Positions 1 to 64,000 of a stretch of 64,000 nucleotides of DNA are shown here, in pieces. Under the pieces are notes generated by a model. The model saw nothing but the letters and a program-made list of their open reading frames with translations. It was not told the origin of the DNA and ran no database searches. A program made the translations under genes and the position numbers. Positions within the stretch are counted from its first letter, which is position 1. Every line of letters starts with the position of its first letter. This stretch comes from Myxococcota bacterium (GTDB lineage: Bacteria > Myxococcota_A > UBA9160 > UBA6930): positions 4,296,757 through 4,360,756 of the forward strand of contig OZ245002.1 of NCBI GenBank assembly GCA_965223415.1, read 5' to 3'.

Positions 1-1278
1 GTGCGCTACATGAACCCCGCTTCCTTCGAGTCGCTGAAGCAGGTTCGGGAACACCTGCCGGTGTCCGCCGACGAGATCATCGGAATCAACATCGACGTGT
101 TCCACACCCAGCCTGAGAAGGTTCGCTCCATCCTCTCGGATCCCAATCGGCTTCCCCACTCGACCCAGATTCAGATCGGCCCGGAGATGGTGCAGCTCTC
201 CGCATCGGCCATTCTCGACGATGACGGTGAGCTAGAGGGCTATCTGGCCTCGTGGTGGTTCATCACCGAGAAAGTGAAGAACGAGCGCGAGGTCCAGGAG
301 GCCGCCGAGCGCGAGCAGCGGATGGCCGAGGACCTGCGGGCCCGGGTCGACAGGATGCTCCAGATCGTCAACGCCGCGAGCGCCGGCGATCTGACTCAGG
401 ACCTGAGCGTCGAGGGCGACGACGCGGTAGGGTGCATGGGCCAGGAGCTGGCGCGCTTCTTCGCCGACCTGCGCCAGAACATCGCCTCGATCGGCGAAAA
501 CGCCTCAGCCCTGGCCTCCGCCGCCGAGGAGCTCACGGCCACCAGCCAGGAGATGGGCGCCAACGCCGAACGGACCTCCCAGCAGGCCGGCGTGGTGTCC
601 TCGGCGTCGGACCAGGTGAACGACAACGTGCAAGCCGTGGCGACGAGTACGGAGCAGCTCTCGGCCAGCATTCGCGAGATCTCCCGCAATGCGTCGGAGG
701 CGGCGCAGATCGCGACCCAGGCCGTCACCGTCGCGAGCAACACCAACGCATCTGTCGCGAAGCTGGGCGAAAGCAGTGTCGAGATCGGCAACGTCATCAA
801 GGTGATCAACTCCATCGCGGAGCAGACCAACCTGCTGGCTCTGAACGCCACCATCGAGGCCGCGCGGGCCGGCGAGGCGGGCAAGGGCTTCGCCGTCGTC
901 GCCAACGAGGTGAAGGAGCTCGCCAAGCAGACCGCCGACGCGACCGAGGACATCAGCCAGAAGATCGAAGCCATCCAGGGCGATACGGGCGAGGCCGTGC
1001 AGGCGATCGGGCAGATCAGCGACGTGATCAACCAGATCAACGACATCTCCAACACGATCGCCAGTGCCGTCGAGGAGCAGACCGCCACCACCGGTGAGAT
1101 CACACGGAGCGTGCAGAACGCGGCGGAGAGCACCGAGGAGATCAGCCAGAACATCATGGAGGTCGCCCGGGGCGCCGACGGCACGAACGCGGGGGCAGGC
1201 GATACCCAGCGAGCGGCCCGGGAGTTGGCGAAGATGGCGGAGGAGCTGCAGACCCTGGTCGGGCGCTTCACGTACTAG
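1..1278 (+). CDS. Methyl-accepting chemotaxis protein, 5'-truncated by the window edge (PAS-like segment plus MCP signalling domain)
   Basis: Frame is open from base 1. Translation has a PAS-like YMNPA segment, then MCP heptad repeats with the hairpin core [35 protein letters not shown]. Sits directly upstream of cheA. Confidence 0.9.
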
Positions 1279-1306
1279 GGGCGCCTGGTCCTCCGAGAGG
1301 CATCCG

Positions 1307-3634
1307 ATGTCTGACATGGCTGACGACGAGCTGATCCAGGAATTCCTGGTCGAGAGCTACGAAAACCTGGACGAGCTGGACGAGCGCTTCGTCGAGCTGG
1401 AGTCGGATCCGGGCAACGTGGAGACGCTCTCGGCGATCTTTCGCACGATTCACACGATCAAGGGAACGAGCGGTTTCCTCGGGCTCGGCAAGCTCGAGCG
1501 GGTGACTCACGTCGGAGAGAGCCTGCTGAGCCGCCTGCGCGACGGCGCGCTAGTTCTCAGCGAGGACACGATCACGGCGCTCCTCAGCCTGGTCGACGAA
1601 GTGCGCCGAATTCTCGGGCAGGTCGAGACCGATGGCCGGGAGGGTGACGAAGACCACGCGGAGCTGATCGCGCAGCTCGAGGCGCTGCTCAGCGGTGAAG
1701 CGCCGGCGGCTGCAGAGCCGATGCCGCGGCAGAACGTCGGCGATATCCTCGTGCAAACGACGGGCGCCACTCCCGAGGACGTGGCCCAGGCCGCCGCCGA
1801 GCAGAGCGAGGGGGATCCGCGCCACCTGGGGGAAATCCTCGTCGCGAAGGGCAAGATCGAGCCGGATCAGGTACGCGACGCCCTCGAGGCCCAACAGGTC
1901 CAGGCGCGCACCACCAGCGGCCACTCCTCAGCGACCGAGAAATCGATCCGTATCGATGTCGGACTCCTCGACCAACTAATGAACCTGGTCGGCGAGCTGG
2001 TGCTGGCCCGCAACCAGATCCTCGAATACTCGGAGTCGAAGCTGGACGGTGCGTTCCTGAACACGAGCCAGCGGCTCAACCTGGTCACGACCGAGCTGCA
2101 GGAAGCCGCCATGAAGACCCGCATGCAGCCGATCGGCAACGTCTGGTCGAAGTTTCCGCGGGTCGTTCGGGACCTCTCGAAGGGCTGCGGGAAGGCCGTC
2201 GGCCTCGAAATGTCCGGCAAGGAAACGGAGCTCGATCGGACGATCCTGGAGGCGATCAAGGACCCGCTGACCCACCTGATCCGCAATGCCGTGGACCACG
2301 GAATCGAGAGCGCCGAGGAGCGCGCCGCCCGGGGCAAGCCTGAAGAGGGACAGATCGTACTGCGCGCCTACCACGAAGGCGGTCAGGTCAACATCGACAT
2401 CGAGGACGACGGGGGGGGTATCGATCCCGACGTGATGCGGGAGAAGGGCGTTCGCAAGGGCGTTGTCCCGGCGGATCACGCCGCCGCCATGAGCGAGCGC
2501 GAGGCAGTCAACCTGCTCTTCCTTCCCGGCTTCTCGACCGCCGAGAAGGTGACCAACGTGTCTGGCCGCGGTGTGGGCATGGACGTGGTCAAGTCGAACA
2601 TCGAGCGCATCGGCGGGGTCGTTGACGTCGTCAGCCGAGTCGGTGCTGGAACGACGTTCAAGCTCAAGATCCCGCTCACGCTGGCGATCATCCCAGCCCT
2701 CGTGGTGACCTCTCTCGGCCAGCGCTTCTGCATCCCCCAGGTGAGCCTCGTCGAGCTTGTTCGGCTCGAAGGGCGCGAGGCGGAGCTGGGTGTCGAGATG
2801 GTCCACGGTGCTCCGGTCCACCGCCTGCGCGGAGACCTGCTCCCGCTGGTCTACCTGAACGACGTGCTCGGCCTGCCGTCGTCGCGGGAGGGGTCCGACG
2901 AGGAGCACCAGGGGAAACTCAACATCGCCGTATTGCAGGCCGAGGGTGGTCGCTTCGGCCTCGTTCTCGACGCGGTCAACGACACCCAGGAGATCGTGGT
3001 CAAACCCATCGGGAGCCAGCTGAAGGAAGTTCGGGAGTTCGCCGGCGCGACGATCATGGGGGACGGGCGCGTGGCTCTCATCCTCGACGTGGTCGGATTG
3101 GCCGAGCGGGCCCAGATGGCCTCAACGGCCCAGGGAGCGCAGGCCTCCGACGCGGCGGGTTCCGACCACGCCGAGGAGGGCGGTGGGCGCTCGCGATCAC
3201 TGCTTCTGTTCAAGGCCGGCGACGACACGCGCATGGCGATTCCGCTCTCGACGGTCGCCCGGCTCGAGAGCTTCCCGCTGCAGCGGGTCGAGGCTCTCGG
3301 CGGGCAGGCCGTGATCCAATACCGCGAGCAGATCCTGCCGCTGGTCCGCGTCGAGGACTTGGTGGCGGGTCGCGTGTTCTCGGGTGACCTCGGGCATGCG
3401 GAGCCTGGGGAGGGCGCAACGATCTCGGCTGTCGTCTACTCGGCGGAAGGTGGGAGCCTCGGCGTCGTCGTGGAGGACATCCTGGACATTGTGGAGGAGC
3501 AGCCCCCTGCCGGAGGCAGCGACACCGAGGGCGCCGAGGGCCTGGTGATTCACGGCCGCGTTACCGAGCTCATCGATCTGGCCGACTCGATCGGTCGCGT
3601 CCTCCCGCAACTCTCAGCGGCGATCGAGGCCTGA
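1307..3634 (+). CDS. cheA: Chemotaxis histidine kinase CheA with two C-terminal CheW-like domains
   Basis: In-frame ATG at 1307 of ORF 1064..3634. Hpt box FRTIHTIKGTSG, dimerisation/HATPase motifs (IRNAVDHGIE, DDGGGID, GRGVGMDVV), then two CheW-like segments. The upstream part of the ORF is Arg/Pro-rich overlap with the MCP gene. Confidence 0.92.
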   Translation: MSDMADDELIQEFLVESYENLDELDERFVELESDPGNVETLSAIFRTIHTIKGTSGFLGLGKLERVTHVGESLLSRLRDGALVLSEDTITALLSLVDEVRRILGQVETDGREGDEDHAELIAQLEALLSGEAPAAAEPMPRQNVGDILVQTTGATPEDVAQAAAEQSEGDPRHLGEILVAKGKIEPDQVRDALEAQQVQARTTSGHSSATEKSIRIDVGLLDQLMNLVGELVLARNQILEYSESKLDGAFLNTSQRLNLVTTELQEAAMKTRMQPIGNVWSKFPRVVRDLSKGCGKAVGLEMSGKETELDRTILEAIKDPLTHLIRNAVDHGIESAEERAARGKPEEGQIVLRAYHEGGQVNIDIEDDGGGIDPDVMREKGVRKGVVPADHAAAMSEREAVNLLFLPGFSTAEKVTNVSGRGVGMDVVKSNIERIGGVVDVVSRVGAGTTFKLKIPLTLAIIPALVVTSLGQRFCIPQVSLVELVRLEGREAELGVEMVHGAPVHRLRGDLLPLVYLNDVLGLPSSREGSDEEHQGKLNIAVLQAEGGRFGLVLDAVNDTQEIVVKPIGSQLKEVREFAGATIMGDGRVALILDVVGLAERAQMASTAQGAQASDAAGSDHAEEGGGRSRSLLLFKAGDDTRMAIPLSTVARLESFPLQRVEALGGQAVIQYREQILPLVRVEDLVAGRVFSGDLGHAEPGEGATISAVVYSAEGGSLGVVVEDILDIVEEQPPAGGSDTEGAEGLVIHGRVTELIDLADSIGRVLPQLSAAIEA

Positions 3635-3637
3635 CCT

Positions 3638-4090
3638 GTGGAACCGCGTCGCTACTGCACCTTCTACCTGGCGGATCTTCTCTTCGGCTTGCCAGTCGAA
3701 CGCGTGCAGGAGGTGATCCGCGCCCAGCCGATGACGGCCGTACCGCTGGCGCCGACAGCAATTCGGGGCCTGATGAACCTTCGCGGCCAGATCATCACGG
3801 TGCTGGAGTTGCGCCGGCGCCTGGAGTTGCCTGATCGCGATCCCGACCGGGAGCCGACCAACGTCGTGGTCCAGGCCGAGGAGGGAGCGATCAGCCTGCT
3901 CGTCGATCGCATCAGTGACGTGCTGGAAGTGGGGGACGAGGCCTTTGAGCCGCCGCCCCAGAACTTGCACGGCGAAGCTCGAGAGCTGATCCGAGGTGCC
4001 TACAAGCTGGAAGGCCGGCTCCTTCTGGTGCTCGACATCGAGAAGACCCTCGAGATCGGCAGGCGGCGCGCGGGCTCCCGAGCAGCCTGA
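3638..4090 (+). CDS. cheW: Chemotaxis coupling protein CheW
   Basis: 150 aa, typical CheW sequence (YCTFYLADLLFGLPVERVQEV...LMNLRGQIITVLELRRRL). GTG start 4 nt after the cheA stop. Confidence 0.9.
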   Translation: MEPRRYCTFYLADLLFGLPVERVQEVIRAQPMTAVPLAPTAIRGLMNLRGQIITVLELRRRLELPDRDPDREPTNVVVQAEEGAISLLVDRISDVLEVGDEAFEPPPQNLHGEARELIRGAYKLEGRLLLVLDIEKTLEIGRRRAGSRAA

Positions 4091-5238
4091 TGGTGCTTCC
4101 CCGGGGCGAGCGCCCCCACGCGCGTGTTCGCAGAAAGATCGGAGTCCTGGTTGTCGACGACTCGGTCGTCGTCCGGCGGATCCTTCGCAACGCCATCGAA
4201 TCCGATCCCGAGTTCGAAGTGGTCGGGACCGCGGCCAACGGCCGGGTCGCCGTCGCCCTCGTCCAGAGCCTCCGTCCGGACGCCATCACCCTCGACGTGG
4301 AGATGCCGGTGATGGGCGGCATCGAAACGTTGAAGGAGCTGCGCAGGCGGAGGCTCTCACTTCCGGTCGTGATGTTCTCGACGCTCACAGAGGCGGGCGC
4401 TCGAACGACCATCGAGGCGCTCTCGCTGGGTGCCAGCGATTATGCTCCCAAGCCCTCCCAGACGGACCCGGAAGCCTCCGCCGAGGAAGTGCGAAGGACA
4501 CTTCTGCCCAAGCTGAAGGCCCTCTGTCGGCAAGTGCCCCCGCCCTGTCGGCGGCGGGCGCCCGCGCCCTCGTCGCCGCCTCCCAGCGATCGCGGTCGTT
4601 CGCCCATCGCGAGGTCGCCCGCCCTGGAGCTGGTCGCGGTGGGGGCCTCGACGGGCGGGCCCAACGCGCTCGCTCACCTGCTGCCGGCACTACCCGACCG
4701 CTTCCCCGTCCCGGTCGTAGTCGTGCAGCACATGCCTCCGGTGTTCACCCGTCTCCTCGCGGAGCGCCTGGACAGCAGGACCGCGCTCCGCGTCGTGGAG
4801 GGCTCCGCGGGAGCGCTCCTCGAGCCGCGTACGGTGTACGTGGCACCCGGCGGCTTCCACATGACCGTCGCGCGCAAGGGGCCGCGACTCGCACTGGCTC
4901 TCGACCGGAAGCCCCCCGAACATGGCTGTCGGCCCGCGGCCGATCCCCTGTTCCGATCCGCTTCAGCGACGCTAGGCGCCGGCGCGCTCGGCGTGGTGCT
5001 CACCGGCATGGGGCGCGACGGCTGCGACGGAGCGAGGGCGCTGGTGGAGGCCGGCGCGAAGGTCGTCGCGCAGGACGCAGAGAGCTCCGTCGTGTGGGGG
5101 ATGGCCGGGAGTGTCGTCGAGGGAGGGCTGGCGGAAGCGGTCCTGCCGCTGTCCGAGCTGGCCGGCGAGATCGTCCGTCGCGTGGAGGCCGGCCGGCCCC
5201 AGCACCCTCGGGTGCGCCCGGAGGCAAAGGCGGGATGA
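4090..5238 (+). CDS. cheB: Chemotaxis response regulator protein-glutamate methylesterase CheB
   Basis: N-terminal receiver (VLVVDDS...DAITLDVEMPVMGG) plus methylesterase domain (GASTGGP, VVVQHMP, TGMGRDG). The ATG overlaps the cheW stop (TGATG). Confidence 0.92.
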   Translation: MVLPRGERPHARVRRKIGVLVVDDSVVVRRILRNAIESDPEFEVVGTAANGRVAVALVQSLRPDAITLDVEMPVMGGIETLKELRRRRLSLPVVMFSTLTEAGARTTIEALSLGASDYAPKPSQTDPEASAEEVRRTLLPKLKALCRQVPPPCRRRAPAPSSPPPSDRGRSPIARSPALELVAVGASTGGPNALAHLLPALPDRFPVPVVVVQHMPPVFTRLLAERLDSRTALRVVEGSAGALLEPRTVYVAPGGFHMTVARKGPRLALALDRKPPEHGCRPAADPLFRSASATLGAGALGVVLTGMGRDGCDGARALVEAGAKVVAQDAESSVVWGMAGSVVEGGLAEAVLPLSELAGEIVRRVEAGRPQHPRVRPEAKAG

Positions 5239-6062
5239 AGTCGGACGAATTTCGTTTCCTCTCCGAGCTCGTCCATGATTTCTCCGGCATCGTTCTCGAC
5301 GAAGGGAAGCGCTACCTGGTGGAGTCGCGCCTCGCTCCTTGCCTCCCGGAGCACGGAATTCGCAGCTTCGGAGAGCTCGTCGCCCGGCTCCAGGAGCCGG
5401 GCCGACAACTCCTCGCAGAGCTGGTGGTGGACGCGATGACTACCAACGAGACGCTCTTCTTCCGAGATCCCGCAATGTTCGACGCGCTCCGGAACCAGGT
5501 GCTGCCTCGTCTCGTCGTGGCCCGGGACTCGGCGAAACAGCTTCGGCTCTGGTGCGGAGCGTCGGCGACAGGTCAGGAGCCCTACAGCATTGCGGTCACG
5601 ATCCGGGAGGCGTTTCCCGAGCTTGCGTCCTGGGACGTGACGCTCCTGGCGACGGACCTCTCCCGCAGCGCGCTCGCTCGAGCCGAGGAAGGGGTCTACT
5701 CCGATCTCGAGGTCCGGCGGGGCCTCGATGAGGAGCTGCGCGACAGGTACTTCATCGCCAGGGACGGACGATGGGTCGCTCGCCAGGAGATCCGGCGTCT
5801 GGTGACCTTCCGCAACCTGAATCTCGTGCACCCGTGGCCGAACCTCGGCGACTTCGACGTCGTCTTCCTCCGCAACGTCCTGATCTACTTCGACGCCGAG
5901 ACGAAGAAGGGCGTCATGCAGCGCGTGCGCAAGGTCGTGCGGCCGGACGGATATCTGTTCCTGGCCGCGACCGAGAACCCACCTGGCGCCCAGTGCGACT
6001 GGGTGCGAGAGCCGTGGCGCGGTGCGGGCTGTCTCTCTCCTCGAACTCGCGGGGACAGGTAG
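5235..6062 (+). CDS. cheR: Chemotaxis protein methyltransferase CheR
   Basis: In-frame ATG at 5235 of ORF 3996..6062, forming an ATGA overlap with the cheB stop. CheR motifs include TNETLFFRD, LRLWCGASATGQEPYSIA and FLRNVLIYFD. Confidence 0.9.
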   Translation: MKSDEFRFLSELVHDFSGIVLDEGKRYLVESRLAPCLPEHGIRSFGELVARLQEPGRQLLAELVVDAMTTNETLFFRDPAMFDALRNQVLPRLVVARDSAKQLRLWCGASATGQEPYSIAVTIREAFPELASWDVTLLATDLSRSALARAEEGVYSDLEVRRGLDEELRDRYFIARDGRWVARQEIRRLVTFRNLNLVHPWPNLGDFDVVFLRNVLIYFDAETKKGVMQRVRKVVRPDGYLFLAATENPPGAQCDWVREPWRGAGCLSPRTRGDR

Positions 6063-6217
6063 CTCGGGTGAAGGACTGGGGCGGCATGGGGGAGAGCCCC
6101 GGGGAACCCGTTTCGCGCAGGCGAGACCGACGGCGAACCAGCCGATTCGCGTTCACGTTCACGCTTCGAGGGGCCGAAGACGGTGTTGACCGCTGCGACC
6201 TGGAGAGGAGAGAACGC

Positions 6218-6574
6218 ATGAAGGTCCTCTTGATCGACGACTCGGGCGTGATGCGCAAGATGATCACTCGCGCGCTCCGTCAGAGCGGGGTCGACGTGGA
6301 GAGCGTGAGCGAGGCTGGCAACGGCAAGGAGGGCCTGGAGGTCCTCGCCAAGGAGACGTTCGACTTCGTCATCTGCGACTGGAACATGCCGGTGATGAAC
6401 GGCCTCGACTTCGTGAAGAAGGCTCGCGAGAGCGACGAGACGCCGATCATGATGCTCAGCACTGAGGGGACCGGGGACAAGGTCCAGGAGGCCATGGACG
6501 CCGGCGCGAACGGCTACCTCACCAAACCCTTCACTCCCGAGAAGCTCGAAGCGAAGATCAACTCGATCGTCTAG
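6218..6574 (+). CDS. cheY: Single-domain response regulator CheY
   Basis: In-frame ATG at 6218 preceded by GGAGAGGAGAG. 118 aa: MKVLLIDDSGVMRKM...DFVICDWNMPVMNG...GANGYLTKPF. Confidence 0.9.
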   Translation: MKVLLIDDSGVMRKMITRALRQSGVDVESVSEAGNGKEGLEVLAKETFDFVICDWNMPVMNGLDFVKKARESDETPIMMLSTEGTGDKVQEAMDAGANGYLTKPFTPEKLEAKINSIV

Positions 6575-6584
6575 GGAACGGATC

Positions 6585-7169
6585 ATGCCGAAAGATCCTC
6601 ACACCAATGTCGCCAGGCTCACCCACCGGATGCTCTCCGAAGTCGCTGACGACTGGCAGGAGATGCTCGGCATTCAGCTCGCGACGGAGCTGTTCGGAGT
6701 CTGCACCGGCTCCGGGGACGCAATGGCCAAGGCCGTGCCCGGAAGAGTCGTCGTGATCGAGACGCAGATCACCGGCGACGCCGAGGGCTCGGTGCATTTC
6801 GTCTTTACGGAGGTGTTCGCGGCGCGCGTGGTCGGGACGATGGTGATGCTCCCCGAAAGCACCATCAAGGAGAAGGAGGAGAATGGCCTCGAGGAGTCCG
6901 ATCTCGAGGCCTTCCAGGAGATGGCGAACCTGCTCTGCGGCACCTGCAACAACCTCTTCCAGAAACTCGGGCGGAAGATCCGCGTGAGCCAGGCCGTGGA
7001 GGACCTGAAGGTCCACTGCCTCGAGCTGCCCGGCGACGGGCTCTTCCCCGTCGGCGACCTGGTGGGCGTGAGGGTGGAGTGCATTCTCGACGGGCGGACC
7101 TTTCCCGCGATGCAGGTCTTCGGGGCCGAGCTGGGCAGCGCGTTGAGCAAGCGCGTTCCGGTGAGCTAG
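6585..7169 (+). CDS. CheX/CheC-like chemotaxis phosphatase (putative)
   Basis: 194 aa immediately after cheY. Contains an E-x2-N element (LEAFQEMANLL) resembling the CheC/CheX active-site motif. The assignment rests on overall resemblance and context only. Confidence 0.6.
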   Translation: MPKDPHTNVARLTHRMLSEVADDWQEMLGIQLATELFGVCTGSGDAMAKAVPGRVVVIETQITGDAEGSVHFVFTEVFAARVVGTMVMLPESTIKEKEENGLEESDLEAFQEMANLLCGTCNNLFQKLGRKIRVSQAVEDLKVHCLELPGDGLFPVGDLVGVRVECILDGRTFPAMQVFGAELGSALSKRVPVS

Positions 7170-7171
7170 GC

Positions 7172-7963
7172 ATGCCCGTCGGCGAGGCCTTCGGCAGCCG
7201 CGGCGATCCGCGCATCGGCGCGGACCTGCCGGTGCGGCTGTACTCCAGCAGCTTCAGCGGGCCTCTCGCGGCTCGGACCCGGGACCTCTCGGTGGGTGGC
7301 GCCTGCCTCGCCACCGATTCGCCGGTCGCGCCCAAGTCCATCCAGCGCGTGGAGATCCAGCTCGACGGGGACTGGCTCGCCCTGGACGCCCAGGGCCGCT
7401 GGCAGAGCGTCGAGGCCGGGGACGACGTGGTGATGACGGGCGTCGAGTTCATGGAGCCGAGCGACGAGGCTGTCGACCGGCTGTGGGACGCGGTGCTCGA
7501 GGGGGGCAAGCGACTGGCGCGCTTCCTCTACGTCGGCTCGGACCTGCGGCCGCTCGGCGTCGACGGCGCCATGGGTCTCTCGCAGATCACGCGCGTGCGC
7601 AACCTCCCCGCAGGCCACACCCTCTACCGCCAGGACAAGGACCCGGAGAACTCCGAGTCGATCTTCGTGGTCGAGAAGGGGACGGTGATCCTCCAGGTGC
7701 GCGCTCGTGGTGTGCGGGAGGTGCCGATCGACAAGGTGGGCAGCGGCCAGGTCTTCGGCGGCCTCTCGATGCTGGCGGGTGTTCCGCCCAGCGAGTCCGC
7801 GATCACCGAGACCGACGCCGTGCTCCTCGAGTTCGACGCGCGGGGCTACCAGTACCTGGCGCGCAACAAGCCCTGGCTCGCCCAGGAGCTCGGCCAGATC
7901 GTCACGACCACCTACGTGCGGAGGCTGCACCGAGTGCTCGAACGGGTGCGCGACCAGCTCTAG
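7172..7963 (+). CDS. PilZ domain / cyclic-nucleotide-binding-like (CAP_ED) fusion protein
   Basis: ATG at 7172, 2 nt after the CheX-like stop. N-terminal PilZ motifs RGDPR (RxxxR) and DLSVGG (DxSxxG). C-terminal CAP effector-type fold (GQVFGGLSMLAGVPPSESAITETDAVLLEF). Confidence 0.8.
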   Translation: MPVGEAFGSRGDPRIGADLPVRLYSSSFSGPLAARTRDLSVGGACLATDSPVAPKSIQRVEIQLDGDWLALDAQGRWQSVEAGDDVVMTGVEFMEPSDEAVDRLWDAVLEGGKRLARFLYVGSDLRPLGVDGAMGLSQITRVRNLPAGHTLYRQDKDPENSESIFVVEKGTVILQVRARGVREVPIDKVGSGQVFGGLSMLAGVPPSESAITETDAVLLEFDARGYQYLARNKPWLAQELGQIVTTTYVRRLHRVLERVRDQL

Positions 7964-7992
7964 GCGGCCGCGAACCGCTAGGGTAGGAGGCC

Positions 7993-8838
7993 ATGCGCCC
8001 CGCCTCGCTCCTCGTCGGCCTCGCGATCCTGGCGACGGCGTCTCTCGCTGCGGAACCGCTCGCCGGGGAGGCGCGCCTCCGCTTCGTGCGCGACGGTGCC
8101 CTCGTGGCGGCGCCGGGCGTGGCGGCGCTTCGGGCCGCCTGCAGCGAGCGCACCCTCGAGGTTGGTACGGATCCGTACTACGGCGTGGCGAAGCGCTTCC
8201 GGGTGTGCCCGCTGCGCGAGGTGCTTGCCCTGGGCTTCGGCGACGCGGAGGCCCTGGCGGAAGAAGGCTTCCTGCTGCGGGCCCTGGACGGCTACACGCG
8301 TTCGGCAGAGGGCAGCCAGCTGCTCGATCCAGGCGCCCACCTGGCCTTCGCCGACGCGGATCGGCTGGCCCGGGGCGAAGCGGGCTTCGACCCGATCGAC
8401 CGCCGGCAGGTGGATCCGGCGCCCTTCTATCTGGTGTGGGAGCGGCCCGAGCAGTGGGACGCCCACGCCTGGCCCTGGCCCTACCAGCTGGCGACCATCG
8501 AGGTGGCGAGCTTCGCCGATCGCCACCCGCACACGGTGCCGAGCGGCGCCGAGCCCGGCTCCGCCGAGGCGCGGGGCTACGGGCTCTTCCAACGGGAGTG
8601 CGCCCACTGCCACGCGATCAACGGCGAGGGCGGCAAGGTCGGCCCGGAGCTGAATGTGCCCCGCAACATCCTCGAGTACCGGTCCGAGCCCCAGCTCCGG
8701 GCGTTCATCCGGGATCCCCAGAGCTTCCGCTACACGAGCATGCCCGCTCATGGGCACCTGTCCGAGGCGGACCTGGACGCGTTGCTCGCCTACCTGCGAC
8801 AGATGGGCAGCCAAAAGCACGACCCGGGGACGCCGTGA
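7993..8838 (+). CDS. Secreted c-type cytochrome with an uncharacterised N-terminal domain
   Basis: Signal peptide [20 protein letters not shown]. Single CxxCH site (CAHCH) followed by [12 protein letters not shown]...SMP near the C-terminus. Confidence 0.8.
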
Positions 8839-9662
8839 CGACGGTCGGCCTCCTCCATCCCGGCGAGATGGGCGCGAGCCTCGCAGCGGCGGCGCGGAAG
8901 GCGGGCCACCGGGTCGTGGTGGCGCTCCGGGGCCGCAGTGCCGCTACCAAGGATCGCGCGGACGCCGCGGGTGTGGAGGATCTCGGCGAGCTCGCGCGGC
9001 TCGGCGCGGAGAGCGACGTGATCGCGAGCGTGTGTCCGCCCCACGCGGCCGCCGACGTGCTGGAGGCGGCCCTGGCCGCGGGCTTCGGCGGGCTCTACCT
9101 CGACGCCAACGCCATCGCGCCAGCGACCGCTCGCGCCCTGGCCCGTCGTTGCCAAGGACGTGTGCGCTTCGTGGACGGCGGCATCATCGGTCCGCCGGCT
9201 ACACCTCGTTTCCATCTCTCCGGGCCCGACGCCGAGGCGGTCGCAGGGTGCTTCGACGCCGAGCCGGTCCGCGTGCAGGTCGTCTCGGGGGAGGTCGGCG
9301 CGGCCTCCGCCCTGAAGATGGCCTTCGCGGCCTGGACGAAGGGCAGCGGCGCGCTCCTGGCGGCGACCTTCGCCCTGGCATCCGCCGAGGGCGTGGAGGA
9401 CGCGTTGCGCGAGGAGTGGGAGGCCCTGGTGCCCGATCTGCCCGGGCGCCTCGAGCGGGGCGTCCCGGCCACCGCGCCGAAGGCCTGGCGCTTCGAGGGC
9501 GAGATGCGCGAGATCGCGTCCGCCTTCGCCGCGGTGGACCTGCCCCAGGGCTTTCACGAGGCGGCCGCCGAGGTCTACCGGCGCCTCGGCCCCTTCAAGG
9601 ACGGCGCCGAGCCGCCGCCGCTCCCGCGCCTCGTCGCGGCCCTGCGCGACGGCGGGGAGTGA
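8835..9662 (+). CDS. NAD(P)-binding oxidoreductase, 6-phosphogluconate-dehydrogenase-like (DUF1932-type)
   Basis: In-frame GTG at 8835 forming a GTGA overlap with the upstream stop. Rossmann N-terminus [25 protein letters not shown]. Confidence 0.65.
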
Positions 9663-9703
9663 TACCCTCTCCCCCCCGTTTCTCTGGTGAGGATCCCGGC
9701 CCG

Positions 9704-10393
9704 ATGATCGATCTCTACACCGCCCCGACCCCGAACGGCTGGAAGGTGTCGATCACCCTCGAGGAGCTGGCACTGCCCTACGCGGTGCACGGGATCGACC
9801 TGACCGCGAACCAGCAGAAGGAGCCCTGGTTCCTGGAGATCAACCCGAACGGGCGCATCCCGGCGATCGTCGATCGGGATGCCGGCGACTTCCCGGTCTT
9901 CGAGTCCGGAGCCATCATGCTCTACCTGGCCGAGAAGGCCGCCGACGGGCGTCTCCTGCCGACGGATCCGGCCGGCCGCTCCCGGGTGATGCAGTGGCTG
10001 ATGTTCCAGATGGGCGGCGTCGGGCCGATGCAGGGCCAGGCCAACGTCTTCTTCCGCTACTTCCCGGAGAAGCTGCCGGCGGCGATCGCCCGCTACCAGA
10101 ACGAGACCCGGCGGCTCTACGGCGTGCTCGACGCCCAGCTCGCCCGGGGCGAGTGGCTGGCCGGCGAGTACAGCCTCGCCGACATCGCCAACTTCAGCTG
10201 GGTGCGCATTCGCGGCTGGTCCGGCATCGATTGCTCTGGCATGCCGAACCTCGAGCGTTGGATCCTGGCCATGGAGGAGCGTCCGGCGGTCCAGGCCGGC
10301 CTGGCCGTACCCCAGCCCCTCGAGTTCCCGACCGACGACGACGCGGCCCTGGAGCGCACCGCGGCGGGCGCCCGGAAGATCCTCCAGCAATGA
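9704..10393 (+). CDS. Glutathione S-transferase, Nu-class (YfcG/YghU-like)
   Basis: In-frame ATG at 9704. [22 protein letters not shown]...[17 protein letters not shown]...[14 protein letters not shown]. Confidence 0.85.
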
Positions 10394-10436
10394 CGTCCCG
10401 CGCGATGATCGCCGGCGGTCGGCCCGCCTGAGCGAC

Positions 10437-11297
10437 GTGCTGCGCCTGCTCGTGCTGGACGCCTACGCCCGGGAGGGCCGGGCGGACCTCACTTCCGCCG
10501 GGGCTAGCGAAGCCGGCGCCCTCTATGCCCGTCGCCTTCGCGAGCTGCGACCCGACGCGCAGGTCGACGTCGGCTTCCCCGCCGATCCGGACTGGGCTCC
10601 CCCCGACGCCCTGGCCGGCAACGACGGCATGCTCTGGACCGGCTCGAGCCTCACGATCCACGACGCGCGCGACGAGCGGGTGACCCGCCAGATCGAGCTC
10701 GCTCGCCGGGGCTTCGAGGCCGGCGTGCCGGCCCACGGGAGCTGCTTCGCGGCCCAGCTCTCGGTGGTGGCTGCGGGCGGGGCGTGTGCGCGCCATCCGG
10801 AGGGTCGCGAGTTCGGCGTGTCGCGGAAGATCGGCCTCACGGCAGCCGGTGCCGGTCACCCGATGTTCGTCGGCAAGCCCGCCGTGTTCGACGCCCTGAC
10901 CAGTCACGAGGACGAGATCGTGACCCTGCCGCCCGGAGCCGTCACCCTGGCGAGCAACCGCTGGAGCGCCGTGCAGGCGGTGGCCGTGGAGCACCGGGGC
11001 GGGCGCTTCTGGGCCGTCCAGTACCATCCGGAGTACGACCTGCACGAGATCGCTCGTCAGGCCCGGCTACGAGCGCCCGGTCTGGTTGCCCAGGGGCGTT
11101 TCGCCAACGAGGCGGCCGCCCTCCGCTGGGGTGACGATCTCGAGACGCTGCACGCCGATTCCTCGCGCCGTGACCTCGCATGGCGCCATGGCCTCGACGC
11201 CGACGTCCTCGACCCGGGCGTGCGTCTCCGGGAGCTGGCCAACTGGCTCGCGCGGGAAGTGGAGCCGCGGGCGCGCCGGCGCGTCGGGGGGTCGTGA
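10437..11297 (+). CDS. Class I glutamine amidotransferase-like protein
   Basis: GATase1 nucleophile elbow HGSCFAAQ and the distal WAVQYHPEYD His/Glu region. Confidence 0.75.
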   Translation: MLRLLVLDAYAREGRADLTSAGASEAGALYARRLRELRPDAQVDVGFPADPDWAPPDALAGNDGMLWTGSSLTIHDARDERVTRQIELARRGFEAGVPAHGSCFAAQLSVVAAGGACARHPEGREFGVSRKIGLTAAGAGHPMFVGKPAVFDALTSHEDEIVTLPPGAVTLASNRWSAVQAVAVEHRGGRFWAVQYHPEYDLHEIARQARLRAPGLVAQGRFANEAAALRWGDDLETLHADSSRRDLAWRHGLDADVLDPGVRLRELANWLAREVEPRARRRVGGS

Positions 11298-11310
11298 TAG
11301 GCTCCCGGCC

Positions 11311-12063
11311 ATGAGCGACCTCCACGTCGAGCTTCAAGACCGCCTCGCCGAAGTCGAGATCCGTCGCGGCCCGGCGAACTTCTTCGACACCGCACTGATC
11401 CGCGCGCTGGCCGACACCTTCCACGAGCTCGCAGCGGACGATCGCTGCCGCGCCATCGTGCTCTGCTCCGAGGGCAAGCACTTCTGCGCCGGCGCGGATT
11501 TCGGCGGCGGCGGACGGCGGGACGAGACCGGCGATCTCTATGCCGAAGCGGTGCGCCTCTTCGCGGCCCCGCTGCCCTTCCTCGCGGCCGTCCAGGGCGC
11601 CGCCGTCGGCGGAGGCCTGGGCCTCGCGCTGGCCGCAGACCTGCGGGTGGCGTGCCCCGAGGCGCGCTTCACGGCGAACTTCGCCCGGCTGGGCTTCCAC
11701 CACGGCTTCGGTCTCAGCGTCACCCTACCGGCCTTGGTCGGGCAGGGTGCGGCGATGGAGCTCCTCTACACCGGCCGCCGCGTGAAGGGCGACGAAGCGC
11801 TCTCCCTCGGGCTCTGCGATCGCCTCGTTCCCCGGGAAGAGCTCCGCGGGGCCGCCCGCGCCCTCGCCCGGGAGATCGCGACCTCCGCGCCCCTGGCGGT
11901 TCGCTCGATCCGCGCCACCCTGCGCGGCGACCTTGCCGAGCGCATCCGCAAGGCCACGGCCCACGAGCAGGCGGAGCAGGAGCGCTTGCGGCAGACCGCC
12001 GACTTCCGCGAAGGTGTGAAGGCGATGGGAGAGCGCCGGGAGCCTCGCTTCGAGGGGAAGTGA
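11311..12063 (+). CDS. Enoyl-CoA hydratase/isomerase family protein
   Basis: In-frame ATG at 11311. Crotonase signature CSEGKHFCAGADF...AAVQGAAVGGGLGLALAAD. Confidence 0.85.
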   Translation: MSDLHVELQDRLAEVEIRRGPANFFDTALIRALADTFHELAADDRCRAIVLCSEGKHFCAGADFGGGGRRDETGDLYAEAVRLFAAPLPFLAAVQGAAVGGGLGLALAADLRVACPEARFTANFARLGFHHGFGLSVTLPALVGQGAAMELLYTGRRVKGDEALSLGLCDRLVPREELRGAARALAREIATSAPLAVRSIRATLRGDLAERIRKATAHEQAEQERLRQTADFREGVKAMGERREPRFEGK

Positions 12064-12115
12064 CCCGGCCGCCTCCTTTCGCTGGGAGCGACATGACGTT
12101 CGGTGCACGACTCCG

Positions 12116-12685
12116 ATGACGCGGCTCACGGTGATGCTGGCGGCGTTCCTCGCCGCGCTGATCGGCGTCTTCTTCCTGGCGGCGGTCACTCACCGCGGCG
12201 GGCCGCCGCTGTTCATCATCCACCACGACGTGGAGATCGACGCCCCCGCCGATTCCGTGTGGGCGATCCTCAACGACGCGGCGGCCCATCCCACCTGGAA
12301 TCCCTACGTGCTCGAGATCGACGGCGTGCTCCAGCCCGGCGAGACCCTGCGCGTGCGGATCGCCCAGGACGACTGGTCCCAGCCCCGGGACGTGACGGCG
12401 CGGGTGATGCGCGCCGGCGACAGCGAGCTTCGCTGGCGGGGCACGGTCGGCATCGAGGGCGTGTTCGATACCGAGCACTCGTTCCAAGTCGTCTCCCTGG
12501 AGGCTGGGCGATCGCGCTTCGTGCAGCGGGAGGAGTTCCGCGGCTGGCTGGCGGCGCTGCTCCGGGCGCGCAGGCCGGAGGAGGATCCGGTGCTTCCGGG
12601 AACGGCCCGGGCCTTCGAGGCCATGAACCTCGCCCTGAAGGAGCGCGCCGAGGTGCTCCGGGAGCAGGAGAAAGGAAGCCCATGA
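12116..12685 (+). CDS. SRPBCC-family protein with an N-terminal membrane anchor
   Basis: Hydrophobic N-terminus LTVMLAAFLAALIGVFFLAAV, then a START/Bet-v1-like opening HHDVEIDAPADSVWAILNDAAAHPTWNP. Confidence 0.7.
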   Translation: MTRLTVMLAAFLAALIGVFFLAAVTHRGGPPLFIIHHDVEIDAPADSVWAILNDAAAHPTWNPYVLEIDGVLQPGETLRVRIAQDDWSQPRDVTARVMRAGDSELRWRGTVGIEGVFDTEHSFQVVSLEAGRSRFVQREEFRGWLAALLRARRPEEDPVLPGTARAFEAMNLALKERAEVLREQEKGSP

Positions 12686-13113
12686 GGACCGGAAGCTGCC
12701 TGTGCGGCGGCGTGCGTTTCGAGATCACCCGGGAGCTCACACCCATCCAGGCCTGCCACGCCCGGCGCTGCCGCCGGGCCGGCGGAGGCGCCTTCGCCCC
12801 CGAGGCCGGCGTGGGAGAGGACGCCTTCCGCTGGCTCGCCGGCGAGGAGCTCGTCACGACCTACGAGGCGCCGATCCTCGAGTTGCCTCCGGCCTACCGG
12901 CGTGCCTTCTGTCGCGTCTGCGGCTCACCCGCGCCGCTCGTGTACCCGGCGATCGGCGGGGTCGGAATCCCGCCGGGTGCCCTCGACGACGAGACGGGCC
13001 TCGCGATCTCCCACCACGCGTTCGTCGACCAGAAGGCGCCGTGGTTCTCCATCACCGACGGCCTGCCCCGGCACGGGATGCGGCCGCCGCGACCGGTGCA
13101 CGAGCAGTCATAG
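12682..13113 (+). CDS. GFA (glutathione-dependent formaldehyde-activating)/CENP-V family protein
   Basis: ATG at 12682 after AGGAGAAAGGAAG. Cys-ligand pattern GSCLCGGVRFE...CHARRC...CRVCGS. Confidence 0.75.
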   Translation: MRTGSCLCGGVRFEITRELTPIQACHARRCRRAGGGAFAPEAGVGEDAFRWLAGEELVTTYEAPILELPPAYRRAFCRVCGSPAPLVYPAIGGVGIPPGALDDETGLAISHHAFVDQKAPWFSITDGLPRHGMRPPRPVHEQS

Positions 13114-13617
13114 AAGGGTGCGGTAGCGCACCTCGAAGACGCCGGGGCCGAGCCAGTCCGGCTTGTCCAGGCGGGCGCCGTCCGCGGCGAGGCCGTGTCG
13201 CTCATAGAAGCGGCGCGCTGGCGTGTTCGCTTCGAGCACCCAGAGGAGCAGGCCGCGGTAGGCCCGAGACCTCGCGAAGTCCAGGGCATCGGAGAAGAGG
13301 GCGTGCCCGAGGCCGGTGGCCGTCTCGTCGGGAGACACGTAGAGATGGGTCACCTCGGCGAAGCCGGCTGGCGGGGCGGCGAGGTCGCGTGCGGGGGACA
13401 GACGGCAAGAGCCCCGCACGGCTCCCTTTTCGTGGGCGATCCGGACGCGCACGCCTTCCCCTTGGATCCACTCCCGCCAGTGGGGCACCCGATCCTCGGC
13501 GCGGAGCGCGTCCAGGCGCGCGTCGTCGATGATGCCCCGGTAGGCCCGCTGCCAGCTCGCGACGTGCACGCGGGCGATGGCCGGGGCGTCGCCTTCGTCC
13601 GCTGCCCGGAGCTGCAT
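13108..13617 (-). CDS. GNAT family N-acetyltransferase
   Basis: 169-aa C-terminal portion of ORF 13108..14508, starting MQLRAADEGDAPAIARVHVASW. Acetyl-CoA pocket region YVSPDETATGLGHALF...ANTPARRFYERHGL. Confidence 0.8.
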   Translation of the reverse strand: MQLRAADEGDAPAIARVHVASWQRAYRGIIDDARLDALRAEDRVPHWREWIQGEGVRVRIAHEKGAVRGSCRLSPARDLAAPPAGFAEVTHLYVSPDETATGLGHALFSDALDFARSRAYRGLLLWVLEANTPARRFYERHGLAADGARLDKPDWLGPGVFEVRYRTLL

Positions 13618-13619
13618 CG

Positions 13620-14699
13620 CTAGCCGAGGCGCAGGGCCAGGGCGTCCTCCCAGCCGAAGTCGAAGCGGCGCGTCTCGTGGAGGCCCGTGTCGTGGAACCA
13701 GCGCCAGGTGTGCTCGACGGCGGCGGGGAAGGGGATCTCGGGCTCCCAGCCCACGTCGCGCCGGAGCCGCTCGATGCCGAACAGCACGTTGCGGTTCCAG
13801 CGGTGGATGTTCGGGGCGATGTGCTGCACGAGGCACGAGAGCATAAAGCGGTTGGTGAAGACGTGGTCGGCCGCCGGCGCCGTGCGCGTATCGACGTTCG
13901 CCTTCGGGAGGGCCGTCTGCATCGGGACACGCCCGTCGAAGAGGTCGTCCATCAGGGCCGCGGGAAGGAAGCGCTTGTCGGCCGGGGCGCCGAGGATCTC
14001 GGCGAAAAGGTCGACGTAGCCCTCGGAGGTGAAGGAGTCGCTGCCGGTCAGGTTGTAGCGCTTGCCGACGGTGATCGGCTGACCGAGCACGGCGTGGATG
14101 GCCCGGGCCTGGTCGTCCACGTGGCCCACCTGGGCGATCTTCGTGCCGTCGCCGGGGATCAGGACGGGCCGGCCCTGGAGGAGCCGCGCGAACATGCGCT
14201 GCTCTCGGTCGGGCAGGATGTTGTTCGGGCCGAAGACCATCGAGAGCGCCACCACGGTGGCGGGGAAGCCGTTCTCCCGCTGCTGGCGGAAGAGGAAGTC
14301 CTCGCAGGCGAGCTTCTGCAGGCCGTACTCGTTCTGCCGCTCGCTGCGGTCCACGGGGAAGCGCTCGGTGATCGGCAGCAGCTCCGAGGCGGCGTAGATG
14401 ACCGTGGAGCTGATGAAGACGTAGTGGCCGGTGCGGCCGCGAAGCAGCTCGGCCATGCGCTGCACGTCTTCGAGCCGGTACGCGCTGACGTCCACCACCG
14501 CATCCCACTCCTCGCGGCCGAGGGCCTCGCCCAGGGCGGCGGCATCCGTGCGATCCGCGAAGAGGCGGGCCACGCCGCGGGGCAGGTCGGCCTCGGTCTT
14601 CCCGCGATTGAGGACCGTGACCGCGTGGCCGTGCTTCGCGAGCTCGCGCACGACGGCGAGGCCGTTGAACATCGTCCCGCCCATTACGAGCACCTTCAT
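13620..14699 (-). CDS. NAD-dependent epimerase/dehydratase family protein
   Basis: Internal Met 35 of ORF 13620..14801: MKVLVMGGTMFNGLAVVRELAKHGHAVTVLNRG. ATGA overlap with the upstream VOC gene stop. Confidence 0.8.
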   Translation of the reverse strand: MKVLVMGGTMFNGLAVVRELAKHGHAVTVLNRGKTEADLPRGVARLFADRTDAAALGEALGREEWDAVVDVSAYRLEDVQRMAELLRGRTGHYVFISSTVIYAASELLPITERFPVDRSERQNEYGLQKLACEDFLFRQQRENGFPATVVALSMVFGPNNILPDREQRMFARLLQGRPVLIPGDGTKIAQVGHVDDQARAIHAVLGQPITVGKRYNLTGSDSFTSEGYVDLFAEILGAPADKRFLPAALMDDLFDGRVPMQTALPKANVDTRTAPAADHVFTNRFMLSCLVQHIAPNIHRWNRNVLFGIERLRRDVGWEPEIPFPAAVEHTWRWFHDTGLHETRRFDFGWEDALALRLG

Positions 14700-15259
14700 G
14701 CGTCGTCCCCTCGCGTCTCCAGGTGGTCGATCCGGCTGCCGAGCACTCCGGGCATGTACTCGATCAGCTCGACGATCAGGCCGTCCGGATCCCGGCAGCA
14801 CACCACCGCCTCAACGCCGGTGTGGGGCTCGGGGCCCCGGGGCTCCGTGAGGAAGGTGATGCCCTTCGCGCGCAGCTCTTCGTAGGCCCGGCGGACGCCG
14901 TGGGTGCGCAGGGCGATGATCCGCGGCACCCGGTCCTCGATCGGACGCGCGCTCGGGGGCTCCGGCTCGGGCCGGAGCCACTCGATGAGATCGAGGCGGG
15001 TGTGCAGCTCGCCGTCGTCCACCGCCAGGAGCGCGCCCCGGCCCTGGGCCTCGCGCAGGCCGAACTGGGTGGCCACGTAGTCGGGCCACACCACGTCCCG
15101 GTTGTCGCGCAGGACCTTGAAGCCCAGCGCCTCGTAGAAGGCGAGGGAGCGCTCGAAGTTCGTCGCGCTCACCGTGAAGTGGAAGATGGACCGAAGCTCC
15201 CAGTCTCTCTCGCTCAACAGAAGCTCCCTCCGCTTGTGGTGGACCCGAATCGCCGGCAT
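14696..15259 (-). CDS. VOC (glyoxalase/bleomycin-resistance/dioxygenase) family protein
   Basis: FHFTVSATNFERSLAFYEALGF...CRDPDGLIVELIE. The start codon choice is uncertain. Confidence 0.75.
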   Translation of the reverse strand: MPAIRVHHKRRELLLSERDWELRSIFHFTVSATNFERSLAFYEALGFKVLRDNRDVVWPDYVATQFGLREAQGRGALLAVDDGELHTRLDLIEWLRPEPEPPSARPIEDRVPRIIALRTHGVRRAYEELRAKGITFLTEPRGPEPHTGVEAVVCCRDPDGLIVELIEYMPGVLGSRIDHLETRGDDA

Positions 15260-15303
15260 GATGCCGCTTCCCGGGCGCGTCGCCCACCGCAGGAGGAGCC
15301 CCC

Positions 15304-16236
15304 ATGGACTGGCCCTCGGCCGACCAGATCGCCGCGATCTTCGAGAAAGTGAAGAACTGGGGGCGCTGGGGCGCCGACGACGAGGCCGGCGCCCTGAACC
15401 TGATCACCCCGGAGCGGCGTCGCGCGGCCGCCGCCTGTGCCGTCGCCGGCGAGACCGTCAGCTGCGCGAGGGAGCTGCCGGTGATCCCGTCGGTGGAGAA
15501 CCCGAACCCGGCCCTCCACATGATGCTCGTGGCCGGCGACGACTGCGTGCTCCCCGGCATCGGGCTGGAGACCACGATGGACTTCGTTGGCGTCGCCTTC
15601 CACGGCATGGCCACGTCGCACATCGACGCGCTCTGCCACGTGTTCGTGAACGGCCAGATGTACAACGGCTTCGCCGCCGACGAGGTGAAGAGCACCGGCG
15701 CCCGGCGGGGCAGCATCATGTGCGCGAAAGAGGGTATCGTCGGCCGCGGCGTGCTGCTCGACATCCCGCGCCTGCGAGGCACGAGCTGGCTCGAGCCGAA
15801 CGACTGGATCCCCGTGGAGGAGCTCGAGGCCGCCGAGGCCGCTCAGGGCGTGACGGTGGGGGAGGGCGACATCCTGCTGGTCGCGACCGGCCGGGACGCC
15901 CGCCGCGAGAGCCAGGGGCCCTGGAGCCCGATCGAGGAGGGGCTGGCCGGCCTCCATCCCGAGTGCATCCCGTGGCTTCACGAGCGCGGCGTGGCGGTGC
16001 TCGGCTCCGACGGCGTGTCGGATCCGCTGCCGGGCAGCCCCCAGCCCGGCTGGCCCATGCCGGTGCACCAGTGCACCCTGGTCGCCATGGGCGTGCACCT
16101 GCTCGACAACCTCCGACTCGACGGCCTCGCCGAGGCCTGCGCTCGCCACGAGCGATGGAGCTTCCTGCTGAACGTGGCGCCGCTGCGGATCGACGGCGGC
16201 ACCGGCTCTCCCGTCAACCCGATCGCGGTGCTCTAG
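15304..16236 (+). CDS. Cyclase family protein (kynurenine-formamidase-like fold)
   Basis: 310 aa with a His-rich metal motif region FHGMATSHIDALCH. Resembles the putative-cyclase family. Confidence 0.7.
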   Translation: MDWPSADQIAAIFEKVKNWGRWGADDEAGALNLITPERRRAAAACAVAGETVSCARELPVIPSVENPNPALHMMLVAGDDCVLPGIGLETTMDFVGVAFHGMATSHIDALCHVFVNGQMYNGFAADEVKSTGARRGSIMCAKEGIVGRGVLLDIPRLRGTSWLEPNDWIPVEELEAAEAAQGVTVGEGDILLVATGRDARRESQGPWSPIEEGLAGLHPECIPWLHERGVAVLGSDGVSDPLPGSPQPGWPMPVHQCTLVAMGVHLLDNLRLDGLAEACARHERWSFLLNVAPLRIDGGTGSPVNPIAVL

Positions 16237-16238
16237 CC

Positions 16239-16994
16239 GTGTTCGATCTCACGGGACGGGTGGCGGTGGTGACCGGCGGCAACGGAGGCATCGGTCTCGG
16301 GTTGGCCCGGGGGCTGGCGAAGGCCGGTGCGGACCTCTCGATCTGGGCCCGAAACGCGGAGAAGAGCGCGGCGGCGAAAGAGGAGCTCGAGGGTCTCGGG
16401 GCCCGGGTGCAGACGCTCTCTTGCGACGTGGCGAGCCCCGAGGACATCGCCCGGGCCGTGGAAGAGACCGTCAGCGGCCTGGGGAAGATCGACGCCTGCT
16501 TCGCCAACGCCGGCTTCGGCCACATGGCCTCGTCGCTCAAGATCTCGCCGGAGGAGTGGCACCGGGTCACCTCCGTCGATCTCGACGGCGTGTTCTTCAC
16601 CTTCCGCGAGGTCGCGAAGCACATGATCGAGCGGGGCGAGGGAGGCAAGCTCGTCGCAATCGGGTCGATCGGCGAGATCTATGGCATGGCCCGCCAGGTG
16701 CCGTACTCGGCGAGCAAGGCCGCCCTGGGCGGGATCGTTCGCTCGCTGGCGGTCGAGTGGGGCAAGCACGACATCCAGGTGAACCTGCTCGTTCCGGGCT
16801 GGATCGACACCGATGCGACCCGTCCCATGATCGAATGGGAGGCCCTCGACAAGACCATCCGCCACCGCACGCCGGCGAACCGATGGGGAACGCCGGAGGA
16901 CTTCGAAGGCATCGCCGTCTACCTCGCCTCGGAGGCGTCCCGCTTCCACACGGCGGACACCATTCGCGTCGACGGCGGCTACTCCGTCTTCTGA
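16239..16994 (+). CDS. SDR family oxidoreductase
   Basis: In-frame GTG at 16239. VAVVTGGNGGIGLG, catalytic YSASKAAL, and a terminal VDGGYSVF. Confidence 0.85.
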   Translation: MFDLTGRVAVVTGGNGGIGLGLARGLAKAGADLSIWARNAEKSAAAKEELEGLGARVQTLSCDVASPEDIARAVEETVSGLGKIDACFANAGFGHMASSLKISPEEWHRVTSVDLDGVFFTFREVAKHMIERGEGGKLVAIGSIGEIYGMARQVPYSASKAALGGIVRSLAVEWGKHDIQVNLLVPGWIDTDATRPMIEWEALDKTIRHRTPANRWGTPEDFEGIAVYLASEASRFHTADTIRVDGGYSVF

Positions 16995-17001
16995 TCCGTC
17001 G

Positions 17002-17211
17002 TCAGACGACTCGCTCGCCGTCCCGCAGCACCTGGATGGCGAAGTGGGGGCAGGCGCGGGCGGCCTCGACGATCCGGGCATCCGGGTCGTCGCCCGCGCC
17101 GCGGACCACGGCCCGATCGGCGTCGTCGAGGGCGAAGCTCCCCGGCGCGCGGAAGACACACTCGCCGGCGCCCCGGCAGGCCTCGCGGTCGATGCGGATC
17201 TCGAGCGGCAT
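17002..17211 (-). CDS. Small ferredoxin (single-cluster type often partnered with P450s)
   Basis: MPLEIRIDREACRGAGECVFRAP...ACPHFAI. I prefer Met 8 of ORF 17002..17232 as the start because family members begin close to the first Cys cluster. Confidence 0.75.
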   Translation of the reverse strand: MPLEIRIDREACRGAGECVFRAPGSFALDDADRAVVRGAGDDPDARIVEAARACPHFAIQVLRDGERVV

Positions 17212-17230
17212 CGCGCGTAGCATACCGGCC

Positions 17231-17830
17231 ATGGACGTGATCGAAGCGATGGAGACGTGCCGGGCGATCCGCTACCTGAAGCCGGATCCGGTGCCGGAGG
17301 CCCTGCTGCGCAAGCTCGTCTACGCGGCGACCCGCGCGTCGAACCCGGGCAACAGTCAGGGCTGGGAGTTCGTCGTGCTCCGGGACCCGGCGAAGAAGCG
17401 GCGCATCCAGGAGGCCCTCGAGGGGACGATGGCGCCGGCCATCGAGAACCTCGGCGCCGACGAGACCGATCCGGTTCAGCGCCGCGTGCTGGCCGGCGCG
17501 GGTCACCTCATCCGCCACCTCGACCAGGTGCCGGTGCTCGTCTTCGTGTGCGGGCGCCTCGTCTACCCGCCCCAGGCGCCCAGCGAGCAGATGGTCTGGT
17601 CCGCGGTCTATCCGGCGGCCCAGAACCTGATCGTGGCCGCTCGCTCCCTCGGGCTCGGCTCCACCTTCACCACCTTCCACATGGCGGCAGAGGGGACCGT
17701 GCGGGAGGTGCTGGGCATTCCGGCCGAGGTTCGGATCGGGGTCACCCTCGCCCTGGGCTATCCCGACCGTCCCTTCGGGCCGCTGGCGCGCAAGCCCGTC
17801 GACGACGTCCTGCACTGGGACGGTTGGTAG
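17231..17830 (+). CDS. Nitroreductase family protein
   Basis: In-frame ATG at 17231. CRAIRYLKPDPVPEALLRKLVYAATRASNPGNSQGWEFVVL. Confidence 0.8.
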   Translation: MDVIEAMETCRAIRYLKPDPVPEALLRKLVYAATRASNPGNSQGWEFVVLRDPAKKRRIQEALEGTMAPAIENLGADETDPVQRRVLAGAGHLIRHLDQVPVLVFVCGRLVYPPQAPSEQMVWSAVYPAAQNLIVAARSLGLGSTFTTFHMAAEGTVREVLGIPAEVRIGVTLALGYPDRPFGPLARKPVDDVLHWDGW

Positions 17831-17839
17831 GCTCGGACC

Positions 17840-19354
17840 GTGACCGATGCCCTCATCGAACGCATCCTGCGCGCGCGGGTCTACGACGTCGCCCGGGAGA
17901 CCCCGCTCGAGGATGCGCCGCGGCTCTCGGCGCGCTTCGGCGAGCGGGTGCTGCTGAAGCGCGAGGATCTCCAGCCGATCTTCTCCTTCAAGCTGCGCGG
18001 CGCGTACCACAAGATCTCCCAGCTTCCGCCCGACGAGGCCCGACGCGGGCTCGTGGCTTGCTCCGCCGGCAACCACGCCCAGGGGGTGGCCCTTGCGGCC
18101 GCGCGCCTGGGTTTCCCGGCCACGATCGTCATGCCCCGCACCACGCCCTCGATCAAGGTGCAGGCGGTGGACGCCCTGGGCGCGAAGGTCGAGCTCTTCG
18201 GCGACACGGTGGCCGATGCCGGCGAGCGGGCGGACGCCCTGGCCGCCGAGCACGGCTACGCCTTCGTCCACCCCTTCGACGATCCGGACGTGATCGCGGG
18301 CCAGGGCACGATCGGCATGGAGATCCTGCGCCAGCACCCGGACCCCATCGACGCGATCTTCGTGCCGGTGGGCGGCGCGGGCCTGCTGGCCGGCGTGCTC
18401 GCCTACGTGAAGTTCCTGCGCCCGGAGACCCGCGTCTTCGGGGTCGAGGCGGAGGATGCGGCGAGCCTGGCGGCCGCCCTCGCGGCGGGCCGGCCGGTCG
18501 CGCTTCCTCGGGTCGGTCTGTTCGTCGACGGCGCCGCGGTGCGCCAGGTCGGCCGTCTCCCCTTCGACATCGTCCAGGGCCGGGTCGATGGCGTGCTGCG
18601 GGTCGGCGTCGACGAGGTGTGCGCCGCGATCCAGGACCTCTTCGAGGAGACCCGGGTGCTGGCCGAGCCGGCCGGGGCACTGGCACTGGCCGGCATGAAG
18701 CGCTGGCTCGAGGAGAAGGGCGGCGGCCAGGGCCGGGCGCTGGTCGCGATCCAGAGCGGTGCCAACATCAACTTCCACCGCCTCCGGCACATCTCCGAGC
18801 GCGCCGAGCTGGGCGAGCACCGGGAGGCGATCCTCGCCGTGACCATTCCCGAGCGGCCCGGGAGCTTCCGCGAGCTGTGTGGCGCCTTGCGGGACGCCAA
18901 CGTGACCGAGTTCAACTACCGCCACGCCGACAGCCCGGAGGCCCACGTGTTCGTCGGCGTCGCGCTGGGCCAGGGCGTCGCGCGGGAGGAGCTCGTGGGC
19001 GGCCTCCAGCGGGCGGGCTACGGCGTCGTCGACATGACCGAGAACGAGATGGCACTCCTCCACACCCGCTTCATGGTGGGCGGCCGGGCCCCGGAGCTGG
19101 CCGACGAGCGCCTGCTGCGCTTCGAGTTCCCGGAGCGCCCGGGAGCCCTGGCCCGTTTCCTGGAGCTGATGGATCCGCGCTGGAACCTCTCGCTCTTCCA
19201 CTACCGCAACCACGGCTCGGCGGTGGGCCGGGTACTGGCGGGGATCCAGGTGCCGGCGGGGGAGGACGGAGGCTTCCGGCGCTATCTGGACGAGCTCGGC
19301 TACCCCTGGAGCGAGGAGACAGAGAATCCGGCCTATCGCCTCTTTCTTCGCTGA
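17840..19354 (+). CDS. ilvA: Biosynthetic threonine ammonia-lyase (threonine dehydratase)
   Basis: 504 aa. PLP region KREDLQPIFSFKLRGAY plus two C-terminal ACT-like regulatory repeats, the length and order typical of IlvA. Confidence 0.9.
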   Translation: MTDALIERILRARVYDVARETPLEDAPRLSARFGERVLLKREDLQPIFSFKLRGAYHKISQLPPDEARRGLVACSAGNHAQGVALAAARLGFPATIVMPRTTPSIKVQAVDALGAKVELFGDTVADAGERADALAAEHGYAFVHPFDDPDVIAGQGTIGMEILRQHPDPIDAIFVPVGGAGLLAGVLAYVKFLRPETRVFGVEAEDAASLAAALAAGRPVALPRVGLFVDGAAVRQVGRLPFDIVQGRVDGVLRVGVDEVCAAIQDLFEETRVLAEPAGALALAGMKRWLEEKGGGQGRALVAIQSGANINFHRLRHISERAELGEHREAILAVTIPERPGSFRELCGALRDANVTEFNYRHADSPEAHVFVGVALGQGVAREELVGGLQRAGYGVVDMTENEMALLHTRFMVGGRAPELADERLLRFEFPERPGALARFLELMDPRWNLSLFHYRNHGSAVGRVLAGIQVPAGEDGGFRRYLDELGYPWSEETENPAYRLFLR

Positions 19355-19415
19355 ACTCTCGCGGCGTTTACGGAGTCTTTACGCGGGATGCGAGGACACC
19401 GGTTAGGCTCGGAAC

Positions 19416-20264
19416 ATGAGCGATCCGCGCGCCCTCCAGATCGCCGCCCTGGGCGGACTCGCCGTCTACGGGTCGGCGGCCCTCGATTTCGAGATCGAGG
19501 CCGGACGGGTCGCCTTGGTGGTAGCGGTGGCCTTGGCCACGGAGTGGATCGGGCGACGCCTCCGCGGCGAGCCCTTCGACCCGCGCAGCCCGCTGATCAC
19601 GGCGCTCTCCCTGACGCTCCTGCTGCGCGCCGCGACGCCGGGCCTCGCCGCGGCCGGGGCGCTCCTCGCCGTCGGCAGCAAGCACCTGCTGCGGGCCCGT
19701 GGCGGCCACGTCTTCAACCCGGCCAACTTCGGCATCGTGGTGCTGCTGCTCGCCACGGACGGGGTATGGGTGTCCGCCGGCCAGTGGGGACACGCAGCAC
19801 TCCTGGCCCTGGCCCTCGCGGGCGCGGGACAGCTCGTGATCCATCGGTCCACGCGCAGCGACGTCACCTGGGCGTTCCTCGCGGCCTGGGGCGGCCTCAC
19901 CTTCGGGCGCGCCGCCTGGCTCGGCGACCCCTGGGCGATTCCGCTGCACCAGCTCCAGAACGGCGCGTTGCTGATCTTCGCCTTCTTCATGATCTCGGAT
20001 CCGCGCACCACGCCGCGCTCGCGGGCCGGCCGGGTGTTCTACGCGGCGGTGGTGGCCGGCGCCGGCTTCGCCCTGCGGTTCGGCGCCCACGAGCCGAACG
20101 GCCTGCTCCATGCCCTGTTCGCAGCGGCCCCCCTGGTGCCGCTGCTCGACCGTTGGCTTCCCGGCCCCACCTATCGGTGGGACCGGGCTCCGGAGGAACC
20201 CCGACATGCGTCCCCGTCTTCGCTCCCTGCTCCTCTCCTGCCTGTGCCTCGTGGGGCTCGCTGA
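19416..20264 (+). CDS. Polytopic membrane protein of the NqrB/RnfD-like family (orphan)
   Basis: 282 aa, multiple hydrophobic spans. Motifs GGHVFNPANFGIVVLL and FAFFMISDPRTTP match what I recall as NqrB/RnfD hallmarks. No other Rnf/Nqr subunits are nearby. Confidence 0.6.
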   Translation: MSDPRALQIAALGGLAVYGSAALDFEIEAGRVALVVAVALATEWIGRRLRGEPFDPRSPLITALSLTLLLRAATPGLAAAGALLAVGSKHLLRARGGHVFNPANFGIVVLLLATDGVWVSAGQWGHAALLALALAGAGQLVIHRSTRSDVTWAFLAAWGGLTFGRAAWLGDPWAIPLHQLQNGALLIFAFFMISDPRTTPRSRAGRVFYAAVVAGAGFALRFGAHEPNGLLHALFAAAPLVPLLDRWLPGPTYRWDRAPEEPRHASPSSLPAPLLPVPRGAR

Positions 20265-21585
20265 GGGAGCCCGCGCCTTCTGTGGCTTCTACGTCGCGAA
20301 GGCCGACACGAAGCTCTGGAACCAGGCCTCCCAGGTCGTGCTGGTGCGCGACGGCGACCGCACCGTGCTCACCATGGCCAACGACTTCAAGGGCGACCCC
20401 AAGGAGTTCGCCGTCGTGATCCCGGTGCCGACCTTCCTCGAGCGCGAGCAGATCCACGTGGGGGACAAGGCGGTGATCGACCATCTCGACGCCTACACGG
20501 CGCCGCGGCTGGTCGAGTACTTCGACTCGGATCCGTGCATGCTCGCGAAGATGCGTCGTATGGAGGCCGCGCTCCCCCAAGCATCGGCCGCCGGCCGCGC
20601 GTCGGCCGACAACGCTCGCGCCCTCGGCGTCACGATCGAGGCCGCCTACACCGTCGGCGAGTACGACATCCTGATCCTCTCCGCCGAGGAGAGCTCGGGC
20701 CTCGAGACCTGGCTCACCGGGAACGGCTACCGGCTTCCCGAGGGCGCCGGCCCCGTGCTCGGCAGCTACCTGAAGCAGGGCATGCGCTTCTTCGTCGCCA
20801 AGGTGAACCTGGAGGAGCAGGCGAAGTCCGGCTACCAAACCCTGCGCCCGCTGCAGGTGGCCTACGAGTCGCCGAAGTTCATGCTGCCCATCCGCCTGGG
20901 CACGGTCAACGCGGAAGGGCCCCAGGAGCTCTTCGTCTACGCCCTCACCCGGACCGGCCGCGTGGAGACGACGAACTACCGCACCGTCAAGCTCCCCACC
21001 GGCATGGACATCCCGGTCGCCACCAAGGAGCGCTTCGGCGAGTTCTACCGGGCGATGTTCGGCGAGCAGACCCGCCGCGAGAACGCCGAGGTGGTCTTCC
21101 TCGAGTACGCCTGGGACATGAACTGGTGCGATCCCTGCGCGGCGGATCCGCTCTCCCGCGACGAGCTCCGGCAGCTCGGCGTCTTCTGGCTGGAGGACGG
21201 GCCCGTGCCGATGCCCGGCCAGCCGCGCATCATGCCCCCGCCGACGCCGGCCCAGAACGTCTTCGCGACCCGCCTCCACCTGCGCTACGACCGGGAGCAC
21301 TTCCCGGAGGACCTGCGCTTCCAGGAGACCGGCGATCGCACGAACTTCCAGGGTCGCTACGTGCTGCGCCACGCCTGGACCGGCGACGCCCAGTGCGCCG
21401 CCGCCGAGAGCTATCGCGCGGCCCTCCCCCAGCGCCACGAGAAGGAGGTCCAGACCCTGGCCTCCCTGACCGGCTGGGACATCGGCGACATCCGGCGCTG
21501 GGCAGGGCTCCCCCCGACGCCCGCGAAGCCCACGGAGCCGCCGTCGCCCGATCCCTGGTGGAAGCGCCTCTGGCCGAGCGAGTAG
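20206..21585 (+). CDS. Secreted DUF2330-like protein
   Basis: Met 33 of ORF 20110..21585 gives a clear signal peptide MRPRLRSLLLSCLCLVGLAEGARA followed by FCGFYVAKAD. 459 aa. Overlaps the upstream gene by 59 nt. The DUF2330 assignment is from memory of the family. Confidence 0.65.
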   Translation: MRPRLRSLLLSCLCLVGLAEGARAFCGFYVAKADTKLWNQASQVVLVRDGDRTVLTMANDFKGDPKEFAVVIPVPTFLEREQIHVGDKAVIDHLDAYTAPRLVEYFDSDPCMLAKMRRMEAALPQASAAGRASADNARALGVTIEAAYTVGEYDILILSAEESSGLETWLTGNGYRLPEGAGPVLGSYLKQGMRFFVAKVNLEEQAKSGYQTLRPLQVAYESPKFMLPIRLGTVNAEGPQELFVYALTRTGRVETTNYRTVKLPTGMDIPVATKERFGEFYRAMFGEQTRRENAEVVFLEYAWDMNWCDPCAADPLSRDELRQLGVFWLEDGPVPMPGQPRIMPPPTPAQNVFATRLHLRYDREHFPEDLRFQETGDRTNFQGRYVLRHAWTGDAQCAAAESYRAALPQRHEKEVQTLASLTGWDIGDIRRWAGLPPTPAKPTEPPSPDPWWKRLWPSE

Positions 21586-21605
21586 GAACAGCGTTTGATC
21601 GAAGT

Positions 21606-21644
21606 CCCGGCGGGTGACGATTCTCACCCCGAAGGGCGCCCGGG
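21606..21644 (+). terminator. GC-rich nested stem-loop after the DUF2330-like gene (possible terminator or attenuator, no U-tract)
   Basis: Inner perfect inverted repeat GGGTGA-cgattc-TCACCC (21612-21629), flanked by an imperfect CCCGGC / GCCCGGG arm pair. Confidence 0.3.
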
Positions 21645-21722
21645 TCTGCCATCCTGCCTCCGGGAGGAACCGGGTCCGAGGTGAGGCATCTCAGGTCTGG
21701 ACCTTTCGGAAGAGGAGACTTC

Positions 21723-21950
21723 ATGACCCGTATCCTGAACCTGCGGCGCCTCGGCCTGGCCGTGGCCGTGGCGGGGCTCCTGGCCCTGCCCCTCGTGGCC
21801 TTCGCCGAGCACCACGAGGCCGGCGAGAACCCGTGCAACCCGTGCGCGGAGAACCCGTGCGGCGACAATCCGTGCGGCGACAATCCGTGCGGCGACAACC
21901 CCTGCGGTGACAACCCGTGCGGCGACAACCCGTGTGGAGGCGGGGACTGA
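21723..21950 (+). CDS. Secreted Cys-every-fifth-residue repeat peptide, (NPCGD)n
   Basis: Met 15 of ORF 21681..21950, preceded by GAGGAG. Signal peptide MTRILNLRRLGLAVAVAGLLALPLVAFA. Mature EHHEAGENPCNPCAENPCGDNPCGDNPCGDNPCGDNPCGDNPCGGGD has 8 Cys, all in N-P-C. Confidence 0.7.
   Translation: MTRILNLRRLGLAVAVAGLLALPLVAFAEHHEAGENPCNPCAENPCGDNPCGDNPCGDNPCGDNPCGDNPCGGGD
21852..21941 (+). repeat. Six tandem 15-bp coding units (AAYCCNTGYGGNGAC) encoding NPCGD
   Basis: Units start at 21852, 21867, 21882, 21897, 21912 and 21927. They differ only at synonymous positions, except the last unit. Confidence 0.9.
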
Positions 21951-21989
21951 TCCCAGCTCCAGTCGAAGCCTGCGTGGCGGGGGCCTCCG

Positions 21990-22111
21990 GGCCTCCGCCG
22001 CGTTCGTTTCGGGGCGTGTCCGGGGCCTCTTGGCCTCCGCCGCGTTCGTTTCGGGGCGTGTCCGGGGCCTCTTGGCCTCCGCCGCGTTCGTTTCGGGGCG
22101 TGTCCGGGGCC
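21990..22111. repeat. Three direct tandem copies of a 42-bp intergenic element (third copy 38 bp)
   Basis: GGCCTCCGCCGCGTTCGTTTCGGGGCGTGTCCGGGGCCTCTT at 21990, 22032 and 22074. Each unit can form CGCCGCG-ttcgttt-CGGGGCG, and unit junctions can form GGGGCC-tctt-GGCCTC. Lies between convergent genes. Confidence 0.9.
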
Positions 22112-22114
22112 GGC

Positions 22115-22597
22115 TCAGCCGGCGGGATCGATCCGGAAGAACCAGCCGGCCTCGCCCGGCCCGCCCCCGTACTTGGCGTCGACCACGCGCTCGAGGGCCG
22201 CCGCCGTGGCCTCGTCGTCCACCTTCACGAGGGTGGCGCGATAGCGCCGGCCCTCGATGCGCAGGACGGCGCGGCCGTCCCGGCGGGCGTCCTCGTGCCA
22301 GGTCTTCCCGGGCGGGAAGCCGAGGCTGCAGGGGACGTAGGCCCGGCCGTCGTGAACGAGGATCCAGGTCGTGCGGGAGGTCTCCTGGGCCGCGAGCTGC
22401 AGCTCGATCTCCGGGACACCGGAGGCGAAGGACCAGTCGGTCACCGGGCCTTCCACCCACTCTCCGCTCGTGAGGGCGCCGCCGGGGAAGAGCGCGATGG
22501 GCCCGTCCGAGCAGCGCGCGACAAGGGTCGTGAGCACGAGCAGGCTGCCGAGGAAGACCGTGCCGATACCCACCCAGCGCAGGACGAGCTTCGTCAC
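22115..22597 (-). CDS. Hypothetical membrane-anchored protein
   Basis: 160-aa tail of ORF 22115..22915 from a GTG (VTKLVLRWVGIGTVFLGSLLVLTTLVA...). GTGA overlap with the upstream LLM oxidoreductase stop. No family recognised. Confidence 0.55.
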   Translation of the reverse strand: MTKLVLRWVGIGTVFLGSLLVLTTLVARCSDGPIALFPGGALTSGEWVEGPVTDWSFASGVPEIELQLAAQETSRTTWILVHDGRAYVPCSLGFPPGKTWHEDARRDGRAVLRIEGRRYRATLVKVDDEATAAALERVVDAKYGGGPGEAGWFFRIDPAG

Positions 22598-23601
22598 GCC
22601 CGCAGCTCCTCCAGGTAGGCGCTTCGCTCCTCCGGCTTCGCGAAGGGGAAGGTGCAGAAGACGCGATCCACCGCGCCGCCGAAGCGCTTCTTGAGCTCGG
22701 CGGCGACCCGGTGGGGCTCGGCCACGACGGCGAACTCCTCGAGGATTTCGTCGGTGATGCGCGTCCCCATCTCCTCCCACTGCCCCTGCTTGGAGAGCGC
22801 GTTGAGCTCTCCCGAGAGCTCGCCCCAGCCGTGGAGATCGAGGACGCCCTTGTAGGCGGGCGTCGAGCCGTAGAAGGCGACCTGCCGGGTGACCGCCGTG
22901 CGCGTCTGCTCCCACTCCTTCTCGTCCGACCCGGAGACGACGAAGGCCGGGTAGCAGACCTCGAAGTCAGCCCGTTTGCGCTCGCCGGCGGCGAGGCCGC
23001 GCTCGATCGCCGGCAGGGTCACCTCCGCCAGGTACCTGGGCGTGGTGAACGCGTGCACGAGCATGCCGTCCGCCGTCTCGCCGGCGACCTCCGTCATCTT
23101 CGGGCCCACGGCGGCCAGCACCACCCGGGGCGGCCCGAAGCGGTTGTTGGTCGGCGTGAACATCGGGGTCATCAGGGTGTGGGTGTAGTAGTCGCCGCGG
23201 AACGCCAGCTTCTCGCCCGAGTACCAGCAGTCCCAGATCGCCCGCATCGCCAGGATGAACTCGCGCATCCGGGCAGCGGGGTGTGACCACTCCTGGCTGA
23301 AACGCTTCGTGATGTGGGGCTTGATCTGCGAGCCCAGGCCGAGGATGAAGCGGCCCTTCGAGTAGGCCTGGAGGTCGTTGCCGATGTTCGCGAGCACCAT
23401 CGGGTTGCGGGCGAAGGCCACGGCGATCGACGTCATCAGCTCGATCTTCTCCGTGTGCTCGGCGGCCAGGAGCAGGGGGAAGAACGGGTCGTTTGCCGTC
23501 TCGGCCGTGACCGCGCCGTCGAAGCCCTGGGCTTCGAGCTCGCGGGCGGCTTCGGGCACGCGCGAAAGCTCGGTGGTGATGAGTCCCGCGTCGACCTTCA
23601 T
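22594..23601 (-). CDS. LLM-class (luciferase-like) oxidoreductase, F420-dependent-type
   Basis: 335-aa tail of ORF 22594..24768 starting MKVDAGLITTELSRVPEAARELEAQGFDG. TIM-barrel LLM features (GRFILGLGSQ, VLAAVGPKM). Confidence 0.75.
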   Translation of the reverse strand: MKVDAGLITTELSRVPEAARELEAQGFDGAVTAETANDPFFPLLLAAEHTEKIELMTSIAVAFARNPMVLANIGNDLQAYSKGRFILGLGSQIKPHITKRFSQEWSHPAARMREFILAMRAIWDCWYSGEKLAFRGDYYTHTLMTPMFTPTNNRFGPPRVVLAAVGPKMTEVAGETADGMLVHAFTTPRYLAEVTLPAIERGLAAGERKRADFEVCYPAFVVSGSDEKEWEQTRTAVTRQVAFYGSTPAYKGVLDLHGWGELSGELNALSKQGQWEEMGTRITDEILEEFAVVAEPHRVAAELKKRFGGAVDRVFCTFPFAKPEERSAYLEELRA

Positions 23602-23667
23602 GGCGTCTCCTCTCCTCGGGGGCGGCAGGGGAGGGGCAGGGTAACCCGCCTCGTGTAGGCTCGCCCC

Positions 23668-24843
23668 GTGAGCGCACCCCTCGAAGGCCTCCGCGTCGTC
23701 GACCTCACCCGCTACCTGGCCGGGCCCTTCTGCACGATGCTGCTCGCCGACTACGGCGCCGACGTGGTGAAGGTGGAGGCGCGGGAGGGGCGGGAGTTCC
23801 GCCCCGCCGGCGCCGGCCGCGACACCTACTTCTTCCTCTCCGCCAATCGGGGCAAGCGCTCGGTCACCCTCGACCTGCGCAAGCCGGCCGGCCGCGACGT
23901 CCTGCTGCGCCTGCTCGAGGGTGCGGACGTCCTGGTCGAGAACTTCCGGCCCGGGGTGATGGAGCGCCTGGGCCTGGGCGCCGAGGCCCTGCTGGAGCGC
24001 TTCCCCCGGCTGGTCTACTGCGGCATATCCGGCTTCGGCCGCACCGGGCCCTACGCGGAGCGGCCTGGCTTCGACCAGATCGCCCAGGGCATGAGCGGAT
24101 TCATGAGCCTGACCGGAACCGAGGAGAGCGGGCCGACCCGCGCGGGTATCGCCATCTCGGACCTGCTGGGCGGGCTCTTCGCCGCCCACGGCATCCAGCT
24201 CGCGCTGCTCGCCCGGGAGCGCAGCGGCCGCGGCCAGCTCGTCGACACCTCGCTTCTCGAGGCGACGATCGGCGTGCTCACCTGGGGCGCCGGCATGCTC
24301 TTCGAGAGCGGCCGCGACCCGGCCCCCGCCGGGCAGCACCACCCGCTCTCGTCCCCCTACGGGCGCTTCCGCGCCCGGGACGGCTACCTGAACCTCGCCG
24401 CTGGCAGTGACGCCATGTGGGAGAAGGTCGCCGCCACCCTCGAGCGCCCGGCCTGGCTCGAAGACGAGCGCTTCCGCGACGTGATCGGCCGGGTGCGCCA
24501 CCGGGACGCGCTCACTGCCGAGATCGAGGCCGCGCTCGCCCACGCCGACGTCGCCGAGTGGGTCGAGCGCTTCAATGCCGCCGGCGTGCCCTGCGGTCCG
24601 GTACTCTCGGTCGCTCGCGTCTTCGAAGATCCCCACGTCCTCGCCCGCGGCATGCTCGCCGAGCTGCCCCATCCTGAGATCGGGACCTTCAAGACCACCG
24701 GGCTCCCGGTGAAGCTCTCGGAAACGCCGGGTCGGATCGAGCGGCGTCCGCCCTTGCATGGCGAGCACACCGCCGAGGTGCTTCGCGAAGCAGGATACGA
24801 TGCGGCGGCGATCGAAGGGCTTCGCGCCCAGGAAGTGATCTAG
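23668..24843 (+). CDS. CaiB/BaiF family III CoA-transferase
   Basis: LEGLRVVDLTRYLAGPFCTMLLADYGADVVKVE...ENFRPGVMERLGLG. Confidence 0.88.
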   Translation: MSAPLEGLRVVDLTRYLAGPFCTMLLADYGADVVKVEAREGREFRPAGAGRDTYFFLSANRGKRSVTLDLRKPAGRDVLLRLLEGADVLVENFRPGVMERLGLGAEALLERFPRLVYCGISGFGRTGPYAERPGFDQIAQGMSGFMSLTGTEESGPTRAGIAISDLLGGLFAAHGIQLALLARERSGRGQLVDTSLLEATIGVLTWGAGMLFESGRDPAPAGQHHPLSSPYGRFRARDGYLNLAAGSDAMWEKVAATLERPAWLEDERFRDVIGRVRHRDALTAEIEAALAHADVAEWVERFNAAGVPCGPVLSVARVFEDPHVLARGMLAELPHPEIGTFKTTGLPVKLSETPGRIERRPPLHGEHTAEVLREAGYDAAAIEGLRAQEVI

Positions 24844-24911
24844 GCTCGGCGGTCCTGTGGAAGCAGCCGGTGCCGGCCGACGAACTCGGTACCGTCGAGT
24901 AGACTTCCCCG

Positions 24912-25808
24912 ATGGCCGATCACTTCGACTCCGTCTTCCGCCCGGGCCTCTTCAAGGGGCAGGTGCACCTCGTCACTGGCGGCGGCACCGGCATCGGGAG
25001 GTGCATCGCCCACGAGCTCGCCTGCCTGGGGGCCCACGTGGTGATCGCGGCGCGCAGGCCCGAGCCCCTCCAGGACACGATCAAGGAGATCGAGCAGGCC
25101 GGCGGCGAGGCGAGCTTCAAGCTGATGAACATCCGCGACGACGAGCAGGTGGACGCCGCCGTCGCGGAGATCGTGGCGGAGCGGGGCCGGCTCGACGGCC
25201 TCGTGAACAACGGCGGCGGCCAGTTTCCGTCCCCGGCAGAGGACATCCCCGCGAAGGGCTGGCGCGCGGTCGTGGACACGAACCTGAACGGCACCTTCTG
25301 GGTCTCCCAGGCCGCCTTCCGCCATTGGATGGGAGAGCACGGCGGGGCGATCGTGAACATCGTGGCCGACATGTGGGTGGGCTACCCGGGCATGGCGCAC
25401 ACCGGCGCGGCCCGCGCCGGCGTCGTCAACCTGACGAAGACCCTCGGCTTCGAGTGGAGCCGCTTCGGCGTGCGCGTGAACGCGGTGGCGCCGGGCGCGA
25501 TCCTCTCGAGTGGCATGAAGAACTACCCGCCCGACGTGAACCGGCGCGCGATCGAGGGAAGCCGGGAGATGCCGCCCTCGCGGATGGGCTCCGAGAGCGA
25601 GGTCTCCGCGGCCGTGGTGTTCCTGCTCACCCCGGCGGCCGGCTACGTCACGGCGGACACGATCCGCGTCGACGGCGGTTCCTCCCTCTACAAGGGCCAC
25701 TTCACCCCGATCGGGCACCACGATCGGCTGCCGACCTGGGACGGCTTCCACCTGAGCGCGGAGATTCCGGAGGCGATGCGCGGGGCGAGCGAGGGCGAGA
25801 AGAGCTAG
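24912..25808 (+). CDS. SDR family oxidoreductase (enoyl/dienoyl-CoA-reductase-like)
   Basis: VHLVTGGGTGIGRCIA, NNGGGQF, and a C-terminal VDGGSSLY. Confidence 0.8.
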   Translation: MADHFDSVFRPGLFKGQVHLVTGGGTGIGRCIAHELACLGAHVVIAARRPEPLQDTIKEIEQAGGEASFKLMNIRDDEQVDAAVAEIVAERGRLDGLVNNGGGQFPSPAEDIPAKGWRAVVDTNLNGTFWVSQAAFRHWMGEHGGAIVNIVADMWVGYPGMAHTGAARAGVVNLTKTLGFEWSRFGVRVNAVAPGAILSSGMKNYPPDVNRRAIEGSREMPPSRMGSESEVSAAVVFLLTPAAGYVTADTIRVDGGSSLYKGHFTPIGHHDRLPTWDGFHLSAEIPEAMRGASEGEKS

Positions 25809-25818
25809 GCCCGCAGCG

Positions 25819-26346
25819 TCAGTCCGCCGGGAGCTCCATCCAGAAGACGCCGCGCAGCTCGCCCTCGGCGAAGCCCGTGGCGCGGTCGTCCGGGTAGAGC
25901 GCCGCCAGGTGCTCGGCGAGCTCCGGCGAAAGCTCGCTGCCGTGGCAAGAGAGGCAGAGCGCCTGGGTGACGATGGGCTCGACGTAGCCGGTGCGTCCGC
26001 CGGGCAGGGCGACCGTTCGCGGCGCGCGGTTGCTCGGATCCGCCCGGTAGGTGTCGAGGATCGGCAGGGTCCAGGCCGGCGGGGCGTTCGCCGGGTTGCG
26101 CAGCCGGTGGCTGGTGCGGCCGACCCGCAGCCCGTCCTCCGCGTGGGCGGCGGCGATCTCGGGGGCGCGCAGCTGGCAGGCCTCGATCGCGTGGCGCGGG
26201 CCCTGGGCCAGGCCCTGCTTCAGGGCGGCTTGCAGGTCGCGCTTGAAGGGCGCGAGACGCTCCGCAGGAGTGAGGTCGGCGTCTCCGGCGTTCGCCGGGA
26301 CGGCGGCGAGCAGCAGGGCGGCGGCGAGCGATCGAATCGTATGCAT
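25819..26346 (-). CDS. Secreted DUF3365 (Tll0287-like) protein with a c-type heme site
   Basis: 175-aa tail of ORF 25819..27765. Signal peptide MHTIRSLAAALLLAAVPANA and a CxxCH site (CLSCH). Starts 2 nt after the P450 stop. Confidence 0.65.
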   Translation of the reverse strand: MHTIRSLAAALLLAAVPANAGDADLTPAERLAPFKRDLQAALKQGLAQGPRHAIEACQLRAPEIAAAHAEDGLRVGRTSHRLRNPANAPPAWTLPILDTYRADPSNRAPRTVALPGGRTGYVEPIVTQALCLSCHGSELSPELAEHLAALYPDDRATGFAEGELRGVFWMELPAD

Positions 26347-26348
26347 GC

Positions 26349-27560
26349 CTAGCGACGTACCTCGAGAGGGAGCGACTCGAAGCCCCGGATCACCATCGAG
26401 CGCAGGCGCTGCGGGGCCTCCGGAGCGGGGGCGATCTCCGAGTAGCGGTCCAGGAGGGCGTCCAACGCGATGCGTCCTTCCAGTCGCGCGAGGCCGGCGC
26501 CCAGGCAGAAGTGCACGCCGAAGCCGAAGCCCAGGTGGCGGCCTTCGGTGCGCTCCGGGAGGTACTGGTCCGGGTCGGCGAAGGCGGCCGGGTCGCGGTT
26601 GGCAGCGCCGAAGGAGAGGATCACGCGGCTTCCCGCCGGGATGTCGACGCCGGCGACGGTCACGTCGCGGGTCGTCTCCCGGCCCAGGTTCTGGACCGGC
26701 CCGTCGAAGCGCACGGTTTCTTCGAGGGCGGCGGGGACCCGACTGCGGTCCTCCCGAAGCTGCTTCCACAGGTCCGGTCGCGTCGCGAGCAGGTTCAGCT
26801 GGTTGCTGATCAGGTTCGTCGTCGTCTCGTTGCCGGCCACGAGCAGCACGATGAAGAAGCCGTCCAGCTCCGCCTGGCTGAGGCGGCGGCCGTCGATCTC
26901 CGCGTGGACGAGAGCCGAGACGAGATCGTCCTTGGGCTCGCGGCGGCGCTCTTCCGCCAGGCCCCGGAAGTAGTCGACGAGCTCGTGAGCCGACGCCAGC
27001 AGCTCCGGCGTCGGGGGCTGCTCGAGCAGGCCCACGAAGGCGTCGGACCAGCGCCGGAAGTCGTCGCGGTGCTCCGGATCGACGCCGAGCATCTCGGCGA
27101 TCACGAAGACCGGAAGCGGGATGCTGAGGGCGGGCACCAGGTCGAAACCGTCGTCGGGGAGTGCGTCCATCCGCTCGCGGGTCAGCTGCCGCACGCGCGG
27201 CTCGGCCGCCGCCACGCGCCGGGGCGTGAAGGCCCGGTTCACCAGGGCCCGGAGCTGGTCGTGGTGGGGCGGGTCGGTGGCGGGCAGGGCGGGCAGGTTG
27301 GCGAGCCCGCCTCCCCGCGGTGCCGGGCCGGCGGCGCTGCTGAAGGTGGCCGGGTCCTTGAGGGCCTCGAGCACGTCGTCGAAGCGCGTCAGCACATAGG
27401 CGCCGTAGCGCGGCTCCCGGTACACCGGCGCGTCGCGGCGCAGCCGCGCGTAGGCCGGAAAGGGATCCTCCTGGAACTCGGCGGAGAAGACGTCGACGTC
27501 CACCTCCGGAGCATCGCCGATCGCGCGGGCCTTGCGCCACACGCGGTATGCTGCCGCCAT
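26349..27560 (-). CDS. Cytochrome P450
   Basis: 403 aa. I-helix LLVAGNETTTN, ExxR (EETVR) and the heme-thiolate loop FGFGVHFCLGAGLAR. Confidence 0.92.
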   Translation of the reverse strand: MAAAYRVWRKARAIGDAPEVDVDVFSAEFQEDPFPAYARLRRDAPVYREPRYGAYVLTRFDDVLEALKDPATFSSAAGPAPRGGGLANLPALPATDPPHHDQLRALVNRAFTPRRVAAAEPRVRQLTRERMDALPDDGFDLVPALSIPLPVFVIAEMLGVDPEHRDDFRRWSDAFVGLLEQPPTPELLASAHELVDYFRGLAEERRREPKDDLVSALVHAEIDGRRLSQAELDGFFIVLLVAGNETTTNLISNQLNLLATRPDLWKQLREDRSRVPAALEETVRFDGPVQNLGRETTRDVTVAGVDIPAGSRVILSFGAANRDPAAFADPDQYLPERTEGRHLGFGFGVHFCLGAGLARLEGRIALDALLDRYSEIAPAPEAPQRLRSMVIRGFESLPLEVRR

Positions 27561-27589
27561 GTCGAGGAACCCCGGGTGAGCACGGCCGC

Positions 27590-28429
27590 GTGAAGTTCGG
27601 TGTCACCCTCGGCGCGCTCCACCCGGGCCTGCACCGGGACGTGGCGGTGTTCGCGGACCAGCTGGGCTTCGAGTCCGTCTGGATGCCGGAGCATCTGGTG
27701 TTTCCCCTCGACATGTCCGGCTCGCCACACCCGGGCTCGGACCAGCCGCCGGTGCCGCCGACCACGCCGGTCTATGACGCCTTCGGCTGGCTGTGCTGGC
27801 TGGCGGGGCAGACCGAGCGCATCCGTCTCGGGACGAACGTCTACCTGCTCGGCATCCGGCACCCGTTCACCGCGGCGAGGGCGGTGCAGACCCTCGACGT
27901 GGTGTCGGACGGGCGGGCGGAGATCGGCATCGGGGCGGGCTGGCTGCGCCAGGAGTGGACGGCGACGGGGCTCGACCCGCGCACCCGGGGGCGTCGCCTG
28001 GACGAGGCGCTGGCCGTCTGCAAGCGGCTCTGGAGCGAGCCGGAGATCGAGCACCGCGGCGAGTTCTTCTCCTTCGGGGCGGTGGCCTTCGAACCCAAGC
28101 CGGTGCAGAAGCCCTGGCCGCCGCTCCACGGAGGTGGCGAGTCCGATGCGGCCCTGCGCCGCGCTGCGCACCACTGTGACGGCTGGATGGGTCTCGGTCA
28201 CACCTTCGAGTCCGCACCGGCGCTGATCGCGCGCCTGCGCGAGCTGCGCCGGGAGCTCGAGCTCGAGGGAGAACCCTTCGAGATCAGCCTCGGCGGCCGG
28301 GTCGAGGGGCCCGGCGACGTCGAGCGCTGGGCCGAGCTCGGCGTGGACCGGCTGATGATCGCTCCCTGGCGCCGCTCCCGGGAGGCGATCGACGGGCTGA
28401 AACACTTCGCCGAGCAGGTGGGTGCCTAG
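27590..28429 (+). CDS. LLM-class F420-dependent-type oxidoreductase
   Basis: In-frame GTG at 27590 (VKFGVTLG...LGFESVWMPEHL...GIGAGWLRQEW). Divergent from the P450 gene with a 29-bp gap. Confidence 0.78.
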   Translation: MKFGVTLGALHPGLHRDVAVFADQLGFESVWMPEHLVFPLDMSGSPHPGSDQPPVPPTTPVYDAFGWLCWLAGQTERIRLGTNVYLLGIRHPFTAARAVQTLDVVSDGRAEIGIGAGWLRQEWTATGLDPRTRGRRLDEALAVCKRLWSEPEIEHRGEFFSFGAVAFEPKPVQKPWPPLHGGGESDAALRRAAHHCDGWMGLGHTFESAPALIARLRELRRELELEGEPFEISLGGRVEGPGDVERWAELGVDRLMIAPWRRSREAIDGLKHFAEQVGA

Positions 28430-28486
28430 CATGGGCTACGCCCCCACTGGTCCGGTGCGGAATTCGTTCGACACGAGGAGGAGACC

Positions 28487-29734
28487 GTGGGTTCCCTGAG
28501 CATGGCCGACCGCTACCAGCGCCCCGACTGGGTGCGCCGTCTGATCGCCATGGGCGACGCCGTGGGAGGGCGCGTCGAAGGTGCGCGCGGGCTCGTGCCC
28601 TTCTCGGCCGAGACGATGCTCGAGGACGCCGCGCGCTCGGTCGGCGGCGGGAGCTTCGGCGACCTGGGCGATCCGGGCTGGCAGGCCCGCTTCGAGGAGC
28701 TGGTCGAGATCGTCGACCGGGCGCCGCTCCACGTGGTGGGGCGCCTGATCACGAAGCAGGAGCTACTGCGCGCACTGCGCAGCCGCCTGCTCCTGGCGCG
28801 GGCCCTCGATCGCGAGCCCAAGGTCGCCGAGGAGCGCATCGAGGCGCCGCTGCTCGTGACGGGGCCGGCCCGCTCCGGCACGTCGATCACCTTCGAGCTG
28901 CTCTGGCTCGACCCGAGCGTGCGGGCGCCCCTCGCCTGGGAGGCGCTCCATCCGGTGCCGTCCGACGGGCTGGCCGGCGAGGGCGAGCGGCTGGCCGCGA
29001 GCGAGTGCGAGCAGGAGCTCTGGGCCGACGTCCAGCCGGAGTTCGCCGCCATCCACGAGCTGCGCTCGGACCTGCCGGTGGAGTGCGTGACCCTCACCGC
29101 CTCCTGCTTCGCCGGGCCTCACTGGCCCATGGTCGTGCCCGCGGCGGCCGCGGTGATGGACGTCGGCGTCTTCTACGACTTCCACCGCCGGATCCTGCAG
29201 GCGCTCCAGCACGGCAAGGAGCCGCAGACATGGCTGCTGAAGACGCCGTCGCACCTGACCACCATCGACGCGCTGCTCGCCACCTACCCGGATTGCTGGG
29301 TGGTGCAGACCCACCGCGACCCGGCCAAGACCATGCCCTCGACGGTGAGCACGACGGCGATGCTCCACTGGATGCGCACGGACGAGGTGGACATCGCGAC
29401 GCTCGGTACGGCGGTGGACGCCGCCTTCGCCGGTGCCCTGAACTCGGTTGCCGAGCGCCGGGCGAGCGGCGACCTGCCCGATCGATTCGTCGACGTCCAC
29501 TTCACCGAGCTGTTGAAGGACCCGGTGGAGACGCTGCGCCGGGCCTACGACAAGATGGAGCGCCCCTTCACCGAGGACTACGCCCGGAGCATCCGCGACT
29601 ACCTGGCCGAGAAGCCCAAGGGGAAGTTCGGCACGCACAAGTACACTCCGGAGGAGTGGGGCTTCGAGGCGGCCGATCTTCGCGGCCGCCTCGCGCCCTA
29701 CATCGATCACTTCGACGTCACCCTGGAGGATTGA
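28487..29734 (+). CDS. Sulfotransferase family protein
   Basis: PAPS 5'-phosphosulfate-binding loop LLVTGPARSGTSITFELL and a later LLKTPSH region. The alternative start Met 6 (28502) is possible. Confidence 0.75.
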   Translation: MGSLSMADRYQRPDWVRRLIAMGDAVGGRVEGARGLVPFSAETMLEDAARSVGGGSFGDLGDPGWQARFEELVEIVDRAPLHVVGRLITKQELLRALRSRLLLARALDREPKVAEERIEAPLLVTGPARSGTSITFELLWLDPSVRAPLAWEALHPVPSDGLAGEGERLAASECEQELWADVQPEFAAIHELRSDLPVECVTLTASCFAGPHWPMVVPAAAAVMDVGVFYDFHRRILQALQHGKEPQTWLLKTPSHLTTIDALLATYPDCWVVQTHRDPAKTMPSTVSTTAMLHWMRTDEVDIATLGTAVDAAFAGALNSVAERRASGDLPDRFVDVHFTELLKDPVETLRRAYDKMERPFTEDYARSIRDYLAEKPKGKFGTHKYTPEEWGFEAADLRGRLAPYIDHFDVTLED

Positions 29735-29737
29735 GCC

Positions 29738-30571
29738 ATGACCGCCCGCCAGCTGGACCTGGGAACCGACCACGTCCTCGCCGAGATCGAGGACCGGGTC
29801 GCGACGATCACCCTGAACCGGCCCGAGCGCCGCAACGCGCTCAGCAACGACATGCTCCAGGGCCTCGACCAGGCTCTTCAGGAGGCGGAGCGCGACCCGG
29901 AGGTGGGCTGCGTGGTGCTGACCGGAGCCGGCAAGGGCTTCTGCGCGGGCGGCGACGTCAAGGCCATGGACGAGGCGAACCAGGGGGGCGGCGGCGGAGG
30001 GGGCGGCGGCATCGATGCGGCCATCGCGCGGCAGCGGCTCTCCCAGCGCGCCACCTCGGGCAAGGTCTACACCATGCCCAAGCCGGTGCTGGCCTCGCTG
30101 CCCGGCGCGGCGGCCGGGGCGGGCTTCTCCCTCGCCATGGCCTGCGACCTCCGGATCGCGTCCGAAGCCGCCGTGCTGACGACCGCCTTCGGCAACGTCG
30201 GCTTCAGCGGCGATTACGGCGGCACCTTCTTCCTCACCCAGCTGGTCGGCTCCGCCAAGGCCCGCGAGCTCTACTTCCTGCCGGATCGGATCGACGCGGC
30301 GGAGGCCCAGCGTCTCGGGCTCGTCAACTGGGTCGTCCCCGCGGAGAAGCTCGCCGACGAGACCCGGGCCATCGCCTCACGGCTCGCCCACGGCCCCAGC
30401 GTCGCCTACCGCTACATGAAGGAGAACCTGAACCGCGCCGTCGGCGGCGACATGGGCGATTGCCTCGACCTGGAGGCCACCCACCACGTGCATACCGGCT
30501 TCACCGAAGACCACCGCAACGCCGTCCGCGCTTTCGTGGAGAAGAAGACCCCGGTCTTCAAGGGCCGCTAG
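29738..30571 (+). CDS. Enoyl-CoA hydratase/isomerase family protein with a Gly9 insertion
   Basis: TLNRPERRNAL...LTGAGKGFCAGGDV, followed by NQGGGGGGGGGID and then ASLPGAAAGAGFSLAMACD. Confidence 0.85.
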   Translation: MTARQLDLGTDHVLAEIEDRVATITLNRPERRNALSNDMLQGLDQALQEAERDPEVGCVVLTGAGKGFCAGGDVKAMDEANQGGGGGGGGGIDAAIARQRLSQRATSGKVYTMPKPVLASLPGAAAGAGFSLAMACDLRIASEAAVLTTAFGNVGFSGDYGGTFFLTQLVGSAKARELYFLPDRIDAAEAQRLGLVNWVVPAEKLADETRAIASRLAHGPSVAYRYMKENLNRAVGGDMGDCLDLEATHHVHTGFTEDHRNAVRAFVEKKTPVFKGR

Positions 30572-30589
30572 CCCAAGCCCACCCACGGC

Positions 30590-30635
30590 AACGCAACAAA
30601 CGGAACCGGCCCCTAACGCAACATCTAACGCAACA
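30590..30635. repeat. Three copies of AACGCAACA (two as CTAACGCAACA) between convergent genes
   Basis: Copies at 30590-30598, 30613-30623 and 30625-30635. The last provides the minus-strand TAG stop of the hydrolase gene. The same 11-mer recurs at 46842-46852. Confidence 0.85.
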
Positions 30636-31560
30636 GCGTGGTGTTCCAGAAGGTGGCGGCGTCGGTGAAGGCCTGGCGGCGGGCGGGCCAGTGGCCGCCG
30701 ATGTGGGCGCCGCGGATGTTGGCCTTCTCGAAGCTGGACCTGCGCTGCGAGGGCTCGCCGATGGGGTGGCGGGTGCCGTCGGAGGCCGTGAAGAACATGG
30801 CGCCGTCGGCGGCGAGGGTCAGGGTCTTGCGGCCGAGGCGGACGGCGTCGGGGAGCCAGGCGAGGGGCTCGACCGAGTCGAAGGAGTGGTGGCCGTCCGG
30901 GTAGGCGCAGATCTCGATCTCGCCGCCGCCCGCGCGCACGTCCTCGGCCAGGCCTTCCACGAAGTGGAGCGGCGTGTAGTCGTCGGCGGCGCCGTGGAGC
31001 ACGCGGATCGGCGCCGGGCTCCAGCGCCTCTCCTCCGGCCGCACGTGGGCGGCCGGATAGACCGGGAGGTGGGCTGCGAAGCGCGGCCCTTCCGGGCCGA
31101 CCAGGGCCTCGCGCAGGGGCTCGTGGGCCGCGTAGAGGGCCACGGTGCCGCCCAGGCTCCAGCCGGTGATGCCGATGCGCGACGGGTCGATCCCCGGATG
31201 GGTCACGAGCTTCTGCAACGCGCGGTAGGCGTCGGTGAGCAGCATGGCGGCGGTGACGGCCATCTGGTCCTCGACGATGCTCTGCACCTGCCGCGCCTCG
31301 AAGCTGTGCACGCGGAAGACGGCGATGCCCTGCTCGAGGGCGCGCACCATGTGCTCGTGATGGTGACCGCGCCAGCCCATGGAGCCGTGGCAGGCGACGA
31401 TCGCCGGCGCCGGGCTCGGCGCGTGCTCGGGCCACAGCAGCCATCCGAAGAGGCGCTGGGGCGGCGCCTGGTCGATGCCGCGCAGGATGTGGGTGAACTC
31501 GAAGGGGTTCGCGGAGCGGTAGGCGACGAGGCCCACGCCTCCGTCCGAGAGATCGCTCAT
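30625..31560 (-). CDS. Dienelactone hydrolase / alpha-beta hydrolase family protein
   Basis: Nucleophile elbow IGITGWSLGG. C-terminal His region LHGAADDYTP...YPDGHHSF. Confidence 0.75.
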   Translation of the reverse strand: MSDLSDGGVGLVAYRSANPFEFTHILRGIDQAPPQRLFGWLLWPEHAPSPAPAIVACHGSMGWRGHHHEHMVRALEQGIAVFRVHSFEARQVQSIVEDQMAVTAAMLLTDAYRALQKLVTHPGIDPSRIGITGWSLGGTVALYAAHEPLREALVGPEGPRFAAHLPVYPAAHVRPEERRWSPAPIRVLHGAADDYTPLHFVEGLAEDVRAGGGEIEICAYPDGHHSFDSVEPLAWLPDAVRLGRKTLTLAADGAMFFTASDGTRHPIGEPSQRRSSFEKANIRGAHIGGHWPARRQAFTDAATFWNTTLLR

Positions 31561-31569
31561 CGGCCCGCC

Positions 31570-32469
31570 TCAGCCTTCGTCCGGCTCGACCAGGAAGCCC
31601 TTCTCGTCGCGGATCTCCGGCCCCCGAACGCGGGCGCGCCCGTCACCGAACTTCTCGTCGCGCTCCCGGAAGGCCGCGCTGAGGCCCTTCTCCGCCACGG
31701 CCTTGAAGTACTCGCGGGTCGCGGGTGCCCGGTGGCCGCGGGCGTCGTTCTCCGCCGCGAGCCGCTGGAGCGTCTGGGCGCCCATCAGCTCCATGGCCAT
31801 GTTGATGATGCGCTTGTTCGCGGAGAGGAGATCCGGGTCGATCAGCGCCATGCGGTCGGCGAGGCCCTCCACCTCCTGCTCGAGGTACCGGGGCGGCACG
31901 GACTTGAGGACGAGGCCGATCTCCGCTGCCTCCGCCCCGGTGACCGTGTCGCCCGTCAGGTTCAGCCGCTTCGCCCACTGGGGGCCGCAGTGGTAGACCC
32001 AGAGGTTGTTGGGCAAGGCGCCCAGGTTGCGCGCCGGCGGGAAGCCGATGCGCGCGTCGTCCGCCGCGATCACCATGTCGCAGGCCAGGGCCAGGTCCGT
32101 CCCGCCGGCCAGGCAGGCGCCGTGCACCTGGGCGATCGAGGGCTTGTGCATGTCCCAGAGCGCGCGGATGCGCCGGTTGTTGCGCTCGAGGCCCCAGATG
32201 TCGTCGTCGATCGTGCGCCCGGTGCGGCGCGGCACGTCGTCGTCGTGCTTGCGGCGGCCCGCTCCGGCGAGGTCGTAGCCCGCGCAGAAGGCCTTGCCCG
32301 CGCCGCGCAGGATCACGCAGTGCACGCGGGTGTCCTCGTCGGCCTGCCAGCAGGCGTGCTCCAGCTCGTCGAGCAGCTGGTCCGCCAGGGCGTTGCGCTT
32401 CTCGGGGCGGTTCAGGGTGATGCGCGCCCGCCCGTCAAGGGCTTCGTAGAGGATGTACTCGTAGTCCAT
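31570..32469 (-). CDS. Enoyl-CoA hydratase (crotonase) family protein
   Basis: ITLNRPEKRNAL...LRGAGKAFCAGYDL...AQVHGACLAGGTDLALACD. Confidence 0.85.
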   Translation of the reverse strand: MDYEYILYEALDGRARITLNRPEKRNALADQLLDELEHACWQADEDTRVHCVILRGAGKAFCAGYDLAGAGRRKHDDDVPRRTGRTIDDDIWGLERNNRRIRALWDMHKPSIAQVHGACLAGGTDLALACDMVIAADDARIGFPPARNLGALPNNLWVYHCGPQWAKRLNLTGDTVTGAEAAEIGLVLKSVPPRYLEQEVEGLADRMALIDPDLLSANKRIINMAMELMGAQTLQRLAAENDARGHRAPATREYFKAVAEKGLSAAFRERDEKFGDGRARVRGPEIRDEKGFLVEPDEG

Positions 32470-32519
32470 GGGCGCAGTCTAACGCGGGCGGAATCGGGCC
32501 TGCGATAGACTGCGACCCC

Positions 32520-33710
32520 ATGATCCTGGACATCTTCTCCGAGCTCCAGAAAGCCAAGCCCTGGCCGCCCAACCACGAGAAGGCCATCCTCGACGAGGCC
32601 ATCGAGCAGGCCCGTCTGGCGGATGAGCTGGGCTACGGCTGCTGGTGGAACGTCGAGCACCACGGCGCCGTCGAGTTCAGCTACAGCTCGGCGCCGGAGA
32701 TGATCCCGGTGCTGCTCTCCCAGCACACCGAGCGCCTGCGCTTCGGCCACTCGGGCATCCTCGCGCCCTTCAACATCAACCATCCGGTGCGGGTGGCGGA
32801 GCGCGCCGCCTTCGTCGACCTGGTGAGCGGTGGCCGTCTCGAGCTGGGCCTCGCCCGCTCCGGCGGCACCGAGTGGGACACCTTCGAGGTGGACCCGGAG
32901 ACCTCGCGAGAGCAGCTGCGCGAGGCGCTCCACATGATCCCGAAGATGTGGACCGAGGCCTCCTTCAAGTGGGAGGGCCGCTTCTGCCGCGTGCCCGAGC
33001 GCGAGATCGTGCCGAAGCCCCTCCAGAAGCCCCATCCGCCCCTGTGGCAGACCTGCACCAGCCCCGAATCCTTCGAGATGGCTGGCGAGCTCGGCGTGGG
33101 CGCCCTCGCGACGACCCTGCTCTCGCCCCTGGACAGCCTGAAGGAGCTCTTCGCCCACTACCGGCGGGGCCAGGAACGCTGCCGGCCCTGCAGCCAGGTC
33201 GTGAACGAGCAGCGCTCGGTCTTCACCTTCGTCCACTGCGCCGAGAGCCGCGAGGACGCCATCGAGAGCCGCGCCGGCGAGGCGGCCCTGTGGTTCGTGA
33301 ACGCGGCACCCCGGGTCTTCCAGGTGCCGCGCTCGATCTGGATCGATGCCATCCGCGGCCAGCTCCAGGCGAACGATCCCGCCGCCACCCGCGCCCTGGA
33401 CGCCCCGGAGGAGACGCCGCGGGACGACGACCTGGACGACCCGGTGCCGGTGATCCGTCTGCTCAACCGCCAGCGGGCCGGCCAGGCTCTCGATCCCGAG
33501 GAGGTCTACGAGGTGCTCGACGCGGTCGAGTCGGTGATCATCGGCGACCCGGAGACCTGCCAGCGCAAGATGGAACGCTATGCGGCCCTCGGCGCCGACC
33601 GGCTGATGTGCCTGATGCAGTTCGGCGCCCTGTCCCAGGAGCGCATCCTCGGCAGCATCCGCCGGGTCGGCGAGGAGCTGCTGCCCACCCTTCGGGAGGT
33701 CTCGGCATGA
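32520..33710 (+). CDS. LLM-class flavin-dependent oxidoreductase
   Basis: 396 aa. LADELGYGCWWNVEHH...LVSGGRLELGLARSGG, typical of luciferase-like monooxygenases. Confidence 0.8.
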   Translation: MILDIFSELQKAKPWPPNHEKAILDEAIEQARLADELGYGCWWNVEHHGAVEFSYSSAPEMIPVLLSQHTERLRFGHSGILAPFNINHPVRVAERAAFVDLVSGGRLELGLARSGGTEWDTFEVDPETSREQLREALHMIPKMWTEASFKWEGRFCRVPEREIVPKPLQKPHPPLWQTCTSPESFEMAGELGVGALATTLLSPLDSLKELFAHYRRGQERCRPCSQVVNEQRSVFTFVHCAESREDAIESRAGEAALWFVNAAPRVFQVPRSIWIDAIRGQLQANDPAATRALDAPEETPRDDDLDDPVPVIRLLNRQRAGQALDPEEVYEVLDAVESVIIGDPETCQRKMERYAALGADRLMCLMQFGALSQERILGSIRRVGEELLPTLREVSA

Positions 33711-34528
33711 AGGAGCTGAGGGGCAAGGCCGCCGTCGTCACCGGCGGTGGCAGCGGCATCGGGCGCGGCATCGCCCTCGCGCTCGGCCGCGAAGAGATGA
33801 GCGTGATGGTGGCGGACATCGAGGCCGCGAGCGCCGAGGCCGTCTCGAAAGAGATCGTCGAGTCCGGCGGCCGGGCGCTGGCCACCCGGGTCGACGTCAC
33901 CTCCGAGGCCTCTCTCGACGAGCTGTGCCAGCGGTCGCTCTCGGCCCTGGGCGCCGTGCACCTGCTCTCGAACAACGCCGGGGTGCTCGTGCCCATGGAG
34001 GCGATGCGCACGAAGACGACGGCGGACTGGGAGTACGTCTTCTCGGTGAACGTCTTCGGCATCGTGAAGTCCGTACAGGCCTTCCTGCCCGGGATGCTCG
34101 AGCAGGGCGAGGGCCACGTGGTCAACACCGCCTCGATGGCGGGACTCGTCGCGCTCCCGACCCTGCCGATCGGCATCTACACCGCCTCGAAGTACGCCTG
34201 CGTCGGCTACACCGAGATGCTGCGCGGCGAGCTCGCGGGCACCGGCGTGAGCGCCTCGGTGCTCTGCCCGGGCATGGTGAAGTCGAACCTCACCGCCACC
34301 TCGGCGCGCAACCGCCCCGACACCTTCGGTGGCCCGGACGCCGTCCCGGGGGCGACGCCGCCGGACATGGAGGCCCGCATGATGGACGCCGCGGTGGTCG
34401 GCGAGATCGTCGTCCGCGGCGTCCGCGAGGACCGGCTGCACCTGATCACCCACCCCGAGAGCCGGGCGCTGGTCGAGCAGCGATTCCGCGGACTGCTCGA
34501 CGACTTCGACGCCGGCGGGCCGCGCTGA
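33707..34528 (+). CDS. SDR family oxidoreductase
   Basis: ATG at 33707 forming an ATGA overlap with the LLM stop. AAVVTGGGSGIGRGIA, NNAGV, YTASKYA. Confidence 0.85.
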   Translation: MKELRGKAAVVTGGGSGIGRGIALALGREEMSVMVADIEAASAEAVSKEIVESGGRALATRVDVTSEASLDELCQRSLSALGAVHLLSNNAGVLVPMEAMRTKTTADWEYVFSVNVFGIVKSVQAFLPGMLEQGEGHVVNTASMAGLVALPTLPIGIYTASKYACVGYTEMLRGELAGTGVSASVLCPGMVKSNLTATSARNRPDTFGGPDAVPGATPPDMEARMMDAAVVGEIVVRGVREDRLHLITHPESRALVEQRFRGLLDDFDAGGPR

Positions 34529-34933
34529 ATGGGCGTCCGCGGCCTCGACCACGTCGCCATCACGGTGGAGGACGTCGAGCGCACCCTCGCGTTCTACCGC
34601 CGGGTGCTCGGCGCCGAGACCCACCTCGAGGACCTGTGGCGCGAGGGCAAGATCCCCGTCGTGCTCCTCCAGGTGGGCGCGAGCCGGATCAGCGTGCACG
34701 ACGCCGCCGGACCGGCCAGCCCCCACGCGCGGGTGCCCTCGCCTGGCAGCGAGGACGTGTGCTTCCGCTGGGACGGCCCGATCGCCGGAGCCGCCGCGCA
34801 CCTCGAGGCCTGCGACGTCGAGATCGTGGAGGGCCCCGTGCCCCGGCCCGCCGCCGACGGGACCGCCGGCCAGTCCGTCTACTTCCGCGACCCGGACGGG
34901 AACCTGCTCGAGCTGCTCTCCACCGACGGCTGA
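34529..34933 (+). CDS. VOC/glyoxalase family protein
   Basis: LDHVAITVEDVERTLAFYRRVLG...YFRDPDGNLLELL. Starts immediately after the SDR stop. Confidence 0.8.
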   Translation: MGVRGLDHVAITVEDVERTLAFYRRVLGAETHLEDLWREGKIPVVLLQVGASRISVHDAAGPASPHARVPSPGSEDVCFRWDGPIAGAAAHLEACDVEIVEGPVPRPAADGTAGQSVYFRDPDGNLLELLSTDG

Positions 34934-35005
34934 GGGCCATCGCCCTTTCGTCCGCCGACGGCCGAGGCTCATCGCCCTTTCATCCGCCACCGGTAGCGTC
35001 CCTTC

Positions 35006-36064
35006 GTGAAGCGAATCGCCCTCGTCGTGGCGTTGGCCGGACTGGCCGTCGCCCTGTTGCTCGCGACCCGTCCGCGCGCGGAGGCCCCCGCCCCCGGTCC
35101 CCTCTCCCTGCTCGTGGTCGGCGATACGGGCCAGCCGATCTCCGGCCCCCTCGCGGCCCTGCGTCCCCAGTACCAGGTGGCCCGCTCCCTCGCGGCCGAG
35201 GACCGACGGGCGGCCGTACACGGCCTGGTGTTCCTGGGCGACAACTTCTACCCGGACGGCCTCGAGGACGACGAGCTCAAGGACCGCCTGCGCACGAACG
35301 TCGTCTCGCCCTATTGCCGCTTCCTCGCCTTCACCTCCCGCGGCCGGGGCAGCCTGGAGGAGAGCTGCGGCGTCGACCCGGAGGATCGCCACCCGGTCCC
35401 GCTCTACGCGGTGCTCGGCAACCACGACTACGGCGAGCGCGAGAGCCCGCAGCTCCAGAAGGAGGTCGTCCCCGCCTATCTCGAGGGCTGGCGCATGCCC
35501 GACCAGGTGGACGTCCACGAGCTGCCGGGCGGCGTGAGCCTGATCCCCTACCAGTCGATGCCCCTCGTCCGCGGCGAGAACGCGCGGGGCCTCACCCGCG
35601 CGCTTCGCCGCTCGAAAGGCCCCTTCCGGATCCTGGCCGCCCACCACCCGATCGCCGATCCGGGCAACGGCCACGACGAGAAGTACGGCCGCCGCGTGCG
35701 GCAGGCGATCGCGGCGGCGGGCGTCCCCGTCCACCTCTTCCTGGCCGGCCACGAGCACAACCTCCAGGTGATCGCCGGCGAGGGCACCGACGACGCAGCC
35801 CTCCACGTGGTGAGCGGCGCTGGCTCCGACACGCGCAAGGTGCGGGACACACCGCGGGAGCGGCTCTTCGGCGCCGAGAGCCTGGGGTTCGCCCGGGTGG
35901 ACCGCCTGGAGGAGGGCGGGGCGCCCCTGCTCCAGGTGACCGTCTACGAGGTGTCGGGCACGCCGGGTGCTGGCTACGAGGCCGCGGCGCGCTTCCGGGT
36001 CGGCCTCGAGGGGGTGAGGCTCCCTGAGGCGGGTCGTTCCGACCGGAGGTCAGCCGGAGGCTAG
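35006..36064 (+). CDS. Secreted metallophosphoesterase
   Basis: Signal peptide KRIALVVALAGLAVALLLA. Motifs VVGDTG, GDNFY, GNHDY, AHHP, GHEHN. Confidence 0.85.
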   Translation: MKRIALVVALAGLAVALLLATRPRAEAPAPGPLSLLVVGDTGQPISGPLAALRPQYQVARSLAAEDRRAAVHGLVFLGDNFYPDGLEDDELKDRLRTNVVSPYCRFLAFTSRGRGSLEESCGVDPEDRHPVPLYAVLGNHDYGERESPQLQKEVVPAYLEGWRMPDQVDVHELPGGVSLIPYQSMPLVRGENARGLTRALRRSKGPFRILAAHHPIADPGNGHDEKYGRRVRQAIAAAGVPVHLFLAGHEHNLQVIAGEGTDDAALHVVSGAGSDTRKVRDTPRERLFGAESLGFARVDRLEEGGAPLLQVTVYEVSGTPGAGYEAAARFRVGLEGVRLPEAGRSDRRSAGG

Positions 36065-36073
36065 GCTCGGCCC

Positions 36074-36913
36074 ATGCGAGCGCCTCGTCCGTCCTGGACC
36101 GCCCAGCACGTGGCGCTCGCGCGAGCGCATCTGACGTGGCGCGGGGTCCTCGCCGATCCCTTTGCGCAAACCATGCTGCGTGCGCCCGGGAGGCTCGCCG
36201 AGCGCGCGCTTCGGCATCGGCCGCTCGCGCGCAGGGGTCTCAATCGGTCGTTCGCTCATCTCGCAGGTCGTACCTGCTACTACGACGACACCGTGGGTCA
36301 GGCTCTGAGCAGCGGCGTGTCTCAGGTGGTGGTCCTGGCAGCGGGCTACGACAGCCGAGCCTGGCGGATGGAGCGGCCGGGAGTCCAGTTCTTCGAGGTC
36401 GACCATGCCGCCACCCAGAACGACAAGCGGTCGAGAGCACCCGCGGGCGGACCGCGCTACGTCGCGGCGGAGATCGGCGCCGACTCGCTCCGTCAGGCGT
36501 TGCCTGCCGCCGGCTTCGATCCGAGGGCACCTGCCGTTTTCACGATCGAGGGCCTGACGATGTACCTGAGCGAGGCCGTGGTGCGCCAACTGCTCGCGGA
36601 GCTGCGAGCCGTGGCGGCCTCCCGGAGTCACCTCATCGTCAATTTCGGGATCGGCGGCGCTGCGGGCAACTCGGGAAACAGCTTCTCGGCCGTTCGGGCC
36701 GTCGCCTCCGCGGGGAGGGAGACCTTCGACTTCGAACTCCTGCCCGACGAGGCGCCTGCATTCCTCGGCGACACGGGGTGGAGCGTCTCGGAGGTCGTCC
36801 GAGGCCCCGCGCTCGCCGGTCGCTACCTCGAAGGGACGGGACTCCCGATGGACGTGAACCCGCTGGCGTTCGTGGTACACGCAACGCGGGGCCCGCTGCC
36901 CGAGGCGCCCTAG
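36074..36913 (+). CDS. Class I SAM-dependent methyltransferase (Ppm1/LCMT-like O-methyltransferase family)
   Basis: TAQHVALARA...VVVLAAGYDSRAWRM...FFEVDH...FTIEGLTMYL. Confidence 0.8.
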   Translation: MRAPRPSWTAQHVALARAHLTWRGVLADPFAQTMLRAPGRLAERALRHRPLARRGLNRSFAHLAGRTCYYDDTVGQALSSGVSQVVVLAAGYDSRAWRMERPGVQFFEVDHAATQNDKRSRAPAGGPRYVAAEIGADSLRQALPAAGFDPRAPAVFTIEGLTMYLSEAVVRQLLAELRAVAASRSHLIVNFGIGGAAGNSGNSFSAVRAVASAGRETFDFELLPDEAPAFLGDTGWSVSEVVRGPALAGRYLEGTGLPMDVNPLAFVVHATRGPLPEAP

Positions 36914-38106
36914 TTCTTCCGCTCGTCCCGCGGCAGCCCCAGCAGCCGCTCGCCGATGATGTTCCGCTGGATGTTCGATGCGCCGCCGGCGATCGCGCTG
37001 CCCAGGGTCATCATGTAGTGGGAGACCCAGAAGCCGTCGGCGTACTCGTGGGGGATGCCCATGATCACGTCCTCCTCGCCCGGCGTCTGGAGCCCGCTCT
37101 CGGCCATGAGGTCCATCACGAGCTTCGCGACCCGGTGGCCGTTGTTGGTGGCGAAGAGCTTGGCCATGAGCATCTCGTTCATGGCCTTCGCGTCCTCGTT
37201 CTTGTGGATGGCCGAGAGCATGCGCGCCACCGCGTACTCCTGGGTCACGACGTAGCCCTCGATCCCGGCGAGCCGCTGGCGGACGATGGGGTCGTCGATG
37301 CGCCCGGTCTTGCGCGCGAGCTCCACCAGGTTGTCGAAGCTGCGCCGAGCCCCCGAGGCGTCGCCGATGAGCATGCGCTCGTGCTTCAGGGTGGAGCGGG
37401 AGACCTTCCAGCCCTCGCCGCGCTGGCCGACGATGTTCTCGGCGGGGACGCGCACGTCGTCGAAGAAGACCTCGCAGAACTCGAGGCCCCCGTTCAACAT
37501 CTTCAGCGGACGGGGATCGACTCCCGCCGTGTCCATGGGGATGAGCAGGTAGGAGATGCCGGCGTGCTTCGGGGCGTCGGGCTCGGTGCGGAAGAGGCCG
37601 AACATCATCTGGGCCTCGGTGGCCTGGCTGGTCCAGATCTTCTGGCCGTTGATCACCCACTCGTCGCCCACGAGCTCGGCGCGGCTCTTTAGGGAGGCCA
37701 GGTCGCTGCCGGCGCCGGGCTCGCTGTAGCCCTGGCACCAGCGCATCTCGCCGGCCAGGGTCGGGGCGATGTAGCGCCGGCGCTGGGCCTCGGTGCCGCA
37801 CTCGAGCAGGGTGGGCACGAGCATGTGGGTGCCCTGCACCGAGCTGCGGTGGGGCGTGCGCGCCGCGTCCAGCTCCTCGCGGATCACGGTCTCGGCGAGC
37901 ACGTCCGTCTCGACTCCCGCGCCGCCGTACTCCTTGGGGACGGTGCGGTAGAGGAAGCCCGCCTCGATGGCGCGCTTGCGGAAGCGCACGGCCTGCTCGG
38001 CCTCGGGCAGGCCGGCCTCGTCGCCCCGCGGCGGCCAGGCCTCGGCGCAGAAGGCGCGGACCTTCTCGCGCAGCTCGTCGTACTCGGCGCCGTAGCGGAG
38101 ATCCAT
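36910..38106 (-). CDS. Acyl-CoA dehydrogenase family protein
   Basis: 398-aa tail of ORF 36910..39129 starting MDLRYGAEYDELREKVRAF. WCQGYSEPGAGSDLASL...INGQKIWTS...GGASNIQRNIIGERLLGLP. Confidence 0.88.
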   Translation of the reverse strand: MDLRYGAEYDELREKVRAFCAEAWPPRGDEAGLPEAEQAVRFRKRAIEAGFLYRTVPKEYGGAGVETDVLAETVIREELDAARTPHRSSVQGTHMLVPTLLECGTEAQRRRYIAPTLAGEMRWCQGYSEPGAGSDLASLKSRAELVGDEWVINGQKIWTSQATEAQMMFGLFRTEPDAPKHAGISYLLIPMDTAGVDPRPLKMLNGGLEFCEVFFDDVRVPAENIVGQRGEGWKVSRSTLKHERMLIGDASGARRSFDNLVELARKTGRIDDPIVRQRLAGIEGYVVTQEYAVARMLSAIHKNEDAKAMNEMLMAKLFATNNGHRVAKLVMDLMAESGLQTPGEEDVIMGIPHEYADGFWVSHYMMTLGSAIAGGASNIQRNIIGERLLGLPRDERKN

Positions 38107-38123
38107 CCCTGCCAGCCTCCCTT

Positions 38124-39197
38124 CTACCAGTTCCCAAGGGTGGCGATGCGTTCGCGATGGGTTTCCGGCGTACCCAGGTACTGGCGGTCGAACAGCGCGC
38201 GCTTGAACCAGATCTGGGCGTCGCACTCCCAGGTCATGCCGATGCCTCCATGGATCTCGATCGCCGCGCGGGCCGTGTCCATCACGCGATCGGTGATGTG
38301 GGCCTTGGCGAGGGCGGCGGCCCGCGCGCTCTCGGCGGGCAGGTGGTCGAAGGCGTGGGCGGCGTACCAGTAGAGCCCGCGGGTGGGGTCGACGTCGAGG
38401 GCCATGTCGGCGAGCTGGTGCTTCACGGCCTGGAAGCTGCCGATGGCGCGACCGAACTGCTCGCGGGTCGTCGCGTACTCGACCGACATCCGCACCAGGC
38501 GATGCCCGGCGCCGAAGGCGTCCGCGGCCAGCAGCACGAGGCCCGCGTCCCGCAGCCGTTCCCCGGTGCCGGGAGCCAGGGGCTCGGCGGCGGCGCCGTC
38601 GAGGGTCAGCTCGAAGAGGCGGCGGCCGCGGTCGAGGGTGTCGGTCTCGCTCCAGCGCACGCCGTCGGAGGTCGCGTCGACCAGAGCCAGGCGGCCGCCG
38701 CGTCCGCCGACCACGACGAGCCCGGCCTCGGGCCCGGCGGGCACCAGGGTCTTCACGCCGCGGGCGGCTCCGTCGGCCACGAGGGCGGTCCACCGGGACG
38801 GGTCCCAGCCACCGGTCGTCTCGCCCAGGGCCACCGTGCCCAGGGTGTCGCCGGAGGCGAGCCGGGGTAGCCAGCGCTCTTTCTGGGTCTCGCTGCCACC
38901 CTGCACCAACGCCAGGGAGGCGAGGGTGTGGCCCAGGAAGGGCACGGGAACGGCGCCGCGCCCCAGCTCCTCCGACACGAGCGCACTCTCGAGCAGCTCG
39001 AGCCCGGCGCCGCCGTAGCTCTCGGGAATCAACAGGCCGCCGAGACCCATCTCGAGCAGGCCCTTCCAAAGGGCCGGGTCGGAGCCGCTGTCGCCGTCGA
39101 AGACCTCCCGCACCTTCGGAGCGGGGCACTCGTTCTCGGCAAAGCTGCGGACCGTCTCCTGGAGGAGCTCCTGCTCCTCGGACAGCGCGAAATCCAT
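38124..39197 (-). CDS. Acyl-CoA dehydrogenase family protein (probable partner subunit of the downstream ACAD)
   Basis: Met 54 of ORF 38124..39356: MDFALSEEQELLQETVRSFAE...IPESYGGAG...FQAVKHQLADM. Confidence 0.85.
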   Translation of the reverse strand: MDFALSEEQELLQETVRSFAENECPAPKVREVFDGDSGSDPALWKGLLEMGLGGLLIPESYGGAGLELLESALVSEELGRGAVPVPFLGHTLASLALVQGGSETQKERWLPRLASGDTLGTVALGETTGGWDPSRWTALVADGAARGVKTLVPAGPEAGLVVVGGRGGRLALVDATSDGVRWSETDTLDRGRRLFELTLDGAAAEPLAPGTGERLRDAGLVLLAADAFGAGHRLVRMSVEYATTREQFGRAIGSFQAVKHQLADMALDVDPTRGLYWYAAHAFDHLPAESARAAALAKAHITDRVMDTARAAIEIHGGIGMTWECDAQIWFKRALFDRQYLGTPETHRERIATLGNW

Positions 39198-39285
39198 GAA
39201 GCCTCTCCGACCCCCGCCGTTGCCCGGCGTCGGGCGCGGACCTACTTTACTGATTCCTTTGTCATTATCGAGGGAGCCCCCCGGC

Positions 39286-39891
39286 GTGAGCGCCAGCCCG
39301 GAACCCGTCCGCCGCCGCCTGCCGCCCCAACAGCGGCGCGCACAGCTCCTGGACACGGCCCTCGAGGTGTTCGCCGAGCAGGGTCTCGGCCGGGCGCGGC
39401 ACGCCGAGATCGCGAAGCGCGCCGGCGTCGCGGTGTCGACGGTGTTCCTCTACTTCCCGACCCGGGCGGAGCTCGTGCAGGCCGTCCTCGACGAAGTCGA
39501 CGGCTTCTTCACGGCGCTCTCCGACCGCATTCACGGCATGGACGCGCCCTGTCGCGACGTCCTTCGCGAGCACGGTCGCGCCTTCATCGCGTCGATCGAC
39601 TCGCATCCGCACCACGTGCGCATCTGGCTGGACTGGAGCACGAGCTTCCGAGAGGAGATCTTCGAGGGCTTCCTCGATTTCACCGAGCGGCTGGTGCGAA
39701 GCCACGCGCGCACGCTCGCCCGGGGCCAGGTGGCGGGCGACGTGCGCCGCGACGTCGACCCGGACGCCTGCGCACGGCTCCTGGTGGGCACCGCCCAGAT
39801 GATCGCGCAGCTCAAGCTCACCCATCCCCACGACGACGCCTGGCGCCGCTCGGCCGATACCCTGCTCGAAGCGGCGGCGCCGCGCCCCTGA
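39286..39891 (+). CDS. TetR/AcrR family transcriptional regulator
   Basis: In-frame GTG at 39286. HTH region RRAQLLDTALEVFAEQGLGRARHAEIAKRAGVAVSTVFLYFPTR. Divergent from the ACAD pair across a relatively AT-rich 88-bp gap. Confidence 0.85.
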   Translation: MSASPEPVRRRLPPQQRRAQLLDTALEVFAEQGLGRARHAEIAKRAGVAVSTVFLYFPTRAELVQAVLDEVDGFFTALSDRIHGMDAPCRDVLREHGRAFIASIDSHPHHVRIWLDWSTSFREEIFEGFLDFTERLVRSHARTLARGQVAGDVRRDVDPDACARLLVGTAQMIAQLKLTHPHDDAWRRSADTLLEAAAPRP

Positions 39892-39905
39892 CCCGAGGAG
39901 CATCC

Positions 39906-40922
39906 GTGTCCGACCGAACGAACCGACGCCATGTGCTCGCCCAGCGCCCCCGCGGCGAGGTGGGCGACGAGTGCTTCCGCTTCGAGGAGACGGAGGTGCC
40001 CGCCCTCGCGGAAGGCGAGGCGCTGGTGCGGACCCTCTACGTCTCCCTCGATCCGACCATCCGCGGCTGGCTCGACGACGCGCCGGGCTACATGCCGCCG
40101 GTGCAGATCGGCGAAGTCGTGCGCTCGGGGGGCGTCGGCGAGGTCGTGGAGAGCCGGAGCGGCCGTTACAAGGTCGGCGATCGCCTGTTCGGCATGCCCG
40201 GCTGGCAGGAGCTGGCGGTGGCCGACGAGGGCGGGCGCGGGATGCAGACGCTTCCGCCCGGCGTGGAGCCCACTGACGCCCTCGGCGTCTTCGGCATCAC
40301 CGGCATGACCGCCTACTTCGGCATGCTCGAGATCGGCCAGCCGAACGACGGCGACACGGTCTTCGTCTCCGGTGCCGCCGGCGCCACGGGCTCGGTGGCG
40401 GGGCAGATCGCGAAGATCCAGGGCTGCCGGGTGGTCGGCACCGCGGGCACCGACGAGAAGTGCCGCTGGGTCACCGACGAGCTCGGCTTCGACGCCTGCA
40501 TCAACTACCGGACGGAGGACGTGGGCGCCGGCCTGGACGCCGCCTGTCCCGACGGCATCGACGTCTACTTCGACAACGTCGGCGGCGAGATCCTCCAGCT
40601 GGCCCTCGCCCGCCTCAACCAGGGCGCCCGCATCGCGCTCTGCGGCGGCATCTCCGGCTACAACGCGACGAAGCCCGAGCCCGGGCCGAACAACCTGATG
40701 CAGCTCATCCTGAAGCGCGCGCGGATGGAGGGCTTCCTCGTGCTCGACTACATGCCGCGCTTCCCGGAGGCCATGGCCCGGATGGCGCCCTGGGTCGCGG
40801 AGGGCAAGGTCAACAACCGGGTGACCGTCGTGGACGGCCTGGAGAACACCCCGGGCGCCTTCCGGCAGCTCTTCAGCGGCGGCAACACGGGAAAGCTGCT
40901 CGTCCGTGTCGCCGGAGCCTGA
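39906..40922 (+). CDS. NADP-dependent oxidoreductase, MDR superfamily (YncB/PTGR-like enone reductase)
   Basis: In-frame GTG at 39906. YVSLDPTIRGW...VFVSGAAGATGSVAGQIAKIQGCRVVGTAG. Confidence 0.85.
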   Translation: MSDRTNRRHVLAQRPRGEVGDECFRFEETEVPALAEGEALVRTLYVSLDPTIRGWLDDAPGYMPPVQIGEVVRSGGVGEVVESRSGRYKVGDRLFGMPGWQELAVADEGGRGMQTLPPGVEPTDALGVFGITGMTAYFGMLEIGQPNDGDTVFVSGAAGATGSVAGQIAKIQGCRVVGTAGTDEKCRWVTDELGFDACINYRTEDVGAGLDAACPDGIDVYFDNVGGEILQLALARLNQGARIALCGGISGYNATKPEPGPNNLMQLILKRARMEGFLVLDYMPRFPEAMARMAPWVAEGKVNNRVTVVDGLENTPGAFRQLFSGGNTGKLLVRVAGA

Positions 40923-41466
40923 GCGGCGTGGGCCGATCCGCGTGGGCGTCTCGACCTGCCTGCTCGGCGAGTCCGTGCGCTACGACGGCGGACACAAGCG
41001 GGAGCGCTTCGTCGCCGAGGAGCTGGCCGGAGCCGTCGAGCTGGTTCCGGTGTGCCCGGAGGTCGAGCTCGGGCTGGGCGTGCCCCGGGAGCCGATCCGG
41101 CTCGTCGGGTCGCCGGACGGCCTGCGCCTGGTCGGCGAAGCGAGCGGGCGGGACCACGGGGAGCGGATGCGGGCGTTCGCCCGGGAACGGGTGCGCCGGC
41201 TCGCCGGGCTCGGGCTCTGCGGCTACGTCCTGAAGAGCGGCTCGCCGAGCTGCGGCCTCGCGGCGGTGCCGGTCTGGGCCGGCGGGCCCGAAGGGGAGGG
41301 CGAGCTTCGTCTCGACGGGCGGGGCCTGTTCGCCGCCGCCCTCTGCGACGGGTTGCCGGACCTGCCGGTGGAGGAGGAGCATCGGCTCCGGGAGCCCGCT
41401 CGCCGCGAGCGCTGGCTCGCGCGCGTGCGGGCGTTCCACCGCCGGGCCCGGGGAGGACATCCGTGA
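40906..41466 (+). CDS. DUF523 domain protein
   Basis: IRVGVSTCLLGESVRYDGGHK...VPVCPEVELGLGVPREP. The true start may be the GTG at 40942. Confidence 0.7.
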   Translation: MSPEPERRGPIRVGVSTCLLGESVRYDGGHKRERFVAEELAGAVELVPVCPEVELGLGVPREPIRLVGSPDGLRLVGEASGRDHGERMRAFARERVRRLAGLGLCGYVLKSGSPSCGLAAVPVWAGGPEGEGELRLDGRGLFAAALCDGLPDLPVEEEHRLREPARRERWLARVRAFHRRARGGHP

Positions 41467-42182
41467 AGCGAGTGCTCGTCGGTCTCCTGGTCCTGGTCGT
41501 CCTGCTGGCGGCCGGCCTCTGGGGCTGGCTGCGGTGGTACGGCGCGCGCAGCCAGGACCCGACCTTCTTCGAGGACTCGATCGCCGCCTTCGAGGCGGAG
41601 GACCGCGCGATGTCGCCGCCGCACCCGGTGGTGGTGTTCACCGGGAGCTCGAGCGTGCGGCTGTGGTCGAGCCTCGAGCGGGACATGGCTCCCATCCCCG
41701 TGCTGAACCGCGGCTTCGGCGGATCCCAGATGAGCCACGTCGTCTACTTCGCCGAGAGCGTGATCAACGCCTACCGGCCCACGGCGGTCGTGGTCTACGC
41801 CGGTGACAACGACCTCGACTCCCGCACCGGCAAGACCGCGGAGACGGTGCTCGCGGACTTTCGCGAGCTGGTCGGCATCGTTCATGCCGGGCTTCCCGAG
41901 ACGCGCATCTACTACCTGACCATCAAGCCCTCGAAACTGCGCTGGGACCGCTGGCCGGAGATGACCCGGGCGAACGAGGCGATCGCCGCCTTCGCCGCCG
42001 GCGATTCACGGCTCGGTGTGATCGACATCGGCCCCGCGACCCTGGGGCCCGACGGGACGCCTCGTGACGACGTCTTCATCTTCGACGGCCTGCACCTGAA
42101 CGCGACCGGTTACGCTGCCTGGACCGAGGTGGTGCGCGCCGCCCTGCTGGCCGACCCCGCCGTCCAGGCGATCCTGCCGTAG
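41463..42182 (+). CDS. SGNH/GDSL hydrolase family protein with an N-terminal anchor
   Basis: GTG at 41463 forming a GTGA overlap. Blocks FTGSSS, GFGG, AGDND and DGLH. Confidence 0.78.
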   Translation: MKRVLVGLLVLVVLLAAGLWGWLRWYGARSQDPTFFEDSIAAFEAEDRAMSPPHPVVVFTGSSSVRLWSSLERDMAPIPVLNRGFGGSQMSHVVYFAESVINAYRPTAVVVYAGDNDLDSRTGKTAETVLADFRELVGIVHAGLPETRIYYLTIKPSKLRWDRWPEMTRANEAIAAFAAGDSRLGVIDIGPATLGPDGTPRDDVFIFDGLHLNATGYAAWTEVVRAALLADPAVQAILP

Positions 42183-42190
42183 GAGGCCCC

Positions 42191-43333
42191 ATGCGACGAG
42201 AGATCTTCAGCGAGGAGCACGACCTCTTCCGCGAGCAGTTCCGGCGCTTCGTCCAGGAAGAAGTGGAGCCCCACGTCCAGGCGTGGAACGAGGCCGGCAT
42301 CACCCCGCGCCGGATCTGGAAGCGGATGGGCGAAGAGGGCTATCTGGGCGCGAACCAGCCCGAGGCCTACGGCGGCGCCGGCGGCGATTTCCTGTTCGAC
42401 GCGGTCATCATGGAGGAGCTGGCCTACGCCCGCGCCCACGCACTCCAGGCTTCCCTGCACACGGACATCTGCGTTCCCTACCTCACGACCTACGCCACCG
42501 AGGAGCAGAAGCAGCGTTGGCTGGTGCCGGCCATCGCCGGCGACTGCCTCGTCGCCATCGCCATGACCGAGCCCGGCACGGGCTCCGACCTCGCCGCCGT
42601 GCAGACGAAGGCGATCCGCGAAGGCGACGAGTACGTGGTGAACGGCGCCAAGACCTTCATCTCGAACGGACAGAACTGCGACCTGGTGATCGTCGTGGCC
42701 AAGACCGATCCGGAGAAGCGGCACGACGGGATCAGCCTGCTGCTCGTCGAGGCCGATACAGAGGGCTTCGAGCGCGGGCGCAATCTGGCCAAGATCGGCC
42801 TCAAGGGCCAGGACACGAGCGAGCTCTTCTTCCGGGAATGCAGGGTGCCCGCGGAGAACCTGCTGGGCCAGGAGGGGCAGGGCTTCAAGATGTTGATGGA
42901 GAAGCTGCAGCAGGAGCGCCTGTGCATCGGCGTCGGCTCCGTGGCCAGCGCGCGCCGCTCCCTCGACGACACCCTGGCCTACGTGAAGGAGCGCCAGGCC
43001 TTCGGCCAGCCCATTGGCCGCTTCCAGAACACGCAGTTCAAGCTGGCAGAGCTGGTGACGGAGATGGAGATCGGCCAGGCCTTCGTCGACCGGCTGCTCC
43101 AGGCCCACGTGCGCGGTGACGAGATCGTCTCCGAGGTGAGCATGGCCAAGTGGTGGTGCAGCGATCTCCAGAAGAAGGTCGCCGCCGAGTGCCTCCAGCT
43201 CCACGGCGGCTACGGCTTCATGGAGGAGTACCCGATCTCCAGCGACTACCAGGACGCCGCCGTCCAGAGCATCTACGCCGGAAGCAACGAGATCATGAAG
43301 GTGATCATCGCCCGACGGTTGGGGCTGGGCTGA
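42191..43333 (+). CDS. Acyl-CoA dehydrogenase
   Basis: 380 aa. AMTEPGTGSDLAAV, NGAKTFISNG, and the C-terminal catalytic region IYAGSNEIMKVIIAR. Confidence 0.9.
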   Translation: MRREIFSEEHDLFREQFRRFVQEEVEPHVQAWNEAGITPRRIWKRMGEEGYLGANQPEAYGGAGGDFLFDAVIMEELAYARAHALQASLHTDICVPYLTTYATEEQKQRWLVPAIAGDCLVAIAMTEPGTGSDLAAVQTKAIREGDEYVVNGAKTFISNGQNCDLVIVVAKTDPEKRHDGISLLLVEADTEGFERGRNLAKIGLKGQDTSELFFRECRVPAENLLGQEGQGFKMLMEKLQQERLCIGVGSVASARRSLDDTLAYVKERQAFGQPIGRFQNTQFKLAELVTEMEIGQAFVDRLLQAHVRGDEIVSEVSMAKWWCSDLQKKVAAECLQLHGGYGFMEEYPISSDYQDAAVQSIYAGSNEIMKVIIARRLGLG

Positions 43334-43617
43334 GGTCACCCATCTGGCGCTGGCCCTGGTCCGGCATGGCCGGCCGTCCGGGCGGCCCCGCTAGCCCTCG
43401 CGGGTCCTCCACTCCTGCACGCCCCCGCCGCGGCGACCGCGTCTCCGTTGCGTCCAGGGTGGCTGGGCTGAGGCGCGGCAGCGGCCTGTTCTCCCACGCG
43501 GGGTCCCTGCGGGGCTCGCAATCCGCTCGCAATGCGCAGCGGATGTGACGTTTCGCGGCCGGCCGTCATTGGTCTCTCCGGAGGGCATGGAACCCACGCT
43601 CTCGGGAGGAACCGAAG

Positions 43618-45075
43618 ATGGACTGGACGAACCTCTTGAACTCGATCCAGGAGGCGCTCGGTGCGACGGTGCCCGGCATCGCCGGCGCGCTCCTGATCGC
43701 GGTCGTCGGCTGGATCGCGGCGCTCGTCCTGCGCGCGATCGTGCGCCGCGGCCTGGGTGCGGCCGGGCTGAACCGGCGCCTGGCGGCGGGCACCGAGATC
43801 TCGGTCGACGCCGAGAACGGAGTGGCCAAGGGGGTGTACTGGGTGGTGCTGGCGATGGTCGGCGTGGCGTTCTTCAACGCCCTCGACCTGAACCAGGCCT
43901 CCGGCTCGCTCCAGCAGCTGGTGGACCAGGTGATGGTCTTCCTGCCCAAGCTCGTGGCCGGTGGCGTACTGCTGGGGGTGGCGATGCTGCTCGCGACCGG
44001 TGTGCGCATGCTCTCGACCCGGGCTCTGGCGGCGACCACGCTGGACGAGCGGCTCACCCAGGAAGCCGGCATCGCGCCGCCGAGCGCGAGCATCGGCAAC
44101 GTCCTCTACGGGCTGGTGTTGTTGCTCTTCCTTCCGGCGATCCTCGGCGTCCTCGAGCTCGGCGGGCTGCTCGCGCCCGTGCAGACCATGGTGGACGAGA
44201 TCCTGGGCCACCTGCCCAACGTGTTCGGGGCCGGCGTGCTGGGCGTCGCTGGCTGGTTCGTCGCGCGGCTGCTCCGCGACCTGGTGCAGAACCTGCTTTC
44301 GGCCACCGGCGCCGACCGGCTCGGCGAGCGCGCGGGCCTCCAGGGCAACACCACGCTCTCGGGCCTCGCCGGCCTCCTGGTCTACATCTTCGTGCTGGTG
44401 CCCGCCCTCATCGCCGCTCTCAACGTCCTGGCGATCGACGCGATCTCCGCGCCGGCGACGGAGATGCTCGGCCAGTTCATGGCGGCCATTCCGAACCTGT
44501 TCGCGGCGGGCATCATCCTCGCGGTGGCCTGGATCGTGTCGAACTTCGTGGCGGGGCTCCTCGAGTCGCTCCTCGGCGGGATGGGCTTCGATCGACTGCC
44601 GGAAACCCTGGGAGTCGCCAGCGTGATGCCCGCCGGCGCGACCCTCTCCAGTGTTGCCAGCCGCGTGCTGGTGTTCTTCGTGATGCTCTTCGCGCTCGTG
44701 GAGGCAGCCGCCCGTCTCGGCTTCGAGCAGATGTCCGGACTGGTCGGCATGCTCATTGCCTTCGGCGGCGACGTGCTGCTCGGGATCACGATCATCGCGG
44801 TCGGAGTGTGGATCTCGAACCTGGCTTCGGACGCGGTGGCGCGCGTTCGCGGAGGTGGTGCCGGGGGCGTCGCGGGCATCGTTCGCTTCGGCATCCTCGG
44901 CATCGTGGTGGCGATGGGCCTGCGCGCCATGGGGCTCGCAGACTCGATCGTGAACATGGCCTTCGGCCTCACCCTCGGCGCCGTGGCCGTGGCGGTCGCG
45001 CTCTCCTTCGGCCTCGGTGGCCGAGAGGCGGCGGGCCGGCAGATGGAACACTGGCTGGGTCAGCTTCGGAGCTAG
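43618..45075 (+). CDS. Polytopic membrane protein built of 'conserved TM helix' repeats (mechanosensitive-channel-related)
   Basis: 485 aa. Recurring modules of the form LP(K/N)(L/V)..A..(L/I)L..(A/G)W.(V/A)A..(L/V), such as FLPKLVAGGVLLGVAML, HLPNVFGAGVLGVAGWFVARLL and AIPNLFAAGIILAVAWIVSNFV. Confidence 0.7.
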   Translation: MDWTNLLNSIQEALGATVPGIAGALLIAVVGWIAALVLRAIVRRGLGAAGLNRRLAAGTEISVDAENGVAKGVYWVVLAMVGVAFFNALDLNQASGSLQQLVDQVMVFLPKLVAGGVLLGVAMLLATGVRMLSTRALAATTLDERLTQEAGIAPPSASIGNVLYGLVLLLFLPAILGVLELGGLLAPVQTMVDEILGHLPNVFGAGVLGVAGWFVARLLRDLVQNLLSATGADRLGERAGLQGNTTLSGLAGLLVYIFVLVPALIAALNVLAIDAISAPATEMLGQFMAAIPNLFAAGIILAVAWIVSNFVAGLLESLLGGMGFDRLPETLGVASVMPAGATLSSVASRVLVFFVMLFALVEAAARLGFEQMSGLVGMLIAFGGDVLLGITIIAVGVWISNLASDAVARVRGGGAGGVAGIVRFGILGIVVAMGLRAMGLADSIVNMAFGLTLGAVAVAVALSFGLGGREAAGRQMEHWLGQLRS

Positions 45076-45142
45076 TCCGGAGGAGGGGGCGGGGGGACCC
45101 GCCCCCTCCTCGACCGGTGGCCGTCGGGACTACTCTCAGCCA

Positions 45143-45751
45143 GTGGAGAGGGGGAAGGCTGGCGGCGCTCCCGGCGCCGATTCGCCGGGCCGAGAGGCGC
45201 TGGACGACCACACGCTCGTCCAGCGAGCTCGGCTCGAGCTGCCCCGCCGGACGATCGCCTACCAAAGGCTCGTCGAACGTCACGCAGACGGGGTCTATCG
45301 GCGGGCCCATCGGCTGCTCGGCTCGCGGGAGGACGCGGAGGACGTGGTCCAGGACGTGATGCTCAGCGTGCTTCGGGGGTTGCCCGGGCTTCGGCCCGAG
45401 CAGCCCTTCTCGCACTGGCTCAGTCGGGTGACGACGAATGCCTGCCTGCTCACGCTGCGGCGGCGCGGCCAACGGGCGCGGCGGCGCGACGCCTTCGGCC
45501 GCGAGCCGCGGAACGGTGCGACCCATCCGCCCGGCGACCCCATGCTGCGCGAAGCGTTGGCTCGCGCACTCGAGGCGTTCCCCGAGGAGACCCGCATCGC
45601 CGTGGTGGGCCGCCTGCTCGAGGAGCGGAGCTACGTCGAGCTCGCACGGGAGCTCGGGCTCAGCGAGTCGGCCCTCAAGATGAGGGTCTCGCGGGCCTGC
45701 AGCGCGCTGCGAGAGCGTTTGGCACCGGAGGGCGGGGTCGATGGCGGATGA
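45143..45751 (+). CDS. ECF-type RNA polymerase sigma-70 family factor
   Basis: Region 2 (EDAEDVVQDVMLSVLRGL...FSHWLSRVTTNACL) and region 4 HTH (SYVELARELGLSESALKMRVSRA). The start is uncertain. GTG 45143 is the first candidate downstream of the preceding gene. Confidence 0.8.
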   Translation: MERGKAGGAPGADSPGREALDDHTLVQRARLELPRRTIAYQRLVERHADGVYRRAHRLLGSREDAEDVVQDVMLSVLRGLPGLRPEQPFSHWLSRVTTNACLLTLRRRGQRARRRDAFGREPRNGATHPPGDPMLREALARALEAFPEETRIAVVGRLLEERSYVELARELGLSESALKMRVSRACSALRERLAPEGGVDGG

Positions 45752-46031
45752 ATCGCGCGCTGGACGGCGCGACGTGCGCGACGACGAGGGGGCTCTGCGC
45801 GACCTGTTCGCGGACCCCCTCTCGTTGGGGGAGCCCCCGCCGCCGCCCGAGCGGGATCTCGTGGAGCAGGCCATGGATCAGGCCCGCGCGGAGATCCACG
45901 CCCGGGATTGGATCGACCTCACGACCCAGGTGCTCGTGCTGCGGTTCTTCGTGCCCATGCTCGAGCTGATCATGGGGAATCTGCTGCCCGCACACTCCCG
46001 GGAGGGGAACGATGAACGAGACGATGGCTGA
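45741..46031 (+). CDS. Small hypothetical protein, candidate anti-sigma factor
   Basis: ATG preceded by GGAGGG. Overlaps the sigma gene stop by 11 nt and the next gene by 20 nt. One hydrophobic stretch (LTTQVLVLRFFVPMLELIMGNLL). No HxxxCxxC zinc motif. Confidence 0.5.
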   Translation: MADESRAGRRDVRDDEGALRDLFADPLSLGEPPPPPERDLVEQAMDQARAEIHARDWIDLTTQVLVLRFFVPMLELIMGNLLPAHSREGNDERDDG

Positions 46032-46845
46032 CCGCGCGTCGGCCTGGGCCGAGCCCCTGACCCAGGCCGCCGCCCAGCTCGGCACGATGGCCGCGAACCT
46101 GATTCCGGACCTGGTCGGGGCCATCCTGCTGCTCCTGGTCGGGTGGGGTGCCGCCCGCGGCCTCGGGTGGCTCGTCGCTCGTGCCCTGGAGCGTCTCGGC
46201 TTCGACCGGGCCGTCGAGCGCCTCGCCGGGGACGCCCTGGGTCGGGTGGGCTTCGCGGGCTCGTCCGCCGCCGTGATGGGGCGCGTCGTCTACTGGATCG
46301 TGCTCCTCGCCTTCCTGATGGGCGCGGCCCAGGTCCTCGGCCTGGACGCCTTGACCGGCACGATCGAACGCCTCTTCGCCTACCTGCCCAACGTGCTGTC
46401 CGCCGCGATCATCGTGGTGCTGGGCGTGAGCGTCGCCCGGCTGGTCGGCGACGTCGTGACCTCCGGCGCCGGAGCGGCGAACCTGAGCTACGCCCGGCAG
46501 CTCGGCACCGCGGCGCGGGGTGCCTTCGTGGTGATGGTCGTGGTGACCGTGCTCGAGCAGCTGGGTGTCGACACGCGCGTGCTCCAGACGGCGATCACCG
46601 CGGTGCTGGCCATGATCGCGGTCGGCCTCGGCCTGAGCTTCGCCTTCGGCTCCGGCGATGTGGTGCGGGGGATCCTCGCTGGCCACTATGTCCGGCAGTC
46701 CCTGGAGGAGGGCCAGGAGGTCAGCGTCCGCGGCCGCCGCGGCCGTGTCGAGCGAATCGGGCCCGTCGAGACCCTGTTCCGGGACGGTTCCGGGAGCTGG
46801 AGCATCCCCAACGCCCAGCTGATGGCCGAAGTGATCGAGCGCTAA
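46012..46845 (+). CDS. TM_helix-repeat membrane protein with an MscS-like C-terminal beta-domain
   Basis: ATG preceded by GGGAGGGG. Modules LIPDLVGAILLLLVGWGAARGL and YLPNVLSAAIIVVLGVSVARLV. C-terminus GQEVSVRGRRGRVERIGPVETLFRDGSGSWSIPNAQL resembles the MscS beta-domain. Confidence 0.7.
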   Translation: MNETMADRASAWAEPLTQAAAQLGTMAANLIPDLVGAILLLLVGWGAARGLGWLVARALERLGFDRAVERLAGDALGRVGFAGSSAAVMGRVVYWIVLLAFLMGAAQVLGLDALTGTIERLFAYLPNVLSAAIIVVLGVSVARLVGDVVTSGAGAANLSYARQLGTAARGAFVVMVVVTVLEQLGVDTRVLQTAITAVLAMIAVGLGLSFAFGSGDVVRGILAGHYVRQSLEEGQEVSVRGRRGRVERIGPVETLFRDGSGSWSIPNAQLMAEVIER

Positions 46846-46881
46846 CGCAACAGGGAGGTTCTGGCGGGCTGGCTCGACGAG

Positions 46882-47196
46882 GTGAGCAACGTTCCGGGCG
46901 TGCCCGGCGGACGCACCTCGCTCGCCGGCCAGGTCGAAGGTGCCCTCGCGGGCGGGACGATCCAGGACCTCGGCAACGGCACGGTCCGCTTCGCGATGAC
47001 CTTCGACGCATCCGGGCTCGGGCGCGATCCCGGCAGCTCGTCCTTCGACGTCAGCTACGGCCTCACCGGGCAGTTGGTCGCCCACGCGACGGTGCCGGAG
47101 CCCGCTGCGCGGCTGCTGCTCGTTGCCGGGATCCTGGGCCTGTCCGCTGGCGAACGCACCACCGGGGGCGCTCCCGAGCGCAGGCGTAGCGTCTAG
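46882..47196 (+). CDS. ORF ending in a PEP-CTERM-like sorting tail, with no recognisable signal peptide
   Basis: C-terminus VPEPAARLLLVAGILGLSAGERTTGGAPERRRSV (PEP motif, hydrophobic span, basic cluster). In frame with the upstream gene across a single TAA (46843-46845). Confidence 0.45.
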   Translation: MSNVPGVPGGRTSLAGQVEGALAGGTIQDLGNGTVRFAMTFDASGLGRDPGSSSFDVSYGLTGQLVAHATVPEPAARLLLVAGILGLSAGERTTGGAPERRRSV

Positions 47197-48041
47197 GCCA
47201 GGTCGGGGGAGCTCGGGTTCCGGGCCAAGCGGACGTCCTCGAGGCGCAGGTCGCAGGCGGTGCGCCAGGGGTCGCCCTCGGGTGCCAGCACGTAGAAGCG
47301 GTCGTCGCGGATGGCCTGGACCGTGCGCTCGGCGATGACCTTCGGGTCGGCGCCGGTCTTCGTCGCCTCGCGGATCGCCTGCTCGACGAGACGGGTCCCG
47401 GCCGGCATCGGCTCGTCGCCGCGCTTCAGGTGGGTGGGGCGATTGCGGTCGGCGTCCCCGATGCGGGTCGCGATCAGCTCCGGGCACACGACGCTCACGC
47501 CCACCTTCGCCTGCTGCATGCGCAGCTCGTGGTAGAGGCTCTCGGACAGGGCCAGGACGGCGTGCTTGCTCATCACGTAGGCGCCGGACATCGGGGTGGC
47601 GGTGACCGCCGCCATCGAAGCCGTGTTGACCACGTGGCCTTCGTCCTGCTCGAGGAAGATCGGCACGAAGCTGCGGATGCCGTGGATCACGCCCCAGGTG
47701 TTCACGCCGAGGACCCACTCGTAGTCGGAGAGCGGGGCCTCCCAGGAGAGTCCACCGGCGAACACCCCGGCGTTGTTGCACACCACGTGGGCCGCGCCGA
47801 AACGGTCTCGGGTCGCCTCGGCGAGAGCCTGCACCGAGTCCGCCCGCGCGACGTCCGTGACCCGCCCCTCGGCCTCGATACCGGCGCCCCGGAGCCGCGC
47901 CACGACCTCGTCCAAGGCCGCTCCGTCCACGTCGGCGACCATCACGCCCATTCCCTGGCCGCCGAGACGCTCTGCCATCGCGCGACCGATCCCGCTGGCG
48001 CCGCCCGTCACCACGGCCACCTTGCCCGAGAGCTCCTGCAT
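47193..48041 (-). CDS. SDR family oxidoreductase
   Basis: VAVVTGGASGIGRAMA, NNAGV, YVMSKHAV. ATG preceded by GAGAGGAGGGG. Confidence 0.88.
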   Translation of the reverse strand: MQELSGKVAVVTGGASGIGRAMAERLGGQGMGVMVADVDGAALDEVVARLRGAGIEAEGRVTDVARADSVQALAEATRDRFGAAHVVCNNAGVFAGGLSWEAPLSDYEWVLGVNTWGVIHGIRSFVPIFLEQDEGHVVNTASMAAVTATPMSGAYVMSKHAVLALSESLYHELRMQQAKVGVSVVCPELIATRIGDADRNRPTHLKRGDEPMPAGTRLVEQAIREATKTGADPKVIAERTVQAIRDDRFYVLAPEGDPWRTACDLRLEDVRLARNPSSPDLA

Positions 48042-48053
48042 CGCCCCTCCTCT

Positions 48054-48083
48054 CGTCAGTCGTCAGTCGTCAGTCGTCAGTCG
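48054..48083. repeat. Heptanucleotide tandem repeat (CGTCAGT)x4 plus a partial unit; GACTGAC on the coding strand
   Basis: Units at 48054, 48061, 48068 and 48075. The array spans the hydrolase stop codon (48063-48065) and most of the 21-bp spacer, ending 13 nt before the SDR start. Confidence 0.9.
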
Positions 48084-48833
48084 CCAATCGTCCGTCGCCC
48101 GGCTGCGCTCGCCGCTGGCGAAGCGTCCCGCGCGCAGGAAGTGTACGACCTCGTCCGCGACCCGATCATCCCGGCGGATCTGCACGTGGCCCTGGGGCAC
48201 GATCAGGAAGTCGGTCATGCCTTCGACCCGGGCGCTCTCCACGGAGACGACGCCGTCGCTGGCACCGGTGACGATCCAGCGGCCGAAGCGCGTCGAGAGG
48301 GGATGCGCACCGGCGATGATGCCGAGCTCGTAGTCCGGGGGCGCCAGGCGGTTCGGGAAGCTCCCGCGGCCGGTGCCGAGGCTCGCCGCCGTGGGCCCCA
48401 GCACGATTCGGAACCACCAGTCGTCGCCGAAGGTGTCGACCAGCTCGCTGCCCTTGTTGGGCGGCGCGATCATCACCACCCGCCCGAGGCCGTCCGGTCG
48501 CTCTTCCGCGAGCAGCGCCCGGGTGACGACGCCGCCCAGCGAGTGGGTGACGAAGTGGAGCGGCAGCTCGTCCGCCAGGCAGCAGGCTCCGAGGGCGGCG
48601 TGGACGTGGCGTACCAGCCCGTCGGGGGGCTCGCTGCGGGAGGGGTAGCCGACGTTGTGCACGGCGTAGCCCTCCTGGTGGAGGCGCTTCTCGAGGGGGC
48701 GCATCGCCCGCGGCGTGCGCGCCAGGCCATGGAGCAATACCACGCGCTCGCTCGGCGTCTCCTCCGCGGCGGCGGGCCGGAGGCCGGCGACCAGGGTCAG
48801 GAGGGCGGTGGCGGTGATCGCGGCGCGCCTCAA
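48063..48833 (-). CDS. Secreted alpha/beta hydrolase (lipase/esterase-like)
   Basis: Tail of the composite ORF 48063..52019. Proposed TTG start at 48833 forming a TTGA overlap with the upstream stop. Signal-like [22 protein letters not shown] and nucleophile elbow FVTHSLGG. Confidence 0.7.
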
Positions 48834-50053
48834 TCGACGAGGGCCCCGTACACGATCGCCTTCAGCTGGCCGCGGAAGTCGAAGGTGCGCGACGGCATGA
48901 GCTGGGTCATGAACACGACGATCAGCTCCTCGGCCGGATCGATCCAGAAGATCGTGCTGGCCGCTCCGCCCCAGGCGTACTCGCCGACCGAGCCCACGTT
49001 CTGGCCCTTCACGACATCGCAGGTGATCGAGAAGCCCAGGCCGAAGCCGGTGCCGTCGTAGGGCGTCTCCGAGAACATGCCGACGGCCGCGTCCGACAGG
49101 TCCTGGCCGTCGGGCAGGTGGTTGCGGGTCATCAGGTCGAGGGTGCGCGGGCCGAGGATGCGGACCCCATCGAGGGAGCCCCCGTTCAGCAGGGCCTGGC
49201 AGAAGCGGAGGTAGTCCCCCGCCGTCGAGACGAGCCCCCCTCCCCCGGAGAAGAAGGTCACGTCCCCCAGGTAGGGGCTGTCTTCCGGGTCGTCCTCGAG
49301 GCGCAGCCGCTTGCGGGGCCCGCGCACGTAGCAGGCGGCGAAGCGGTCGCGCAGCGCGTCGGGCACGCGGAAGCCGGTCTCGTTCATGCCGAGGGGCCGG
49401 AACACGTGCTTCTCGAGGTAGCGGTCGAACGGCAGGCCCGAGATCACCTCGACCAGGTGACCGCAGACGTCCGTCGCCACCGAGTAGTTCCACGCCGTGC
49501 CCGGAGCGAACTCGAGGGGGAGGGTGGCGAGCTGCTGCACCATGTCCCGTAGGGTGCTGCCCGGCTTGCGCTCGCCCACACCGAGCTTGCGGTAGGCCGC
49601 ATCGACGTTCGTGCGCTCCATGAAGCCGTAGGTGAGTCCGGAGGTGTGGGTGAGCAGGTCGCGGACGGTCATCGGCCGCTCGCAGGGGCGCGTCACGAAG
49701 TGGGGATGGTTGCCCGTCACGTAGACGCCCAGGTCCTTCCACTCCGGGATGAAGCGGTGTACCGGATCCGTCAGCCGGAAGCGGGCCTCCTCGTGGAGCT
49801 GCATCAGGGCGACCGAGGTGATCGGCTTCGACATGGAGTAGATCCGGAAGAGCGTGTCCAGCTCTACCGGGCGCCCCCGCTCCCGATCCCGCTGGCCCAG
49901 GGCGGAGGCGTGGACGACCTCGCCGCGCCGGGCCACGACGGTGAGCGCGCCGGGGATCTTGTCCCGATCGATGTACTGCTCCTGCAGGTGGCGATCGATC
50001 TGGGCCAGGCGGGCGCTGTCGAGCCCCACGTCCTCGGGGCGGGCGGTGATCAC
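48830..50053 (-). CDS. Serine hydrolase of the beta-lactamase/esterase family
   Basis: SxxK motif [13 protein letters not shown] at 50053 preceded by GAGGAGA. The longer ORF to 50275 would overlap the divergent esterase gene. Confidence 0.8.
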
Positions 50054-50117
50054 GGCGTTCTCCTCGGCAGGGATTCCGGCGGGAGGGTACAGTGTTGCCC
50101 CGCCACGGAGGATCCCC

Positions 50118-51050
50118 ATGCCCGTCGACCCCGGACTCCAGATCATCCTCGAACAGCTCGCGGCCAGCCCGGGCCCGAAGCTCCACGAGCTCGAGCCCGC
50201 GGCGGCGCGCACCTTCTTCGACGAGATGCAGGTGCCGAGCGAGGAGATCCCCCTGGCCTCGGTCGAGGACCGCACGATTCCGGGTCCGGCGGGAGCGATC
50301 CCCGTGCGCCTCTATCGCCCGCAGACCGACGCGCCGCTTCCGGTGCTCTTGTACTTCCATGGAGGCGGCTGGGTGATCGGCAGCCTCGACACCCACGACT
50401 CCACCTGCCGCGACCTCGCCCGCCAGGCCGGCTGCGCTGTGGTATCCGTCGACTACCGACTCGCGCCGGAGCACCCCTATCCCGCCGCGGCCGACGATTG
50501 CTACGCAGCCACCTGCTATGTGGCCGCGAACGGCGCCGAGCTCGGCGTGGACGGCAGCCGTCTCGCGATCGGCGGCGACAGCGCCGGCGGGAACCTCGGC
50601 GCCGTTGTCGCCCAGATGGCGCGGGACAAGGACGGGCCGCGGCTCGCCTTCCAGCTCCTGATCTACCCGGTGACCGATGCGGACTTCACCCGGGCCTCGT
50701 ACGTCGAAAACGCCGAGGGCTACCTGCTCGAGACCGCCTCGATGCGCTGGTTCTGGGACCACTACGTGCCCGACCCGGCGCGTCGTGCCGAGGCCTACTG
50801 CGCCCCGCTCCGGGCAGCCGACCTGGCCGGCCTGCCTCCCGCCCTGCTGATCACCGCGGAGTTCGATCCGCTGCGGGACGAGGGCGAGGCCTACGGGCGT
50901 CGGCTGGAGGAGGCGGGCGTGGCGGTCGCGGCACGTCGCTACGACGGCATGATCCACGGGTTCTTCGGCATGGGCCTCCTGGCCCAGGCGGCGCGAGACG
51001 CCGTCGCCGAGGCCTCTGAGGCGCTTCGCAAGGCACTCGCTTCCGCCTGA
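50118..51050 (+). CDS. Alpha/beta-hydrolase fold-3 esterase (hormone-sensitive-lipase family)
   Basis: Met 89 of ORF 49854..51050, preceded by GGAGGA. Oxyanion HGGGW and nucleophile GGDSAGGNL. Confidence 0.88.
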
Positions 51051-51117
51051 ACGGACGGTCAGCCGGAGGCGAAAAGACCTCCGAATTCCCCGCTCAATCC
51101 CCGGTCTCCGTCGACCG

Positions 51118-53268
51118 ATGTTAGGCATTACGGACGTCCGCCCGTCCGCAGGAGCCCCGTTGCCGAACCCGTGCACCCGCTCTTCCCCGGTCGTCTGGGT
51201 CGTCTCCGCCGACGAGACCCTCTGGAGAGAGGCCGCGACGGCCCTGGAAGCCCTCGATGCGGCCACGGTGACCTTCCACTGGGAGGAGCTCGGCGCCGGG
51301 CGGCCCGCTCGGCCGGATCTCCTGCTGCTGGACGTGCGGGGTGGCGTCGACCCGGAGAAGCATCGGGAGCCCCTGCCCGCGGAAGGCCGGTACCGGGCGC
51401 CGCGGCTGCTGCTCTGCGACGAGGAGGAGGCCGCCGAGGAGGGGTTGGTGGCGTTTCCCCACGACGATGTGGTGGCTGCGCCAGGAGGCGCCGTGCCCTG
51501 GCCGCGGGTCTGCCTCCGCGCGCGGCGGCTGCTGGCCCGGGCGGCGGAGCTCGCGGCGCTTCGTACGGAACGGGACACGGCGGTCTGTGCGAGAGAGCTG
51601 GCCGGGGCGGCGAGCTGGAGCGTGGATCCGGATTCCGGGTGGGTGGAGTGCTCCGAGGAGATCGCCTCCGCGCTGGACGACGCCGGCCCGTGGCGACAGG
51701 GCCCGGAGTGGGAGCGGCTCCTCGCCCTCCTCTCGCCGGGCGCGCGGAGACACCTGACCGACACGATCGGCGACGTGGTGCGAAAGGGAGGCACCCGGGT
51801 CGTGGAGCACGCGGTGCGGGGGCCGTCCGGAGGAACCCGGACGCTCCTCCACCGCGTCCGCCGACTCGAGGAGGGCTCTCGGCGGGTGGTCGGCGCCATG
51901 CTCGACGTCACCGACGAGCGGGAGTCGTTCCGCCAGCTCCAGAAGCTCGCCCACTTCGACGCCCTGACCGGCCTGGTGACCCGCCACCACTTCCTGAGCC
52001 GGCTCTCGGAGGCGCTCACCCAGACGGGCGCGGACGCGCCGCTCGGCCTGCTCTACGTCGACCTCGACGGCCTCAAGAACGTGAACGATCGGATGGGCCA
52101 TCGCGGGGGAGACCTGCTCCTCCGCTACGCCGCCGCGCGCCTGCGCCGCGCGGTGCGGGATGCGCCGGAGGTGCCGAACCGGGTGCTCGAGGCCGAGCGA
52201 CCCATCCTCGGACGGCTGGGCGGGGACGAGTTCGCGGTGTTCCTTCCGGGCCTCGATCGCGACCAGGCCGTATCGGTCGCGATACGCGTCGTCGACTCCT
52301 TCCGCGAGGTCTTCGAGGTAATGGGTGGACGGGTCGCTGCGACCGCCAGCGTCGGCGTCGCGGCCGCGCCGGGGGACGCCGAGGCGGCAGACGAGCTGAT
52401 CCGGCATGCCGATGCGGCGATGTACGAGGCCAAGAACCAGGGTGGGGATCGCAGCCACCTCTACGAGCCGAGCCTCGCGCGCAGCCGCAATCGCCGGCGC
52501 GAGCTCCGCGACCACCTGCGGGCCGCCATCGAGCGCGGCGAGCTCGGTGTGCGCTACCAGCCGCGCGTCCAGCTGCGCAGCGGGCGGGTCGCGGGCGCCG
52601 AAGCGCTGATGCGCTGGACGAGCCCCGAGCTCGGGCGGGTCTCGCCCGCCGAGTTCATCCCGGTGGCCGAGGAGGCGGGGCTGATCGGCGCCCTCGGCGA
52701 TCTCGCCCTCGAGCAGGCGTGTCGCGACGTCCACCGCTTCGACGAGGCCGGCCTCGACGCCATCCGGCTCTCGGTCAACGTTTCCGGGGCCCAGCTGATG
52801 GAGCCTGACTACGGACCGAACCTCTTCTGCGCGCTGCAGGAGTCCGGCGTCGATCCCTCCCGGATCGAGCTGGAGGTGACGGAGAGCGTCGCGCTCTTCG
52901 GCCTCGACAGTGTGGCGGCCCTGCTGCGTGAAGTGCGCACCGCCGGTGTCCACGTGGCCCTGGACGATTTCGGCACCGGCTACTCGTCGCTCGGCGTCCT
53001 GCTCGATCTCCCCCTCGACTGCCTCAAGCTCGACCAGAGCGTGATCCGCGACCTGCACATGAACCCGGACGCGGCGAGCGTCGTGCGCGCCATGATCGTC
53101 ATGGGCCACAGCCTCGGACTCAGCGTCGTGGGCGAGGGCGTCAGCGAGCCGTCCCAGGAGCGCCTGCTTCGCGAGCTGGACTGCGACGAGATGCAGGGCT
53201 TCCTGGTCGCGCCGGCGATCGCTGCCGAGGAGCTGATCGACCTGGTGCGGCGGAGGAACCGGGCATGA
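51118..53268 (+). CDS. GGDEF-EAL protein (diguanylate cyclase/phosphodiesterase) with degenerate REC-like and PAS-like N-terminal regions
   Basis: Intact GGDEF (LGRLGGDEFAV) and EAL (GAEALMRW, ELEVTES, DDFGTGYSSL, QGF) signatures. The N-terminus resembles a receiver (DLLLLDV). Confidence 0.88.
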   Translation: MLGITDVRPSAGAPLPNPCTRSSPVVWVVSADETLWREAATALEALDAATVTFHWEELGAGRPARPDLLLLDVRGGVDPEKHREPLPAEGRYRAPRLLLCDEEEAAEEGLVAFPHDDVVAAPGGAVPWPRVCLRARRLLARAAELAALRTERDTAVCARELAGAASWSVDPDSGWVECSEEIASALDDAGPWRQGPEWERLLALLSPGARRHLTDTIGDVVRKGGTRVVEHAVRGPSGGTRTLLHRVRRLEEGSRRVVGAMLDVTDERESFRQLQKLAHFDALTGLVTRHHFLSRLSEALTQTGADAPLGLLYVDLDGLKNVNDRMGHRGGDLLLRYAAARLRRAVRDAPEVPNRVLEAERPILGRLGGDEFAVFLPGLDRDQAVSVAIRVVDSFREVFEVMGGRVAATASVGVAAAPGDAEAADELIRHADAAMYEAKNQGGDRSHLYEPSLARSRNRRRELRDHLRAAIERGELGVRYQPRVQLRSGRVAGAEALMRWTSPELGRVSPAEFIPVAEEAGLIGALGDLALEQACRDVHRFDEAGLDAIRLSVNVSGAQLMEPDYGPNLFCALQESGVDPSRIELEVTESVALFGLDSVAALLREVRTAGVHVALDDFGTGYSSLGVLLDLPLDCLKLDQSVIRDLHMNPDAASVVRAMIVMGHSLGLSVVGEGVSEPSQERLLRELDCDEMQGFLVAPAIAAEELIDLVRRRNRA

Positions 53269-53969
53269 ACGACGGGGACCGGACGCAGCGCGACGGAGTG
53301 AGCGTGGCTCCGGACGACGCGGTGGCTCCCTTCGGTCCGGGGATCCGGGTGGCCTTGCGCCAGTATGCGCCGGAGGGGCAGGACCGTGGCCTCCGCGAGC
53401 TGGGCGTCGGCGAGATCCTCACGCGCCCGCGGCTGGGCGAGCGCCTCGAGATCCGCATCCGCGGCGAGCGCGGGCTCGCGTCGAGCCCGGTTCGCGAGCT
53501 GTGCCTCCTCGGGGGGAGCCGTCTCGCCGTGGTGACCGGCCGCTGCGTCTACGTGCTGAGCCTCCTGGAAGGCGAGAGCAGCGCGCCGGAGCCGCCGGGC
53601 TTCCAGGAGCGCATCGCTGCGATGCTCGACGAGCCCGCCGCGCCCGAGACGGACCCAGGCGCGATGACCCAGTACGTCCGCATCGGCGAACCGCTCCTGC
53701 GTCCCGGGCGGGCTCCGCTCCTCGGGTGCAGCGTGCGCATCGAGCGCCGGCCGGTCGCGGATCCCGAGGCCAAGCCGGAGGCCCTCGGCAGCGGCCGGCT
53801 CCTGGCGGAGCCGGAGCTCGGCCTCTCCCTGCGCTTCCAGGACGGGGACGGCCAGGTCGTGACGACCTCGCCGCTCGAGGCCGTCGAGCTCGACGGTCCC
53901 GGCGTGGTCGAGGCCCGGACCCGCAACTCCCGCTACCGCTTCGAGGTGGAGCCGGACGAGCCGGCCTGA
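53265..53969 (+). CDS. Hypothetical protein with an internal duplication
   Basis: ATGA overlap with the GGDEF-EAL stop. Two related segments (ASSPVRELCLLGGSRLAVVTGRCVYVLSL / TTSPLEAVELDGPGVVEARTRNSRYRFEV). No family recognised. Confidence 0.55.
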   Translation: MNDGDRTQRDGVSVAPDDAVAPFGPGIRVALRQYAPEGQDRGLRELGVGEILTRPRLGERLEIRIRGERGLASSPVRELCLLGGSRLAVVTGRCVYVLSLLEGESSAPEPPGFQERIAAMLDEPAAPETDPGAMTQYVRIGEPLLRPGRAPLLGCSVRIERRPVADPEAKPEALGSGRLLAEPELGLSLRFQDGDGQVVTTSPLEAVELDGPGVVEARTRNSRYRFEVEPDEPA

Positions 53970-53979
53970 GGCCCCTGCC

Positions 53980-54029
53980 GACGAGCGCCGAGCCGACTTG
54001 CGGCACCGATGACGAGCGCCGAGCCGACT
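53980..54029. repeat. 19-bp perfect direct repeat GACGAGCGCCGAGCCGACT (two copies, 31 bp start-to-start)
   Basis: Copies at 53980-53998 and 54011-54029, in the 121-bp gap upstream of the PilZ-PilZ gene. Confidence 0.85.
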
Positions 54030-54090
54030 CGCGGGCGAGCCGGGTCAATCCAGCGCGGTGCCTTGCCGATAGGGGGGTGGGAGGGCGCCG

Positions 54091-55125
54091 GTGAGGGATC
54101 GTTGGATCTGGCTGGCCGATGACGGCGAGCTCGAGGGCCTGCGCGGAACGCTTCAGGCCGCGGGCCTCCAGGTCGAGCGCGAGCCGATCCCCGCCGGCTT
54201 CCTTGGCTCCTCCCAGCCGGTGCTGCTCGGCTCCCCGGCGCGGATCGCCGACCTCTGCGCGCGGTCGCCCGGCGCCCTCAGCGTGGCGGTCCTCGCCAGC
54301 GACGAGCTCGAGCCGGCCCTGGCCCTGGACGCCTGGGTCCGCCGGCCGTTGCACCCCTTCGCCCTCGTCACCCTGCTCGAAGCGCTGGCCCATCCGGGCG
54401 GCGAGCGCCGCTGGGCCCAGCGGGTTGCGATCGGTGCTCCCACCCGGGGGTGGACCCGCCACGGCTTCCGCCGCGCAACCCTGGTCGATCTCTCGGCCTG
54501 CGGTGCCCGGCTCCTCTGCGAGACCCCCGTCAAGGTGGGCGCTCGCATGCTGGTGTGGCTTCCCCGAGCGCCCGGCTTCCGCTGGCCGCGCCGGGTGAGC
54601 GGCCGCGTGCTGCGCTGCGAGCCCAACGCCTGGGAACGTCCGACGCCCCACGCGATCGCCCTCTCGTTTACCGGCGTTCCCCTGGCCGCGCGCCGTCGCC
54701 TCCAGGCCCTCCTCCATCACCACGCCGGCGCCCGTCTCTCCCCGGCGCGCCCCCGCTCCGTCGCGGCCCCGAGCGTCCTGCGCGACCGGCGCGTCCACGA
54801 GCGTCACACCTATGATCGCCGCGTCATCGCCCATCGTCAGGAGGGCCCCGTGGTCCTCCGCGCTCGGGATCTCTCCGTCGCCGGCCTCCGCATCGAGCCC
54901 GCGGACGGGCTCGCCGTCGGCAGCCCTCTCGCGCTGGCCATCCAGGTCAAGTCGGGCACCACGCCCCTGGTCGTCAAGGGCCGCGTCGCCCGGGACGACG
55001 GCGAAGCCGGGATGTCCGTTCTCTTCGACGACCTCGACGCCCAGCGGAAGGATGTCCTGGTGAAGATGCTGGAGGAGCTCGCCGACGGCGGCGTGCAGGT
55101 CGAGCTGGAGCCGCTGCCGGGCTGA
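54091..55125 (+). CDS. Tandem PilZ-domain protein with a REC-like N-terminal region
   Basis: Two complete PilZ signatures: RRWAQR...DLSACG and RRVHER...DLSVAG. GTG start. Confidence 0.8.
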   Translation: MRDRWIWLADDGELEGLRGTLQAAGLQVEREPIPAGFLGSSQPVLLGSPARIADLCARSPGALSVAVLASDELEPALALDAWVRRPLHPFALVTLLEALAHPGGERRWAQRVAIGAPTRGWTRHGFRRATLVDLSACGARLLCETPVKVGARMLVWLPRAPGFRWPRRVSGRVLRCEPNAWERPTPHAIALSFTGVPLAARRRLQALLHHHAGARLSPARPRSVAAPSVLRDRRVHERHTYDRRVIAHRQEGPVVLRARDLSVAGLRIEPADGLAVGSPLALAIQVKSGTTPLVVKGRVARDDGEAGMSVLFDDLDAQRKDVLVKMLEELADGGVQVELEPLPG

Positions 55126-55156
55126 CGCGTGGGGGTCGATCGCTTCCGGGGTCGCC

Positions 55157-56101
55157 CTACCGGAACAGCCGCGACACGCTCGACCCGTCGTGGATCGCTC
55201 GAATCGCGTTCGCGAAGAGCGGCGCGACGGAGCGCACCTCGATTTTGTGGGAACGCTTCTCCGGCGGGATGGGGATCGTGTCGGTGACGACGAGGGAGGT
55301 GAGGGGGGAGGCCTCGATGCGCTCGACGGCCTTGCCCGAGAGCACGGGGTGGACGCAGGCGGCCTCGACGGAGGTGGCGCCCCGGTCAAGGACGAAGCGG
55401 GTCGCCTCCATCATCGTGCCGCCGCTGGCGATCTCGTCGTCGATGATCAGGGCCGTCTTGCCTTCGACGTCGCCGATCAGATTCGTCGCCTGGGCCTTTT
55501 CGTCGTCGCCGTAGCGGCGCTTGTCGACGATGGCGATCGGGAGGTTCAGGCGGTTGGCGTAGTTGCCGACCTCCTTCGACTCCCCGACGTCGCCGGCGAC
55601 CAGCACGTAGTCGGTGAGGTCGCGGTGGTCGCGCAGGTAGTCGCAGAGGATCGGTGCCGCCAGGAGCTGGTCGGCGGGGATGCGGAAGAAACCCTGCACC
55701 TGGGGGGAGTGGAGGTCCATCGTCAGCACCCGGTGGGCGCCGGCCGTCTCGAGCAGGTCGGCGATGAGCCGCGCGGTGATGGAGATCCGCGGCCGGTCCT
55801 TCTTGTCCGAGCGGGCGTAGGGGAAGTAGGGGAGGACGGCGGTGATGCGGTCGGCGGAGGCGTGCTTGAGGGCGTCGATGGTGATGAGCAGCTCGACGAG
55901 GCCGTCCGAGACCGGTGCGCAGGAGGGCTGGATGACGAACACGTCCGCCCCGCGCACGTTCTCCTCGATCTGCACCATCAGGTTTTCGTTCGAGAAGCGC
56001 ACCACCTCCGAGGGGCACACCTCGATGCCCAGGTGCTTGCAGATGTCCGCTGCCAGCTGGGGGTGGGCCGATCCGCCGATGACCTTGATGTCGCCGCTCA
56101 T
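55157..56101 (-). CDS. prs: Ribose-phosphate pyrophosphokinase
   Basis: 314-aa tail of ORF 55157..57706: MSGDIKVIGGSAHPQLA...PYFPYARSDKK...MDLHSPQVQGFF...IIDDEIASGGT. Confidence 0.93.
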   Translation of the reverse strand: MSGDIKVIGGSAHPQLAADICKHLGIEVCPSEVVRFSNENLMVQIEENVRGADVFVIQPSCAPVSDGLVELLITIDALKHASADRITAVLPYFPYARSDKKDRPRISITARLIADLLETAGAHRVLTMDLHSPQVQGFFRIPADQLLAAPILCDYLRDHRDLTDYVLVAGDVGESKEVGNYANRLNLPIAIVDKRRYGDDEKAQATNLIGDVEGKTALIIDDEIASGGTMMEATRFVLDRGATSVEAACVHPVLSGKAVERIEASPLTSLVVTDTIPIPPEKRSHKIEVRSVAPLFANAIRAIHDGSSVSRLFR

Positions 56102-56199
56102 GGCTCTCCTCGGGGTCCGGGCAAGCCTCCGGCACGAGGTCTCCCCGGAAGCCCTGCGGTGATTCCGTTCTGGGCCACTCCCCCCGGAACGGTCGCAGT

Positions 56200-57891
56200 C
56201 TACCCGTTCCCCTTGGCCTTCGCGATCTTCGCCCAGCTGTCGCGGAGCCCGACGACGCGGTTCAGGACCGGGGTGGCGGAGGTCGCTTCCCGGTCCACGC
56301 AGAAGTAGCCGAGCCGCTCGAGCTGGAGGCGGGTGCCGGGGGCGGCTTCGGCCAGGGAGGGCTCGAGCCAGGCGGGAGACACGCGCTCGAGGGATCTCGG
56401 GTTGAGCGCCTCCCGGAAGCTCTCGTCCCGAGGGTCGGGCTCGGCGTCGGAGAAGAGCACCTCGTAGAGACGCAGCTCCGCCGCCAGGGCGTGGCGGGCC
56501 GAGACCCAGTGGATCGTGCCGCGCACCTTGCGCCCGTCCGGCGCGTCGCCGCCCCGGGTCTCCGGGTCGTAGGTGCAGCGGACCTCCACCACCTCGCCGC
56601 CTTCGTCCTTCACCACGTCGGTACAGGTGACGAGGTAGGCGTAGCGGAGCCGCACCTCCTTGCCCGGCGTCAGCCGGTGGAACTTCTTCGGCGGGTCCAG
56701 GGCGAAGTCGTCGCGCTCGATCCAGAGCTCCCGGGCGAAGGGAACGCTGCGGCTGCCGGCCTCGGGATCCTGGGGATTGTTGATCGCCGGGAGCTCCTCC
56801 TCCGCGTCCTCCGGGTAGTTCTCGACGACCAGCTTCAGCGGCCGGATCACACCCATCGCCCGCGGCGCGACCTGGTTCAGGTGCTCGCGGATCTCGAACT
56901 CCAGCCGCGCCAGCTCGACGGTCTTCGGCTGGCGGGTGAGCCCGACGCCGGTGCAAAAGGCCCGGATCGCCTCCGGCGTGTAGCCGCGCCGCCGCATGCC
57001 CGAGAGGGTCGGCATGCGCGGATCGTCCCAGCCGGTGACGATCCCGGCCTCGATCAGCCGGGCGAGATGGCGCTTGCTCATCACCGTGTGGGTGAGGCCC
57101 ACCCGGCCGAACTCGATCTGCCGCGGCCGCGGCTCCGGGATGCCGACCTCTTCGAGGATCCAGTCGTAGAGGGGTCGGCGATCGACGAACTCGTGGCTGC
57201 AGAGCGAGTGGGTGATGCCCTCGATCGCGTCGGAAAGGCTGTGGGCGAAATCGTACATCGGGTAGATGGGCCACTCGGTGCCCGTGCGATGATGCGGCGT
57301 GTCCTGGACCCGGTAGAGGATCGGGTCGCGCATGGGCAGCACCGACGAGGCCATGTCGATCCTGGCGCGCAGAACCCGGGTGCCCGGTGCGAACTCCCCG
57401 GCCCGCATGCGCCGGAAGAGGTCGAGGCTCTCGTCGGGGCCGCGCTCCCGGTAGGGGCTGGGTGTGCCGGGCTCGGTGAGGGTGCCCCGGCGCAGGGCGA
57501 TCTCTTCGGAGCTGAGATCGCAGACGAAGGCCTTGCCCTTCTCGATCAGGTCGCAGGCGAAGCTGTAGAGCCTCTCGAAGTAGTCGGAGGTGTAGTGGAG
57601 GTGCTCGCCCCAATCGAAGCCGAGCCAGTGGATATCCTCCATCATCGAGTCGGCGAAGTGGGCTTCCTCGGCGGCGGGGTTCGTGTCGTCGAAGCGCAGG
57701 TGACAACGGCCGCCGAACTCCTCGGCGACGCCGAAGTTCTGGCAGATTGCCGCGGCGTGGCCGATGTGCAGGTGGCCGTTGGGCTCCGGTGGGAACCGGG
57801 TGACGATCGAGTCGTGCTTCCCCGCCAGGAGCTCCTCCCGGACGATCTGACGGATGAAGTCCTCGGGACGTGCGTCGGTCTCGTCCGCCAT
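56200..57891 (-). CDS. glnS: Glutamine--tRNA ligase
   Basis: 563 aa. Class I HIGH (PEPNGHLHIGHA) and KMSKS-type (VMSKR) motifs and a GlnRS-type C-terminal anticodon-binding region. Confidence 0.9.
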   Translation of the reverse strand: MADETDARPEDFIRQIVREELLAGKHDSIVTRFPPEPNGHLHIGHAAAICQNFGVAEEFGGRCHLRFDDTNPAAEEAHFADSMMEDIHWLGFDWGEHLHYTSDYFERLYSFACDLIEKGKAFVCDLSSEEIALRRGTLTEPGTPSPYRERGPDESLDLFRRMRAGEFAPGTRVLRARIDMASSVLPMRDPILYRVQDTPHHRTGTEWPIYPMYDFAHSLSDAIEGITHSLCSHEFVDRRPLYDWILEEVGIPEPRPRQIEFGRVGLTHTVMSKRHLARLIEAGIVTGWDDPRMPTLSGMRRRGYTPEAIRAFCTGVGLTRQPKTVELARLEFEIREHLNQVAPRAMGVIRPLKLVVENYPEDAEEELPAINNPQDPEAGSRSVPFARELWIERDDFALDPPKKFHRLTPGKEVRLRYAYLVTCTDVVKDEGGEVVEVRCTYDPETRGGDAPDGRKVRGTIHWVSARHALAAELRLYEVLFSDAEPDPRDESFREALNPRSLERVSPAWLEPSLAEAAPGTRLQLERLGYFCVDREATSATPVLNRVVGLRDSWAKIAKAKGNG

Positions 57892-59735
57892 CACTCCCCC
57901 GCGGCGACGGGGGCGGCCGACGCGCACTCGAGCGAGGTGAGGGCCTCGCGTTCGATCCGGCCCCACCCGATCATGGTCTCGGCCAGTGCGCAGCGGGCGG
58001 CGGCGTCCGGCAGACGCTCGTCCTCCGCCAGGTCCTGGGCGACGGTTCCGCTGGTCGTGACCTCTCGCGCCATCGTGAGGCCCCCCTCGGCGGTGGCGTC
58101 GAGCCGCATCCACTTCTCCCCGGCGGTGCCCGGATCCCAGGCCTTCCATTCGGGCAACACGCCGTCGCGGCCGCGGCCCGGTGCGCCGTTCGCCGCGAAC
58201 GCACTCCAGTAGGAGCGCATGGCCGCGGACAGGGCCTCGCGGCCGGGCAGGTTGTCGTCGTCGAACAGGAGGCCCGTCTGGGGACCCAGGTCCCAGTGGC
58301 CGAACACGAAGGGAATCTCGAAGCCGTGGGCGGCGCCCAGCAGCTGGCCCAGATCCTTGCCGAGCACGGTCGGCTCCTCGTCCCAGTCGAAGCGATAGGC
58401 GAAGACGCGGCCGGGATGCTGGGGCGCCAGGATCTCGGCGAGCTCGTCGACGCCGATCGCCTTCCACTGGCGGCTCAGGTACTCGGCGGTCAGCAGGAAG
58501 CGGTCCGGGTCGTGGACCTGGGGCCAGAACCCGAACCACTGGGTGACGTAGTCCGGATCGAAGTAGAGGAAGAGCTTGTCCTCGTCCCGGTTGGTACCGA
58601 GGACGATCGGTACGTCGGCGTGGCCGCCCCGACGTTCGAGGGCCGCGCGGATGCTGTCGGCGGGCAGCACGACGCCGTCGGAGAAGGGCATCGGCATCTC
58701 GTACATGCCGATGCCGCCTTCGTCGTAGCTCCTGAGCAGATCCACCGGCTCCTGCCCGCGAAGGAAGGAGGCGATCTCCGTCGGCTTCATGCCGGCGAGC
58801 GCGGTCTTCGCCTGCTCCCGGTCGTCGGCGAGCCCCTGGGCCTCCAGGCGGTCCAGCACGATCTCCGTGCTGCTCCGGGGATGGCCCTGCGGCTCCGCGT
58901 CGATCGCGTTCTCGCCCCAGGACGGCTCCCGGGTCCAGGTGCCGCCGCTCTGCACGATGGCGCGGTGGAACAGGCCGCGGGCCACCGGCGAGGTGTAGAG
59001 CATGAGCACGTTGTGCCCGCCGGCGGACTCACCGAAGATCGTGACGTTGTCCGGATCCCCGCCGAACGCCGCGATGTGGTCGCGCACCCAGGCGAGGGCC
59101 GTCGCCAGATCGAGGAGGGCGAAGTTCCCGGACTGCTCCTCCGGGCTGGCGCCGTCGCGCAGCGAGGCGTGGCGGAACCACCCGAAGGGTCCGAGCCGGT
59201 AGTTCACCGTCACCACCACCACGTCCTCGTCCGCCGCGAGCCGACCGCCGTCGTAGAAGGCCGAGGTGCCGATGGTGTTGCCGCCCCCGTGGATCCAGAA
59301 CAGCACCGGTCGGCGGGGGCCCGTGGCGGCGCCCTCCTGGCGCGGGGCGTAGACGTTGAGGAACAGGCAGTCCTCGTCGCCGACCGGTTCGCCCGGATCC
59401 GCCGAGAGGTCGCCCCCCAGCTCGCTGGCGAACTGCACGCAGGAGGCGCCGAAGGCGAGTGCCTCCCGGGGCTCGCTCCAGGTGGGATGGGCCCGCGGCG
59501 CCCGCCAGCGCAGGGAGCCCACCGGAGCCTGGGCGTAGGGCACGCCCAACCAGGCATGGGAGCCGTAGGGGCTCGTGAACCCGACGACGGGGCCGCTCGG
59601 CGTCTCCCGCAGCGACGTGAAGTCGGCGCCGGCCCGAGGCGCCGGTCCGGAGCCGCAGGCGAGGGCCGCGAGCGACATCCCCCCGAGCGCCCCGACCGCA
59701 ACCCAACGCGTCGCGAGTCGCATGACGAGCCCCAT
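57891..59735 (-). CDS. Type-B carboxylesterase/lipase family protein, probable lipoprotein
   Basis: N-terminal MSLAALACGS lipobox-like signal. LGVPYAQAPVGSLRW, EDCLFLNVY, and nucleophile FGESAGG. The stop overlaps the glnS ATG (TGATG). Confidence 0.85.
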   Translation of the reverse strand: MGLVMRLATRWVAVGALGGMSLAALACGSGPAPRAGADFTSLRETPSGPVVGFTSPYGSHAWLGVPYAQAPVGSLRWRAPRAHPTWSEPREALAFGASCVQFASELGGDLSADPGEPVGDEDCLFLNVYAPRQEGAATGPRRPVLFWIHGGGNTIGTSAFYDGGRLAADEDVVVVTVNYRLGPFGWFRHASLRDGASPEEQSGNFALLDLATALAWVRDHIAAFGGDPDNVTIFGESAGGHNVLMLYTSPVARGLFHRAIVQSGGTWTREPSWGENAIDAEPQGHPRSSTEIVLDRLEAQGLADDREQAKTALAGMKPTEIASFLRGQEPVDLLRSYDEGGIGMYEMPMPFSDGVVLPADSIRAALERRGGHADVPIVLGTNRDEDKLFLYFDPDYVTQWFGFWPQVHDPDRFLLTAEYLSRQWKAIGVDELAEILAPQHPGRVFAYRFDWDEEPTVLGKDLGQLLGAAHGFEIPFVFGHWDLGPQTGLLFDDDNLPGREALSAAMRSYWSAFAANGAPGRGRDGVLPEWKAWDPGTAGEKWMRLDATAEGGLTMAREVTTSGTVAQDLAEDERLPDAAARCALAETMIGWGRIEREALTSLECASAAPVAAGE

Positions 59736-59831
59736 CTCTACCTCCGGCGCGCGAAGCCGCGGAGGATAGCCAGGGAGCCCACCGGGCGCTCCGGCCCTTC
59801 CGGGCCAGAGCGCGTCGGCGACGCGTCCGGT

Positions 59832-60248
59832 TCAGAGCTCGTCGACGCGTCCGGACAAGACGGCGCGCTCCTCGCCCTCCATGTCCTCCCGGAGCAGCGC
59901 GAGGAAGGTGCGCAGCTCCTGGATCACGAGTCGGCTGGGCCGGGAGGCGTGCTCCAATCGGCCGAGCACGTACTCGAAGAGGAGACGCTGCTCCCGGTGC
60001 TCCTCCTCGATGGCCACGGCCTCGTCCTCGCCGAGGGTCTCGCGGACCCACGGCACCAGGTGCCGGTCCTCGAGATCCAGGTGGCGGGCGAGCTGCTCGT
60101 TCAGGTGGAGGCCCCGCTCCCGGACCCGGCGCAGGGAGACCGCGTCCCCTCGCCGGGCCTGTTCGAGAGTGCTCTCCAGCTCGCCCAGGGTCTCGCGGAT
60201 GGCCGCGTGGTCCGCCCGCACCCGGTCGTGGATGGCCTCCGGCTTCAT
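59832..60248 (-). CDS. Hemerythrin-like (HHE cation-binding) domain protein
   Basis: 138-aa tail of ORF 59832..60419. Spaced His/Glu ligand candidates in DHAAIRE, ARHLDLEDRHL and EEEHREQ. Confidence 0.65.
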   Translation of the reverse strand: MKPEAIHDRVRADHAAIRETLGELESTLEQARRGDAVSLRRVRERGLHLNEQLARHLDLEDRHLVPWVRETLGEDEAVAIEEEHREQRLLFEYVLGRLEHASRPSRLVIQELRTFLALLREDMEGEERAVLSGRVDEL

Positions 60249-60445
60249 GCCCGGTCCAGCACGCAAGCCTCGTGCCCTTTGATGGGGCAGCCCAGGAGCC
60301 CCCAGGAGCGTCGGCGGGGCGCGGTGCACCAGCGGGTCGCGACTTGACCCAGCGGCGGATTTCGAGGCATCCTGCGGCTCCCCGAAGGGGTGCGGGCCCA
60401 AATCACCGCGCTCTGACACACCGTCCTCGGAGAGGTCCCGATTCC

Positions 60446-62800
60446 ATGCCCTTGCGCGCTGCCGTCCTTCTCCTCGCTCTGTCCCCCGTGGTGCTCGGTG
60501 GGCCGAACTGTGCCCCGCCCACCACGGGGCCGGACACGACCTTCCCGGGCTACGCGGTGCTCCAGCTCTCCGCCTTCGGGCCCACCAGCGTGGAAGACCA
60601 GCTTCGCCTGGCCGCCCAGACCGTCGACCCGGGCACGATCATCGAGCTGCCGGCCGGTACGTTCCCGTTCGCCGGGGGCGTCACCTTCGACACCTCCCAC
60701 GTGACGATCCGCGGCCAGGGCATCGACGTCACGATCCTCGATTTCTCGGGCGCCTCGACGCCCCAGGGCATCCTCGGGCGGGGCGATCACTTCGCGGTGC
60801 AGGACTTCACGGTCCTCGATCCCCCGGGCGACGGCATCAAGACCGAGTTCGTCGACGGGGCGGTCTTCGAGCGGGTGAAGGTGGAGTGGCCGAGCGGCCC
60901 CGATCCGAACAACGGCGCCTACGGCATCTACCCGGCCCAGAACGACAACGTCCTGATCGACGGCGTGATCGTGCGCGGCGCGATCGACGCGGGCATCTAC
61001 GTCGGCCAGAGCCGCAACGTGATCGTCCGCAACTGCGTCGCCTACGAGAACGTGCTCGGCATCGAGATCGAGAACACGATCGGCGCCGACACCTACGACA
61101 ACCTCACCTACGACAACACCGCCGGCATCGTGGCCTTCAACCTGGTGGGCCTGCAGCCGCCGGACCAGAACCGATTCTTCAACAACACGATGCGAGACAA
61201 CAACACGCCCAACTTCGCGGCCGGCGGCATCCTCTCGAGCGTTCCCGGCGGCACGGGCATGCTCGTGATCGGCAACAAGAACCTCGAGATCTTCAACAAC
61301 ACCTTCGACAACAACGAGACGGTGAACCTCTTCGTCTCGAGCATGCACATCGCGGACTTCCCGAACCTGAATCCGACCTACCCGCCGGGCTACGACCCCT
61401 ACGCCGAGGGCATCTACATTCACGACAACGTGATGACCGGCGGCGGCAACCTGCCCCAGGGCCAGCTCGGCAACCTGGTGTCGCTGGCCCTGGGCTCCCC
61501 GGCGCCGGACATCGCCATCGGCGGCTATGCGAACCCGGCCCACATCCCGAACCTCGATCCGAACCAGCCCATCGCGAACCAGCTGCCGACCCACCTCAAG
61601 ATCTGCATCCAGAACAACACCATCGACACCGCGTTCGGCAGCATCAACGGCTTCAGCGTGCAGGGGCCTCAGTTCGATCCCACGCCCCACGATTGCGCCC
61701 AGGCGCCGCTTCCCGCGATCACCCTGCCGACGCCGCCTCCGCCGCCGACCACCGGCGGCTTCACGCCGGCGGAGATCGACGCCTTCTGCAACGACGGCGA
61801 GCAGGGCATCAACTGGGACGCACTGGCCAACGTGAACTGCCCGGACCTGGCGGCCTACCGGCTCTTCCCGACCGGCGATCCCCGCGACGCCCAGGTCGGC
61901 GGCCTGCCCTACGAGCTGAACACGCCGCTCTTCTCTGACTACGCGGTGAAGCACCGGCAGATCTTCCTGCCGCCCGGCACCGCGATGTCCTACGACGACA
62001 CCGACTTCCTGGGCTTTCCCCTCGGCACGGTGATCGCCAAGAGCTTCGGCTTCCGCGATCCGACGGCTTCTCCGCCGCGGGAGGTGCTGATCGAGACCCG
62101 GCTCCTGGTGCTGCGGGCGAACGGCTGGGTCGGGCTCCCGTACGTCTGGGACGTCACCGAGACGGTCGCGACTTACACGCCCCAGGGCGCGTCGGTGAAC
62201 ACGAACCTGCTCACCGACGACGACGTGCTGGTCAATACGGACTACGGCGTGCCGTCGCGCACCGACTGCGGGCAGTGCCACTTCACGGGCTCGGGAGGCG
62301 ACGTGCCGATCGGCCCCACCGTGCGCAACCTGAACCGCCTGGAGCCCTTCGGCACGCGCAACCAGCTCGACCTGTGGACCGACGAGGGCGTGCTCCTCTA
62401 TGCCCCGCCTTCCGCTCAGGCACCGCTCCTGCCCGTCTGGAACCAGCCGAGCACGGGAACCGTCGCCGAGCGCGCCCGAGCCTACCTCGAAGAGAACTGC
62501 GCTCACTGCCACAACCCGAACGGTCGGGCCAGCTCCACGCAGCTGTGGCTCGAGCACGACCGGCCCCTCGGCCTGAACGTCGGCCTGTGCAAGCAGCCGA
62601 TCGCCGCCGGCCCGGGGAAGCTCGGGCTCACCTACGACATCGAGCCCGGCGCCCCGGACAGCTCGATCCTCGTTCGGCGCATGGACGACCTGCGGCCCGC
62701 GGTCATGATGCCGGAGATCGAGAAGAGCCTGATCCACGATGCCGGCGTCGCGCTGGTGACCCAGTGGGTGGAGGAGATGAACCTGCCGGCCTGTCCGTGA
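60446..62800 (+). CDS. Secreted fusion: right-handed parallel beta-helix repeat domain plus diheme c-type cytochrome (SO_2930-like)
   Basis: Met 59 of ORF 60272..62800 gives the signal peptide MPLRAAVLLLALSPVVLGG. Asn/Ile-rich beta-helix rungs (NVIVRNCVAYEN, NLTYDNTAGI, NNTMRDNN, FNNTFDNNE). Two CxxCH sites (CGQCH, CAHCH). Confidence 0.8.
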   Translation: MPLRAAVLLLALSPVVLGGPNCAPPTTGPDTTFPGYAVLQLSAFGPTSVEDQLRLAAQTVDPGTIIELPAGTFPFAGGVTFDTSHVTIRGQGIDVTILDFSGASTPQGILGRGDHFAVQDFTVLDPPGDGIKTEFVDGAVFERVKVEWPSGPDPNNGAYGIYPAQNDNVLIDGVIVRGAIDAGIYVGQSRNVIVRNCVAYENVLGIEIENTIGADTYDNLTYDNTAGIVAFNLVGLQPPDQNRFFNNTMRDNNTPNFAAGGILSSVPGGTGMLVIGNKNLEIFNNTFDNNETVNLFVSSMHIADFPNLNPTYPPGYDPYAEGIYIHDNVMTGGGNLPQGQLGNLVSLALGSPAPDIAIGGYANPAHIPNLDPNQPIANQLPTHLKICIQNNTIDTAFGSINGFSVQGPQFDPTPHDCAQAPLPAITLPTPPPPPTTGGFTPAEIDAFCNDGEQGINWDALANVNCPDLAAYRLFPTGDPRDAQVGGLPYELNTPLFSDYAVKHRQIFLPPGTAMSYDDTDFLGFPLGTVIAKSFGFRDPTASPPREVLIETRLLVLRANGWVGLPYVWDVTETVATYTPQGASVNTNLLTDDDVLVNTDYGVPSRTDCGQCHFTGSGGDVPIGPTVRNLNRLEPFGTRNQLDLWTDEGVLLYAPPSAQAPLLPVWNQPSTGTVAERARAYLEENCAHCHNPNGRASSTQLWLEHDRPLGLNVGLCKQPIAAGPGKLGLTYDIEPGAPDSSILVRRMDDLRPAVMMPEIEKSLIHDAGVALVTQWVEEMNLPACP

Positions 62801-62843
62801 TCTCCGGGCCGGGCCGTGGGCAGCCCGCGGCCCGACAGCCGTC

Positions 62844-63701
62844 CTATCCGCCCGCCATCCTGCGGTTCGCCGCGATGGCGGCGGACAGGAACGTCTCGAG
62901 TCTCGTCGCCTGCTCGTCAGCCCCCGGCTCCCGGACGATCGTCCGGCCCCGAAGGATCGCGCCGGTCCACCCCTGGGTGTGCCAGACCCCGCCCCCGGAG
63001 AGGTCGGCGAGCTCCGGGCTCGCCGCGCCGGGCCAGTGGTTCACGTACCAGTAGGGCTCGTCGTAGATCTCGTCGCCCGGGGAGAGCCCGACGCCGACGG
63101 TCCGGGTGGCCGCCCCCGAGGAGTCCTTCGCCAGCTCGAGCAGCAGAGCCAGGTCGAAGTGGTGGGGCCAGCAGCGCACCGGAGTCGCCTCGTCCGGGTG
63201 CCGGGCGGCGAGGAGGCGCAGGGTGTCGTCGGCGACGTCGAACCAGCGGGCCAGCTCGGCCAGGGCGCCCGGCTCGGGGTCGAAGGGCGCGCCCTCTCCG
63301 GCGGCATGGGCCGGCATGTCGTAGCCCGGATGGACGAGCTTGAGGTCGACCGCGCCACGGGTCCAGGTCCGGGCCCAGCCCGCGGCGAGAGCGTAGGCGT
63401 CGTCGACGGTCGAGCCGACGAGCGCCTGCTCCTCCCGGATCGCGCCCTGGGCGTCGAGCAGCAGCAGGTGGAGGTCTGCGATGCGAAGCGCAAGCCGGAA
63501 GGGGTGGGCGCCGGGCACCAGATCGCCGGCCAGGGCTGCCTGGGCGCGAATCCACTCCAGGTTCGTGTGACTCGTGTCCGGGACGGGCGCGAGGAAGCGC
63601 TCGCCCGCGGCCGCGAGGGCCTGGGCGGCCCAATGGGCCTGGAGCCGGGCGTCGGTGAGCGCCGCCGGCGGTACGGTGCCGAGGCGCGAACGGCCGATCA
63701 C
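62844..63701 (-). CDS. Hypothetical protein
   Basis: GTG at 63701 forming a GTGA overlap with the upstream gene stop. 285 aa, no family recognised. The part of ORF 62844..63836 upstream of 63701 is Arg/Pro-rich overlap sequence. Confidence 0.55.
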
Positions 63702-64000
63702 GGGGTCCCTCCTTCCTGGCGCACGCCGGCGAAGGGGACGCCGGTAAGATCGGCGACCTCCCGCTTCCAGCTCGTGAGGTCGTCGACCGAGAAGTCGCCC
63801 AGCTGGTGGTGGCCGCAGGCGCGGGCGAGCACGCACATCAGCTCGGTGGCAGATCGCAGGAAGCGCTCGAGGCGAAGCGCGGCCGCGCCGATCTGCAGGC
63901 GGGCCCGCAACTGCTCCTTCTGGGTGGCGATGCCGACCGGGCAGTTATTGGTGTGGCAGGCGCGCATGCCGAGGCAGCCGATGGCCTGGAGCGCGGCGTT
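63698..64000 (-). CDS. Glutamate-synthase-like FMN/Fe-S domain protein, N-terminally truncated by the window end
   Basis: Frame is open to base 64000. Contains [13 protein letters not shown], the characteristic GltS FMN-domain Cys motif. Confidence 0.75.

Follow-up and report, generated by a model that had tools for sequence, protein, structure and literature searches.

The 64-kb stretch of DNA analysed here (the window) encodes a polytopic membrane protein of the RnfD/NqrB fold (ORF A) directly followed by an exported DUF2330 protein (ORF B), and the two genes (the A-B pair) form a self-contained unit of wide occurrence. As the two frames are adjacent, on the same strand and overlapping or abutting nearly everywhere that B occurs, and are fused in about one case in ten, A and B are very probably subunits of one dedicated inner-membrane/periplasmic complex. 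The first-pass annotation of the window had described A as an orphan; in the sense of an oddity of this genome, this is not supported, given how widely the unit occurs. The features referred to below are the following:

19416 to 20264, + strand: ORF A, 282-aa polytopic membrane protein of the RnfD/NqrB fold (PF03116)
19707 to 19733, + strand: HVFNPANFG, first family signature of A (residues 98-106), from sequence and alignment
19764 to 19790, + strand: VWVSAGQWG, near-invariant short loop of A, at the place of the ~85-aa FMN-Thr insert of RnfD
19983 to 20003, + strand: FFMISDP, second family signature of A (residues 190-196), from sequence, alignment and conservation
20206 to 20264, + strand: overlap of the A 3' end and the B 5' end, 59 nt, in different reading frames
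20206 to 21585, + strand: ORF B, 459-aa exported DUF2330 protein (PF10092)
20206 to 20277, + strand: signal peptide of B (residues 1-24), ending A-R-A, read from the sequence
20278 to 20307, + strand: FCGFYVAKAD, start of the mature B chain, its second residue being Cys, from conservation
21124 to 21138, + strand: WCDPC, the CxxC motif of B (residues 307-311), invariant in the B alignment
21723 to 21950, + strand: exported Cys-repeat peptide of 75 aa, EHHE and then NPCxx repeats

A genome scan, performed on a collection with one genome per species, returned at least 591 stretches encoding relatives of B, from which 80 loci were kept. Carriers of the pair span more than 10 phyla, and the kept loci include Acidobacteriota, Verrucomicrobiota, Nitrospirota, Alpha- and Gammaproteobacteria and Deltaproteobacteria MAGs, as well as Binatia, Rokuibacteriota, Methylomirabilia, Eisenbacteria and Leptospirales; Hyphococcus aureus is the sole cultured strain in this set. 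A was found directly upstream of B in 78/83 loci, and in four of the five exceptions B is located at a contig edge. Of about 80 testable loci all but one have this order; in L030, B occurs without A. The junctions in other loci overlap or abut as a rule, and in-frame A-B fusions were observed at 9/85 genomic loci and in more than 120 database proteins, with the hydrophobic segment and the A-x-A site retained in the fused forms. Likewise, in the divergent AMCGCM subclade of DUF2330 an RnfD-like gene is found directly upstream of the DUF2330 gene with a 4-nt overlap (L089). The earlier proposal that the membrane and the extracytoplasmic protein form a pair is borne out by the near-universal gene order, the common fusions and the equally paired divergent subclade. 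Clustering of neighbouring ORFs revealed no third conserved gene near the pair, the best neighbour being present in 9/84 loci. A metagenome scan with a single divergent DUF2330 protein gave no match.

ORF A, with a GC3 of 0.88, matches the Pfam family PF03116 (NQR2_RnfD_RnfE) with 72.7 bits against a cutoff of 27.7, which agrees with the NqrB/RnfD membership first suggested by its HVFNPANFG and FFMISDP motifs. Scores at the curated level are far below the cutoffs for rnfD (TIGR01946, 55 vs 207), RsxD (NF002011, 44 vs 415) and NqrB (NF003756, 17 vs 414), and a tblastn search of the window with E. coli RsxD retrieved ORF A alone (E = 7.5e-6). The motifs HxFNPxN, FFMxxDPxT and VPLxD are common to A and RnfD/RsxD/NqrB, the H, N and P of HVFNPANFG, also found in E. 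coli RsxD, being invariant in 121 fusion proteins. Further invariant residues of A in the fusion-protein alignment include R79, K97, H106, D157, R173 and D203 (P0215 numbering). Although A shares the Pfam family and the fold with RnfD/RsxD/NqrB, it is smaller (~280 aa vs 350 to 410) and is devoid of the ~85-residue insert bearing the flavinylated Thr. In alignments the insert around Thr187 of E. coli RsxD, the threonine for covalent FMN in its SQAT motif, is missing in A and seven homologues, and the comparison with A. vinelandii RnfD (8ahx_D) shows a gap of ~76 residues (135-210). A search of A for the flavinylation motif ([ST]-x-A-[ST]) was negative, and the check for an FMN-attachment Thr put forward in the first-pass annotation found neither motif nor insert. 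The place of the insert is taken by the short VWVSAGQWG loop, with W, S, Q, W and G invariant in the fusion-protein alignment; judging from the helices of the structure model and the positive-inside rule this loop would face the periplasm, making it a candidate docking surface for B. The protein contains no Cys, and PF03116 is its sole Pfam domain, with neither a cytoplasmic nor a cytoplasmic electron-input domain.

The surroundings of A differ from those of Rnf/Nqr in that the other five subunits and ApbE are not nearby and its partner is a DUF2330 protein. Using E. coli RsxA, B, C, G and E as well as ApbE/Ftp as tblastn queries, nothing better than E = 0.03 was found in the window, and the earlier observation that it holds no other Rnf/Nqr subunit or ApbE stands as far as these queries reach, their limited range being such that a very divergent Rnf or ApbE homologue could escape. 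Similarly, across the 84 loci the pair has no conserved Rnf/Nqr or ApbE neighbour. Since the FMN-Thr insert is missing, A has no Cys, and the window lacks Rnf, Nqr and ApbE genes, the A-B module almost certainly belongs outside the Rnf/Nqr pump. Some homologues of A carry the automatic JGI annotation 'enediyne biosynthesis protein E5'. Enediyne E5/UnbU is a polytopic membrane protein encoded beside a secreted protein, E4/UnbV. None of the loci examined has a polyketide synthase or any further enediyne gene close to the pair, and this reading of A was rejected for want of a PKS context; judged by gene context, the name is an over-annotation.

ORF B is preceded by a GGAGG Shine-Dalgarno sequence (20191-20195, start at 20206), and an identical 459-aa protein is found on record. 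Its assignment as 'DUF2330-like' was corroborated by a full-length, high-scoring Pfam match (290.6 bits vs a cutoff of 24.7, model positions 3-278 of 279); DUF2330 is its only Pfam domain, FMN_bind being absent, and no flavinylation motif was detected in B or in 69 of its homologues. The 59-nt overlap with A, the export of the 459-aa product and the Cys-containing FCGFYV start of the mature protein, all described before, were reproduced. With a Sec-type signal peptide and a conserved signal-peptidase-I site, B is by prediction extracytoplasmic; the small residues at -1 and -3 are kept across loci, fused forms included. A lipoprotein reading of the FCG motif was rejected, as the lipobox does not accommodate Phe at -1, and a c-type haem reading of WCDPC was rejected owing to the absence of His after the second Cys.

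The mature N-terminus FCGFYV is invariant in 69/69 B sequences, and the invariant residues, which comprise five Cys, further include C111, W307-C308-D-P-C311 and C397. The family is large, with more than 8000 homologues (6257 clusters at 50% identity), and across phyla the median identity of B is unusually high and exceeds that of A (65% vs 51%). The N-terminal Cys is present in most distant DUF2330 members and in 16/16 of the AMCGCM subclade, while a few distant members (P0389, P0401, P0404 and P0409) have Gly or Ser instead and WCDPC is missing from the AMCGCM subclade; neither thiol feature is thus universal in DUF2330, and the five Cys of B could merely be structural disulfides. Domain fusions among distant DUF2330 proteins were uninformative, with nothing observed beyond DUF2330 copies in tandem and extensions without annotation. 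The PADLOC defence-system library gave no match, and a literature search on DUF2330 and PF10092/COG4402 returned nothing relevant, the useful precedent discussed below being found under 'RnfD-like'.

An AlphaFold model of a natural A-B fusion reached a pLDDT of 83.3 and a pTM of 0.85, as compared to 74.3 and 0.62 for B alone, a gain in the confidence of B that may in part be explained by the deeper alignment of the fusion run (121 vs 69 sequences). The pTM of the fusion model is consistent with a specific A-B complex, the putative interface being deduced solely from this value and from conservation, and the FCGF segment is of low confidence in both models. In Foldseek searches the membrane half of the fusion model matched RnfD (8rbq_D, E = 5e-8, TM 0.68) and NqrB (E about 2e-5), with weaker matches to the urea transporter 3k3g (E = 0.03, TM 0.44) and to AmtB/Rh proteins. 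The B-alone model retrieved nothing significant with Foldseek, and neither sequence nor profile searches of the PDB with B found a relative. As part of the fusion model, B matched P35 (1i4e_A and 1p35_A; E = 5e-3 to 1e-2, probability 0.98 to 1.0), and P35 proteins in BFVD were matched as well (E about 1e-2). P35 was the sole non-RnfD match with a high Foldseek probability and arose in two independent libraries, albeit the superpositions are weak (TM-scores 0.33 to 0.38, rmsd about 10 Å). P35, a caspase inhibitor of baculoviruses and entomopoxviruses, uses its N-terminal Cys2 in its mechanism, and B likewise has a Cys at mature position 2. Still, B is larger, periplasmic and bound to a membrane partner, and a profile search revealed no sequence similarity, and the P35-like fold would at this stage serve as a lead, not as a family assignment.

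On balance we slightly favour a two-part membrane/periplasm module in which A and B are paired and the cysteines of B form the working centre. Following export and cleavage, B would expose the free, invariant N-terminus Phe-Cys-Gly-Phe-Tyr-Val, and cleavage at the A-x-A site that the fused forms keep would probably yield the same two chains from them. B would then dock on the periplasmic face of A via the near-invariant loops VWVSxGQWG and WLGDPxxIPLHQL, within residues 117-125 and 168-183 of A. The proposed centre would consist of mature Cys2, the DPC Cys, WCDPC and one C-terminal Cys, and may act by redox chemistry, by covalent capture or by binding a soft metal, the target being something bound or conducted by the RnfD-type core of A, in which invariant charged and polar residues are kept. 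More specifically, a thiol-based chemistry on B coupled to A is a tentative suggestion. A highly speculative elaboration is that DUF2330 adopts a P35-like fold whose freed Phe-Cys arm reaches into the pocket of an RnfD scaffold without its flavin site, supporting thiol/thioester or Cys-flavin/quinone chemistry; if true, such thiol enzymes of the periplasm, seated on a membrane protein of Rnf descent, would make up a widespread class not recognised before.

An alternative of low probability, close to the envelope redox or cofactor-handling module of the first-pass annotation, is a flavin-based envelope redox module, in which A binds flavin non-covalently and the CxxC or N-terminal Cys of B exchanges electrons, with the quinone pool or oxygen as partner; in effect this would amount to a thiol oxidase/reductase of DsbB-, VKOR- or Erv-like type on an RnfD scaffold. 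The retained RnfD/NqrB motifs of A, the resemblance of WCDPC to the WCGPC of thioredoxin, the invariant mature Cys2 and the low model confidence of the N-terminal Cys segment, which may be flexible, are all compatible with this role. A published precedent is provided by the two-subunit 'Nqr/Rnf-like' complex of NqrB/RnfD-like and NqrC/RnfG-like subunits (Meheust et al. 2021; bioRxiv 10.1101/2024.03.13.584918), the membrane subunit of which is without the Thr and has a proposed non-covalent flavin site reached by the extracytosolic partner (bioRxiv 10.1101/2024.03.13.584918). The A-B pair resembles this complex in that an RnfD-like subunit devoid of the flavinylated Thr has just one extracytosolic partner and no six-subunit pump around it. 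[quoted passage not shown] The flavin reading is weakened further by the deletion of the FMN-bearing insert, the absence from A of Cys for an electron relay, of a cytoplasmic electron-input partner and, in the window, of an ApbE gene, as well as by the AMCGCM subclade, which pairs with A though it has no CxxC.

Equally improbable is a channel or transporter, with A as a small-solute or ion conduit of the urea/ammonium-channel fold and B as a periplasmic gate, receptor or substrate-processing lid. The additional matches of the membrane half to urea transporters and AmtB/Rh proteins, the charged and polar positions that are invariant within the membrane domain and the absence of a cytoplasmic partner from the module would fit such a function. 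Still, the likeness to real channels is weak, the conservation of B is far above that of typical binding proteins or lids, and the gene neighbourhoods suggest no substrate.

A third reading draws on the gene that follows B in the window. The peptide gene lies 137 nt downstream of B on the same strand, as noted earlier and confirmed by the coordinates, and has its own Shine-Dalgarno sequence and its own signal peptide. A promoter/terminator scan returned nothing, with no terminator-like site between B and the peptide gene, and an Rfam scan of 19000-22300 found no RNA element. Peptides of the lineage of the window combine EHHE with 5 to 8 NPC repeats, and the same arrangement was observed in three close relatives (L085, L086 and L087), all sharing the whole neighbourhood from ilvA to a luciferase-like gene. 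No Cys-repeat peptide was found near the pair in 79-83 other loci, and downstream of B it is absent in 79; a link between pair and peptide, the adjacency of which was noted in the first-pass annotation, is not supported, the arrangement being confined to three closely related loci. As it is restricted to close relatives sharing the whole neighbourhood, the peptide is not part of the core module; its gene is a lineage-specific neighbour, probably co-transcribed with the pair. The peptide resembles the HvfA/CefA RiPP precursors in being short, exported or leader-bearing and in having a Cys at every fifth residue, with scores below the NCBIfam cutoffs (NF050188, 17.1 vs 95; NF038108, 15 vs 30).

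On this reading, which we consider distinctly unlikely, the module handles a soft metal, e.g. copper, in a CopC-CopD-like layout. The N-terminal amine, the Cys2 thiolate and other Cys of B would bind the metal and exchange it with the membrane partner, the Cys-repeat peptide acting as a lineage-specific metal buffer. CopC and CopD occur as paired and as fused forms, as do A and B, and metal binding would agree with the five invariant Cys, with an invariant N-terminus that starts exactly at the signal-peptidase site and with the faintly HvfA-like EHHE/NPC-repeat peptide encoded next in the lineage of the window. Against it stand the absence of any known metal-binding domain and of a conserved metal-resistance gene nearby, together with the rarity of the peptide and its HvfA/CefA scores far below the cutoffs. 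A role of A-B as RiPP-like maturation or export machinery for the peptide, suggested by the close spacing without an intervening terminator-like site and by its repetition in the three relatives, is scarcely credible, as the adjacency can be inherited gene order given the shared neighbourhood, the peptide is absent near the pair elsewhere and has its own signal peptide, and no known maturase (MNIO/DUF692, radical SAM) was recorded among the Pfam families of the neighbours in these loci.

The slightly favoured reading, a paired membrane/periplasm module working through the cysteines of B, concerns a fold that is known almost only as the flavin-carrying subunit of six-subunit ion pumps. In A, this RnfD/NqrB fold occurs without flavin attachment site or usual partners, and one exported partner has been gained. 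B ranks with the better conserved of the bacterial proteins that are still uncharacterised, and among the organisms carrying the pair are nitrifiers, methanotrophs and Acidobacteriota abundant in soil and in the sea. For experiments, the naturally occurring fusions and the processed N-terminus of B, invariant as it is, offer clear handles, and the function, once found, would give DUF2330 a role and reveal other uses of the Rnf membrane scaffold.

The gene for the RnfD/NqrB-like membrane protein (ORF A), that for its exported DUF2330 partner (ORF B) and that for a Cys-repeat peptide (ORF C) follow one another on the same strand of the window, which has a G+C content of ~71%:

19416-20264, plus strand: ORF A, 282 aa; GC3 0.88, a third-position G+C bias like that of genuine genes from the same genome
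20206 (start; open frame 19993-21585), plus strand: ORF B, 459 aa; GC3 0.93
21723-21950, plus strand: ORF C, 75 aa

The longest possible form of ORF B begins at 20110. The start at 20206 is preferred because a GGAGG sequence precedes it by 10 nt, the resulting N-terminus resembles those of all homologues and public annotation records the same 459-aa form. ORFs A and B thereby overlap by 59 nt, and a gap of 137 nt separates B from C. The layout and motifs described in the first-pass annotation were all found as placed, with HVFNPANFG at residues 98-106 and FFMISDP at residues 190-196 of A, and FCGFYV at residues 25-30 of B, directly following the ARA that closes the signal peptide. Further downstream, a 42-bp unit is repeated 3.1 times (95% match) at 21972-22100, in the interval that separates the peptide gene from a convergently oriented minus-strand gene. 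The exported protein encoded at ~25819-26349 (minus strand), ~176 aa long, contains a CLSCH (CxxCH) motif and may be a small c-type cytochrome; its gene adjoins a cytochrome-P450-like ORF (26349-27560, minus strand), named from sequence alone.

The assignment of A to the NqrB/RnfD family held, with a match of 72.7 bits to Pfam PF03116 (NQR2_RnfD_RnfE), and its scores are far under those of the curated models (RnfD, 55 vs 207; RsxD, 44 vs 415; NqrB, 17 vs 414). Alignment to RnfD from A. vinelandii (8ahx_D) pairs A 6-113 with RnfD 28-134 and A 121-249 with RnfD 211-339, bypassing ~76 RnfD residues. When A and seven homologues were aligned with E. coli RsxD, the bypassed stretch proved to be the insert holding Thr187 in DGISQAT, the FMN attachment site of RnfD. 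The FMN-attachment Thr motif for which a check had been proposed is absent from A, the insert being missing from all eight proteins. Moreover, A contains no Cys, and no flavinylation-type motif was found in A, in B or in any of 69 B homologues. The earlier statement that the window holds no other Rnf/Nqr subunit and no ApbE agrees with tblastn searches using E. coli RsxA, B, C, G, E and ApbE, which gave no match within the 64 kb. In combination, the missing insert, the lack of Cys and of flavinylation motifs, the sub-cutoff scores and the absence of other Rsx and of ApbE matches from the window reveal A as an RnfD-fold protein without the features that define an Rnf/Nqr subunit, and the A-B module is very probably no part of Rnf/Nqr. 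The automatic JGI label 'enediyne biosynthesis protein E5' is attached to some A homologues (database proteins P0012, P0036, P0053 and P0079 among them); no enediyne genes were found beside the pair in any locus examined, and the name, lacking gene-context support, looks like over-annotation.

A genome scan with one genome per species matched at least 600 stretches, at least 591 of them encoding B relatives, and 80 loci were kept. These include Acidobacteriota, Verrucomicrobiota, Nitrospirota, Alpha- and Gammaproteobacteria, Deltaproteobacteria MAGs, Binatia, Rokuibacteriota, Methylomirabilia, Eisenbacteria and Leptospirales. The proposed pairing was borne out: an A homologue lies directly upstream of B on the same strand in 78/83 loci, and of the five exceptions, four have B at the edge of a contig. 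The sole real exception is L030, from a Methylococcaceae MAG, where a full DUF2330 gene (5749-7323) has no upstream RnfD-like gene, the only such case among testable loci. The junction is very plastic, ranging from in-frame fusion (9/85 loci) through abutting genes to overlaps of 4 to ~60 nt, and the A stop codon usually falls within or just ahead of the B signal-peptide codons. In six loci (L014, L021, L022, L027, L032 and L054) the A frame is open beyond the codon that specifies residue 1 of mature B, for which sequencing frameshifts, recent gene fission or fusion, and programmed frameshifting are candidate causes. The fusion proteins recovered number more than 120 and measure 690-800 aa; in these the hydrophobic segment is retained and FCGF is preceded by small residues at -1 and -3, which suggests continued cleavage by signal peptidase I. 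No third conserved gene accompanies the pair, the best neighbour occurring in 9/84 loci. Median identity is 51% for A vs 65% for B, A being the less conserved. A and B constitute a dedicated, self-contained pair, often fused.

B is exported, and its DUF2330-like designation was upheld by a match of 290.6 bits covering the whole PF10092 model. Close homologues of B number more than 8000 and typically share 65-70% identity across phyla, and at 50% identity there are 6257 clusters; no mention of DUF2330 was found in the literature searched. Among 69 homologues, F25-C26-G27-F28-Y29-V30, C111 in a DPC context, W307-C308-D-P-C311 and C397 are invariant, as are many aromatic and charged residues. Since conservation starts exactly at the signal-peptidase site, the sequences suggest a role for the free N-terminus itself. 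Distant DUF2330 members usually retain the N-terminal Cys, with Gly or Ser in a few. One subclade is without WCDPC: in this divergent group (P0441, P0451, P0454, P0474 and others; L089 3953-5242) the mature end reads A-M-C-G-C-M, and the N-terminal and DPC Cys are kept. At L089, the one locus of this group examined, an RnfD-like gene lies upstream with a 4-nt overlap. P0354 (963 aa) and P0357 (987 aa) carry two tandem DUF2330 copies, with FCGF and CDPC motifs in each.

The model of B alone (pLDDT 74.3, pTM 0.62) is of middling quality, has several invariant segments at low confidence and gave no match in the PDB. The model of P0215, a natural fusion of 735 residues, built with 121 fusion sequences, reached pLDDT 83.3 and pTM 0.85, a gain of which part may stem from the deeper alignment; for a two-domain chain of this length, the result indicates that the two halves adopt a defined arrangement. 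The FCGF segment stays below pLDDT 50 in both. In Foldseek searches, the N-terminal half of the P0215 model matches RnfD (E = 5e-8, TM 0.68) and NqrB, and to a lesser degree urea and ammonium channels. Beyond these, the one high-probability PDB match, to the B half, was P35 of baculoviruses (E = 5e-3 to 1e-2, probability 0.98 to 1.0, but TM only ~0.35), and P35 proteins, apoptosis inhibitors of baculoviruses and entomopoxviruses, again topped a viral library search. P35 likewise depends on a Cys at its second position; the likeness is taken as a lead only. From the model helices and the positive-inside rule, A would have ten membrane segments with both ends cytoplasmic, and the tail beyond its last helix, with four Arg/Lys and zero acidic residues, fits a following signal-anchor that would take B outside. 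The near-invariant loops VWVSxGQWG, located where the RnfD insert is missing, and WLGDPxxIPLHQL would then face the periplasm.

We expect with good confidence that A and B form a complex. Cleavage of B would expose a Phe-Cys N-terminus, mature B would dock onto the periplasmic loops of A, the B cysteines would act as the working centre, and the conserved polar core of A would bind or conduct the other reactant. Thiol-based chemistry is tentatively proposed for this centre. Redox chemistry with a non-covalently bound flavin or quinone on the scaffold of RnfD appears unlikely, and a channel with B as periplasmic lid is likewise doubtful.

Soft-metal handling is more improbable still. The ORF C product, a signal peptide followed by EHHE and NPC-containing five-residue repeats (arising from a 15-bp tandem repeat in the DNA at 21836-21934), may bind a soft metal. 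Homologues that differ in repeat number lie downstream of B in L085, L086 and L087; exported peptides of 70-75 aa with 5 to 8 NPC repeats lie at 21723-21950 (plus strand) in the window, L085 2913-3128 and L086 7503-7715. As the three loci share the entire neighbourhood, from ilvA to a luciferase-like gene, the adjacency can reflect inherited gene order. No such peptide was found near the pair in the remaining loci, and matches to the HvfA and CefA RiPP families were far under cutoffs. The peptide is not counted as part of the A-B module, and peptide maturation is a highly improbable role for the pair.

Among described systems, A-B comes closest to the two-subunit 'Nqr/Rnf-like' complex of Meheust and Light, which resembles it in its RnfD-like subunit without the Thr and its single outside partner (bioRxiv 10.1101/2024.03.13.584918). 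That complex, however, includes a cytosolic NAD-binding domain, and its partner is a flavinylated FMN_bind protein; A-B has neither. Pfam contains both domains of A-B, and public data show the fused architecture. A-B joins a membrane protein of RnfD fold to a single extracytoplasmic partner; the pair is real and widespread, and it lends itself well to experiment.

What the first reader, a model, noticed from the sequence alone, without database searches (positions are those of the whole stretch)
21723..21950. Secreted peptide with Cys at every fifth residue: an (NPCGD)n array
Seen in sequence:
- The ORF is 75 aa with a good Shine-Dalgarno (GAGGAG).
- It has a textbook signal peptide (MTRILNLRRLGLAVAVAGLLALPLVAFA).
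- The 47-aa mature part is EHHEAGE-NPC-NPC-AE-(NPCGD)x5-NPC-GGGD. All 8 Cys sit in N-P-C.
- The six 15-bp units differ only at synonymous positions (AAC/AAT, CCG/CCC, GGC/GGT, TGC/TGT). That argues for selection on the peptide rather than fresh replication slippage or a non-coding repeat.
Inference:
- It does not match a metallothionein, thioredoxin-like or named peptide family that I can place.
- Strictly periodic Cys in a small exported peptide is typical of metal-buffering peptides or RiPP/metallophore precursors. I recall a database family of 'Cys-every-fifth' RiPP precursors paired with a radical SAM maturase but cannot verify membership here.
- No radical SAM, DUF692/MNIO, YcaO or lanthipeptide-type maturase is present in the 64 kb. 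The only consistent neighbours are the RnfD-like and DUF2330-like genes upstream.
Basis: partly seen in the sequence, partly recalled or inferred. Interest (0 to 1): 0.8.

Follow-up and report, generated by a model that had tools for sequence, protein, structure and literature searches.

The report
Secreted His-His, Asn-Pro-Cys repeat peptide
This is a real, conserved gene for a small exported, unstructured peptide with a copper/nickel-type His-His start and eight Asn-Pro-Cys units.

Summary
The ORF at 21723..21950 is exactly as described: 28-aa signal peptide, then EHHEAGE-(NPC)8 with acidic/Gly linkers. It is a real gene. Its signal-peptide codons differ from a homologue's at 15 of 28 positions, all synonymous.

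It belongs to a family no Pfam or NCBIfam model captures: 262 clusters at 50% identity. The family layout is AxA|X-His-His-Glu, then N-P-C units at variable spacing. So the "every fifth" spacing is particular to this copy.

The His-His sits at residues 2-3 of the predicted mature peptide, which is an ATCUN-type Cu(II)/Ni(II) site. Cys counts are odd as often as even, and the mature part has no predicted fold.

DUF2330 and the RnfD-like gene are not partners. One homologue keeps its syntenic position without them, and 78 of 80 DUF2330 loci lack such a peptide. No RiPP maturase was found in the window or beside the eight other family contexts with Pfam-annotated gene calls.

The gene has its own conserved palindromic operator (GTGAC-N4-GTCAC class), a Shine-Dalgarno site and a terminator-like hairpin.

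NPC repeats also occur as tails on periplasmic SoxA/TsdA-type cytochromes, cytochrome P460, a cupredoxin and a YHS protein.

Best reading: an exported thiolate/ATCUN chelator of thiol-binding metals, probably copper (about 0.42). Rivals are a sulfur/redox carrier arm and a RiPP precursor.

The parts
21614..21627 (.). Palindromic operator-like site GTGACGATTCTCAC (within GGTGACGATTCTCACC), of the CRP/FNR half-site type GTGA-N6-TCAC. Its centre lies about 102 nt upstream of the ATG.
   Evidence: It is the only GTGA-N6-TCAC in the 64 kb. It aligns with GGTGAC-N4-GTCAC(C/T) upstream of the peptide gene in L001, L003, L005, L006, L206 and L205. The exact GTGAC-N4-GTCAC occurs 11 times in 216 fetched loci, and 10 of those lie directly upstream of HH-type NPC peptide genes, in at least four different gene neighbourhoods.
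21650..21655 (+). Candidate -10 hexamer CATCCT (family variants GATGCT, CATGCT, GAACCT; A2 and T6 kept). It lies 29-35 nt downstream of the palindrome centre, as in an activator-dependent (class II) promoter. This is an inference.
   Evidence: Conserved block GTCTGC(G/C)AT(G/C)CT in alignments A5/A6. No sigma-70 consensus promoter was found. The transcription start is not known.
21712..21717 (+). Shine-Dalgarno sequence GAGGAG, 5 nt before the ATG.
   Evidence: AAGGAGA is invariant in all homologous loci.
21723..21806 (+). Sec-type signal peptide (28 aa) ending A-F-A.
   Evidence: The protein sequence is identical in L001 despite 15 synonymous codon changes. In 65 HH-type family members the three residues before X-H-H are almost always of the AxA type (ALA, AFA, ASA and so on). 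The AF2 model shows only this segment as a helix.
21807..21827 (+). Predicted mature N-terminus EHHEAGE. His at mature positions 2 and 3 gives an ATCUN-type (NH2-X-X-His) site.
   Evidence: X-H-H-E (DHHE 14, AHHE 6, GHHE 4, EHHE 4 ...) or X-S/D/A-H-E directly follows the AxA site across the family.
21828..21935 (+). Array of eight N-P-C units (NPC-NPC-AE-(NPCGD)x5-NPC), predicted to be disordered.
   Evidence: pLDDT is below 50 over the whole mature part. In HH-type relatives 477 of 485 Cys are in N-P-C, with variable spacing.
21936..21950 (+). C-terminal GGGD and the stop codon.
   Evidence: CGG(G)D or CG(D/E)E tails recur in close homologues.
21972..22003 (+). Terminator-like GC-rich hairpin (14-bp stem, loop UCCG) followed by UUCGUUUCGG.
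   Evidence: The equivalent hairpin GCGGCGGGGGCC...GGCUCCCGCCGC plus TTCGTCT follows the stop codon in L001, L206 and L003. The simple terminator scan did not call it because the U tract is weak.
21972..22111 (.). 42-bp tandem repeat, 3.3 copies (three exact 38-nt cores), lying between the convergent peptide gene and the DUF2255-like gene. It is a local triplication of the 3' half of the terminator region.
   Evidence: It is not triplicated in homologous loci.

Best explanation
The gene encodes a stand-alone exported peptide. After Sec export and cleavage at AFA|E, the 47-residue product is acidic (10 Asp/Glu, no Lys/Arg) and intrinsically disordered. It carries two kinds of metal site. The first is an amino-terminal X-His-His (ATCUN-type) site for Cu(II)/Ni(II). 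The second is eight independent Asn-Pro-Cys thiol(ate)s able to hold soft, thiol-binding ions, most likely Cu(I). I propose that it works as a periplasmic or extracellular chelator or buffer of thiol-binding metal. Cu(II) would be caught at the N-terminus, reduced by the thiols, and held as Cu(I)-thiolate. Expression would be switched on by a dedicated regulator that binds the conserved GTGAC-N4-GTCAC-type palindrome upstream.

Shown: the gene is real and under purifying selection, the family architecture, the independence from DUF2330 and RnfD-like, the lack of any detected nearby maturase, and the conserved operator.

Inferred: the cleavage site, the metal identity, the redox hand-over, the absence of modification, and the regulator.
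For: - Real, selected gene: 15 synonymous and 0 non-synonymous signal-peptide codon changes against L001. Differences among the five NPCGD units are all synonymous; the one non-synonymous change falls in the sixth unit.
- Family: 262 clusters at 50% identity with E<=1e-3, and 510 proteins in the word-index search.
- In 65 HH-type short members, X-H-H(-E) directly follows an AxA-type signal-peptidase site, which puts His at mature positions 2 and 3. NH2-X-X-His is the established ATCUN Cu(II)/Ni(II) site (PMC7701195).
- Cys counts are even in 74 and odd in 72 of 146 short members, spacing is variable, and 477 of 485 Cys lie in N-P-C. The mature part has pLDDT below 50. This pattern fits independent free thiols rather than a disulfide-knotted fold.
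- Linkers in other lineages are rich in Met, His and Lys (Mariprofundus P0302, P0305, P0317, P0308, P0180). Met and His are typical periplasmic Cu(I) ligands (background knowledge).
- NPC arrays are fused to a sulfocyanin-type cupredoxin and to a YHS domain.
- The general architecture (Sec signal plus Cys-Gly repeats) gives weak hits to the Cu-binding HvfA model.
- ArsR/SmtB-type HTH_20 regulators lie next to the peptide gene in two unrelated contexts, L208 and L211.
- No MNIO, DUF2063, DoxX or SPASM-type radical SAM gene was seen in the window or in the eight other family contexts that have Pfam-annotated gene calls.
Against: - No metal-resistance or metal-homeostasis gene (copA, cusCBA, an MCO, cueR, csoR) is adjacent in any context examined.
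- The conserved palindrome resembles CRP/FNR-type sites, not any known copper-sensor operator.
- The commonest fusion partner of NPC arrays is a SoxA/TsdA-type cytochrome c, and one subfamily sits in a rhodanese-YeeE operon. Both point to sulfur chemistry rather than metals.
- In an oxidising periplasm DsbA could convert the thiols into disulfides.
- The signal-peptide cleavage site is predicted only by the -3/-1 rule.
- The profile used to collect the family contained HHE, so the share of HH-type members is inflated.
- Stand-alone RiPP precursors located far from their maturase are documented (PMC12452194).
Confidence: 0.42

Rival explanations
1. Sulfur or redox carrier arm. The NPC cysteines carry sulfane sulfur or thiosulfonate, or shuttle reducing equivalents as thiol/disulfide, for periplasmic c-type cytochromes. 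This would be analogous to the Cys arm of SoxY that SoxAX loads with thiosulfate. The stand-alone peptide would be the free form of the tails that other bacteria fuse to SoxA/TsdA-type cytochromes.
For: - NPC arrays flank a single SoxA/TsdA-type cytochrome c domain (PF21342; weak SoxA TIGR04484 hit) in many independent proteins (L092, L106, L110, L119, L124, L139, L168, L180, L193, L203; P0133, P0134, P0145, P0146, P0151, P0157, P0287).
- In Mariprofundus micogutta the stand-alone peptide gene lies 150 nt upstream of such an NPC-tailed SoxA-like cytochrome, which is followed by a five-heme cytochrome.
- A Tectimicrobiota peptide is likewise followed by a five-heme cytochrome.
- Marine loci L095, L128 and L153 encode a periplasmic rhodanese, a YeeE/YedE sulfur-transport protein and an NPC-repeat membrane protein as a tight operon. 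L173 carries the rhodanese homologue.
- The C-terminal CGGGD is faintly reminiscent of the SoxY GGCGG tail.
Against: - There is no SoxA/TsdA-type cytochrome, rhodanese or sox gene next to the peptide in the window or in its close relatives.
- This reading does not explain the conserved N-terminal His-His.
- The fusions also include cytochrome P460, a cupredoxin, YHS and YceI-like domains, which have no sulfur role.
- The window subfamily is acidic, whereas the cytochrome tails are Ala/Lys-rich.
Confidence: 0.2
2. RiPP precursor. The Cys residues are enzymatically converted before export by a maturase encoded elsewhere in the 5.8-Mb genome. Candidates are an MNIO (to thiooxazole or oxazolone-thioamide, as in HvfA/oxazolin or bufferins) or a radical SAM enzyme (as proposed for CefA). 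The product would be a metallophore.
For: - There are weak hits to HvfA (17.1 bits) and CefA (15 bits).
- A Sec signal peptide in place of a leader is the hallmark of bufferin and oxazolin precursors, and some of those precursors are genuinely stand-alone genes. An MNIO-linked 'CxxxxC' signal-peptide family also exists (PMC12452194).
- Pro-Cys-Gly/Ser is a context in which methanobactin Cys is modified (my own recollection, not checked).
Against: - Both HMM scores are far below the curated cut-offs (95 and 30).
- There is no EGKCG motif.
- No MNIO, DUF2063, DoxX or YcaO was seen among the Pfam families shown for the window, and no CX3CX2C protein exists in the window.
- None appears in the gene calls around the eight other family contexts with Pfam annotation. 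None is enriched among 84 neighbours of 23 other NPC loci, though only the 25 commonest of 104 families were displayed.
- NPC-type strings are absent from the supplementary precursor tables of the MNIO survey.
- The only adjacent radical SAM gene (L207) carries DUF3641 and is paired with a methyltransferase. That is the ArsS/ArsM arsenosugar arrangement as I recall it, not a SPASM maturase.
Confidence: 0.12
3. Substrate or partner of the upstream RnfD-like/DUF2330 module. DUF2330 (with a CxxC motif) and its membrane partner would reduce, oxidise or load the peptide.
For: - The peptide lies immediately downstream of DUF2330 in the window, L001/L002, L004, L005 and L006.
- DUF2330 has an invariant WCDPC motif and is itself exported.
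- DUF2330 and RnfD-like are truly linked to each other, since fusion proteins exist.
Against: - L206 keeps the peptide between the same flanking genes with both RnfD-like and DUF2330 missing.
- L205, L216, L207, L208, L211, L214 and L215 carry family peptides without DUF2330.
- 78 of 80 DUF2330 loci across phyla have no Cys-rich secreted small ORF downstream.
- The peptide has its own operator, Shine-Dalgarno site and terminator.
Confidence: 0.03
4. No function: a non-coding microsatellite or a spurious ORF in GC-rich DNA.
For: High-GC DNA yields many spurious ORFs. The region is a 15-bp tandem repeat.
Against: - GC3 is 0.85, in the range of the ORFs accepted as genes in this window.
- Variation is almost entirely synonymous.
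- The signal peptide, Shine-Dalgarno site, operator and terminator are conserved across diverged loci.
- There are hundreds of relatives, all in frame.
Confidence: 0.01

Closest known systems
HvfA / oxazolin (Buf_EGKCG; NCBIfam NF050188), the MNIO-modified Cu(I)-binding RiPP of Haemophilus influenzae (PMC11252979, PMC12452194)
   Same: It is a small protein with a Sec signal peptide in place of a leader. It has short repeats with one Cys each followed by Gly, and C-x4-C spacing in this copy. It acts in the periplasm, and copper binding is the proposed role.
   Different: The motif is N-P-C, not E-G-K-C-G. The HMM score is 17 bits against a cut-off of 95. No hvfB (MNIO) or hvfC (DUF2063) was found nearby in any context. 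The spacing is variable rather than built on 17-residue repeats. A conserved N-terminal X-His-His is not described for HvfA.
Bufferins (DUF2282 / Buf_6/12Cys), MNIO-modified periplasmic copper-chelating RiPPs (PMC11626156)
   Same: They are exported through Sec, use Cys-based metal chelation and buffer copper in the periplasm. Some of their precursor genes stand alone.
   Different: There is no DUF2282 or other Pfam hit. There is no bufBC-type operon. Bufferins are small folded proteins with a fixed Cys pattern, whereas this peptide is a variable repeat array with no predicted fold.
CefA 'Cys-every-fifth' RiPP peptide (NCBIfam NF038108)
   Same: Cys recurs with a period of five in this copy. 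The low-complexity match covers residues 39-71.
   Different: The score is 15 bits against a cut-off of 30. The period is not conserved in the family. No radical SAM partner exists in the window. CefA's defining partner enzyme is recalled from the family name only and was not verified.
Metallothioneins and phytochelatins (Cys-rich thiolate metal buffers), and ATCUN peptides such as histatin-5 (DSH...) and hepcidin (DTH... plus 8 Cys)
   Same: All are short, Cys-rich and low in complexity with acidic spacers, and all chelate through thiolates. The X-X-His amino terminus is shared with the ATCUN peptides (PMC7701195).
   Different: This peptide is exported rather than cytosolic. It has single isolated Cys in N-P-C instead of C-x-C or CC clusters. 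It is gene-encoded, unlike phytochelatins. It shares no homology with any of these.
SoxY carrier arm of the Sox thiosulfate-oxidation system
   Same: A flexible periplasmic Cys-bearing peptide segment serves a SoxA-type cytochrome. The window peptide has a Gly-rich C-terminal Cys context (CGGGD compared with GGCGG).
   Different: There is no SoxY fold or Pfam hit. There are many Cys rather than one. No sox genes lie nearby. The SoxA-like link is seen only in other members of the NPC class.
CdeC exosporium protein of Clostridioides difficile (PMC7677010)
   Same: It contains a run of six N-P-C repeats and an HHH motif in a Cys-rich protein.
   Different: It is a 405-aa spore-surface protein that self-assembles through disulfides. 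It has no signal-peptide/X-H-H architecture, and no homology was tested or expected.

Membership tests
CefA Cys-every-fifth RiPP peptide (NF038108) | Score at or above the curated NCBIfam cut-off (30 bits) | tested here: not met
   15.0 bits, E 0.017. Relatives score 14-16 bits.
CefA Cys-every-fifth RiPP peptide (NF038108) | Strict five-residue Cys period as a family property | tested here: not met
   The period holds for six units of the window copy. In HH-type relatives the spacing is 3 (129 cases), 5 (112), 6 (50), 7 (47), 8 (38) and more.
CefA Cys-every-fifth RiPP peptide (NF038108) | Adjacent radical SAM maturase | tested here: not met
   No CX3CX2C motif in any ORF of at least 100 aa in six frames of the 64 kb. 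No Radical_SAM among the Pfam families shown. The rest of the genome could not be searched.
HvfA / oxazolin (NF050188, Buf_EGKCG) | Score at or above the curated cut-off (95 bits), and EGKCG repeats | tested here: not met
   17.1 bits. The motif is NPCGD/NPCAE.
HvfA / oxazolin (NF050188, Buf_EGKCG) | MNIO (PF05114) and DUF2063 partner genes, often with DoxX, in the same cluster | tested here: not met
   Absent from the Pfam families shown for about 53 window ORFs (the weakest 6 and 11 families were not displayed). Absent from the gene calls around the eight other family contexts with Pfam annotation. A distant locus in the genome is not excluded.
HvfA / oxazolin (NF050188, Buf_EGKCG) | Sec signal peptide instead of a RiPP leader | tested here: met
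   The n-h-c regions and the AFA cleavage motif are present. This is a prediction by rule, not by experiment.
Bufferin 1 (DUF2282) | Pfam DUF2282 domain | tested here: not met
   No hit at E<=1.
ATCUN (amino-terminal Cu/Ni) peptides | Free alpha-amino group with His as the third residue of the mature chain | tested here: inconclusive
   The predicted cleavage AFA|EHH gives His3 (and His2). In the HH-type relatives, X-H-H is preceded by an AxA-type site in nearly all of 65. Cleavage and metal binding cannot be tested with these tools.
Metallothionein | Clustered C-x-C, C-C or C-x-x-C motifs, a cytosolic location and a recognised MT family signature | tested here: not met
   All Cys are isolated in N-P-C, a signal peptide is present, and there is no Pfam or NCBIfam MT hit.
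SoxY-type sulfur carrier | SoxY domain with a C-terminal GGCGG arm, encoded with soxZ and soxAX | tested here: not met
   No Pfam or NCBIfam hit. No sox genes appear among the window families shown. Only a functional analogy remains.
DUF2330 / RnfD-like module (as a third component) | Co-occurrence with DUF2330 across lineages | tested here: not met
   2 of 80 DUF2330 loci carry the peptide. The peptide occurs without DUF2330 in L205, L206, L207, L208, L211, L214, L215 and L216.

The most novel reading that the evidence does not exclude
N-P-C arrays are a previously unrecognised, widespread periplasmic 'thiol arm' module. They occur free, as signal peptide-X-His-His-Glu-(NPC)n peptides under a dedicated GTGAC-N4-GTCAC regulon. 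They also occur fused to both ends of SoxA/TsdA-type His/Cys-heme cytochromes, cytochrome P460, cupredoxin, YHS and YceI-like domains. On this reading they act as a genetically encoded, unmodified carrier that passes soft metals, metalloids or sulfane sulfur (or electrons, via thiol/disulfide exchange) to periplasmic redox proteins. That would be a new class of carrier, distinct from both RiPP metallophores and SoxY.
Probability: 0.3. Interest if true: 0.8.

Novelty: new variant of a known kind. Interest (0 to 1): 0.62.

Why it matters
Exported Cys-based metal chelators in bacteria are so far known mainly as enzyme-modified RiPPs: methanobactins, bufferins and oxazolins.

- **A simpler solution.** A family of hundreds of gene clusters that seems to reach a similar end with an unmodified, disordered peptide would be genetically simpler. 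It would combine an ATCUN-type amino terminus with a variable string of Asn-Pro-Cys thiols.
- **Annotation.** Hundreds of 'hypothetical' or 'low-complexity' small ORFs in marine and soil bacteria, including the iron-oxidiser Mariprofundus, would gain an explanation.
- **Practical handles.** The conserved operator offers a way to find the signal and the regulator.
- **Cytochrome tails.** The same NPC arrays on SoxA/TsdA-like cytochromes, cytochrome P460 and a cupredoxin suggest a general, unstudied accessory of periplasmic redox proteins.
- **Correcting a lead.** The work also removes a tempting but wrong guilt-by-association link to DUF2330.

Tried and rejected
- **DUF2330/RnfD-like as partners.** I fetched 80 DUF2330 loci and scanned the region downstream of each. 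The idea was rejected, and L206 is decisive.
- **Structure of DUF2330.** I predicted it to get a functional hint. Mean pLDDT was 44.5, so the model is unusable and no fold search was run.
- **Exact-protein lookup of the window genome.** This was meant to supply Pfam-annotated gene calls beyond the window.
- **RiPP maturases near other NPC loci.** No MNIO, rSAM or DUF2063 family was among the 25 commonest of 104 Pfam families in 84 neighbours of 23 loci.
- **5' leader as a riboswitch or structured RNA.** There was no Rfam hit. The consensus fold is weak, at -4.5 kcal/mol with little covariation. Rejected.
- **Consensus promoter and terminator scans.** Both found nothing. The terminator-like hairpin was found by folding instead.
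- **Literature.** No paper mentions DUF2330 or 'Cys-every-fifth'. NPC-repeat peptide strings returned only unrelated matches. The only NPC-repeat mention concerns C. difficile CdeC. The MNIO survey supplements contain none of these strings.
- **A CRP-type regulator in the window.** The only cNMP-binding protein (7079..7963) shows no recognisable DNA-binding region when its sequence is read by eye. The regulator remains unknown.
- **Heme regulatory (Cys-Pro) motifs and formylglycine (C-x-P-x-R) motifs.** I considered both as explanations of NPC. The residue order or the required Arg does not fit, so both were rejected by inspection.
Full report
**1. The observation**

The window sequence, the ORF table and a codon script confirm the ORF at 21723..21950 (+).
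- GAGGAG lies at 21712-21717, 5 nt before the ATG.
- The signal peptide is the 28-aa MTRILNLRRLGLAVAVAGLLALPLVAFA.
- The 47-aa remainder is EHHEAGE-NPC-NPC-AE-(NPCGD)x5-NPC-GGGD.
- It has 8 Cys, all in N-P-C, with 10 acidic and no basic residues.

TRF reports a 15-bp period with 6.6 copies. The units differ at third codon positions only (AAC/AAT, CCG/CCC, TGC/TGT, GGC/GGT/GGA), apart from the D->G change in the last unit. Only 20% of possible substitutions in the unit would be synonymous.

**2. It is a real, selected gene**

A protein search found eight homologues. More turned up in fetched loci: L005 and L006, L205 and L206.
- All keep a signal peptide and an in-frame NPC array, although the number of units (5-8) and their spacing differ.
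- Between the window and L001 the 28 signal-peptide codons differ at 15 codons. All 15 changes are synonymous.
- GC3 of the ORF is 0.85, in the range of the ORFs accepted as genes in this window.

The microsatellite or spurious-ORF reading is excluded.

**3. The family is much larger than the first search suggested**

A profile of nine members, scored with HMMER against 1.84 billion cluster representatives, found 262 clusters at E<=1e-3 and 42 at E<=1e-10. A word-index search with 27 members found 510 proteins. Sources name them only 'hypothetical' or 'uncharacterized low-complexity protein'.

No Pfam family matches. NCBIfam gives only sub-threshold hits, to HvfA (17.1 bits; cut-off 95) and CefA (15; cut-off 30). 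A full-text search for the peptide strings found nothing relevant.

Reading the sequences and counting over 146 short members gives these family features:
- **N-terminus.** Sixty-five members are 'HH-type'. An AxA-type signal-peptidase site (ALA, AFA, ASA, AGA ...) is followed directly by X-His-His, nearly always X-H-H-E (DHHE 14, AHHE 6, GHHE 4, EHHE 4). Others have X-S-H-E, G-D-H-E or D-A-H-G. NPC units begin 0-8 residues later.
- **Cys context.** 477 of 485 Cys lie in N-P-C.
- **Spacing.** Cys-Cys spacing is 3, 5, 6, 7, 8 and more, so the five-residue period of the window copy is not a family property.
- **Linkers.** They are drawn from A, K, E, G, D, M and H.
- **Parity.** Cys number is even in 74 members and odd in 72.

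AlphaFold2 models only the signal peptide as a helix. The mature part has pLDDT below 50.

Variable spacing, no preference for an even Cys count and no predicted fold together argue for independent thiols on a disordered chain, not a disulfide-knotted mini-protein.

One caveat applies. The profile contained HHE, so the proportion of HH-type members is biased upward. A DNA-pattern scan that ignored the N-terminus found mainly Ala/Lys-type NPC proteins without HHE.

**4.

DUF2330 (20206..21585; PF10092, E 1.7e-86) and the RnfD-like gene (19416..20264; PF03116) are clearly linked to each other. They overlap here and are fused into one protein in many organisms.

The peptide is not part of that module.
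- Of 80 DUF2330 loci from Acidobacteriota, Proteobacteria, Verrucomicrobiota, Nitrospirota and others, only the two closest relatives (L005, L006) have an NPC peptide downstream. No other locus has a Cys-rich secreted small ORF there.
- In L206 the peptide lies between the same threonine dehydratase and luciferase-like genes as in the window, but RnfD-like and DUF2330 are absent.
- More distant members lie next to a PlsB-type acyltransferase (L205, L216), PqiAB/MlaD genes (L208), acetyltransferases (L215) or cytochromes (L207, L214).

**5. It is its own transcription unit with a conserved operator**

Alignment of the upstream regions shows a palindrome. It reads GGTGACGATTCTCACC in the window (21613-21628) and GGTGAC-N4-GTCAC(C/T) elsewhere.

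It is followed about 30 nt later by a conserved nATnCT hexamer (21650-21655), which fits an activator-dependent promoter. That reading is an inference. An invariant AAGGAGA Shine-Dalgarno sequence follows.

The site is the only GTGA-N6-TCAC in the 64 kb. Across all 216 fetched loci the exact GTGAC-N4-GTCAC occurs 11 times. Ten of those are directly upstream of HH-type NPC peptide genes, in at least four unrelated neighbourhoods: L003/4, L005, L006, L206; L205 and L216; L208-210. L211 has a one-mismatch version.

The half-sites resemble CRP/FNR-family sites. The regulator is unknown, since the only cNMP-binding protein in the window shows no recognisable DNA-binding region.

Twenty-one nucleotides after the stop codon there is a 14-bp GC-rich hairpin followed by UUCGUUUCGG (21972-22003). 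It is conserved in L001, L206 and L003. In the window its 3' part has been triplicated into a perfect 42-bp x 3.3 repeat.

No Rfam family matches the region, and no convincing leader structure was found.

**6. No maturase**

- No ORF of at least 100 aa in any frame of the window has a CX3CX2C motif.
- Pfam scans of about 53 window ORFs show chemotaxis, fatty-acid/CoA, luciferase-like, P450 and similar families. MNIO, DUF2063, DoxX, YcaO and radical SAM families do not appear. Only the strongest 25 of 31 and 36 families were displayed.
- The same holds for the Pfam-annotated gene calls around the eight other family contexts examined.
- No such family is enriched among 84 neighbours of 23 other NPC loci, with the 25 commonest of 104 families displayed.

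The one adjacent radical SAM gene (L207) carries DUF3641 and is paired with a methyltransferase. As I recall it, that is the ArsS/ArsM arsenosugar arrangement.

The MNIO survey notes that signal-peptide precursors can be stand-alone, and it describes a 'CxxxxC' precursor family (PMC12452194). A distant maturase therefore cannot be excluded. NPC strings are absent from that paper's supplementary tables.

**7. N-P-C arrays are a wider periplasmic module**

Alongside many non-coding or out-of-frame matches, it yielded exported proteins in which NPC arrays, mostly NPCAA(K), flank other domains. The HMMER search added more such proteins.

| Partner | Examples |
|---|---|
| Single SoxA/TsdA-type cytochrome c domain (PF21342) | at least 10 loci; P0133, P0134, P0145, P0146, P0151, P0157, P0287 |
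| Cytochrome P460 | L160, P0153, P0161 |
| Sulfocyanin-type cupredoxin | L199 |
| YHS domain | L087 |
| YceI-like domain (identified by eye) | P0131 |
| Small unassigned beta-rich domain | L145, L147, P0135, P0142, P0143, P0158 |

Several genomic contexts add to the picture.
- In marine loci L095, L128 and L153 an NPC membrane protein is translationally coupled to a YeeE/YedE sulfur-transport gene and preceded by a periplasmic rhodanese. L173 carries the rhodanese homologue.
- In Mariprofundus micogutta the stand-alone peptide has mature N-terminus G-S-H and Met/His/Lys linkers. It lies just upstream of an NPC-tailed SoxA-like cytochrome whose own mature N-terminus is also G-S-H, followed by a five-heme cytochrome.
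- A Tectimicrobiota peptide is likewise followed by a five-heme cytochrome.

**8. How it most likely works**

NH2-X-X-His is the classical ATCUN Cu(II)/Ni(II) site (PMC7701195). Its conservation exactly at the predicted signal-peptidase junction is the strongest functional clue.

Several other features fit a chelator:
- independent thiols;
- acidic linkers here, and Met/His-rich linkers elsewhere;
- export;
- the cupredoxin and YHS fusions;
- the distant resemblance to the Cu-binding HvfA;
- ArsR/SmtB-type regulators beside two members.

From these I favour an unmodified periplasmic or extracellular chelator or buffer of thiol-binding metal, most likely copper. Cu(II) would be captured at the N-terminus and held as Cu(I)-thiolate (confidence 0.42).

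The main rival (0.20) is a sulfur or redox carrier arm for SoxA/TsdA-type cytochromes, by analogy with SoxY. The fusions, the Mariprofundus adjacency and the rhodanese-YeeE operon support it. It does not explain the His-His terminus, and it has no support in the window's own neighbourhood.

A RiPP precursor with a remote maturase remains possible (0.12). The DUF2330 link (0.03) and non-function (0.01) are effectively excluded. The remainder is 'something else'. For example, arsenic-related genes recur near NPC loci (an ArsC-type phosphatase in L092/L192, ArsS/ArsM-like genes in L207), which I could not evaluate.

**9. Comparison and novelty**

The peptide works most like periplasmic Cys-based copper chelators (bufferins, oxazolin/HvfA) and like ATCUN peptides. 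It fails every testable membership criterion of HvfA, CefA, bufferins, metallothioneins and SoxY (see the membership table).

I therefore file it as a new variant of a known kind: an apparently unmodified, repeat-based, exported thiol/ATCUN peptide family with its own conserved operator. I rate interest at 0.62. The family is large, undescribed and mechanistically testable. The NPC tails on cytochromes hint at something broader. The function, however, is still an inference.

Noticed in passing
window 19416-20264 (RnfD-like) and 20206-21585 (DUF2330); loci L005-L084: DUF2330 is unusually conserved, at 62-79% identity across Acidobacteriota, Proteobacteria, Verrucomicrobiota, Nitrospirota, Binatia and others. 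It is often fused to the RnfD-like membrane protein (PF10092+PF03116, 700-796 aa). After its signal peptide the mature N-terminus is an invariant FCGFYVA, and it has an invariant WCDPCAADP (CxxC) motif. The RnfD-like partner appears, by eye, to lack the SGAT flavinylation motif. No paper in the library mentions DUF2330, and the AF2 model was poor (pLDDT 44).
   Followed up: partly
window 21972-22111: A perfect 42-bp tandem triplication (three exact 38-nt cores) lies between the convergent peptide gene and the DUF2255-like gene. It duplicates the 3' half and tail of the peptide gene's terminator-like hairpin. It is absent from homologous loci, so it is recent and local.
   Followed up: partly
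loci L092, L106, L110, L119, L124, L139, L168, L180, L193, L203; proteins P0133, P0134, P0145, P0146, P0151, P0157, P0287: This is a family of exported single-domain SoxA/TsdA-type cytochromes c with one CxxCH and a conserved C-M, the position of the Cys heme ligand in SoxA/TsdA as I recall it. They carry (NPCAA/NPCAAK)n arrays at both the N- and C-termini. No Pfam or NCBIfam model covers the arrays.
   Followed up: partly
L095 1713-4400; L128 7955-10797; L153 4140-7146; L173: These marine loci carry a conserved operon: a periplasmic two-domain rhodanese, a YeeE/YedE 'sulphur transport' protein, and a membrane-anchored protein with 14-26 NPC units. The last two genes overlap by 4 nt. A TetR regulator lies upstream.
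   Followed up: partly
L207 (Mariprofundus micogutta BDFD01000009.1) 5086-9307: The gene order is radical SAM+DUF3641 (ArsS-like), a methyltransferase (ArsM-like), an 81-aa G-S-H/NPC peptide with Met/His/Lys linkers, an NPC-tailed SoxA/TsdA cytochrome c, and a five-heme cytochrome with a MtrC/MtrF-like domain. This is an iron-oxidising Zetaproteobacterium.
   Followed up: partly
L092 1492-2778, L192 1296-2582, L160 3773-5415: DUF6969 proteins sit next to NPC-tailed cytochromes of two different architectures, SoxA-like and P460. They are accompanied by an ArsC-type low-molecular-weight phosphatase (L092, L192) or an exported FGE-sulfatase-family protein (L160). An FGE-sulfatase/Methyltransf_33 pair also lies near the peptide in L214.
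   Followed up: no
L208 7310-8136; L211 5022-6214: ArsR/SmtB-type HTH_20 regulators paired with an AHSA1/SRPBCC protein lie within 1 kb of HH-type NPC peptide genes in two unrelated contexts. In L211 the pair is divergent from a DUF6632-peptide pair. It is unclear whether they bind the GTGAC-N4-GTCAC palindrome.
   Followed up: no
window 25822-26400 (-): A Tll0287-like exported c-type heme protein (CLSCH; PF11845) lies 4 kb downstream, in conserved synteny with the peptide locus (also in L001). As I recall, Tll0287 has His/Cys heme ligation, like SoxA/TsdA. No link to the peptide was tested.
   Followed up: no
proteins P0152, P0155, P0189, P0196, P0200, P0203, P0206; locus L204 2710-2988: These are lipoprotein versions of the NPC peptides. 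A lipobox Cys replaces the AxA|X-H-H junction, and acidic NPCGE/NPCGD/NPCAE arrays follow. The thiol array would therefore be tethered to a membrane.
   Followed up: no
literature: PMC7677010: The Clostridioides difficile exosporium protein CdeC is described as having a six-fold N-P-C repeat and an HHH motif near its N-terminus. The combination echoes the HH/NPC peptides, but the protein is unrelated and assembles through disulfides.
   Followed up: no

Follow-up and report, generated by a model that had tools for sequence, protein, structure and literature searches.

The closest described system is the cfrX-cmpX-sigX locus of Pseudomonas aeruginosa, which is classified as ECF102 and has been called a "mechanosensing complex" (PMC7826278, PMC8999054). 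The leading hypothesis for the Pseudomonas SigX system is that it senses membrane or envelope stress, and in P. aeruginosa the route by which the stimulus reaches SigX is described as unknown and the promoter consensus as "not precisely defined" (PMC7641640, PMC8999054). CfrX is only a putative anti-sigma factor and is described as soluble (PMC8999054). Both cfrX and cmpX belong to the SigX regulon, and overexpression of cmpX left the expression of sigX and cfrX unchanged (PMC10965496). The SigY-YxlC-YxlD system of Bacillus subtilis (ECF31) is cited beside ECF102 (PMC7826278, section 14). It resembles the locus studied here in that an ECF sigma factor is followed by two or more small membrane proteins, which are jointly needed for its control, but the proteins are unrelated and there is no channel-like component. 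In the CnrH-CnrY-CnrX system, CnrY (class II) is a single-pass protein of about 95 aa whose short cytoplasmic helical segment holds the ECF sigma factor CnrH; a membrane sensor protein encoded alongside, CnrX, determines the state of CnrY.

We analyzed a block of four genes within the window, which is the whole 64-kb stretch of DNA under study. An earlier note had proposed, from the DNA alone, that an ECF sigma factor and a 96-aa candidate anti-sigma factor lie between two TM_helix-repeat membrane proteins. All four genes are indeed present and co-oriented (Table 1), and the note was right about the overlaps: 11 nt between the sigma factor gene and the 96-aa gene (45741-45751), and 20 nt between the 96-aa and 277-aa genes (46012-46031). 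In the sigma factor's frame, the longest open reading frame begins at 45017; the database copy (P0001) begins at the GTG at 45143. All four frames have a GC3 of 0.85-0.93 and a GC2 of 0.41-0.53, which is the coding signature of this genome, with its 71% GC and its probably Myxococcota-like origin.

Table 1. Features of the sigma factor block, in window coordinates
Feature	Position	Strand	Basis
Candidate ECF-type promoter, TGTGACG-N16-CATT (TGTGACGtttcgcggccggccgTCATT)	43544..43570	+	Motif search
Gene for 485-aa protein with four PF05552 stretches	43618..45075	+	ORF list, start and stop codons checked
GC-rich stem-loop	45077..45121	+	Perfect 13-bp stem, 45081-45093 with 45098-45110
ECF sigma factor gene (202 aa from GTG 45143)	45143..45751	+	Start taken from database copy P0001
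Gene for 96-aa small protein	45741..46031	+	ORF list, codons checked
Gene for 277-aa channel-like protein	46012..46845	+	ORF list, codons checked

The sigma factor belongs to the ECF group (group 4) of the sigma-70 family, as had been claimed. Pfam identifies Sigma70_r2 (PF04542) and r4_2 (PF08281) and nothing else, and the protein scores 78.4 bits against TIGR02937 (ECF), whose cutoff is 42.9. Among the named NCBIfam models, NF007222 ("SigX") fits it best, at 88.3 bits, but the cutoff for that model is 194 bits, so it does not reach equivalog status. The sigma factor is 69% identical to its counterpart at locus L087 and 45% identical to those at the more distant loci L088, L089, and L090; for these three, NF007222 ranks second or third and PRK11922 scores higher. 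A sister subclade of sigma factors (P0005 and L001), at 48-49% identity, stands alone, with neither a small gene nor a channel gene.

The 277-aa protein had been described as ending in an MscS-like beta-domain. Pfam identifies two stretches of PF05552 (E = 6.3e-18), and the HMM for MscS (PF00924) does not match at E ≤ 0.1. Support for the beta-domain comes instead from homology and from the predicted fold. In a phmmer search, residues 123-275 aligned to 9sdb (E = 1.2e-7), a solved heptameric "small-conductance mechanosensitive channel" of 171 aa. The AlphaFold2 model (pLDDT 91) matches MscS structures from E. coli, H. pylori, and T. tengcongensis with a Foldseek probability of 1.00; 2vv5, 6vyk, and 4hw9 are among these matches. 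The model's beta strands lie at residues 236-266, and the protein ends 11 residues past the last strand; the C-terminal alpha/beta vestibule domain (PF21082) is absent. As judged from its sequence and model, then, this is a truncated MscS-like protein of the CmpX type, in which two PF05552 helix pairs precede a pore-type helix and an Sm-like beta-domain. The last two elements are shared with E. coli MscS and YnaI and with 9sdb, and the five predicted helices with the C terminus inside resemble the 5-TM YnaI. The protein is distinctive in stopping after the beta-domain and in having PF05552 repeats as its outer helices; 9sdb is similarly short. In addition, an alignment spanning 272 aa at 35% identity (E = 1e-29) links the 277-aa protein to P0393, a 274-aa protein from Pseudomonas sp. 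with two PF05552 domains and PF00924. Its genus, length, and architecture suggest that P0393 is the CmpX orthologue.

The 96-aa protein had been said to have one hydrophobic helix and no zinc-binding motif. Both statements hold: residues 64-82 are hydrophobic (the 19-residue Kyte-Doolittle mean is 1.88), and the protein contains no cysteine and therefore no HxxxCxxC. It is acidic, with a net charge of -11. Neither it nor any of seven homologues matches a Pfam or NCBIfam model at E ≤ 10, and a profile of the family, compared to the PDB (including the CnrY complexes), gave nothing below E = 1.4. We found no similarity to class I, II, or III anti-sigma domains, and by HMMs and solved complexes the protein belongs to none of the classical anti-sigma classes (zf-HC2/RsrA, RskA, FecR, CnrY, or NepR). 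A single-sequence AlphaFold2 model has two helices, at residues 12-22 and 38-81, and no four-helix bundle. The predicted arrangement is a disordered N terminus and then one long helix, amphipathic from about 38 to 56 and hydrophobic from about 57 to 81.

A word-index protein search with the 96-aa protein returned only itself. Nevertheless, the open reading frame is a real gene of an unnamed family. Its frame has a GC3 of 0.85-0.90; homologues with 63-65% identity occur at L082, L084, and L085; and recognizable ones occupy the same position at L088, L089, and L090. A core of RD(L/W)ID(L/F)(T/A)T.V..(L/M)RF..P..(D/E)L is found at five loci, and the family's shared layout puts an amphipathic helix first and then a hydrophobic one with an invariant Arg, Pro, and Asp/Glu. 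The relatives also contain a second, soluble paralogue, which shares the amphipathic helix and lacks the hydrophobic one. The Kyte-Doolittle mean is 1.85-2.32 in all copies of the membrane form ("B"), as against 0.5-1.35 in the soluble paralogues ("A").

Of these genes, it is the last three that form a conserved unit. At L082 and L087, the homologues of the sigma factor, the 96-aa protein, and the 277-aa protein are 63-71% identical to those in the window. More broadly, we counted six independent loci whose channel proteins are 46-71% identical (the window, L082, the P0126 contig, L088, L089, and L090), and the order sigma factor, small protein, channel is kept in every one. The five loci other than the window encode small proteins of 82-142 aa, and at all six the channel gene begins before the small gene has ended. 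The sigma factor gene does not always overlap the small gene: the gap is 2 nt at L088 and 14 nt in the P0126 contig. Because the three genes recur in six independent loci, their arrangement is not due to chance. The flanking genes are unrelated between loci, so the sigma factor does have a conserved linkage to TM_helix proteins, a point on which the earlier note had let its proposal depend. The conserved set, in which sigma factor, small helical protein, and truncated MscS-like protein of the CmpX type are translationally coupled, supports the proposal that these three form a functional unit. The "sandwich" between two TM_helix proteins did not survive this comparison, as the 485-aa gene is adjacent only at L082 and L087. 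Thus, of the sensing unit that had been proposed, the triplet is conserved, but the 485-aa flank is not, beyond close relatives.

The 485-aa protein does consist of repeated "conserved TM helix" modules, as an HMM scan found four stretches of PF05552 (E = 3.5e-46). It also matches NF033912 ("msc") from NCBIfam at 300 bits (cutoff, 100). It lacks the pore helix and the beta-domain, and a sequence search gave no relative with a solved structure. At L082 and L087, the order of all four genes is retained and the C terminus of the 485-aa protein is 92-96% identical. The gene is absent from the modules at L088, L089, L090, and the P0126 contig; there its place is taken by mscL (at L089), a small paralogue, or other genes. 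It lies outside the conserved core.

Between the 485-aa gene and the sigma factor gene, directly behind the stop codon of the former, is a stem-loop with a minimum free energy of -41.9 kcal/mol (z = -3.8). Hairpins of different sequence occupy the same position at L087 (-36.3 kcal/mol) and L082 (-36.0 kcal/mol). The stem-loop may be a terminator, an attenuator, or an RNA-stability element between the two genes; because it has no T-run, a role as terminator can only be inferred.

The candidate promoter ends 48 nt before the start codon (ATG) of the 485-aa gene. With up to one mismatch allowed, TGTGACG-N16-CATT matches nowhere else in the window. We identified no sigma-70-type promoter between 43300 and 47300. 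Exact matches, intergenic and on the plus strand, are present at L088 (position 2272), L090 (4608), and L089 (9330), so the motif is found wherever sequence upstream of a module is available (four loci of four). Among 95 other loci (895 kb in total), no exact match occurs; 0.17 were expected. At L089, no exact motif precedes the mscL-sigma unit. The soluble paralogue of the small protein, in the relatives that contain it, is also under this motif. The 16-nt spacing from GAC to the downstream block would fit the geometry of ECF promoters, and the 485-aa gene is probably the first gene of a sigma-dependent transcript.

The earlier note did not recognize this as a described architecture, but it is already known in kind: the CfrX-CmpX-SigX system of P. 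aeruginosa likewise joins an ECF sigma factor to a small protein, the putative anti-sigma factor, and to a PF05552/MscS-like channel, and the block is a distant relative of that only partly understood system. In both, the ECF sigma factor is encoded beside an MscS-like membrane protein of about 275 aa and a small protein without a recognized anti-sigma domain, which has 84 aa in Pseudomonas, 96 aa in the window, and 82-86 aa in the window's relatives. Both systems have the small gene immediately 5' of the channel gene, with which we regard it as co-transcribed. The full-length identity of the window's channel to P0393 and the top rank of NF007222 among named models for the sigma factor (88 bits against a cutoff of 194) point the same way. 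Genes for divalent-cation transporters are nearby as well: the CorA-like cmaX in Pseudomonas, and MgtE in the P0126 contig and beside distant relatives of the channel. There are also clear differences. The sigma factor gene comes first in the window and last in Pseudomonas. Subgroup s1 of ECF102 has an OprF-type gene downstream of the sigma factor and cmaX upstream; neither cmaX nor any OprF/OmpA-type gene is present in the 64-kb window. The small protein has a hydrophobic helix in the window and is described as soluble in Pseudomonas; the likeness to CfrX is one of position and size. Finally, the gene with four PF05552 stretches and the hairpin 5' of the sigma factor are additions relative to Pseudomonas, as is the soluble paralogue in the window's relatives.

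On balance, we lean towards reading the block as an ECF sigma factor signaling operon of the SigX/CfrX/CmpX "mechanosensing" type. The 96-aa protein, which is in the position of CfrX, would be a putative anti-sigma factor or adaptor, with membrane tension as the signal. TGTGACG-N16-CATT would be the sigma factor's own promoter, so that the sigma factor would drive the 485-aa gene as well as its own three-gene module; the module would be reached by read-through of the hairpin, giving positive feedback. As the inhibitor, the 96-aa protein would hold the sigma factor with its cytoplasmic amphipathic helix, while its hydrophobic helix, whose Arg and Glu, seven residues apart, would share one face, would serve as its membrane anchor and lie against the outer helices of a heptamer of the 277-aa protein. 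If membrane tension, fluidity, or lipid packing changed, the 277-aa protein would shift its conformation, and the 96-aa protein would then be released or exposed to proteolysis, which would free the sigma factor. In the relatives, the soluble paralogue may compete with the membrane-anchored protein for the same partner. By analogy, this would resemble the working of CnrH-CnrY-CnrX, but the proteins share no sequence similarity, and the sensor would be a multi-pass MscS-like protein rather than a periplasmic metal sensor.

Several observations count against this reading. CfrX itself is described as soluble and is only a putative anti-sigma factor, and the 96-aa protein matches no anti-sigma domain or structure. 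The score of the sigma factor is far below the SigX cutoff, and PRK11922 outscores SigX at L088, L089, and L090. The sister subclade is solitary, and the mscL-sigma unit of L089 lacks an exact motif. In addition, the hairpin that separates the sigma factor gene from the 485-aa gene would oppose simple autoregulation.

An alternative that we consider unlikely, but serious, is that the channel is an output and not a sensor. Together with the small protein, the channel-like genes would belong to the sigma factor's regulon, as effectors of envelope or osmotic homeostasis; the 96-aa protein would be an accessory subunit of the channel; and the sigma factor would be controlled elsewhere, whether by transcription, by proteolysis, or by an unlinked regulator. 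This would agree with the membership of cfrX and cmpX in the Pseudomonas SigX regulon and with the lack of effect of cmpX overexpression on sigX and cfrX (PMC10965496). The small protein lacks an anti-sigma signature, and the overlap that is universal is the one with the channel gene, not the one with the sigma factor gene (see the gaps at L088 and in the P0126 contig). A related sigma subclade does without the pair altogether. Furthermore, CmpX-like proteins of lower identity pair with MgtE_N/CBS proteins in place of sigma factors, which shows that the channel also works with different partners in the cytoplasm. However, a sigma factor that stays beside the same pair in six of six loci, amid unrelated flanks, fits the pattern usually shown by a sigma factor and its cognate regulator, and ECF sigma factors without a regulator are exceptional. 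It is also hard to explain why a mere channel subunit would have a soluble paralogue under the same promoter motif. Finally, at L098, the gene that overlaps the stop codon of a CmpX-like channel gene encodes a classical zf-HC2 (HxxxCxxC) domain, which independently connects CmpX-like channels with anti-sigma domains. If the channel genes were outputs only, the locus would be an ordinary envelope-stress regulon.

It is quite improbable that all four genes form an undescribed unit, in which the 485-aa and 277-aa proteins jointly sense tension for the sigma/anti-sigma pair. The genes are co-oriented behind a candidate promoter that precedes the 485-aa gene, their order is retained at L082 and L087, and at L089 another mechanosensitive channel gene, mscL, is in the same upstream position. 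However, the architecture has already been described, as the SigX-CfrX-CmpX system of ECF102 (PMC7826278, PMC8999054), and the 485-aa gene is missing from the four more distant module loci. Where it is present, its rate of evolution is far from that of the other three (92-96% identity, versus 63-71%), and it is separated from the sigma factor gene by a conserved strong hairpin; its product has no pore helix or beta-domain. The last alternative, that the genes are chance neighbors and the 96-aa reading frame is spurious, might be raised because high-GC genomes give many long spurious reading frames (dozens are listed here) and because the word-index search found no homologue, but it is refuted by the coding GC3/GC2 pattern of that frame, by its homologues in the same position (at L082 and L084 as well as L088-L090), and by the triplet in six of six loci.

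Within the SigX-type reading that we prefer, the locus and its relatives are a more compact system, with three translationally coupled genes and no porin partner. They also offer handles for study: a sharply defined candidate promoter, and a two-part helix with an invariant Arg, Pro, and Asp/Glu. Only tentatively, and with more doubt than belief, we suggest that a small-protein family not recognized by Pfam or NCBIfam, in its two paralogous forms, acts with the channel as a partner switch that would couple membrane tension or lipid packing to release of an ECF sigma factor. In this view, the membrane-anchored form is always in an operon with the truncated MscS-like channel, and the soluble form is under the same sigma-type promoter. 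This would be a minimal, OprF-free pathway, widespread in Myxococcota-like bacteria, that may reflect the ancestral logic of SigX regulation in Pseudomonas.

The family of the 277-aa protein is very large: at E ≤ 0.001 it comprises 12,083 representative clusters, formed at 50% identity. Its CmpX-like clades are wired to a sigma factor and a small protein, to MgtE_N/CBS proteins, or to a zf-HC2 fusion, and these varied partners suggest a general theme of the channel as a signaling platform.

As for the surroundings of the block in the window, it is followed by a 104-aa open reading frame with no family match and, on the opposite strand, by a gene that we judge from its translation to be of the SDR type. 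The gene 5' of the block, at 42191-43333, reads in translation as an acyl-CoA dehydrogenase.

The four-gene block is best read as a SigX-CfrX-CmpX-type system that has diverged, has another gene order, and lacks OprF. In Pseudomonas aeruginosa, the ECF sigma factor SigX (group ECF102) is encoded with the MscS-like protein CmpX and a small putative anti-sigma factor, CfrX (PMC7826278, PMC8999054). A SigX-dependent region drives the joint transcription of cfrX (84 aa) and cmpX, and hypo-osmolarity, cold, and stiffening of the membrane all elicit a SigX response (PMC7641640; PMC10965496). A unit of this kind is described both in the paper that reclassified ECF sigma factors and in a subsequent review; ECF102 subgroups s1, s2, and s5 all retain the mechanosensitive channel. 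Both Pseudomonas and the window have a small gene followed by a channel gene, and the likeness of the 96-aa protein to CfrX is one of position. The location of the sigma gene is the only difference in gene order; OprF and a CorA-like gene belong to the Pseudomonas system and neither is in the window. The earlier note had suggested a unit for sensing membrane tension or envelope stress, which was right in spirit, and knew of no described architecture like it; on novelty it was mistaken, for SigX-CfrX-CmpX has been described as exactly such a unit. What is new is how widely the module occurs outside Pseudomonas, the delineation of a small-protein family with two forms, the candidate promoter TGTGACG-N16-CATT, and the alternative partners of CmpX-like channels.

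The note's account of four co-oriented genes holds in coordinates, domains, and coding pattern. The 96-aa gene is translationally coupled to both neighbors, with exact overlaps of 11 nt and 20 nt at its two ends, and in this window of ~71% GC, all four frames have the GC3/GC2 coding pattern of the genome. The scan for PF05552 that the note had proposed found four copies in the 485-aa protein (E=3.5e-46) and two in the 277-aa protein (E=6.3e-18; both by Pfam). At 300 bits, the 485-aa protein also clears the cut-off of 100 for the NCBIfam model 'msc'; it consists of PF05552 repeats alone, and a sequence search found no relative of solved structure. In the sigma factor, Pfam matched regions 2 and 4, and the protein scores above the NCBIfam cut-off for the ECF superfamily. 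Its top named NCBIfam model is 'SigX' (NF007222), at 88 bits and below the cut-off of 194. Directly downstream of the block lies a 104-aa ORF (46882-47196, + strand; GC3 of 0.88) whose start codon is uncertain. It has no match in Pfam or NCBIfam, and its C terminus (VPEP, a hydrophobic stretch, and RRR) resembles a PEP-CTERM sorting signal.

Locations of the block, the candidate promoter, and related features at comparison loci (L-numbers, loci fetched from relatives; P0126 contig, a distant locus with the module)
Feature	Location	Remarks
TGTGACG-N16-CATT candidate promoter	window 43544-43570	found by comparing upstream regions; 3' end 48 nt before ATG of 485-aa gene
485-aa gene	window 43618-45075	co-oriented ORF
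Sigma gene	window 45017/45143-45751	co-oriented ORF; database copy starts at GTG 45143, 202 aa
96-aa gene	window 45741-46031	co-oriented ORF
277-aa gene	window 46012-46845	co-oriented ORF
825-aa HerA-like ATPase gene	L089:6842-9319	downstream of module
Exact motif	L089:9330-9356	between HerA-like ATPase gene and DUF4332 gene
DUF4332 gene and soluble small paralogue	L089:9471-10221	behind exact motif
Relaxed motif GTGACG-N14-AGCATT	L089:10236-10261	precedes PG_binding_1 protein gene, 10359-11339
MgtE_N+CBS / MgtE neighbors of CmpX-like genes	L092-L095:6001-9044; L096:4112-5843; L097:1006-2737; P0126 contig genes 293-1648	

The order of the four genes is kept in relatives that are ~70% identical, namely L082 (a metagenome contig) and L084, L085, and L087 (Logan contigs); the nearest named relatives of the window lineage are Myxococcota and 'Deltaproteobacteria' MAGs. 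We also examined four loci whose channel is less similar to the 277-aa protein (46-53% identity): the P0126 contig, L088, L089, and L090/L091. All four of these loci encode, in order, an ECF sigma factor (190-196 aa), an 82-142-aa ORF without a Pfam domain, and the channel, with the small gene and the channel gene overlapping by 4-8 nt and with completely different flanking genes. What lies upstream of sigma varies. The window and its close relatives have the 485-aa gene there, L089 has mscL, L088 and L090 have a 74-78-aa ORF, and the P0126 contig has a 136-aa ORF with MgtE in front of it. Therefore, the conserved core is the sigma factor, the small protein, and the channel. The earlier note had taken the unit to be a sandwich between two TM_helix proteins, but mscL or small ORFs hold the slot of the 485-aa gene in the distant loci, and the sandwich is lineage-specific.

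Two further observations concern this slot. In L089, mscL (PF01741; 4751-5164), which encodes the large-conductance mechanosensitive channel, ends 20 nt upstream of the module's sigma gene at 5185, so a different mechanosensitive channel occupies the position of the 485-aa gene. Also, the C-terminal part of the 485-aa protein (44662-45075) is 92-96% identical to L087:4-414 and L082:2-139, whereas the sigma factor, 96-aa protein, and 277-aa protein on those contigs are 63-71% identical to the window's, so the constraint on the 485-aa protein is very different.

Not every relative of the sigma factor comes with the module. Sigma factors 45-51% identical to that of the window form three subclades. 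The module is present in the window's subclade and in that of L088-L090, and the third subclade (P0005 and L001; it includes P0007-P0012) stands alone. At L001, neither a small gene nor a channel gene lies within 8 kb on each side of the sigma gene, nor does the promoter motif. On either side of that sigma gene (8001-8633), whose product shares 49% identity with the window sigma, the genes face the other way. A genome scan yielded 80 ECF loci from Gemmatimonadota (33-43% identical to the window sigma), none with a PF05552 neighbor; we set these aside as uninformative about the module because they belong to a different ECF group. The scan did not recover the source genome, and a look-up of the exact window sigma sequence (P0001) yielded no recorded contig.

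A word-index search with the 96-aa protein recovered only itself, and its homologues were detected solely by tblastn and HMM within loci that had been fetched via neighboring genes. Translated searches found homologues of 63-65% identity in L082, L084, and L085 and clear relatives in L088, L089, and L090. The small proteins share the core ...P(D/E)R..(R/E)......(E/L)(I/T)..(R/K)D(L/W)ID(L/F)(T/A)T.V..(L/M)RF..P..(D/E)L, and all copies are strongly acidic (net charge of -9 to -21). Arg and Asp/Glu are each invariant at one position of their hydrophobic segment (Kyte-Doolittle 19-residue mean of 1.85-2.32); the two stand seven positions apart, which puts them on the same face of the helix, and an invariant Pro lies between them. 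A single-sequence AF2 model of the 96-aa protein (pLDDT 70) has a disordered N terminus and one long helix, at 38-81. L088 and L090, in their small ORFs upstream of sigma, and L089, in a 113-aa ORF, encode a second form: these paralogues share the amphipathic helix and are without the hydrophobic one (Kyte-Doolittle mean of 0.5-1.35). Of the two forms, the membrane-type copy alone is present in the window. The family went unrecognized by Pfam, by NCBIfam, and by a profile search of PDB sequences, which places the 96-aa protein outside every classical anti-sigma class by sequence.

The earlier note had also assigned an MscS-like beta-domain to the end of the 277-aa protein. The Pfam model for that domain has no match at E<=0.1, but the domain is supported in two other ways. 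First, residues 123-275 align (E=1e-7) to 9sdb, a solved heptameric 171-aa 'small-conductance mechanosensitive channel,' and its relatives. Second, the AF2 model (43 family members; pLDDT 91) has six helices and then a beta-domain at 236-266, and Foldseek matched this model to MscS structures that include those of E. coli and H. pylori (probability 1.00 over ~160 residues). The C terminus comes right after the beta-domain, so the protein lacks the alpha/beta vestibule domain of MscS. Judging from its homology to 9sdb and its modeled fold, it is clearly a predicted MscS-type protein in truncated form. PDB entries 9sdb, 9sdg, 9seh, and 9sed (171 aa, seven chains each) also end after the beta-domain, which shows that an MscS-type channel can lack the C-terminal alpha/beta domain.

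The family profile of the 277-aa protein covers 12,083 representative clusters; a metagenome scan with the protein itself found only 2 loci. One cluster includes a 274-aa protein from Pseudomonas sp. (P0393; HLV17043.1), with two copies of PF05552 plus PF00924, which is 35% identical to the 277-aa protein over 272 residues (E=1e-29). From its genus, length, and architecture, we take it to be the CmpX orthologue. Scans of viral contigs (with the family alignment and with P0393) and tblastn against plasmids returned no Pseudomonas cfrX-cmpX-sigX locus.

The literature describes the SigX promoter consensus as 'not precisely defined' and the control of SigX as 'unknown' (PMC7641640; PMC10965496). 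The candidate promoter before the 485-aa gene is the sole match to the motif in the window at <=1 mismatch, and its blocks have a spacing compatible with ECF promoters. Exact copies precede the first module gene in L088 and L090, in intergenic DNA and on the coding strand; another in L089 precedes a DUF4332 gene and then a soluble small paralogue. The motif was picked up initially from the window, L088, and L090, so the L089 copy is an independent confirmation (~0.002 matches expected). Across 95 other loci (895 kb; 0.17 expected), there were no exact copies. A search of the block for sigma-70-type promoters yielded none. We infer that the motif serves the sigma factor as its own promoter, with the 485-aa gene the first to be driven from it. 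The L089 genes behind the exact and relaxed motifs may be further members of the regulon.

Three other candidates were rejected. A GGAAC-type promoter candidate, which overlaps the ribosome-binding site ahead of the 485-aa gene, is simply the Shine-Dalgarno region; a TGACG/CGTCA inverted repeat in the window motif, considered as an operator, is absent from L088, L089, and L090; and in L084 and L085, the codons TGG AGC ATT inside the 3' end of the channel gene give a relaxed match by coincidence. Directly after the stop codon of the 485-aa gene is a perfect 13-bp GC stem-loop (-41.9 kcal/mol). Equally strong hairpins of different sequence are in the same place in L082 and L087, which suggests that a conserved element ahead of the sigma gene acts in termination, attenuation, or RNA stability. 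Rfam had no match in the window.

How might these components work together? We lean slightly towards a mechanism in which the sigma factor would autoregulate from the TGTGACG-N16-CATT motif; the amphipathic helix of the 96-aa protein would tether or inhibit the sigma factor; the Arg/Glu-bearing hydrophobic helix would anchor the 96-aa protein beside the channel heptamer; and a conformational change in the channel-like protein, driven by tension or lipids, would free the sigma factor. In the main alternative, the sigma factor would have the channel genes and the small protein as its outputs, and the small protein would be a channel subunit. This would account for the small protein's lack of any anti-sigma signature and for the finding that overexpression of cmpX in Pseudomonas left SigX targets unchanged (PMC10965496). 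However, we consider it rather unlikely: the small-protein/channel pair is strictly linked to sigma, the extra soluble paralogue sits behind the same motif, and a zf-HC2 gene adjoins the CmpX-like gene in L098.

The L098 gene (5834-6424) overlaps the stop codon of the CmpX-like channel by 4 nt, and its zf-HC2 domain (HLKICKQC, matching HxxxCxxC; PF13490, 24.9 bits) is fused to the membrane region of a Na_sulph_symp-like transporter; the contig ends before any sigma gene. A zf-HC2 gene also lies beside a CmpX-like gene at L099:1066-1272. Channel homologues at 31-39% identity (279-280 aa) are not linked to sigma genes and instead adjoin or overlap genes for MgtE_N+CBS proteins and MgtE. On the P0126 contig, MgtE is two genes upstream of sigma. 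In Pseudomonas, the CorA-like gene cmaX is upstream of cfrX-cmpX, which the MgtE genes near CmpX-like genes echo. The pattern suggests that magnesium transport is repeatedly tied to CmpX-like channels.
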